Origin: Chrysemys picta bellii
Taxonomy: Eukaryota
DNA length: 64,000 nt
Assembly: GCF_011386835.1 (NCBI RefSeq)
Contig: NC_088797.1
Location: forward strand, 30,256,001 to 30,320,000
Direction of reading: 5' to 3'
Each line of letters starts with the position of its first letter. The stretch's first letter is position 1. Below, one piece after another: positions 1 to 64,000 of this stretch. The notes below the pieces were generated by a model that saw only the letters and a program-made list of their open reading frames with translations, searched no databases and had not been told where the DNA came from. The position numbers and the translations under genes were made by a program.

Positions 1-522
1 CGTCTCACAGGACCGCCCCTCCCCCCAAACAAAGGAATTCCTCAGAAAAGCACAGGGGGGGCCTGCTTGCCGTTCCCAGGAGTGGTGGGAGAAGAGGGGG
101 GCCTCCTGACAGCCCCACTCCATGTGTGGACAGGATTATAATTGTGGGCGGAGCCAAAGTCGAGCCTTGGGAGCCTGTTCTTTGACCCTAGTGGGAGGGG
201 AGGATTAACCCTTTATTTCCTCCCCACATCTCCCACCCTGACCCTGGAGTCAAACGCCAGACAGTAGGACATGCAACAAAGCTGTCAGCACTTCCCCTCC
301 TCCGTGTAGGACTCCATGGGTTGGGGGGCGGGGGGAGCGCCACCGTGTGGTTACATTCTTCAGGCCTGCTGAAATCATTCACCTCTGGGGTGGAGCACAC
401 AGTGCTTATAAAGCAGCAGCAGGGAGACCGGGACCCTTCCAGAGCCCTGGGATCGTAATGCCCCCTCCCTATAGGGATATGGGGTGCTTTGTACTCAATG
501 CTGGCCTCCCCCCTCTGCATAC

Positions 523-10643
<10,121 letters not shown>

Positions 10644-10789
10644 GGCCGCGCCGGGCCGGGATCTGCTCGGCTCGGCTCGGTTACATGGCCCGGGCCCGGC
10701 GCTTCCTGGTGCCGCCGCCGCCGCCTCCGGGCCTGACTCAGGCGGCAGGAATGTGACAGCGAGCGGGGAGCGGAGCGAAGCGCAGGGAC

Positions 10790-11900
10790 CGCCCCGGGGA
10801 GGGACCGACAGACCCCCCGCACCCCCGGGGGCCCCACGATCCCGCACCCCCGCCCGGGGAAGGAACAGATGGAACCCCCGGCACGCCATAGGACACCCAC
10901 CCCCCCATCCACACCATTCAGGAACCCCCCGGATCCCGCCCCAGGGAGGGACCGACAGACCCCCTGCACCCCCATAGGAATCCTGCATCCCCACCCCAGG
11001 GAGGGACCAACAGACCCCACCAGGTCCCTCACCCCAGACAGATCACCCCACAGATGACCCAGTGATGACCCCCCCATCCTGCCCCCCAGACACACCCCTC
11101 CACCAGGGACCCTCTGCACGGCCATAGGAAACCCCCATGGATCCTGCCCCAGGGAGGGACTGACAGGCCTCCCTGTCCTCCACCATTCTGGGGAGGGACA
11201 GACAGACCCCACACTTCCTGTGGACCTCCCAACCCCCATAGGGAACTCCTTGGTTCCCACACCCCCTGCCCCAGGAAGGTAGAGAGAGACCTCCTCACAC
11301 ATTCCCCCAGGGGCATGTTCCCTGCACACACACACACACACCAGGAAATCCCCCGGAATCCCACACCCCCTGTCCTGTCCTGGGGAGGGACCAACAGAGC
11401 CCCCCCCCAGGATCCAGTACCCTCCCATGGGTACCTCTGTACCCTCCCTAGGGGTCTCTTCCCCGGATCCCACACCGGAAAGCGATTGACAGACTCACAT
11501 CCCATAGGGAACTCCCCCCCCCCCGCCCAAGATCCCACACTCCCTGACCCAGGGAGGGACCCCCCCCCCAGGATCCCACACCCCCTATCCCAGGGAGGGA
11601 CCAACCACCCCCTGCACCCTCCCATGGGCATCCCCCATAGGGAAACCCCATAGGATTCTGCACTCTGCCATGGGGACCCCCCCGCTCCCCGTCAGGATTC
11701 CATACCCCTGCTCCAGGGAGGGATCAACTGACACCCCCCCCACTCCCTATAAGGAACCCCCCCCAGGATCCTGCACCCCCTGCCCTGGGGAGGGACTGAC
11801 AGACCCTCACCTTCACCCTCCATAGGGAACCCCCCCCGATCCCAAACCCCCTGACCAAGGGCAGAACCAACAGACTCCCCCAAGGTCCACACACACCTCC
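10790..11900. repeat. Degenerate tandem repeat upstream of RPS6KA4
   Basis: CCCAGGGAGGGACCRACAGACCCC and GATCCC(A/G)CACCCCC motifs recur about 10 times. Confidence 0.75.
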
Positions 11901-12049
11901 CTGAGGACCCTCCTGCACCCCACTCCCATGGACAAACCTGAAAAGGTCAGGATCCCACAGTGAGCTGAGCTCCCCTGCAAACTTGGATTCCCCCACCTGC
12001 CTGCCCCATGGATGGAGGGATTCAGGTGGGGGTGGAGGTGTGGAACAGA

Positions 12050-12640
12050 GAGTGTGTGTGTGTAGAGCAGGGAGAGTGCAGTGGGGAGGTGGGGGAGGTA
12101 ATGCAGAGCAGGGGGTGCAGTGGGGAGGTGGTGCAGAGCAGGGGGTGCAGTGGGGAGGTGGTGCAGAGCAGGGGGTGCAGTGGGGAGGTGGTGCAGAGCA
12201 GGGGATGCAAAGGGAAGGTGGGAGGATGCAGTGGGGAGGTTGTGCAGAGCAGTGGGTGCAGTGGGGAGGTTGTGCAGAGCAGGGAGTGGGAGGATACAGT
12301 GGGGAGGTTGTGGAGAGCAGGGGGTGCAGTGGGGAGGGGGTGCAGAGTGGGGAGGGGGTGCAGAGCAGGGGATGCAAAGGGAAGGTGGGAGGATGCATTG
12401 GGGAGTTGGTGCAGAGTGGGGGATGCAGTGGGGAGGTTGTGCAGAGCAGGGAGTGGGAGGATACAATGGGGAGGATGTGGAGAGCAGGGGGTGCAGTGAG
12501 GAGGTGGTGCAGAGCAGGGGGTGCAATGCGGAGGGGGTGCAGTGGAGAGGGGCTGCAGAGTGGGGGATACAGTGGGGAGGTGGGAAGATGCAATGGGGAG
12601 GCGGTGCAGAGCGGGGGGTGCAGAGGGGAGGTGCAGAGAT
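12050..12640. repeat. 30-bp G-rich minisatellite
   Basis: Unit GTGCAGTGGGGAGGTGGTGCAGAGCAGGGG, near-perfect copies at 12115-12200, degenerating outward. Confidence 0.9.
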
Positions 12641-12908
12641 GAAGGGGGCAGAAAGGGCTCCTGGATTGCGGTTGTGAAAGTGGTGTAACCATGAGAGCGG
12701 AAGGAACTGATGATGCAAGAGTGATGGGGGCGCGGGCTGGGAGGAAACCCCCTTCCTTCCCAACGGTTTCTGGGGGGGAGCAGGGGAGGAGCAGAACGGG
12801 AGAGGCAGTGGAGAGGGGCAAGGGGAGGAAATGGAGGGGGGATGGGGGCGAGTGAAGGGGTGGGGCGGTGTGGAATGACAACAGCAGAGGGGATGATAAA
12901 TAATACAT

Positions 12909-12914
12909 TTTATT
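12909..12914 (-). terminator. Polyadenylation signal (AATAAA) of CCDC88B
   Basis: Plus-strand tttatt in an AT-rich patch about 230 nt after the stop at 13142. Confidence 0.7.
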
Positions 12915-13141
12915 TCTAATAAATTATAGAAATACAATACAAATCCTGAGCCCCGCCCCAGTGTCAGGGCAGGACTCGTCCCGGGGGGTGGGAGGGATCC
13001 GGGGCTGAGATGGGGGGGGCAGAGCCAATTCTCTGGGCCCCTGGCATGTGGCTGGAGGATCCTGGGAGCTGGGGCTGTAGCAGGACCCCTTCCTGGTTCA
13101 GTTCCCTGCGTCGCTGCCATCTGGGCGGGGCTGAGCTGGGC

Positions 13142-16100
13142 TCACTGACTGAGCTGGGGCGTGAGCGGTGCCTTCTCCTTCCCTTGCGGTAGCCCTGGGC
13201 AGAGACAGAACCCCCAGTTACAGCTGCCCCAAGCCCCCAGTCAATCTCAGCTCTCTGGATCCCCTGCCGTGCTCCAACTGGAAGCCCCCCACTCCAGAGG
13301 GGATCTCCTCCCTGACCCCCACTCTTCCTCCCCCTCTCTTCTGGTTGTTGGGGGAGAATCTCTCTCTCTGCCCCCCCCCGGGGATGACACCCCCAATGTC
13401 CCCTCATATCCAAAGATGATGCCCCCCAGCCCCTGCCCCCCCATCCAGGGATGACACCTCCCCAGTCCCTGACACCTCACCTCCCTCCTCGCTGCCAGCA
13501 CTGGGGAGTCTCTGCCCCTCCTGGGCCTCCCAGGGGGCAGCGGCCTCCTCGCGGGAGCCCCCCAGGAAGGCAAGGGGGCGCTGGCGCTGGCGGAAGCGCT
13601 GCCGGGGGGTGGCGTCCCCAGGCCCGAAGGACTCGCTGACCAGGACGCGGGAGCTCAGCTTGCGCCGGTTTAGCCGCAGGTGCACCCGCTGGGCGTCGGG
13701 CAGGCTCAGCACGCTGCTGGCCTTGCGCAGGGGCACAGGCGAGGCAGGGGCACTGGAGTCTGTGGGAGAAGCAGGGGTTAGTGGGGCAGGGGATGGTGAG
13801 TCCTGCGTGGGAGCACCTTGCACTGCCATCCCAGATGCCTGGGTCCCATCCCCTGTCCTGATCTCTCCTCCCCACACCCCACAAGGTGGAGGGTCCCAGA
13901 CACTCACCCCCATCAGGTGCGCGCCCATCCTGCCCAAGTCCTGGCAGGTTCTCAATGCTATTGGCCCCCTGCGCCAGGGGGCGCTGCTGTTCCCGGGAGG
14001 GCTCACGCCGCGGCTTCATCAGCTTCTTCATCTTGTCCGCGATCCAGTTGCTGCTCTTCCTGCGGGGTGGAGGAAGAGAGAGGGTCACATGCTTCCTGAC
14101 AGGAGTTGGGGGGCCTAGGCCAGCCCCCCTCAAGCATCCTGGGGGATTCCACCCCCTCAACACTGACCCATGCAGGGGCACTCAGGTAAACTGTCAGGGA
14201 GGGTCCCTGGTTCAGGCTGGCCCTGGGGGTCCTAGGCTCTGGGGGGTGTATCCGTAGTTTGAGGAAAAAGGGGGGTCCCCTGGCTCAGGCCAGCTTTGGA
14301 GGGTTGGTGGCTCAGTCTGTTTCAGAGGATGGGGGGCCCAGGGTGGCAGAGAAGGGTCCCTGGCTGAGGGGGCAGGTGTGGAAGTCCATGGCAGTGGGAG
14401 GGTCCATGGCTGGGGCTGGCCCCTGGGGGGTCCGTAGCTGGGGCCAGCCCGGGGGGGGGGGCACACTCACTTGCTCTTAGGCAGCGCTGGCTCCAGCACT
14501 CGGTACTGGTCCATTATCTTCTCCACCAGCTTCTGTTTCTCCCGGCGCAGCTCATTCAGCTTATCCCTGGGGGGTGAGCACAGGGCAGCGTCTGAATCTG
14601 GGGGTGAGCTCCCTGCCCGCTGTAGTCCCCAGCCAGACTGCCCTGCGCCCCCAACACCCCCCAGACAGCCTCACCAATCTGCCCCCTCCCTGCACACCTC
14701 CCCCACTGGCCCGAGGGAGGCACTCACAGGTGCTGGCGCTGCTCCGAATGGTACTGCTCCCGGCTCTCCATGCTGCGCTCCAGCAGGCTGCGGTTCTCCT
14801 GGCTCAGTTTCTGGATCTCCTGCAGCAGGTGTCGGTTCTCCTCCTCCTGGTTCCCCTTCAGCTGGGCCAGGAGCTGGGAGGCAGCAGAGCTACTGATAGG
14901 ACAGGCCATGCCCCTCTGGGCTCCCCCTCACAGAGGGAGGGGGGCTGGAGGTGCAGAATGGGGAAAGCACTCTCTGATCAGGGGGTTCAGCAGGGAGGAC
15001 CAGCTCCCATTGTTTGCTTGGAGCAGGGGGAGCTGGGCTGTGGGTGGTGTGACAGAGTGCAAATTGGATGAATAGTGGGCTCCCCTATGTAGTGCCTGGT
15101 TAACTACGTGGAAGGAAAAGATGGTTTACCCCTTGCAGAGACCCAGAGACGCAGGCGTCTCTGATGCCTGGGGTCTGGGCCCAATGCCCATGGAGAGTCC
15201 CAGAAGACAAAGGCCAGTCCAATTACCAGGACATTTGGCATCTGGCAACTAACGAACATGGATGCCCCCCCTCCTTAGGGAGCCAGCCAGGTGTGACCAG
15301 CTGGAGGACAAAGGGCTGAGGAGGAGGGCCAGATGACAATGGTTGCCAGGAACAGGACAAAGGATTGGGGAGGGGCCAGGTGGGGTTAAGTGTGGGTGAC
15401 TGGGACTAAAGGGCGGGGTCAGGGGGCTCTGGACAGACCCAGAAGGACTTCGCTGTAACTTTCCCTTCTCTGTGTTAATGAAGGACTTTCTAGACTGTCT
15501 TCCAGACATCTAATAAACCCCCCTGCTGTGACAGCGCTGGCTGAGTCGCTCCAGTTTAAGGAAATCGGGGGGTGCTGCTCCCTTTGGGTGTGTCAGTCTC
15601 CCTCAGGTGTCCAGTTCAGGTGGACTCGCTGAGGGGAGATCGCGGCGTGACCCAGGGGTGCTGAAGGCTCTGAGGTTCGACCCAGGAGGTGGTGAAGCCA
15701 AGAGGCCTGCCCTAGCGAGAGTGTGAGCCTCGGGGGCTGACACACTGAAGGGGTCCTCCCAGAGACTGCTCCAGAGCGCTGGAGCTGTGGATCTAGAGCA
15801 GGTGGCTACCGGGTGGGGGCTGGCGGTATCGGGGGTCTGCATGGGTCTCCAACAAAGGGCGCAGTGGGGGAGAGCTGGGCCGGGAAGAGAAAGGTATCGG
15901 GCACTGTGCGTGTTCTTGGTGGGGTCAGACTGGGGGGCAGGATTGGGGGAAGTCAGGGGTTGCACATCTTGCACTGGTCTCTGGGTAGGATACAATGGGG
16001 GATTCAGGCTGGGGGAATGGGGCTGGAGGGTACCAAAGGTGGAATTGGGGGTAGTGGGTTGCGTACCTCGCTCTGCTCCCCAGTATGCCATGGGGGGGTC

Positions 16101-19100
16101 AGGCTGGAGGGCAGGGGTACCGCAGGCAGGGCTAGGGGTTGTACACCTCGCTCTGCCCCCAATAGGGATGCCATGGGGGGTTCAGGCTGGGGGGCAGGGG
16201 TACCGCAGGCAGCATTAGGGGGTTGCACACCTCACTCTGGTCTTTGGGGGGGACACACAGGGGGGGGTTCAGGCTGGGGTGGGACTAGGGGGTACCAAGG
16301 GTTGCACACCTCACACTGGTCTCCGATCCGGCCCAGCGCCACCTCCAGCTGGTGGTTCTGCTCCCGCAGGGCGGTGCCCTCAGCCTCCAGCCGTGCCTGC
16401 TCCAGCTGCAGTCCCGTCAGCCGGCCTCGCAGGCCCCGCAGCTCCCCTTGCTGCTCCTCCTGCGCTCTCTCAGCCGCAGCCAGTGCCACCTGCACCCTGC
16501 GCGGGGCGAGGGGTCAATGGGGGACTACGAGTGGACACCCACGCACTGACCCCGATGCTGGCCCCCATCTCCCACAACCTACAGACTTCCCACTACCCCC
16601 ACATCCCAGTCCCTCCCCCTGCCCCCATATGCTAGGGACCCCTCCCGCATTCCATCTCACCACCTGCCCTAACCTGCAGGCCCCCCCACCTCCCATATCC
16701 CGGGGTCCCCCCCCCGGTTACCGTGCATGCTCGTCCTGCAGCCGGGCGTGCTGCTCCCCCAGCTGCCGGTGTTCCCGCTCAGCCCCCTCCAGCCGCTCCC
16801 GCTCCCCCCGCAGGGCTGCCTCCCGCTGCTCCAGCCCGGCCTGCTGTGCCACCAGATGGCTGTGCCTGGAGGGGGAGAGAAAGGGGTGAGAGACCCCACA
16901 GGACCCCCAGGAGGTTGCCCCACTGACCCCTGCTCCTCCCCCATGCTTACCTGCCCTGCAGCCCTGCCCAGTGTCCCCTCCACAGTCACCTGCCCTGCTG
17001 TGCCCCACGTTCGCTTACCCCCACAGAATGCCCCCCATGACATCCTAGGGTCACCTGCCCTGCAGCTCCCCGTGCCCCCTCCCGCTCTGACATTTTCCTA
17101 GTAGTTAGGTCGATCTAATTTTTAAGTGTAGAGCAGCCCTGAGTCCAAAACTCCTGGGTGGGTTCCCAGCCCCTTTGGCGTTAGATGAGGGACCCGTGCT
17201 GAGCTCCCCTGACAGTTACGTAATTCACACCCAGTCGCAGTCACCAGTGCTTCTCAGCAGCTAATCCACCCAAGGAATCCTGGGCTTCCTCCCCATGCTG
17301 AGAGGTGAGGGCCAGGCCAGGCTGTTCCCAGGCTCTTGGCTTCCCCATCTTATGAGGGACTCTGTAATGCTGGATTCCAGGGGATTAATAAACCCCGGCT
17401 TGCTTGGAACAGGCTGGGCTGGGTCGCTGCAGATCCCTCCTGAGTGCCTGGTTCCCTGGCGGGGTAAAGCTCCTCGGAACTCAGTGGGACTGGCTGGAGA
17501 GCCACAGAGGTGCTGGAGCCGGGAGACCCAGCCCTGGGCATATAGAGCTGTGGACTCGGCCTGGTGAAATGCTAAGCCCAGGATCTGGCACATAACAGAG
17601 CTCCTCCCAGAGGGACCGTAGATAGGCTGTGGGACCAGACCCCTGGAGATCCAAGACACCTCCCATAGGGTTAACTGGCCTGCTGCCCCCTTGTGCCCTC
17701 TCAGCCATTCCTCCCCAGGCTTTCCTGGCCCTGCAGCTCCCCTTGCCCCTGGGGTTACCTGGCCTGTCACAGCCACGTGCCCCCAACCCCTGCCCTGGGG
17801 GGTTCCCTGGCCTGGTGCCCCCCAGCCTCCTCCAGTTACCTGTCCTGGAGCTCTCGGTGCTCCTGCTCCAGTGCCCGCAGTGCCCCCTTGAGGCCGGCCT
17901 GCTTGCCCAGCAGCCCCTCCAGCTCAGCACCCTGGCGCTCGTGCAGCAGTGCCAGCTTGTCATGGTTGCGCACCAGCCCTTCGTGGCGCCCGCGCCACTC
18001 ATCCCGCTCCTGCCGGGCCACCCGCACCTCAGCCTCCAGCCCTGCCAGTCGCTCCCGCAGCTCCGACGCCCGGGCCTCCAGTGCTGCCTTCTGGGAAAGC
18101 AACGCCGCCTGCTCCACCTGCCAGGGAGGGGGCAACGAGAGACACGGGGCAGGGGAGGGACAAGGGAGATCATGCAGGGGAGCAAGAACCACAGGGGAGT
18201 GGGAGTCAATGTCTCACCTGGAGGGTCCTGCACTGGATCTGGGGTGGGGCAGGAAGGTTTCGGGGAGCAAGGGGCATCCAGCGGACGCAGTGTCTGACCT
18301 GGGGCTCCACACTGGGCCTGCTTGTGGGGCAGTGGCGTTTGGGGGTTAGTATCTTACCTGGAGGGTCCCGCACTGAATCTGGGGGTAAGGGGAGTGGGGG
18401 GGCAGGGGAATTCAGAGGGCTGGTGTCTCCCCCGGCACCTGGCTAAAGGAGAGAAGGTGATGGGCTGTGCAGAAGGCTGAGCTCTAGACTGGAGGGAAGT
18501 TGCCAGGGGATCAAGGATCAATCTTGGGCCTGATCCCATTTAATATTTTCATTAATGTGAATGAAGTCTGCTGAGGACACAGACTTGGGAGCGGAATATT
18601 ACACAGAAAGAACTGGATAAATCTTGGGGGCCGGAGTGATAGACATGGGATGAAATTGTGTAAAGTGCAAGATCATGCCACTAGGGTCTAATACAGGGGT
18701 AGGCAACCTATGGCACGTGTCCCGAAGGCGGCACGCGAGCTGACTTTCAGTGGCACTCACACTGCCCGGGTCCTGGCCACTGATCTGGAGGGGCTCTGCA
18801 TTTTAATTTAATTTTAAATGAAGCTTCTTAAACATTTTAAAAACCTTATTTACTTTACATACAACAATAGTTTAGTTATATATTATAGACTTATAGAAAG
18901 AGACTTTCTAAAAACGTTAAAATGTATTACTGGCACGCGAAACCTTAAATTCGAGTGAATAAATGAAGACTCGGCACACCACTTCTGAAAGGTTGCCGAC
19001 CCCTGGTCTAATATTTCCTCTAGCCTGGGGGCTCATCTCCTGAAAGCAACAGAGGGCAAGAGAAGCCCCAGGGTTTGGGTTGATCGCAGGATGCCATTAG

Positions 19101-22100
19101 CCACCTTTGTGAGGTGGCCACAAAAAAGGCCAATGCGATCCTAGGCTGGATCCGGTGAGGGATTTCCAGTGGCGATAGGGAAGCATTAATGCCCCTGGCT
19201 GAGGTACTGGGAAGAGCTCAGCAGGAACACTGTGCGCAGTTCTGGTCACCCATGTTCAGGAACAAGGGATCCAAACTGGCCCAGTACAGAGAAGGGCTCC
19301 CAGGCTGATCAGGGGAGAGGAGAACTGATCTTAGGAGAGGAGACTGAGCGAGCTGGGCCTGTTTAGCCTGGCCGGGCGAAGGCTGAGAGGGGATCTGGTT
19401 GCTCTCTATAAATACACCAGGGGGTTTAGCCCCAGGGAGGGAGAAGAGCTACTGAAGCTAAAGGAGAACGTTGGCACAGGAACAAATGGGGACAAACTGG
19501 CCAGGAATCAAAGGAGACCTGGTCTACACAGAAAAGTTCTATCAACATCAGTCAGATGTGACACACACACCCCCAGTGCAGACAGCACTGGGGACAGAAG
19601 AGGGCTTCCATCAACACAACTCCCGTCGTTTGGGGAGGCGGTGTTCCTCCTCCGACTGAAAGCCCCTTCTGTCGATGCAGACTGAGTGTACCCTAGGGGG
19701 CTGTGCCGGCAGAGCTATGCCAGGATAGCCTGAGGTACAGCCATACCTGGAGGCGGGCAATGAGAAGGTTTCTTCCCATCAGAGGAGGGAGGTTCTAGAA
19801 CAGCCTCCCTATAGGAACTGTGGGGGCAAAACACCCAGCTAGTCTTAAGATAGAGTTTGATACATTTGTGACTCGGATTACATGATGGGGTTGTTTATGG
19901 CAGAGGGGGGCAGGGCTCGGCAGCCCTGGGGGTCCCTCCTGGTTTATGTCTTATGTTCCTAATTATGCTTTGGGGCTTTAGCCGGCCACCTGCAGGGTCA
20001 GGAAGGTTCTTTTTTTCACCAAAACTAATTCGGGGTTTGGTTGTTGTTTTTTTCATTATCCTCTGAAATATCAGAGATCGGCCACAGCTGGAGACGGGAC
20101 ACCAGGCAGGGTGGGCCAAGTTCTGAGCTGGTCCAAAGAAGCTTTTCTCTAGCTGCCTGGCTGGTGGGTCTTGCTCAGATGCTCAGGGTCCAGCTGATCA
20201 CCGGGCTGGGGGATGGGAAGGAATTTCCCCCAGGTCAGATTGGCAGGGACCTTGGGGGTTTTCACCTTTCTTGGCAGCATGGGACAAGGGTCGCCTGCAG
20301 GGATACACTGGGCATGGCTCATCGCAGCGATTCCCTGCCAGAGCAGAGGCCTCGGGTATTGGGGGCCCCTCAGCTCCCTTGTTCTCTGCCTGGGACTCAC
20401 AACAGGCAGGGCTCCTAAGGGCTCTGGTTGGGTTTATTTGGGGTGACTTGTCAGACTAAACGATCTGGGGGTCCCTTCTGGCCTTAAACTCTGTCTCACT
20501 TGGAGGGCCCCACACTGGGCTCTGTGAGGACAATGCAGGGTTGGGAGATTCAGACAGGCTGTCTCACTTGGAGGGCCCCACACTGGGCTGTGTGAGGACA
20601 AGGTGGGGTTGGGAGGTTCAGATAGGCTGTCTCACTTGGAGGGCCCCACACTGGGCTGTGTGAGGACAAGGTGGGGTTGGGAGGTTCAGACAGGCTGTCT
20701 CACTTGGAGCACCCCACACTGGGCTGTGTGAGGACAAGGTGGGGTTGGGAGGTTCAGACAGGCTGTCTCACCTGGAGAGCCCCACACTGGGCTGTGTGAG
20801 GACAAGGTGGGGTTGGGAGGTTCAGACAGGCTGTCTCACCTGGAGAGCCCCACACTGGGCCTGCAGTCGCCCACTCTCCTCCCGCAGGCCTCCGCTCTGC
20901 CCCTGCAGGCTCAGCAGCTCCCCCTGCAGGGCGCCCAGCTGCGACTCCAGCTGCCCCAGCCGCCCCATCAGAGCCTCTTTCTCTGCCAGCAGTGCCGCGT
21001 TCTGTGGGGGGAGCATCAGCAAGTGATGGGGGGATCCCCAGCTCCCCCGAGGGGCCTCCAGCTCCACAATCTCTGCCCCTGCTGAGGGGAGGGGACGGGA
21101 ATCCCTAACCCCACAGAGTCCACTGAGGGGCACAGCCCCTTCCCTCCATCCCCCACCCCTGCCCCCAGACTCCCTGAGGGGCCTCCCATCTTAGCCCCCC
21201 TCCCTGCCTCACCCCAAGGGCAGAGGGAACCAAACCCCCAGAGGGCACCAGATTCCAGTCCCCATCCTGCCTCACCCCAAAGGAAAGGCCCCCCAATACA
21301 CCCCGCGTCCTGGACTTACGCTGCGCTCCACCTCGATGAGATGCTTGCTCAGGGTGTCGCTCTCCGGCTCAGCCCGAAGCCCCAGCGCCGGCTCGGGGTT
21401 CCCCTGGCCCTGCTCCACAGCCCCTGGCGCTTCGGGTAGGGGGGCCCCAGGGCTGCTCTTCACCTGGACATGGAGAACAAGGAAGGGGGTGAAAGGGAGG
21501 GAGTCCACTACTACTGCAACCCCGGCCTCTCCCAGCAGAGGGCGCTGGGGGTGGTGTCTCACCTGGCGCAGCTCTTTCCCCAGGTGCTGATTGAGGACGA
21601 GCAGTTCCTCCACCTGGCTGCGGAGGGCGCCGATCTTCTCCTCCTTCAGAGCCAGCATCTCTCTGAAAGACAACTCCAGCCGCTGTTCCAGGCTCTGGTA
21701 TTGGCTAGGGCGAGAGGGGGGCACGTTACACCCAGGAGCCCCTGGAAACTGCCCTAGCCCCTCCCTGCGATCCCTGCCCCCCAGCCTCCCCCGTGACCAG
21801 CTGCCCCCCTCCCTGCGATCCCTGCCCCCCAGCCTCCCCCGTGACCAGCTGCCCCCTCTCTCAGATCCCTGCCTCCCATCCCCCATGACCAGACACCCTT
21901 CCTTAAGATCCTTTCCACCAGTCCCTCCTGTCCAGATCCTCTGCCCCCCATACAGCTCCCCAGCCGCCCAGATCCTTGTCCCCCAAACCCTACCAGTCTA
22001 TCCCCCAAGACACCTATTCCCCCTCTCCTCTCCATCCCCCCAAGATCCCTGCCCTCCCACCCAGTATACCCCAAGTGTGGGTATGGCCTCCTGCAGATGC

Positions 22101-25100
22101 CTACCTCTGCTGGGTGCCCTGCTGCTCCTCCAGGAGGCGCTGCTCCTCCTCCCGCCGCTCCAGCTGCTCCCGCAGTCGCACCAGGTCAGCCTCCCGCTCC
22201 TGTCCCTTCACCTTCTCGCTTAGCAGCTCCTGCAGGAACAAGGAGGACTCTGAGCATTGAGGGGGGGACCCATGGCCCCTCTTCCTGCCTCCACTACCCC
22301 AACCAGGACCCTGACCACTGCGGGGGGACTCCCATCACCATTCTCTGTCCCCCACTGTCACCTGCAAGGTGCTCCCCACAGTGCCCCCTGCCGGGAGAGG
22401 CTGGGGTGGAGTAGCTGGGAACTCCCCCCCCCCCCCCCGTCTGTATTCCCACCCTGCTCTCCACAGCGCCCCCTGCCGGGTGAGTCCAGACTGGAGTAGC
22501 CAGGAGCTTCTCCCCACCCCATTCCTGTTCCTTACAGCCCTGGCACTCCCTGCCCCTGGTGCCCCCATCACCTCCCGCAGAGCGGCTGAGGCCTTGCGCT
22601 CGGCTGCCAACTGCTCCCGCAGCCCCTTGCTCTCCTGCTCCAGTTCCCGCAGCCGCTGCGCTGTCTCTCTCAGCCCACCCAACTCCAGTGCCTGCAGCCG
22701 GCTCTGGGCCTCCAGCTGGGCGGCCCGGCGGCCCTGTTCTGCCAGTGCTTCCTCTTGGGCCTGGGTCTGGGCCCGCAGACGCCGGGTCTCCTTGTCCAGC
22801 GCCCGGCGCTCTCTCTCAGCCTGGCTCAACACCGCCTCCAGCGCCCCTCGCTCGCCCTCCAGCTGGGTCAGGGCCGCCTTGTGTTGCTCCAGCCCGCGCT
22901 GCAGGGTGCCCAGCTCGCGCTCGGACGCCCGTAACTCCTCCGCGGCCTCCCGCGCCTGTTCAGCCTGGCGCCCAGTCCGCTGCCGCTCTGCCTCCAGACT
23001 GCCCCGGGCCTCCGCCAGCTCCTGCTCGGCTTGGCTCAACTCCGCCCGCAGCGCCTCTCGCTCCTTCTCCAGCGCCTGGGCCTCGGCCTCCAGCTGCCCC
23101 AGCAGCAGGGCCTCCAGACGCTGCTGCTCCAGCTCCTGCCGCAGTCTCAGCAGCTCCTGCTCCAGGCGCCCCCGGGCCTCCTGGGAGGCCGTCAGCCCCT
23201 CCAGGGCCTTGGCGTGAGTGGCCTCCAGCCGGCGCAATGCCTCCTGCAGGCTGGACGCCCGCTCCTCCACCTGGCACAGCCGGCGCCCACTCTCTGCCAG
23301 TGCCTCCTGCTGCTCCTGGGCCCAGGTGCCTGGGTCCCCCTGGCTCTGCAGAGACTCCTGCAGCCGGGGAAGGGGAACAGAGCTGGTTAGGGACTCGCTG
23401 GCATGGCAGGGGCACCCTGGAATCCCAAATCTGTAGCCACATGCCTGAGCCCCACTTGGTTCCCTTTGGCCAGAGCCTAAGAAGGCAGGAATCAAACCCC
23501 CACATAAATGCTGCCCCCAGACATGACGCAGCATTGAATCTGATCTGGACAGAAACAAACTTGGCATTGGTACCAGGGACAATTCAGCAGGCCTATGGGG
23601 ATTCACTGCCCCACGTGCTGCCCTGTGTCCTAGCCTGCCCCCAGCAATAGCATAGTAACTGGATGTACTGAGGGATGCCCTCTATTGCCCGCACCAGCCC
23701 AGGGCGCCTCCTGCCCCTTGTGGTGGGATCTCAGAGGAGGGCTCTGCCTCAGGCTGATCCCCAGGGGTCCAGGCTGCCTTTGAGCCTCCTGCCTACCCAT
23801 GTGTCCTACTGGCCTAAGCCATATGAGCCTCCCCCAGCCCCACCCAAAAAAGGGCAGTTTTGGTAATAGGGTTACGATCCCTGTGTAGGCCTCTGCGCCC
23901 ACAGGCTTGGTGTTGCTATTCCTGAGGGGAATGAGACATGGCTGGTGCCCTCTGCTTCCAGACCAGACAACTGCCCACGCCTGCCTGCCACCCTGGTCAT
24001 TACTCGGGCGCTAGCCCATGCTGGTGCAGTGTCGCTGCTCTGCTAGATTGAAGCTAGCTCCGCTCCGTCTGCACGAGCGGCACTCACACCCCATTATTGC
24101 AGCATAGCCGTTCCCTGAAGGGGCAGAGAGCAAAGCTCGATCTCAGGACAGCAGGACATGCTGGGGTCCTGGCTCCCACCAACACGGGCTCTGGCGGAAG
24201 CCTGGGCTCCCAGGCCGGCCTGAGGACCCTGCAATTCTGGATCACAGATGACTAATCAATGCTCCCTCAGCCTGACCAGGCTGCCTGGCCTCGCCGCAGA
24301 TCATCTCTAGGCGCGTCGCTCCCGGAGAAGGGAGAGTCTCCATGGCAGTCTGGTCGCAGCTGCACTGACCGGGGGAGCTTGCAGGGGAGCAGGCACCCAA
24401 AGGCCCAAACCTGGAGTTGCTGAGGCCGCATGGCTGCCCTGGGGTCTGGTGCACTAAAGGGGTCACTGGCACTGCTGGGAGACTGTGTAAGGGCTGGGGT
24501 GTAACAGCCCTGTCAATCTGTGACAACCTGCAGCCAATCCCCTGTCCCCATGCTCTGCCATGGCATTGGTCTCCTCCAATGGGAGACAGGCTGGCAGCAG
24601 GGAGGGTGACGGGATTCCCACCCACTCCTCCAGCCACTCAGGGCTCCAGGCAATGGGACTGACCCCTTCATGCTGCCTGAGCCATGTGGGGGCACAGTGC
24701 TAGGGGCACTCCTGGGCCTGCAGCACCCCTCTACTGCCCCAAATGACAACCCCTTGCACACCTTGCCCTGCCCTCCCCCCCAGGCACCGTGCCCCACCTC
24801 GCAGTGCCGCTGCTCCTGCAAGCTGCGCAGCTCCCGCTCCAGCTGCTCCTTCTCCCCCAGCAGGGCAGCACTCAGTTCCTCCCGCTCCTGGCAGCTCCGG
24901 GCCCGCTGGGCTTCCAACTCTGCCCCCAGCCGCTGCACCTGTGCCAGGCAACTGGGAGTTGAGGGGGGACTGGGCCGGCATGGAGACAGACCTCTCCCCA
25001 CCCCACAGACACCTCCCATGGAGACACCCTCTCCCCCTGTACCCCAACACACAGACCCCCTGAGAGGCACCCCTCCCCCCTTCCACTGACTCCTCCACAG

Positions 25101-28100
25101 AGACACCTCATCTCCCATCACTCCCTCACAGAAACAACCTATCCCTGTCCCCACAACCACAGCCTCCTCCACAGATCCCCCTTTCCCCACCCTCTCCAAC
25201 ACACAGCCTCCAACACACAGCCCCCAGACACCCCCCCTTCTGCTAAAACCCGGCAGACTCTCCGTCTCTATCCTTCTCCAACACATAGACCCCCCACAAG
25301 GCTTCCCCAAGAGAGATCCCACCCTTCAAACCCTCACATACAGCCTTCCCCCACACCTCCTATCCCCCAAAAAACAACACGGAGACACTCCCCTGACACA
25401 CACTAGACTCCTCCCCAGATAGCCCCTGGTTAAGGAATGGGACACCCTCTGGGGGTGTCAGCTCCAATCCAGCCCCAGGGCTGGGGGACTGGCTGGCTGA
25501 GGGGTGGGGCAGACAGGGCCTTGAATTTTCTTCTAGGAGCCCCATCTCCCTCACCTCTTTGCTGAGGGCCTTATTCTTCTGCTCAAGGCCTGGACTCCTG
25601 GGTTCTCCCGGGGCCTCTAGTGCCTCCTGCAGCCTCCGGCGCAGCTCCTGGTTCTCCCGCTCCAGTGCTAGCAGGCGGCTGGACGTCACCTCAGTCACCT
25701 CATAGCTCAGGGACTTGGGAGTCTCAGCAGGGTCTGGGGGAAGACAGTGTCACATCAATGAGCCGGGGCGGGGGGAGCTGGGGGGCCTGGGGGAAAGGGG
25801 AGGAGGAGGCACTCACCATTGGGAGCCTCATTGGGCTCCTGCTCCTCTTCCCAGGATAGGTGCTGGGACTCCCCCAAATTTTGCCTCAGCTCCCCCTCCA
25901 GCAACACCTTCTCCTGCTGTAGCTCCTCCAGCCGCTGACGCTCCCGCTCCCGCTCCTGGGGGTAGAGGGTGACCCATGCGGGAGTTTTCTGTAATAGCCT
26001 TATGAACAGTCTGCGTCTCCCCCTCAGCCTTGGTACAGTTGCCCACTGGTTACAGAGGGGCTACAATGCTGCTCCTGGCACGGAGCAGGAGGCACCAGGG
26101 TCTGGGTCCGGATTGGGCTGCATCAGCAGACCCCCCGAGACAGCAAACTCCAGGCTGCAGAGGCAGCTGAGTGAGCGTGGCAGGGCTGTGTCGGAGAGCA
26201 AAGACGAGAGGTGTCGGGAAGCAGGGGGAGGAAGAGCGGGGTTCATAACCACATGGCGGTGCCCTGGCACTGGCAAAGGGGACAGGGAGAGGACATAAGA
26301 ACGGATGGAACTCGGGGGAAGCAGGGGCAAAGCAGGAACTTTGTCCGGAGCCGGCCTCTCTCACGCTAACCCCAAGACTTCTGACCAGGTGATGAATGAA
26401 GGTGCCCTTATTTTGAGCCAGTCGCCTGGTGTTGCTGCCATTGCCGACTGAGGCCTTGTCGACATTTGACACGTTTCAGTGGCACAGCTGCAGTGCTTCA
26501 CAGCGGACACTGCCAAGCGAGCGGAGGGACTCTCCCAGCCCCGTAGTTAATTCACCTCCTCGAGAGGTGGTAGCTAGGTCAGCAAAAGAATTCTCCCAGC
26601 GACCTAGCGCTGTCTACATTGGGGGTTAGCTCGGCTTCATTGCGTCGCTCAGGCGGATGCCCTGAGCCACGCCACTGGGTCGAGTCAGCTTTTCAGTGGA
26701 GACCAAGCCTAAGGAGCATTGCGCCCTGATGGGGGAAAAGTCTCAGCTGGACTCGCTGCAGGGAGCCACGGAGGGACACGGGGTAGCTGGAGCCCAAAGG
26801 CCCAGTTTTGGAGTCATGGAGGCCACAGGCCTGCCCCTGCAGAACAGTATAGATCCCTAGGGCCCAGCGCAATAGAGGGGTACCCCCAGGAAACGGGTTA
26901 AAGGCTGGGACATAGACCAGACCCTGTGAATCCATGACACAGAGACTGTTAACATAGGGGGGTCCCTATACTTCTGAGAGGGTCCTACAAGGGGCACTAT
27001 AGGGAAGGTCAGGAGCACTAGCTGTGGGGAGAGCTACTCCAACCCTGGCCTCTCCCAGCAGAGGGCGCTGTAAGGAGCAGGGCGGGAACACTGGCTGTGG
27101 GAGGAGGTCCTTGCTACTCCAGCCCTACCTCTCCCAGCAGGGGGTGCTGTAAGGAGCAGGGCAGGAGCACTGCCTGCAGGGGGAGGTCCCAGCTACTCCA
27201 GCCTGGCCTCTCCCAGCAGGAGGCGCTGTGAGGTGTGTGACAGACTGGGGAAAAGGTCTGTAGCATTTATTCTGAGAGCTCTGTGTGACTAGGTTTCCCT
27301 TGTGCCTTGCTGCCTGCCCGAGTGCACAGAGTGAGAACAGAGCAGGGCAGGGAAAACAGAGACACAGAGAAGAGCCTCTCAGGTACCAGCTTCAAAGGAG
27401 TGATGGGAACAATGGCAATGGGGAGCAGTTCCCCCGGCTAGCCCGGGGGGTGTTTCTCTTCCCAAGGCTAAGCCTGGGGTCAAAGGAGCCCACAAGTCTG
27501 TAGAACAGAGAAAGGTTTGGGTGAGCCGGGAGAGGCCGGCCAGGCTGCCAGGGACACGGCTGACAGCCTGACTGAGACACAGAGACCACTGGCTCACCCG
27601 TGGCTGTCCCCAGGGCTGCTCTGAGAGGGGTGAATCACGGGATCCCAGCTGGCACCTGTGGGGGTCACTTGGGGAAAGCCCAGCGAGGGGCAGTGAGCAT
27701 TTAGCCTGGTAACAGGACAGGCTGTGTGCACAGGGGCCCGTAGGGGGCACCATGGAGAGGGTGCAGGGGGCCGTTTGGTGTTGGGGGGTCTCACCTCTTC
27801 AACTTGCTCTAATTGGCTCCGCAGCAGCAGATTCTCCTTCTCGAGCTGGGGCAGGTGCTGGGCCCGGGCGCGGGCGGATTCCAGCTGCCCCTCCAACTGG
27901 GCCTTGCTGTCCAGCAGGGCCTGGGAGAAGGCCCGCTCCTCCTGCCAGGGAGAGAGCCTGGTCAGAGCTCCCGAGATCCCCTGGCCCACACCCCCTCCTG
28001 TCAGGGATAGTGTCCCATCAGAGCCCCCCGAGACCCACTGACCGTCACACAGGCCATTATAACAGACAGGGGATGGCCCTATCTAGGAATAGAGATAAGA

Positions 28101-31100
28101 GACTGTTTCAGTATCATACAGAATGGGGAGAGGTGCCCTGGAACCATTCACTGAGGAAACATCTTATGGATTGGGGTGTTTCTCATGGAAGTTTGGATCC
28201 TGGTTCCCATGAAGCCAGCCAGCTCTGCAACAGACTGAAGTTTTTTGGGGGGGAGGGGAACCTACTTCTTTACCTAGGAGAGGGTTCATGAGCATTTTAT
28301 GATTTTGTTTTGTATTGTAACTATTTGTTTCCTTCACTCTCATTTCTGGTGGAATCTCTGCTCTTGCTTAACGAAACCTACCTGAGTTTTATTATAAGCG
28401 TGAGGTTTACAAGAGCAGTGATTTAAGGTAAAACTAGTCAGCTGGGGCGCACTGCTCCTTTGGGGGCAGAGGATCTGGGATTTCTGTGAGTAGCCAGCAT
28501 CAGACGAAGAATCACAGAGGAAGGCTTCAAAGGGGCTCTGGACTGGGGTGCAAGGCAAAGACAGGTACAGCACAGAGGAGAATGTGTGGGGGCTGACAGG
28601 CTGGTGGGGGTAGGGAGCTGACACCCAACCATGGGCAAGACTCCCTCTCGCTAGAGGCAGGGGGTAACAAGGTGACTCACAGTCCTGGGTACCCCGAGAA
28701 CCGTCACACAGACCCCCTCTGTCTCCCTCCCCCACTCCTCCTGCTGAGAAACCCCCACTGGCCCCCTGAGCCCCTTACAGCCCCACAGCCCCCCATGCCT
28801 CCTGACAAGAAGTACTGCCCCCCACACTGGTCCCCACTAGCCCCTCACCCCTTACTATCACCTCCACTAGCCCAGAGGCCCCCCCCCGCCTTCTAACAAA
28901 CTAGGAATTTTGTGATATTTTTTATGAATCCTATGTGTGCCCCAATTTCCCCTCTCTGTTGCAGGGTTGGCGGGGGAGGGATTAAGTTTGCTCTCAAGGC
29001 AAACTAGAGACATTGTGATGCGGGGAGCATGTCTCACCTCCCTGTGAAGAGCTGTTAAAGAACTGGTTGAAACTCACCCAATCAACAGAGGGGCAGAGAG
29101 ACAAGACAAACTCCAGTGACTCTGGATTTCCAGAGATCCCAGCTGGTGCCCAGAGGACTGGGGAGTTGGGGAGATGGGTTGGCTGCTGGAAGGGGCCTGG
29201 GCACTCACTCTCCCCTGGGGACTGACTAAGGAGGAAGTCAGAGAGCATCGCTTCAGCCTGGCTGGGATTTGGGCCGACCACGTGAAACTAGGCGTTACTT
29301 TCCTTTCTCTGTGCGGTTTGGTGTCACTGCATTAACCCCTCCACAGTGGGTAAGTCTCCACCAAGAGCCTGTCTCAGCTGGACTCTTCACAGCATGGGGC
29401 AGAGGGGCTGGTGCCCCAGAGGGTCAGTCTCAGCAGGCGGCCTGCCCTGAAGGAAGAGTGGGGTGGAGTTCCTCCAAGACACTGTTCCAAAGCTGGGGGC
29501 ATAGCCCCAATCCTGTGGATCCATGATATATCCCCTGTGCCTCCTCCACCCCATGCCCCTTCACCTCCAGCCTGCCCCGGCACCGCTCCAGCGTGGGCAG
29601 TCGCTCCTTCAGGGCCGAGAGCTCTCCCTGCAGGCGCTCAGCCCGGGCCGCCTTCTCCCGCATGGCATCCAGCTCATCCCGGTACAGCCCCGCCAGGCGC
29701 GCCTCGCCCGCCACCGCCCGGTGCTGGGGGGAAGAGGCACTAGGTTAGAGCCTGGGGCATTGAGGGTGGGAAGAACAGGGTCAGGGGGAACAGGGGCAGG
29801 GCACAGGGGCACACGGGCAGGGGGAACGGGGTCAGGGCACTGGGGCGGGGGGAACAGGGCACTGGGGCGGGGGGAACAGGGTCAGGGCACTGGGGCGAGG
29901 GGAACAGGGCATTGGGGCAGGGAGAACAGGGCATGGGTGGGGGGGCAGGGTCAGGGCACTGGGGCAGGGGGAACAGGACGGGGTGGGGTGGGGAAACAGG
30001 GTCAGGGTCCAGGGCATTGGGGCAGGGTGAACAGGGCACTGGGGGTGGGGGGGACAGGGTCAGGGCCCAGGGCATTGCGGGGTGGGGATGGTACCTCTTG
30101 TCGCAGCCTCCTCAACTCGGCCTCCAGCTCCTGCAGCTCCTGGCGCTGATCCAGCAGCTCCTCAGATTTCTCCTCCCTGGGTGGGTCAGAGCCCCCAGGA
30201 GGGCACGTCAGGGATATCCCCATGGCCTCCCCCCACACACACACACTGGGATCCCCAGGTACCTTCCTCACACCTATTCCCAATCCCCTTGAGGGCCCCT
30301 CCTCACTAGAACCCCCCATCTCAGGATCCCCCTCTTGTCTTCTGTGCCCCCTAATACCCCTAGGACCTCCCCCCCGAACTGTTCTCCCATCCCAGAACCA
30401 CCCCATTCCCATCAGTGCCCCCCACCCACTCACAGTTCCTGGCGCAGGCGCCGGGCCTGGCCCCGAGCGTCAGCCAGTTGCACCCCAAGGTGCTGGCGAT
30501 TGTCCCAGGGCCCCTCAGGGGACAGCGGGCCATGCGGGGACGACACCTCCCGCTCCTGCTGCAGCTCCCACAGCCTCTGCAAGACAGCTGGGTTAGACGG
30601 GGTGGGAAGAACGGGTGGGGGTGGGAAATGTCCAGGGAACAGTGGACGGGGGAGGGGAGAGCAGCACAAGAAGGATCTGAGGGGGGCAGAGGGATGGGGA
30701 GAGCTCAAGGAGACCGCATGAGCAGGAAGCGGTATCAGAGCCTTGGGGGGTCAGGGGAACCCAGGGGGCACTGGATAGGAAAACCCCCAGAGAGGTGGGG
30801 GGCTGTGGAGGGGGGAGGAGCACAGGGAGGGCTGGGAGTGGCAGGAATGTGCCCGAGGGCCTCCCTCACCTCTGCACTCGCATCCCGCTCCTGCACCAGG
30901 CCCCGCAGCCGGGAGGACAGCTCCTGCAGGACCCGTGTCAGCTCCAGTGGGTGCAGTTCAGCCAGTGCCCCCCACTGCAGGCTCAGCACCACCCCCGGGT
31001 CCTGTGTCACCTGCAACACAAGAGCAACATGTCACAAGCCCTGCACACCTGCCCCGGCACATGCCTCATGGCCTCCCCTTGTACACCAGCTCCTCACATG

Positions 31101-34100
31101 GCCTCCCTCACATGTCTGCCTTGGCACATACATCATGGCCTCCCCTCGCACACCAGCTCCTCACATGGCCTTCCCTCACACATCAGCTCCTCATACAGCC
31201 TCCCCTCACACGCCAGCTCTTTACACAGCTTCCCCTCGCAGGTCTCCCCTCACATGTCCACCCCGGCATATGCCTCATGGCCTCCCCTGGCACACCAGCT
31301 CCTCACATGGCTTCCCCTCTCATGTCAGCTCCTCACACAGCCTCCCATCACATGCCAGTTCCTCACATGGCCCCTCCCCACATGCCAGTTCCTCACATGG
31401 CCTCCCCTCACATGTCTGCACCGGCACATACATCATGGCCTCCCCTTGCACGCCAGCTCCTCACACGGCCTCCCTTCGCAGGTCTCCCCTCACATGTCTG
31501 CACCGGCACATACATCATGGCCTCCCCTCGCAAGCCAGCTCCTCACACGGCCTCCCTTCGCAGGTCTCCCCTCACATGTCCACCCTGGCATATGCCTCAT
31601 GGCCTCCCCTCGCACACCAGCTCCTCACATGGCTTCCCCTCTCATGTCAGCTCCTCACACGGCCTCCCCTCACATGTCTGCCCCGGCACATGCCTCATTG
31701 CCTCCCCTCGCATGCCAGCTTCTCACATGGCCTCCCCTTCACACGGCTCTCACAGCCCTCGCACAGCAGTCTTGCCCATGCCAGCCTCTTGCACAAGTGC
31801 TACAGCCTCCCTGCCTACAGATCCCCCATTATCCCTCAAGTCCCTGCGTCTGGGCAAGTGCAGCCTGATGCTGCCTGATGGGGTGCCACCTGGTGACTGT
31901 CCCTTGGGGGCTCAGCTGGGGGGACCCAGCCACAAGGAGCAGAAGGAAAGGTCGTGCCAACAGTGGGTGTTCTTACCTCCTGGATGGCACCGGCCAGCGC
32001 AGTCTGGGTCTCGATGTCCAGCCCCTGGATCCGTTCAATGACCTCTGCCTTCCGCTCACACTGTGGAGGGAGGGGGTATGGGGCAGCACAGGGGGTGAGG
32101 ACAGGGTGCAGGGGGAGGAGGTGCAGGAGGGGAGGAGGTGCGGGGGAGGAGAGGAGAGACAGTACCGAGGGGCATGTGCAGAGGTAGGGGTGTGTGGGGA
32201 GAAGAGGCGGCATGGAGTGGGAGGGGTTTGAGGAGGGGGAGGAGGCACAGAGAGTGGAGGGTCACAAAGAAACAGCTGTCAGCCTCTCTCTTTCTCAGGG
32301 TGCCTCTGAGGGCTGCTATGGCCCTGAGGACCCACGTTTCCCCCTCACCCCGGGATGCCCTGGTGTGACCACTACTGGACTCCTGTCTCCAGATCGGGTG
32401 CCAACAATTCCAGAAGGATGTTAAGAAACTGGAGAAGGCTCAGAGAAGAGCTACGAGACCAATTAAGGGACTAAAAAACATGCCACAGTGAGAGACCCAA
32501 GAAGCTCAATCTATTCAGTTTAACAAAGAGAAGGTTGACGGATGACTTGATCACTGTCTAGAGGTACCTACATGGGGAACACATATTTAATAAAGGGCTC
32601 TTCCACCTAGCAGCCAAAGGTCTAACATGGTCCAGTGGCAGGAAATTGAAGCTGGACAAATTCAGACTGGAAATAAGGTGTAAATTTGTACCAGTGAGGG
32701 GAATTAACTATGGGGACAACTGGCCAAGGGCTATGGTGGATTCTCCATCACTGGCAATGTTTAAACCACAACCACGGGCTGATTTAGGGGCAGGCAACTG
32801 ACTAGGGTGCCGGGCTTGGGGGGCTGTTTTTGTTGTTAGCGACAAAAGGGAAAATAGAAGGTTTGAAGTAAAATGTTTCAGGTGTTCCGTCTGTGGATTC
32901 ATTGTCCTCGAACCTCCTAGAATGTTGTCAGCCATGCCCTAGCGGGCATATAAGGGCGGGGCGTTGCCAGTCAGTCAGTCTGAGATATAAGAAGAACTGA
33001 AGTGAAGTGAGGCCCAGCCGTGATATGGTGACAACGGCATGAACATGAAGGGAAGAAACTGTGGTGTCCAGGCAAGGATCCTTACGCTGATTCCCAGAGC
33101 TTTTGGCGTGCCTTGTGGCTCAGCCTGGTTGTGTCAGATGCAGCGTCATCTTCTTTACATTCAGTATCTCTCTTTGGAGTACCGCAAAGGATACATATCC
33201 TCTTTTCAGCACCAACTATCAGGTGGAAGATCCTCACGGACAATGTTACAAATCTGACCGTGACGCTGCTACGTGACATTCTCTGGGAGAGCCGCATCGA
33301 CAGCGTAAGGCCGGTGAGGTACCAAGTGACAGGTTTACGACACCGTGATGGAGCTGGTGCAGTCGAGTAAAGCCGAGGCTGGAATCTGACATGAGGAGCA
33401 AAGCCTGGCAAACCAGCTCACTGACTTCCAATTGCTGGTCTCAACTGTAGTTTGGCATGATATCTGTTCCAAGCAAACATTGTGAGTCAGGCATTGCAAA
33501 CTCAGTCGATGGACATTGCGAGCGCTACTACTTTGACAAGAATCTGTCTCGATTTTGTCGTGGCTGACAGAGACAACGGATTTGAAGATGCCATCACTGC
33601 TGCCAAAGAAATGGCGAAAAACTTAGATGTTGAGCCTGTCTTCAAGGAAACTCGTGTTCATTGGAAGAAGCAACAGTTTGGTTACGAGGTCAGAGATGAG
33701 AGGATGGGAAACTCGGAAGAAAAATTCAAGAGGGAGTTTTTTTGCTCACTCTGCTGGGTCCGTCGAAGAAAGATTTGGACAAATGAAGGCAAGAATAGTG
33801 ACCTTTTGACCTAAAGGATGAGGGTTAACATTCTAAGGCTATCTACTGTAACACTATTTAATAGTGGTCCACCCAATGTTGGGGCAAAATTCAATTTCTT
33901 GATGTTAGTACATTTCAGTTATTCTTAAAATTAAAAAGTTACTGTAAACTTAGAGGAAATTATTTTTTTTTTATTTGCTTATATATGGCATGAATAAATA
34001 CAGCTTTACAGATCCTAGGGTGCAAATTGATCGTCTTATATGACAGGGATAAATCATGCATTCAAATCGCGCATCAAAGTCATTAAATGAGCTACAAATG

Positions 34101-36734
34101 GAATAAAAAATAAGGTATTCAAAAGTTTAACAAATGGAGGGCAAAGTTACTCTTCGCCTGGGGCACCATTTGGTCAAGGGTCGGCCCCGACCACGACTGG
34201 ATGTTATTCCGTAAGATCTGCTCAGTAAGTTCAACCAGGAATGGTTCCGGGCCGGCCTCTGGCCTGTGCTAGACAGGAGGCCAGACTGAATGATCACAGT
34301 CGGCTCTTCTGGCCTTGAAATCCGTGATACCCCTAACCCTGGGAGGAAATTTGCATTAACCCATAGTCCCCACTGAAGGCTGCTCCACGTCCCAGCCAGC
34401 CAGGGGCGCTACTGGGGGGCATAGGGAGACACCTGGTAGTGCTGGCTGCACAGACCCTCCCCCAACCCCTAGACCCCCCACGTACCTGCACAGCAGCCCC
34501 CAGCAGCAGCAGCAGCAGCTTCCGCATCTCGTTGATGCCCTGCTCTAAGACAGTGGGAGGGAAGGGTGAATACAGCCAGAGACAGCCCCCTTTCACCCCT
34601 CCAGGGGATCAGACCCTGGGCCCATCCAGCCCAGTATCCCACCTCTCCAGCTCCTCAGACAGAACCAGACCTATGGACCCATTGAGCCCGGTACTGCCCC
34701 CCCAAACAGTTACCTGTCAGGGGGTCTCTGGCGAGAAGCTGCACATTAGGGGGAGTCATTAGAATCAGCTGCTGCAAATCATCCTGCAAAGGTCAAAGGT
34801 TAGATGTCAAGAACATTTGATAAGTGGGAGGGGCTCCCCCTGCGTCTGCCCCATACCCCCCCGGAGGAGCTCCCTGGGTGTCACTGTGGAGTGAATGACT
34901 CCCCCAGCTATGCGTCAGGAGCTGCACAAACGCTGACCACTTCCCCTTCCTGCCTGCCTGCCCCTGTGGATTGCACATCACAGAGGTGAGAGAGGAACGG
35001 CTCCCTGTGCACTTAGCTGAGCAGCGGGCCCGCAAACACGAGACCATGAGTGTACACAGACACAAGTGTGCAAATGCGAGCACGTGAGAGTACACTGCCG
35101 GCAGAGACACAAGTGTGCAGTGTACACAGGCAGCAGGGGGCAAGGCAGACCCAAGTGTGCTCCTCAGGCCCCCAGCCACTCCACGCCCCGGGGGACAGAG
35201 GTTCACTCCCTGGGCGTGCTGCCCCCCATCCCAGCACCCCCACCTGGTAGAAAGCGCGAAGCTGCTGCAGCAGGGTGTGCAGGGTCTGGAGTCGCAGCCT
35301 CTCGTCGCCCTGCTGGCTCTGGGGTGGCCGGGCACGCCACGGGGTTGGGTCTCTGCTGGGGGGGAATAAAAGGAATGGGTGAGACACCCCCCACTGCCCA
35401 CCAATTGGGCCTCGCAACACAGCCTAGACCCCCCATTTGGGCCCTTCAAACACAGTTGAGAGTCCCCACCAGTGCTCCCCTGCTGGGCCCCCCCAACATG
35501 GCCCAGAAGCCCCCCAGCTGGTCCTCCCAGCACAGCCTGGGCCACCCACTGCCTGCCCAGTGGTCCCACCAATACAGCCCCTCCTCATGGCCCCCCAGCT
35601 GAGCCCCCAAATACAGCCCCAGCCCCCCACTGCCTCCCAACTGGGTTCCTCAACCCAGCCCAGACCCCCCTACTGCCTCCCAGCTGGGCCCCCCAACACA
35701 GCCCAGATCCCCCACTGCCTGCACAGCTGGTTCCCCACCTCTGTTCCCCCTTCCTCACTGCCCGTCACTCACATCAGCCCCATGACTTGGGTGAGGAAGG
35801 CTCCATCTGCCAGGTGCAGGAAATACTCCCGGGCCCTCGCCTGTCTGTCTGGGGCACTGGGACTTTGGGGCTCGTCCTCCACCCACCCCATGGGCACCAG
35901 ATTCTCCAGCGTCCGCACCTGGGGAGCAGAGACAGGTAGCACTGTTATTGCCCCTCCCTGACCTGGGCCTGGCAGGGCCTGACACCAGTGCCCCCACTCA
36001 GTCCAGGGGGTCCCTGCTCACCCTCTCCCCGGGCCTAAGGTCTCCACCCTTATGAGCCAGGGGTCCCATGGAGGCTCCTGCGCTGCCCCTCGCAGTGCAC
36101 AGGATGTGCTTCCCTCCCCCACGCCTGTTTCCAAGCTGTCTGTGGGAGTCCGGGCCCAGACGAGGGTGTCGGGGCCAGGGTGTCAGGGAAGGTCCCAGCC
36201 CCGGGGGCCCCTTCTGGGGCTTGTGCCTCCCCCACACCAACCCTGGGGATGGGTCCTTCCTCCCTCTCCCAACAGATCACTCCCACCGCACCCCCACAGA
36301 GCACCCCTACGTCAGCCCAAATCCCCAACTCACTTCTAACCCACAGCTCACCCCCAGCTCCCATTCACTCCAACTTTTCCAGCCACCCTCACCTCACCTC
36401 ATTTAACCCCCAACCCCAATCCCCTCCCTCCTCACACAAGCCCACTCTCCACCCCATTGCTAGAGGGGTAGGTATAGTGTCCCGATTGCGTGGGCATGGG
36501 AGGGCAGGATTCTGCACAGTTCTATCCCTGCCCCCCCCCCCCCCAAGGCCACAGCTCCCCACAAGGGCACGGCTCCCACCCCCACCCCCGAGGGGCACAG
36601 CTCCGCCCAGGGCATGTCTCCCATCCCTTCCCAGAGATGCACAGCTCCCCTCTCCCAACCACACTCACCCATGTGACAAGGGGACCCGAGACGAAATCCC
36701 CCAGGCTCTCCCAGACACGCCCGTCCCTGTCCAT
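13142..36734 (-). CDS. CCDC88B: Coiled-coil domain-containing protein 88B (Hook-related, Gipie), 27 exons, 1453 aa
   Basis: Exons: 36669-36734, 35773-35918, 35244-35355, 34714-34783, 34486-34544, 31977-32060, 30870-31010, 30434-30576, 30095-30176, 29565-29723, 27795-27941, 25817-25955, 25555-25733, 24798-24938, 22572-23357, 22105-22229, 21563-21704, 21320-21463, 20840-21001, 17840-18117, 16722-16865, 16310-16496, 14728-14873, 14471-14566, 13908-14059, 13481-13759, 13142-13194. Sum 4362 nt, in frame. Starts [22 protein letters not shown]; Hook-like N-terminus ([31 protein letters not shown]); long coiled coil; [52 protein letters not shown]; ends [12 protein letters not shown]. Confidence 0.93.
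15048..15810 (+). mobile_element. Solo LTR-like element
   Basis: Starts TGTGACAG, AATAAA at 15512-15517, LTR-like U5 section; GGGTGG flanks both ends (15042-15047, 15811-15816) as a possible TSD; family recognised from memory only. Confidence 0.5.
17258..17412 (+). repeat. Unclassified interspersed repeat; second copy at 63760-63950
   Basis: Shared ATCCTGGGCTTCCTCCCCA, GCTGAGAGGTGA, GGGCCAGGCCAGGCTGTT(C/T)CCAGGCTCT, CTCTGTAATGCTGGATTCCAG, GGCTTGCTTGGA in the same order and orientation. Confidence 0.7.
18500..20490 (+). mobile_element. Composite of CR1 LINE fragments (ORF2 end and 3' UTR), interrupted by MITEs
   Basis: CR1 hallmarks: aaaaaggccaatgcgatcctaggctg, cagttctggtcacccatgttc, ctgggcctgtttagcctg, ggtcccttctggccttaaactct; a GTCTACAC-type element near 19520-19730. 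Confidence 0.75.
18694..19005. mobile_element. Non-autonomous hAT MITE (Charlie/SPIN-like TIR), 312 bp
   Basis: TIRs CAGGGGTAGGCAACCT / AGGTTGCCGACCCCTG; perfect 8-bp TSD GTCTAATA (18686-18693, 19006-19013); inserted into CR1. Confidence 0.92.
20491..20860. repeat. 68-bp tandem repeat containing the CCDC88B exon 19 end and donor
   Basis: CTGTCTCAC starts at 20491, 20559, 20627, 20695, 20763, 20831; the last is the genuine junction. Confidence 0.92.
26451..26710. mobile_element. Degenerate GTCTACAC/GTGTAGAC-type MITE (possibly PIF/Harbinger-derived)
   Basis: Imperfect TIRs AGGCCTTGTCGACA / TGGAGACCAAGCCT, internal GTCTACA; superfamily uncertain. Confidence 0.5.
27030..27240. repeat. 79-bp tandem repeat (3 copies) with CTCF-like core
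   Basis: CCAGCAGAGGGCGC 27055, CCAGCAGGGGGTGC 27134, CCAGCAGGAGGCGC 27213. Confidence 0.85.
28050..28708 (+). mobile_element. LTR-like fragment
   Basis: AT-richer block ending CCGAGAACCGTCACA (LTR-type CA end); shares gctgctcctttggg-type motif with the element at 15048; 5' end unclear. Confidence 0.45.
29745..30085. repeat. G-rich minisatellite filling CCDC88B intron 9
   Basis: Repeated GGGGAACAGGGTCAGGGCACTGGGGC variants. Confidence 0.85.
31030..31745. repeat. Compound minisatellite in CCDC88B intron 6
   Basis: GGCCTCCCCTCACATGTCTGCACCGGCACATA and CCAGCTCCTCACATGG modules in higher-order repeats. Confidence 0.9.
32400..34330 (+). mobile_element. CR1 LINE 3' fragment split by a hAT insertion
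   Basis: gttaagaaactggagaaggctcagagaagagc...gaagctggacaaattcagactggaaataagg...gattctccatcactggcaatg, resuming after 34197 with tggatgtt...cttctggccttgaaatc. Confidence 0.8.
32773..34189 (+). mobile_element. Internally deleted hAT DNA transposon with transposase remnants
   Basis: 8-bp TSD ACCACAAC/ACCACGAC (32765-32772, 34190-34197); imperfect TIRs CACGGGCTGA / TCGGCCCCG; broken ORFs 33113-33370 ([16 protein letters not shown]...[19 protein letters not shown]) and 33482-33814 ([11 protein letters not shown]...[24 protein letters not shown]...EEKFKREFF), typical of hAT/ZMYM1-like transposases. Confidence 0.85.
35385..35745. repeat. Degenerate minisatellite in CCDC88B intron 2
   Basis: CCCCACTGCCT..CCAGCTGGGCCCCCCAACACAGCC recurs about 6 times. 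Confidence 0.75.
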
Positions 36735-36749
36735 CCTCTGCTTGGGTCT

Positions 36750-36870
36750 CTGTGGTTGGTGCGGATCCCACAAAGGGGGACCCTGCACCCAGGTGTGTCC
36801 GCTCCCCCCCCCCGCCCCAGCCAGGCTCCCCCCACTGGTTTTCTGCTCTGCGCAAAGAGGAACTTCCGCA
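36750..36870 (-). promoter_or_regulatory. Candidate CCDC88B proximal promoter with ETS/PU.1-like and RUNX motifs
   Basis: AAAGAGGAACTTCCGC at 36854-36869 (back-to-back GGAA/TTCC ETS cores) and TGTGGT at 36751-36756, just upstream of ATG 36734. Confidence 0.4.
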
Positions 36871-38248
36871 AACGGGAGCGGCTGGGGTGGGGGGGGCCTG
36901 CAGGGACGCCAGGAAACCAGCACCCACAGCAGACCTGCTGTGGGTGGGAGGAGGGAAACTCCCATCGGCGCCTACCAGACTCCTGAAAGCTGCCGGTAGG
37001 TCTCTCCCCACCCCCAGCTTGGGGAGAATTGGGGACCTTTCCCAATCGGCCCATCTACCTCAGTATCCCACGTCTCCCCTGCTCTAGATCGGATCCATAG
37101 GCCCATCTGGCCAGTATCTTGTCTGCCTCCTGCCTGAGATCAGACCCATCTAGATCAGTATCCTGCTCCACTCCCTCCAGATCAGACCTTTGGGCCCCCC
37201 TGCCTTGGATCAGCCCCTTGGGCCCATCTAGCCTGGCATCCTGCTTCCAACTGTGGCCAGCCCTGAAGGAAGGGCCCCAGCAATCAACAGCCATGGAGCA
37301 AACCTGGAGAGGAGGTGACGGGCACCCCTCTCCTGATCACGTCAGGGCGGGACTGGCTCCTTCCCTTAATCGGGGGTGTGTGCGGTGGACCCCCTCCCCA
37401 CCACCACCAAGTCTCCCCAGTATAAACCTGTAGGCATCGTTCCTGGTCAGATCTTGACATCATCTAGCAGTGGGGAGATCCACTATGCCCCATAGGTGAC
37501 AGCTGTACTGCCTTTCAGCACCCCACATCCTTGTGATGGGGGGAGCAACACAGCAGCCCCCCTGGGACATGGCTCTCAGCTCCCACCACTGAGACCCTTT
37601 CTCCCAAACCCCACTTAGCCCCCTAAGAGTCTCTCTGCTCTATCTCCCAGTACCCCCAATGCTGCTAGGTTGGGGGGCCTGCTCTGAACCCCCAATCCAA
37701 GGGGATGGGTCTCCAATTGATTCAAATCCTGCTCCTTATAGGGCTGCAGTGGCTAGCCCAATGGATGTGGGCCCACTCTTGGTTGGGGGGCGGTAGTGTG
37801 TGGAGCACCCGGCCTGACAAGGGCTCTTAACACAGACCCATAATACACCTCAGAAATCATTTTAGGCCAGAGGCAAATAATCTCCCCACGCTGGTGGCAA
37901 CGCAGCCGCAGGGGAACATCCTGCGCCCCCTGCTGCTGTGAGGGGCAGGAAATCAGCCCCCCAGCACCGTGCATTGTCCTGGCTCAGATTTCATTTCTGG
38001 GAAGGAGCCAGGACAACCTATGAACCTAAGCAGCCAATGGCTGGGGAAAGGAGCCAGGGCTCCTGGCCTTGGGGGCGGGAGGTAGGGAGGCCTGAACATG
38101 GGGCAGGAGTGGGAATCTCAGGCCTCCCACTCTGGGAAAAGTAGGGGGCTGGGTCTCATGGGCTAGAGGGCTGGAGGGATTTGGGGTTCCTGGTCTGAGG
38201 GGGAAGGAGGCCCGTGTTCTCACTCTGGGGGAGGTGGGGAGCTGAGAG

Positions 38249-38371
38249 TAGGGTGACCAGACAGCAAGTGTGAAAAATCGGGACGGGGTGAGGGGGTAAT
38301 AGGAGCCTATATAAGAAAAAGACCCCAAAATTGGGACTGTCCCTATAAAATCAGGACATCTGGTCACTCTA
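38249..38371. mobile_element. hAT-Blackjack-like MITE (TAGGGTGACCA TIR), copy 1
   Basis: TIR TAGGGTGACCAGA / TCTGGTCACTCTA; TSD GCTGAGAG/GCTGGGAG (7 of 8). Confidence 0.85.
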
Positions 38372-39151
38372 GCTGGGAGTAGTCAGGGCTCCTGGCCTGG
38401 GCAGACAGAGGGGAGTGGAGCCAGGGCATTGCAGGGGGAGAATTCTAGCACAGGGAGGGGCAGTTTCCAAGACCCACCTCCCTTCCCCCTCACACCAAAC
38501 ATGGTGGAGCACAAGCACCCCCTTGTGGCCATGCTGGGGCCCACACCAAAGATCCTGCTTGGGAGTGGTCAGTGGGGTCCTGCTTTGAGGTGGGCGGGGG
38601 AGGCGCTGAGTCCCAGTCGCCCCTCAAGTCCAGGGGGCCAAGCCTAGATCTTGTGACCCTTTGACCCAGGGCTAGGGGAGATCATGACACCAGGGGGACC
38701 CCGTGCCAGCCCCAGCTCAGCAAATCAGAGACCCTGGGGAGAGGCTCCACAGGGGAGGGGGCTCTAGTATGACTACTCACCCATGGCAGGGAAATCAGGG
38801 CAGCAAGAAACCTGCCCCCTTGATTCAACATTGCTCCCAGAGATCCCCCCCACCCTATCTCTAGGGCACAGACACCCCCCCACACACACACACACACCAG
38901 CAATCTCCCTCTGCTTGTGTGGCCCCTGCCCCTCCAGGCTGTTTATTCTGCCCCCAAGGCCTCAAGGAGATTATGAGATTGGAGGGGGGATGCAGGAGGC
39001 ATGGGCAGGCCAGCACTCGGTGGGAGGAGGGCTGAGCAGGATAGAATTGGGGTCTGGGTCACTCCCTTGTTTCCACCCCTAGCATGCCTTGTCTATGCCT
39101 GTCCCCCCCTCCCCCCCAGCAGAGAGACAGAGGCAGGGCTGGTGAGAACCA

Positions 39152-39157
39152 TTTATT
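39152..39157 (-). terminator. Polyadenylation signal (AATAAA) of PRDX5
   Basis: Plus-strand tttatt about 250 nt after the stop at 39406. Confidence 0.7.
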
Positions 39158-39405
39158 CCACTTGATACACAGCATGATGGGGCAGTACACCATCATCAGG
39201 GCATGAGTGCCCTCTAGAGGCCAAGCCCATGACAGCAGGAGCAGCAGCAGCACTGCACCCCTCCCCCCCCCCCACCCTCCCCCAGGGGGAGGCCATCATA
39301 TCATGCAGGGAAAGGATGGTGCGCTGCCCCACTCCTGGTGCTAGGGCGGGCGGGGGGGAAAGAGAGGAGGGAGCAGCAGCAGGAGGGACCCTGGTGTCCT
39401 GGTGC

Positions 39406-42400
39406 TCAGAGTTGAGAGAGGATGTGGTTGGCCAGGCTGCAGGTCAGCCCTGTTCCATCCTCCTCCACGTTGAGAGCCTTCACCACACCATCCTCCAGCA
39501 CCATGGAGAACCTGAGAGAGATGGGGGGGTGTCAGTGCTAGGGCCCCCTCCTCACCGTGCCATCCTCCACCACAAAAAAACTGGGAGGGGTCAGGGTGAG
39601 AACACAATGGGGGCTCCCCCTCTCCTCCCCTCCCCTTCCCTCCAGGGATTCCCCTCTCCCCACCTCCCACCCTATCGTCCACCACCATGGAGAACCCAGG
39701 GGGGAGATTGGGAGTTCAGTGTGGGGACACAGCCAGGGCTCCCTCCCACATCTCCTAGCGCCCTCTACCCCCATCATGGAGAAGGGAGGGTTGGGGGTAT
39801 CAGTGTGGGGATATAGCCAGGGGGGCTTTGCCTCTCCCAGGTTTTCCCATGGAGATGGAGAAGAGGACTTCTCCTCCTCCCCACATCCAGCCCCCCATCC
39901 CCAGGCAAAGGGGACACCCCAGAGGCCCATCGTTGCAACTGCAGGGGTGCATCCTCTCCCCTCTGAGCTCCTAACACTCATCCCCATGCCCATCCCTCGC
40001 CTGTACAGAGAACCCCAGCTCTCTCAAGGTGGGTATCCTCAGAGGCTGCTGGGGGGTAAGGAGCCCACTGCTTTACCTTTTGCAGCGGTTGGTCCCAAAG
40101 AGGTCACGCAGGGTCTCCTTGTCCAGCAGCAGTTCCGTAGCCTAGGGGAGAAAGGGAAAGCAAGGAGGGAGTCAGACAGCCCCCCCAGTCCTCTCCAGGC
40201 AGAGGACACAGCCCAGGAACTTCCCCCTGCAAACAGGCCTTCACTTCTGGAGCTGCTTGGTCCTCAGATGCTCTTTGACCCCAACCCAGCCACCGTTGTT
40301 GGTGTCAGGGAGGTGGCACTGGAGGGACAGAATCTTGGATGCCTCTAATAGGGGATGGGGGTTCCACTGCCCCTTCCCCCACAGTCCCAGAGCAGGAACA
40401 CCCCCGGGGGGTGGATCTGACACAGCAGGTAGGGGAGGAGCAGAGGACACAGTGGCGTGGGAAAGAGGACTAGCCAAGGAGTGGGGGCCCTGAATCTTGG
40501 CTGTTGAGCTGGTTAGGAGGGGAAAGGCCAGGGATGGATACATAGACAGGTGGGTAGGGAGACTGGGACTGATCCTGCTCCAGGAGGAGGATACCCCCAC
40601 CTGGCGCCTGAGGGCACGGGTTGGGTGGGTGGGGCATTACCTTTCCGAAAGCTCCAGTGGGGTCAGCCAGCATCCGCACCTGGGGGCAGGGAGGGGGAAA
40701 GGGTTAGGGAGCCAGTGAAGAGGCGCCTGTGAGGTGGGCGGGAGGGTAGGAGTGGCAAGAGCCACACCCACTCCTGAGGTTACACAACCTATAGATGCCC
40801 CCTTGCGTAATCAACAGCTCCTACTGAGAAGGGAAGTGCTCACTGCTGCCTGGAAGTCACTCACTGTCTGCAGGGGTGGGGGCAGGGCTCCTGCAGCATT
40901 GGGGTTAGGATGCTGGTGAGTGGGGGAGAGAAAAGACTCCTCCCCTTTCCCTGAGACTCAGCACCATACACCCCCTATAAGGACACTGCCCTGGGCCTCG
41001 ACCCCTGCTCACTCCCCCTGCCCTGGGTCCCCTAGTCCCACCCTCTGTATTCCCCTTGCTATGGTCCCTGGGACTCTCCACATTCCCCGTGGCTGGTGCC
41101 CCCACCTGCCCTCTGTGCTCCTCCTGGTCTGGACTGTGTGCCCCCCTCACCCTGGGTGCTATAGCTCAACCCCCCCACACACACTCCCCCTGCCTTGCCC
41201 TCCCTTCACTCCCCTTGTCCTGGGCCCCGTAGGCCTTGCTCCCTTCTCTCCCCAGCTCATCTTGCCCCAGGCGCCTTGTGCCTTGCCCCCCACCCCACCC
41301 CCCGGCTCACCTTGCCTTGGGCCCCTTGGGCCTTGCCCCACTCGCTCATAACAAAGACATCGTTCACGGCCAGGCAGGCGATCAGCTCCACTCCCTTGGC
41401 CTTCAGTGCCCCAGCCTGCTCCACGTAGCCCGGCAAGTGGGTCTGAGGGGGGCAGGAAGAACATTAGTTCCTCAGCATGCGGGGTGGGGTGGCAGCATCA
41501 GACACCAGCCCAGGGATCCAGGCAGGGAGTTGGGCAGCCCCTGGCTTGCAAGGGCACACAACTCACAAATGTGTCCTTTTCTAGTCCACCCTGCGGCTCC
41601 CTTGGCCCCAGCTCTGGTGGATGAGTTCTGGGGAGCTGGGTGGGGTGGGGTGGGGGATACTCCGAGGAGGGGGGTGAGGGAACTCTGGGATGGGGGTTCC
41701 AGGGAGCAGGGTGTGTGAGGAGCCATTCTAGAATGAGGGGGTGCTCTAAGGTAGGGAGTTGCAAAGGGTTGGGGAGGGGATGCTCTGGAGTTGGTGTGTG
41801 TGTTCTAAAATGGGTAGGGTAGTGGGGGGAGGGGAAGGGGGCACTGTGGGGGGAGTCTCCATGCCTTACCTTGGAGCAGCCAGGGGTGAAGGCACCAGGC
41901 ACCCCGAAGAGAATCCCCTTCTTGCCCTTGAAGAGTGCAGCCACATCCACCTTGGTGCCGGGATCCTCCTCGTACACCTCCACACTGGGCAGCTTGTCTC
42001 CAACCTGGGGGCACAGGGGGGGAGAGCTGAAGGGAGGCCAAGCCAAGTCTCCTTGCCCAAGACAAGCGTATGCCAGACCCCCCACAGGGCCTATGCCCCA
42101 TCTCCCAGTGCAGGGGGAGGAGCTACCCCCACTCTGGAATTCCAACTGGGAGCCGGTTCCTCGTGCCCCAGCTACAACCCCCACCCCCGCCCTAGCGCCA
42201 ACAGGGGGGCCTCAAGTAGCTGACTAACGGGGGAGGGGGGGTGTCTCCCTTCCCAGTCACCCAGCCAGCTTCCTGTCTTGGAATCCCGCTCCCCAGCACT
42301 GGGAGGAGGCAAAGACAAGCCTCCAGATGATGCGTAAAGCCTGAGGTGAGCCTCTTCATGGCTGGGGAGCGGGAGAGCCCTGTGTGCATCCCTCAATTGT

Positions 42401-43723
42401 GTCTGTGGGGGGTGTTGTCACTACAACCCATGGGGGGAGGCCTACTGGGAAGACACTCAGTGACTCAGCACCCCTGCCTTGGGAGTTTCCAAACTGATTA
42501 CTCAATCTCATAAGTTGGACACCTCCCCCAGTTCCCTGCCCCCCATACCCCAAATCTTCTGGGTTGCCATGTACCTCCCTTCCCAATCAACCATCCTTCC
42601 TCCCCAGCCTGCTCCTCCTCCCCCCACAGCCCAGCTCCCAGAACCCCAACCAACCCCCATCTTCCCCCCATCCTACCCCTGCCTCCCACTAACCCAGCAT
42701 CCCCAGCTCACACCCACACCTTCCCCCAGCCTTGACCCCATTTCCCCTCCCCCACAATCCAGCTCCCTCTGTCCCCACCTACCCCCCAACCCCTGCTTCC
42801 CATCTCACCCCATAACCTACAGCCTAACTCTAACTCCTCCCCCAACTCTCAACCCCAGCCCTGCTCACCCTTCCCCCAATGTCCCCTTCCCCAGCCTGCC
42901 TTAAACTCACCCCCCAATCAGCCATTTCTACTCTCAACCTCTCGCTGCCCTCCCCGAGATTTGAAGGGAGTTGGGAGCTCAGTGTCACCCCCTTGTTCCA
43001 ACTCCCTCCCCCCAAGTTTGCTCCCTTCCTTGTGAGGCAAGAGTTGGGGGGGAGGGGTCCTGCAAGGGGGTAGTGACCCTCCAAGCTTCAGGGACTGGGG
43101 AAATGGTCTCAGGTTTCAAGGGTCCTGGTTGGGGGGAGGCATCGGCGGCTAAACTAGAGGGTGGGAGAGGGCTCTTCTCTAGCCCTAGGTCCCAGCTGGC
43201 GAGGGGAGCTGCCAGGGGGAGCCCTGCTGGGGGTAGGGTGACCAGATGTCCCGATTTTTGTGTCTTTTTCTTATATAGGCTCCTATTACCCCCACCCCCG
43301 TCCTGATTTTTCACACTTGCTGTCTGGTCACCCTAGCTGGGGGCCCTGATTTTGGAGGGGGCTTGTCCAGGAGGCTCCCCGTTCTCTGCCCCGGGGCCTA
43401 GCTGGGGGCTGATTTAAGGGGGCTCCCTGGGATCGGGCTCTCCCTGCCCCGGGTCTCGCTGGGGCTGAGTTGGGGGGGGGTCCCAGCTAGGGGCGGGGCA
43501 GGTTGGATGGTTGAGACCCCCGGGGTGTCCCGCTCTCCGCCCCGCCCGGTCTCACCTTGACGGGCGCCATGGCAGCTGCTCGGACACCGAAGCTCCTAGT
43601 TCCTCTGGGCTTGGAGCCGGGGAGGGGGGCCGCCCGCAACAGCCCCCGCCCCCGCCGGAGCACCAGCCCCGCCGCACCCCGCCACGCGGTCACCATGGAG
43701 ACCGCCTGAATGACAGTTGCCAT
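39406..43723 (-). CDS. PRDX5: Peroxiredoxin-5 (atypical 2-Cys), mitochondrial precursor 214 aa; short form from ATG 43570
   Basis: Exons 43556-43723, 41870-42004, 41311-41442, 40641-40679, 40077-40141, 39406-39511 (645 nt). Peroxidatic GAFTPGCSKTHLPG, resolving GLTCSLA, C-terminal PTS1-like SQL*. Arg-rich leader before MAPVK (gctgccATGG); a further in-frame ATG at 43696. Confidence 0.97.
43234..43335. mobile_element. hAT-Blackjack-like MITE, copy 2 (opposite orientation, shorter)
   Basis: TIR TAGGGTGACCAGA / TCTGGTCACCCTA; perfect TSD GCTGGGGG (43226-43233, 43336-43343); in PRDX5 intron 1. Confidence 0.9.
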
Positions 43724-44268
43724 GGAAAAGGCCTGGGGGACCTACCAACCTTGGGGTGGACTGGAATGCCCATGCGCCGCAACCCACAGGTCGGTTTGCA
43801 TCACATTTGCATATCATTTGTGGTTCATTTGCATGGCCGGTTTGCACATTGTTTACATACAGATTGATTTTGATTGGCAGGGCGACATTACAAGTGGTTT
43901 GCACGCTGACTTTGCATACAATTAACATATAATTTGTGAATAATCTGAGTGTTTTTCTCCTGCTTTTTACACATCTTAATTTCTTAATTTAAATATAATC
44001 TGCATGCGATTTGAACACTATTTGCATGTCTTAACCCCTTAGTTTCGCGTCTAATTCTTCTCTCCTCCCCATCGGGGACCGGCACCCTCTCTCCAGATCT
44101 CCCCGGAACCCTCAGGTTCGGGTCCGTGTTTCCCTTTCAGCCGCCGGACCCTTTTGAGCAGGGCACATTCCATCCGGAAGTAGTGTTCGGAGGGGTGCGA
44201 TTGAAGTAGCCGAGTATTGGCGTCTCACCGCTTCCCACGTGTGCCGTGACACAGGGAGCGGCGCGAGG
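43724..44268. promoter_or_regulatory. Bidirectional promoter between head-to-head PRDX5 and TRMT112
   Basis: 545 nt between divergent ATGs; CpG-rich flanks; CCGGAAGT ETS/GABP motif at 44174-44181; AT-rich core with repeated ATTTGCAT. Confidence 0.75.
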
Positions 44269-59589: not shown

Positions 59590-61277
59590 CCATCACTGGC
59601 AAATTTTAAATCAAGATGAGATGTTTTTTCTCTAAGATCTTTTCTAGTCCCAATGGGAATTAATCATGGCCATCCTATGGCCTGTTATGTAGTAGGTCAG
59701 ACTAGATAATCATAGGGGTCCCTTATAATGTATGTGGAGATTTTCTTAGTATCAGCTGTTTATTTCCACTAGATGCACCAGTCCTGAAAGAGAGGTGGTT
59801 GCAAACCTCACAGGGGATGATCTCTTCTCTCAGGGATCTTAGACAGAAGACCAATGCCTGGGTCCCGGGGAAGTCTCCAGTTAGAGAGATAAAGGCAGGA
59901 AGCAAACTCTAGCTGCTTGCAACAGCGACGTCCCAAATGAATGACCATTACAAAACTAACAAGGAAGCAAATCTTCAGGACTGAGCACTGCTTGCAGTAA
60001 GACTGTTTAAACAGCATACCCTGCCATAGCAATGTTATCACAATATCGTTATCCTAGGGACCAAGCATGTTGGGCACTGCACAGACCCAAAACTGAGATC
60101 AGGGCCCTATCATCCTCAGAGATGCCTGCCATCTTAGCCCTGCCCAAGCCAGCTTTGCCAATGCCCCTCAGTCCTGACCTGCCCCCCTCCCAGACATATT
60201 TTTGCTGATTTTATGGGATAAGGGAGGCAGAGGAGATGAGTCAAGGAGCAACAAACTCAGTTCACAGGTGACTCCTAAAATCTGCGCAAATTCTAGCCTC
60301 TGCAGAGGGCTTTATAATGGAATACGGATGTGAGAAAAGGGAGGGCCAGGGTTCCCCACAGGCTTAGGGGCTGCTCACAGCCCTTCATCCCCACTCCCTA
60401 GGAGCCCCATTGCAATCCTTATGCCCCTAGCACAACTTGAAAGCCCTTGTCTCTTGTCTCTGACCTGGGGGAAGCCCTGCCTGGTACAGGGAGCTGGGGG
60501 AGTGGGGTTGCTATTCTCACCTATGGCCAACAGGTGGCAGAGTTATGGTGAGTCGGTGGGGGTGTGTGGAGGGGACTGAGGATTTAAAAAATGCCTTGGA
60601 AACATGGCAATGTGGGTGCTAGGAAATGGCCTTGCGCCTGTAGCTTCTGCTCCACCATCCTAGCCCTTCCCCCCAGCTGTTAGTGCCTCTCGGTCCTGAC
60701 CCAGTCTCCTTGCCCCAGCTCTGCTAGCGCCCCTCAGTCCTGACCCACAGTGTCCCCTCACCCCCTGACAACTAGACCTGCATTCCCCCTCCCTAGTATC
60801 CCAGCTCTCTAGCTCCCATGCAGCCCCCATGTATGTATGTGTGTGGAATTGACCCTGTTCATAATAGAGCCAGGGGAGGGAGTCTAGGATGCAGCTACCT
60901 CTGGGGTGGGGTTATTTATATAGGGACCGCGGTCCAAGGAGAACATCCCTTACCAAACACCTCCCCACCACCTGCAGCACAGCGACCCCCTCAACTCCCT
61001 AGAGCTGCCTTACAGCATTGGGGTTAGCACTGGCTGCCAGGGCGTGTCCCCTCCTGAGTTCCAAGCCCGCTCCCTGCAGCACAGCACCCCTCGTTCTGTT
61101 CTCAAGGAGGCAATGGGTCCGAGCAAAGGAGATAAGATCCATTTTAATGTTGTCTACAAAGTTCCAAATCTCAGTGCATTCTGGGATGGGGGGGGTCAGG
61201 TGCTTGGGAGAGGGATGGGGTCATGCATTAGGGTGGTCAGAGGTCAGGCATTGGTGTGAGAGAGTGAAGTGCCAAGG

Positions 61278-62244
61278 TCAGGAATTGGGGGTGATGGGGT
61301 GGGGTGCAGGGGAGTTTGGGGGCTCATGGGGTGTGGACCCATCTGATCCAGTGCTCCTAGCCCCCAGCTGCTGCCTCAGTTGCTCCATGCGCTGCTCCAT
61401 ATGGTGAGTGAACGGGTGCCTTGCCCCCAGATGCCGCCGGTAATCTGTGAGGAAAATCCGGTGACCAACACTGGCTCATAGTCCCCCCTGCCCTAAGGCC
61501 CCAGCCAAAGGGAAGGAGGGGGGCACTGTAGGTGCAAGGGCTCCACCTAGTGGGCACAAGTAGTTGCATCACAGGCTCACCCCCTCCCTGCCCTGTGAGG
61601 AGTTAGCCCCCTGCTTGGAAGCCACCTTCCCTCCCCCCTCCCCAGTGTTTATGGCAAGCTTTATGTCATCCTTGGGCCCGCTCTTTGCAGGGTTTCCCAT
61701 CTATTGGATGGCATTGCACAGCACGTGCTGATTGGCCAAGGGACGGGGTCAGGAGTCAGGGTCTTGGAATTGGGGGGAGGGTTGGACAGGCTTGGATTCT
61801 GGACAGTGTCACTCCACTGCACAGTGTTGTTGCATTACCACGTTGGGGGGGAGGGGTCATGTGGTGTAACATTGTTAGGTCGCATTATGTTGCACCGGGG
61901 GCTCACGCAGCGCAGTGTGGTTGTATTGTTTCACCCGGCGCAGTGTGGTTGCGTTGTGTCCCTTGGTGGGGGGTGGTTGCATGGTGTTGCTGGGGATGTG
62001 TCACCCGCACAGGGAGGTCACAGGGTGCTGTATTGGGTTGCAGTGGGTCATTCCCTTGGGCTGCCATGTTGCATGGTGTCACCCTGCTGCATTAGGTGCT
62101 GGCTGGGGTGGGATCCCATTCCCTGCTGAGCTGACACCCCCAACTTTACCTCCGCCCATCACCCCTGTCCCCCTCACCTTTCAGGGTCTCTGTTAAGATG
62201 GCCAGCACCTCCTCCTCCATCAGCCCCAGGAGGGGCAAGGGCAC
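61278..62244 (-). CDS. CATSPERZ: CatSper auxiliary subunit zeta-like (TEX40), last two coding exons; upstream exons unresolved
   Basis: Exon 62178-62244 (cacag|...g|gtgagg) VPLPLLGLMEEEVLAILTETLK; exon 61278-61444 (cacag|) DYRRHLGARHPFTHHMEQRMEQLRQQLG...NS*. Phases join (G|AT=Asp). Matches the recalled human C-terminus LPLPLMELMENEALEILTKALRSYQLGIGRDHFLTKELQRYIEGLKKRR. Same position and strand relative to ESRRA as in mammals. ATTAAA at 61143-61148 (minus). Confidence 0.8.
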
Positions 62245-62299
62245 CTGTGATGGGACGGGGTGGCTTTACCACTGGAGGCTTTCAGGTCTGGGAGGGAGG

Positions 62300-62704
62300 C
62301 AGGGCCGGCTCCAGGCACCAGGCACCCAAGCACATGCTTGGGGTGGCACCTGATAAGGGGCGGCGGGGGGAATGCGGCGCGGCATTCCGCAGGGGGGGGG
62401 CGCTCCGGAGGCGCGGCGCTGGGGGGGCGGGCTCCGGTTGCGCGGGGCTCGGCGAGGGGGTGGCGCGAGCGCGGCGCTGGAAGGGGGTTCCAGCGGCGCT
62501 CGGCGGGGGGTGGGGGCGGGCTCCGGCAGCGCTCGGCGGGGGGCGTCGCGGGGCTCGGCGCTCGGGGGGGTTCTGGCGGTGCTCGGCGGGGGGGCGGCGT
62601 GGCGCTCGGCTGGGGGCGGGGGCGGTGCGGCACTCGACGGGGGGGCTGGGGGGGCGGCGCTTTTTTTGCTGCTTGGGGCAGCAAAAAAGCTAGAGCCGGC
62701 CCTG
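62300..62704. mobile_element. hAT MITE (CAGGGCCGGCTC family), GC-rich internally repetitive copy
   Basis: TIR CAGGGCCGGCTC / GAGCCGGCCCTG; perfect TSD GAGGGAGG (62292-62299, 62705-62712); lies 55 nt upstream of the CATSPERZ-like exon acceptor. Confidence 0.92.
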
Positions 62705-63429
62705 GAGGGAGGTATCCCCTCCTCCCTGGCCGTGGAGTGGGGGAGCTTAGTGTCCAGGAGGTGATTCCCTGCAGCCCTGACCCTCCCTGGGGGGATTTCT
62801 GAGCACTCATCCACATGATGAGAGCCTCAGTTCTCAGTGGTGCCCTGAGACTGGGGGAGGGCACTGTGAGGAGGTCCTTTCCCCATTGACATAGGACCCA
62901 CGTGGGGCATTAGCCTTGTGTGTGTTCCCTGTGGGTGGGTGGAGGGAGCTCAGGGGATCATGAGAGATGCCTAGACTGGGGTTCCCCATGAGGGCCCCAA
63001 ACTGGAGCATCAGAGGTGATGGGGGACTGACTCAGGGGGAGGGAGCCCCATAAGAGGGCAGCAGGAGGGGCTGGGGTGATCAAGGCCGGAAGACAGGCCA
63101 CCATGGGGGGTTAGGGAGATTGTGCGGGACACTCTAGGGGCTCAGGGTAGAGGTATTGAGAGGTAGTCAGAGGAGGCTGGGGGCAGGTGCACTAGTGGGT
63201 CAGGGCTCAGGTCAGATGGACGGGGGCTGGCAGGAAGTTCAGGTCTGGGTAGGGCGGGAGCATACCATCGGAAGGGGGAGAAAGGCCCCATAAACCATGG
63301 GGGGGGGGCAGACTCACAGCTGCTTTGCAGTCCCGCTCGTGTTTCCTCAGCCGGTGCCTGTAAGATTGATTCTGGACCAGTGATGATGCGCAGAGAGCGT
63401 GAGATGGGAACAAACAGTGTCATGCACAC

Positions 63430-63760
63430 CCTGACTGCCTGGAACCTCCCAATGCCCCCTGCCACCCACCCCCACCTTGAACCCCACTGTGATTGCCTGG
63501 GACCACCCTATGCCCCCTGCTCCCCACATCCACCCAGCACCCCCACCCTGACTGTCTGGGACCATCCTACACCCCCTGCCGCCCACCCCCACCCTGCACT
63601 CCATCCTGACTGCCTGGGACCATCCAATGCCCCCCATCCCGCACCCAGCACCCCATCCTGACTGCCTGGGACCAACCAATGCCCCCTGCTCCCCACCCCC
63701 ACCCTGCATCCACCCTGACTCCCTGAGACCACTCAATGCCCTGCCCCCACCCCTGCTCCC
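63430..63760. repeat. About 45-bp minisatellite
   Basis: CCCTGACTGCCTGGGACCA.CCAATGCCCCC repeated about 6 times. Confidence 0.8.
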
Positions 63761-64000
63761 TAGCTATCCCCACCCTAGCTATCCTGGGCTTCCTCCCCAG
63801 CAGAGAAAGCTGAGAGGTGAAGGGCAAGAGGCCTGGGGGAGGGCCAGGCCAGGCTGTTTCCAGGCTCTCTGCGTTAAGCTTAGCTTCCCCATCCTACCAG
63901 GGGCTCTGTAATGCTGGATTCCAGTGGACTCACTGGCTTGCTTGGAGCAGATCCCCCCAGCCATGTCACTCCCAAGGAGCAAAGGCTCTGCCAGGAGTCT

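Follow-up and report, generated by a model that had tools for sequence, protein, structure and literature searches.

A probable CATSPERZ orthologue in the painted turtle: three 3' coding exons and a conserved C-terminal core

In mouse, CatSper-zeta (CATSPERZ, or Tex40) is a cytosolic subunit of the CatSper channel that is needed for normal channel current, continuity of the nanodomains, and fertility (PMC5362262). It binds the calmodulin-like protein EFCAB9 in a Ca2+- and pH-dependent manner (bioRxiv 10.1101/459487), and it does so through a C-terminal IQ-like motif, L174-Q175 (PMC8147001). Together with EFCAB9 and ARMH2, zeta makes up a ternary module under the CatSper pore (PMC12638846). The protein diverges fast even among mammals (bioRxiv 10.1101/459487), and the genes that neighbour it are conserved among therians (PMC8147001). 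Zeta has been described as mammalian-specific and as a recent acquisition of the sperm channel (PMC5362262; bioRxiv 10.1101/459487), as "unique to mammals" (PMC6679542), and as "conserved only in mammals" (PMC8147001). An HMM search published in 2025 found non-mammalian zeta sequences that BLAST had missed, and complexes were modelled (PMC12638846). In the source table of Fig. 3 of that paper, Efcab9, Armh2, and Catsper1-4 are listed for the painted turtle Chrysemys picta bellii, and the zeta column is empty.

A preliminary description of a 64,000-nucleotide stretch of the C. picta bellii genome (contig NC_088797.1, positions 30,256,001 to 30,320,000; hereafter the window) proposed that two spliced exons on the minus strand encode part of a CatSper-zeta orthologue. 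Both exons, 62244-62178 and 61444-61278, are present with AG/GT sites and with the translations quoted there. Together with a further exon upstream, they are the last three coding exons of a minus-strand gene, and the window very probably carries the 3' end of the turtle CATSPERZ orthologue. The features of this region are the following:

63318..63371, minus strand: exon X, 18 codons, phase 0 at both ends, third exon from the last
62178..62244, minus strand: exon A, 22 codons (62244-62179), then a G at 62178 that opens a split codon
61338..61444, minus strand: exon B, conserved coding part, encoding the last part of helix 1 and, after a turn, helix 2
61278..61337, minus strand: frameshifted, non-conserved tail, 19 codons plus a TGA stop, defined by nucleotide alignments with five turtles
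61143..61148, minus strand: putative polyadenylation signal ATTAAA, about 130 nt past the stop, read from the sequence

Exon X is bounded by an AG acceptor at 63373-63372 and a GTGAGT donor at 63317-63312, and exon A by an AG acceptor at 62246-62245 and a GT donor at 62177-62176. Exon B opens at 61444, after an AG acceptor at 61446-61445; its split codon (G, then AT) specifies D and is followed by 54 codons and a TGA at 61280-61278. The intact frame and splice sites reported earlier are thus present, and they extend to an in-frame X-A-B reading. When annotated turtle orthologues were searched against the window with tblastn, exon X was matched at 63380-63306 (80-88% identity, E 2e-9 to 3e-10), exon A at 100% identity (E 8e-8), and exon B with an E value of 6e-21. 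The first of these matches supplies, at 63371-63318, the upstream exon that an orthologue should have and that the preliminary description had left to be recovered. A second candidate acceptor for exon X, cttacag at 63359-63358, is wrong for the conserved frame and was rejected; it is the one used by out-of-frame predicted isoforms. A search of the PDB with the open reading frame 63210-63419, which contains exon X, returned chance matches only. Alignment with the Mauremys locus places the next upstream exon about 190-300 nt past position 64000, and so the N-terminal half of the gene falls outside the window. At the other end of the gene, ATTAAA is likely to be the polyadenylation signal, and nucleotide alignments indicate that the 3' sequence flanking it is conserved among turtles. 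There are no runs of N in the window.

Six turtles retain all three exons with their AG/GT sites, namely the window and five comparison genomes (Mauremys, Pelodiscus, Chelydra, Caretta, and Emydura), which cover cryptodires and one pleurodire. Exon A is 100% identical to that of Mauremys, Chelydra, and Emydura, and over the 34 residues of the exon B core the five genomes show 2 to 8 differences from the window. Nei-Gojobori counts, added exon by exon over the three pieces (74 codons), yield dN/dS values of 0.16-0.35 for all fifteen pairs of the six turtles; the value for the window against Mauremys is 0.16. By this dN/dS comparison, which the preliminary description had suggested as a check, the turtle CATSPERZ exons are under purifying selection. 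Reptile genes that RefSeq names CATSPERZ (XP_025043823.2 of Pelodiscus sinensis, XP_048715400.1 of Caretta caretta, and XP_073207835.1 of Lepidochelys kempii) represent the same gene, with the same exon structure and neighbours. Their exon A is 95-100% identical to that of the window, whereas after the core they continue in another frame or to another length.

The gene is already present in databases under several guises. In RefSeq, a gecko, two snakes, and at least five turtles have it under the name CATSPERZ, and unnamed or misnamed orthologues occur in Mauremys, Chrysemys, Chelydra, sea turtles, lizards, a cobra, and alligator. Some of the names are misleading: the Hemicordylus protein is called 'neurofilament medium polypeptide-like' and the Pogona protein 'rRNA-processing protein EBP2-like', probably because squamate proteins have long acidic N-termini. 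An entry from Gekko kuhli is flagged UNVERIFIED_CONTAM and looks like a genuine gecko orthologue. Since reptile copies are annotated in this way, and since non-mammalian zeta was reported in 2025 (PMC12638846), reptile CATSPERZ is already known, and the novelty that the preliminary description had held possible for a reptile copy falls away.

The painted turtle itself is served less well by the records. Two database proteins, XP_042706156.1 and a UniParc entry, are 100% identical to pieces of the window, including translated intron. The former, an 'uncharacterized protein' assigned to LOC101935587 of C. picta bellii, skips exon A and joins exon X straight to exon B; as a result exon B is read in another frame and the conserved hairpin is lost. 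Judged by this identity, LOC101935587 is very probably the same locus as the gene in the window. The in-frame X-A-B reading, intact in the window, is absent from the painted-turtle products in the protein collection searched, all of which lose the conserved frame. In general, the predicted isoforms in databases that lose this frame (minus strand, 63357 onward and 61379-61444) do so by using the acceptor at 63359-63358, by reading into the intron that follows exon A, or by omitting exon A. Isoform X1 of Caretta caretta has a C-terminal sequence unlike read-through of the last exon, which suggests an alternative 3' exon within the 13-kb gene range (L003 3001-16078).

The preliminary description also drew attention to a Pro/Ser tail of 27 residues. 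This is a real open frame, but it is not conserved, being the lineage-specific product of an apparent frameshifting deletion. Compared with Mauremys, Chelydra, and Pelodiscus, a stretch of 29 nt just past the core is missing from the window, and the junction falls at about 61338/61337. Owing to the deletion, translation enters another frame and meets the TGA at 61280-61278, and the tail frame of the other turtles survives as a remnant:

61244..61336, minus strand: remnant of the Mauremys/Chelydra/Pelodiscus tail frame, out of frame here, with its stop at 61246-61244

Residues 223-268 of the Mauremys protein match this remnant with 72% identity in tblastn. The same region has an independent 16-nt deletion in Caretta and an early TAG in Emydura, and squamate proteins end 5-7 residues past the aligned core. 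In the AlphaFold2 model of the Pelodiscus orthologue the tail is of low confidence and has no regular structure. The tail that forms the Pro/Ser-rich end is disordered and free of constraint, and the apparent 29-nt deletion has put it into a new frame here; a variable Pro-rich tail of this kind is a feature of turtle zeta and not of mouse zeta.

These observations bear on the first of three other ways to read the locus, in which the gene is a true CATSPERZ homologue that is decaying or has been re-purposed in this species and has ceased to produce the EFCAB9-binding hairpin. The 29-nt deletion is frameshifting and, among the six turtles compared, is found only in the window, and the sole product that the collection has for the painted turtle splices exon X to exon B out of frame, both as decay would predict. 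The deletion, however, lies past the conserved core, in a region that varies freely among turtles, as in Caretta and Emydura, and that squamates do not have; in mouse, the profile alignment described below extends to residue 186-187 of the 194-residue chain. All splice sites are intact, and the core has accumulated only 3.5 non-synonymous changes in 74 codons relative to Mauremys at the low dN/dS given above. Moreover, the exon A-skipping isoform is predicted beside full-length ones in Pelodiscus and Carettochelys as well. Decay or re-purposing is accordingly improbable, and a maintained CATSPERZ gene is the reading followed here.

The relationship to mammalian zeta depends on comparison with the mouse protein, which is represented by chain K of PDB 7EEB, 9LWO, 9UBW, and 9UBX. 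When exon A alone was searched against the PDB (177,635 distinct sequences), the two matches were both mouse CATSPERZ (7eeb_K and 9ubw_K), with E values of 0.6-0.9. Exon A is identical at 13/22 positions to 7eeb_K in the alignment with residues 137-156; the preliminary description had named the human protein for this count, which holds against that of mouse. The pattern that it quoted for exon B, Y..G..H..T..E.L, is retained in mouse at Y, G, H, T, and E, while the L position is I. With exon B alone, the zeta chain was not found in the PDB, and a Pfam search with both exons gave nothing relevant. The full-length Pelodiscus orthologue matched 7eeb_K with an E value of 4.2e-6, and profiles built from 7 and 17 reptile sequences matched mouse CATSPERZ with values of 5.8e-9 and 3.8e-10, respectively. 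Mouse zeta was the only significant PDB match in these orthologue and profile searches, all others having E >0.1. The Pelodiscus and profile alignments are free of gaps over exon A and the first 27-30 residues of exon B; the exons of the window were searched singly, and the link across their splice junction rests on the annotated orthologues. In the gap-free alignment, exon A and the exon B core correspond to mouse residues 137-186, and the exon B core to residues about 159-186, which include the position of L174-Q175. The comparisons support the view that exons A and B specify the C-terminal core that is conserved in CATSPERZ, here in a reptile orthologue.

Searches of larger collections led to other reptiles. 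An exhaustive phmmer search with exon B (1.84 billion representatives) gave a single match, XP_025043823.2 of Pelodiscus sinensis (E 4e-9), which is named CatSper auxiliary subunit zeta and was an "uncharacterized protein" in an earlier version of the record. Three word searches, of which one took a single protein as its query and the others took profiles, retrieved only reptiles (turtles, geckos, lizards, snakes, and alligator), as proteins named CATSPERZ or unnamed; searches of a word index are, by the limits of the method, uninformative on mammals and anamniotes. Because they reached no mammalian sequences, the mammalian link rests on the mouse PDB chains. Foldseek, run with the AlphaFold2 model against the PDB, gave no significant match, and mouse zeta ranked 30th (E 4.8).

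The exons of the window specify a helix, then a short linker in which the motif VPLPL is invariant, and then a helical hairpin. VPLPL comes from exon A, as does the beginning of the first conserved helix. In the Pelodiscus model, helices span residues 129-145, 150-173, and 178-199, and the remainder is disordered; pLDDT reaches 97 over 150-199 and is 86-97 in the helices of the exon B core. The IQ-like pair, L174-Q175 in mouse, is M-E in the window, and in the alignment of other reptiles it is L/M/V/T/I-E or L-Q. The hydrophobic residue is mostly kept, and Q is replaced by E in all reptiles but one (Hemicordylus). CATSPERZ has no transmembrane segments; mouse and turtle zeta are alike in being small, cytosolic proteins with no Pfam domain, and the annotated reptile orthologues likewise have no precomputed one. 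Protein sizes range from 140-303 aa in turtles up to 468 aa in squamates. Turtle zeta differs from that of mouse in having, directly before the core, a block that is conserved in reptiles, running from W..AHQRGYH.DQLTQ through KHERD.KAA and including exon X; mouse has about 65 other residues there, and a significant counterpart of the block was not found at that position of mouse zeta.

Gene order provides a separate line of evidence. As the preliminary description stated, ESRRA lies downstream of CATSPERZ on the same strand, and it does so within the window:

48205..51593, minus strand: ESRRA exons (DNA-binding and ligand-binding domains), from a motif scan and a PDB search

The zinc-finger (DNA-binding) exons, near 51287 and 50216, were located by the motif scan, and the exon of the ligand-binding domain scored 135 bits against ERR-alpha structures in the PDB search, compared with 113-116 against those of ERR-beta and ERR-gamma. 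The order in human is KCNK4, CATSPERZ, and ESRRA. The window ends before the K2P gene, and the upstream order was read from other species: in Mauremys reevesii, Pelodiscus sinensis, and Caretta caretta a K2P gene (Ion_trans_2), zeta, and a nuclear receptor gene follow one another on one strand, and in a snake a K2P gene again lies upstream of zeta. The turtle K2P exon that was tested belongs to the TREK/TRAAK group, a single exon that does not separate KCNK4 from KCNK2/KCNK10. The synteny that had been expected upstream is therefore present as regards a K2P gene in three other turtles and a snake, without KCNK4 being singled out. In Caretta, about 500 bp separate the end of the zeta gene range from the start of ESRRA. 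Directly downstream of zeta, two geckos and a snake have not ESRRA but a member of the TGF-beta family:

L006 36625-42359, opposite strand to zeta: TGF-beta family gene
L007 28946-35093, opposite strand to zeta: TGF-beta family gene
L008 56152-62342, opposite strand to zeta: TGF-beta family gene

(two gecko loci and one snake locus). The three turtle loci have no such gene called in the interval from zeta to ESRRA. Farther along the minus strand of the window, open frames at 472-8336 have motifs of two protein-kinase domains and, from their translations as read, resemble RPS6KA4 (MSK2), a gene that lies near ESRRA in human.

A second reading would hold that reptiles possess a gene which has only a short helical motif in common with mammalian zeta, and which serves another function and is no orthologue of it. 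Significant similarity to mouse is indeed confined to a core of about 50 residues, the strongly conserved reptile block just upstream is without a significant mouse match, and the long acidic N-termini of the squamate proteins are absent from mouse. Set against this are the position of the reptile gene between a K2P gene and ESRRA on one strand, as for therian CATSPERZ (PMC8147001), the fact that mouse zeta is the only significant PDB match, and the naming of the reptile genes as CATSPERZ by the NCBI pipeline. In addition, zeta diverges rapidly within mammals themselves (bioRxiv 10.1101/459487). We regard this second reading as very improbable, more so than decay, and the orthologue reading, for which the PDB match, the gene order, and the named reptile orthologues all argue, is retained. 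Chance open frames with chance splice-like sites, to which the shortness of the exons, the E values of exon A alone, and the empty Pfam result might be ascribed, are refuted by the cross-species data (conservation in six turtles, dN/dS well below 1, annotated reptile orthologues, and profile E values down to 3.8e-10).

The introns and flanks of the gene also contain repeats. Against Mauremys, blastn reveals a clean gap in the intron between exons X and A:

62299..62704, no strand assigned: repeat insertion of about 406 bp

This insertion is GC-rich, is made of tandem units of 28-33 nt, is absent from Mauremys, and lies outside the coding function. A second insertion relative to the Mauremys locus occupies 58881-59590. 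An arm of the first, 62300-62364 (65 nt), is 75% complementary to 59045-59109 and so forms an inverted partial copy; given this complementarity, the two insertions look like opposite-strand copies of one repeat family. A tandem array at 63427-63753, in the intron upstream of exon X, consists of about 5.8 copies of 58/117-nt units with 76-80% matches, and the homologous interval of Mauremys also matches it.

The hairpin specified by exons A and B is the homologue of the EFCAB9-binding hairpin formed by mouse residues of about 137-186. As in mouse, turtle zeta, EFCAB9, and ARMH2 would assemble into a cytosolic module beneath the pore and couple intracellular pH and Ca2+ to its opening. From the homologous hairpin and the partners listed for this species, we infer that the turtle gene product serves as the zeta subunit in a functional CatSper sensor module; as such it would do in sperm what zeta does in mouse, being expressed in testis, binding EFCAB9 and ARMH2, and taking part in gating. 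The block that precedes the hairpin may be an ancestral contact surface, for ARMH2 or for the pore subunits, that was lost or moved in mammals, although we consider this unlikely. If it were true, the module for pH/Ca2+ gating in reptiles would differ in construction from that of mouse, and if zeta also predates the amniotes, the module of older vertebrates would perhaps be unlike that of mouse as well.

The statement in the preliminary description that zeta was first regarded as restricted to mammals agrees with papers from 2017 to 2021. That view has already been corrected, by the gene names in RefSeq and, briefly, in PMC12638846, and the window therefore adds little to the correction. What it does offer is a clean copy that exemplifies the gene, a reading of the painted-turtle locus that improves on the recorded product, and the observation of an unconstrained tail in turtles. 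The conserved and selected copies of turtles, together with those of squamates and alligator, point, as had been proposed, to an origin of zeta at or before the amniote ancestor. With zeta present in reptiles, the zeta-EFCAB9 sensor would not be a mammalian invention.
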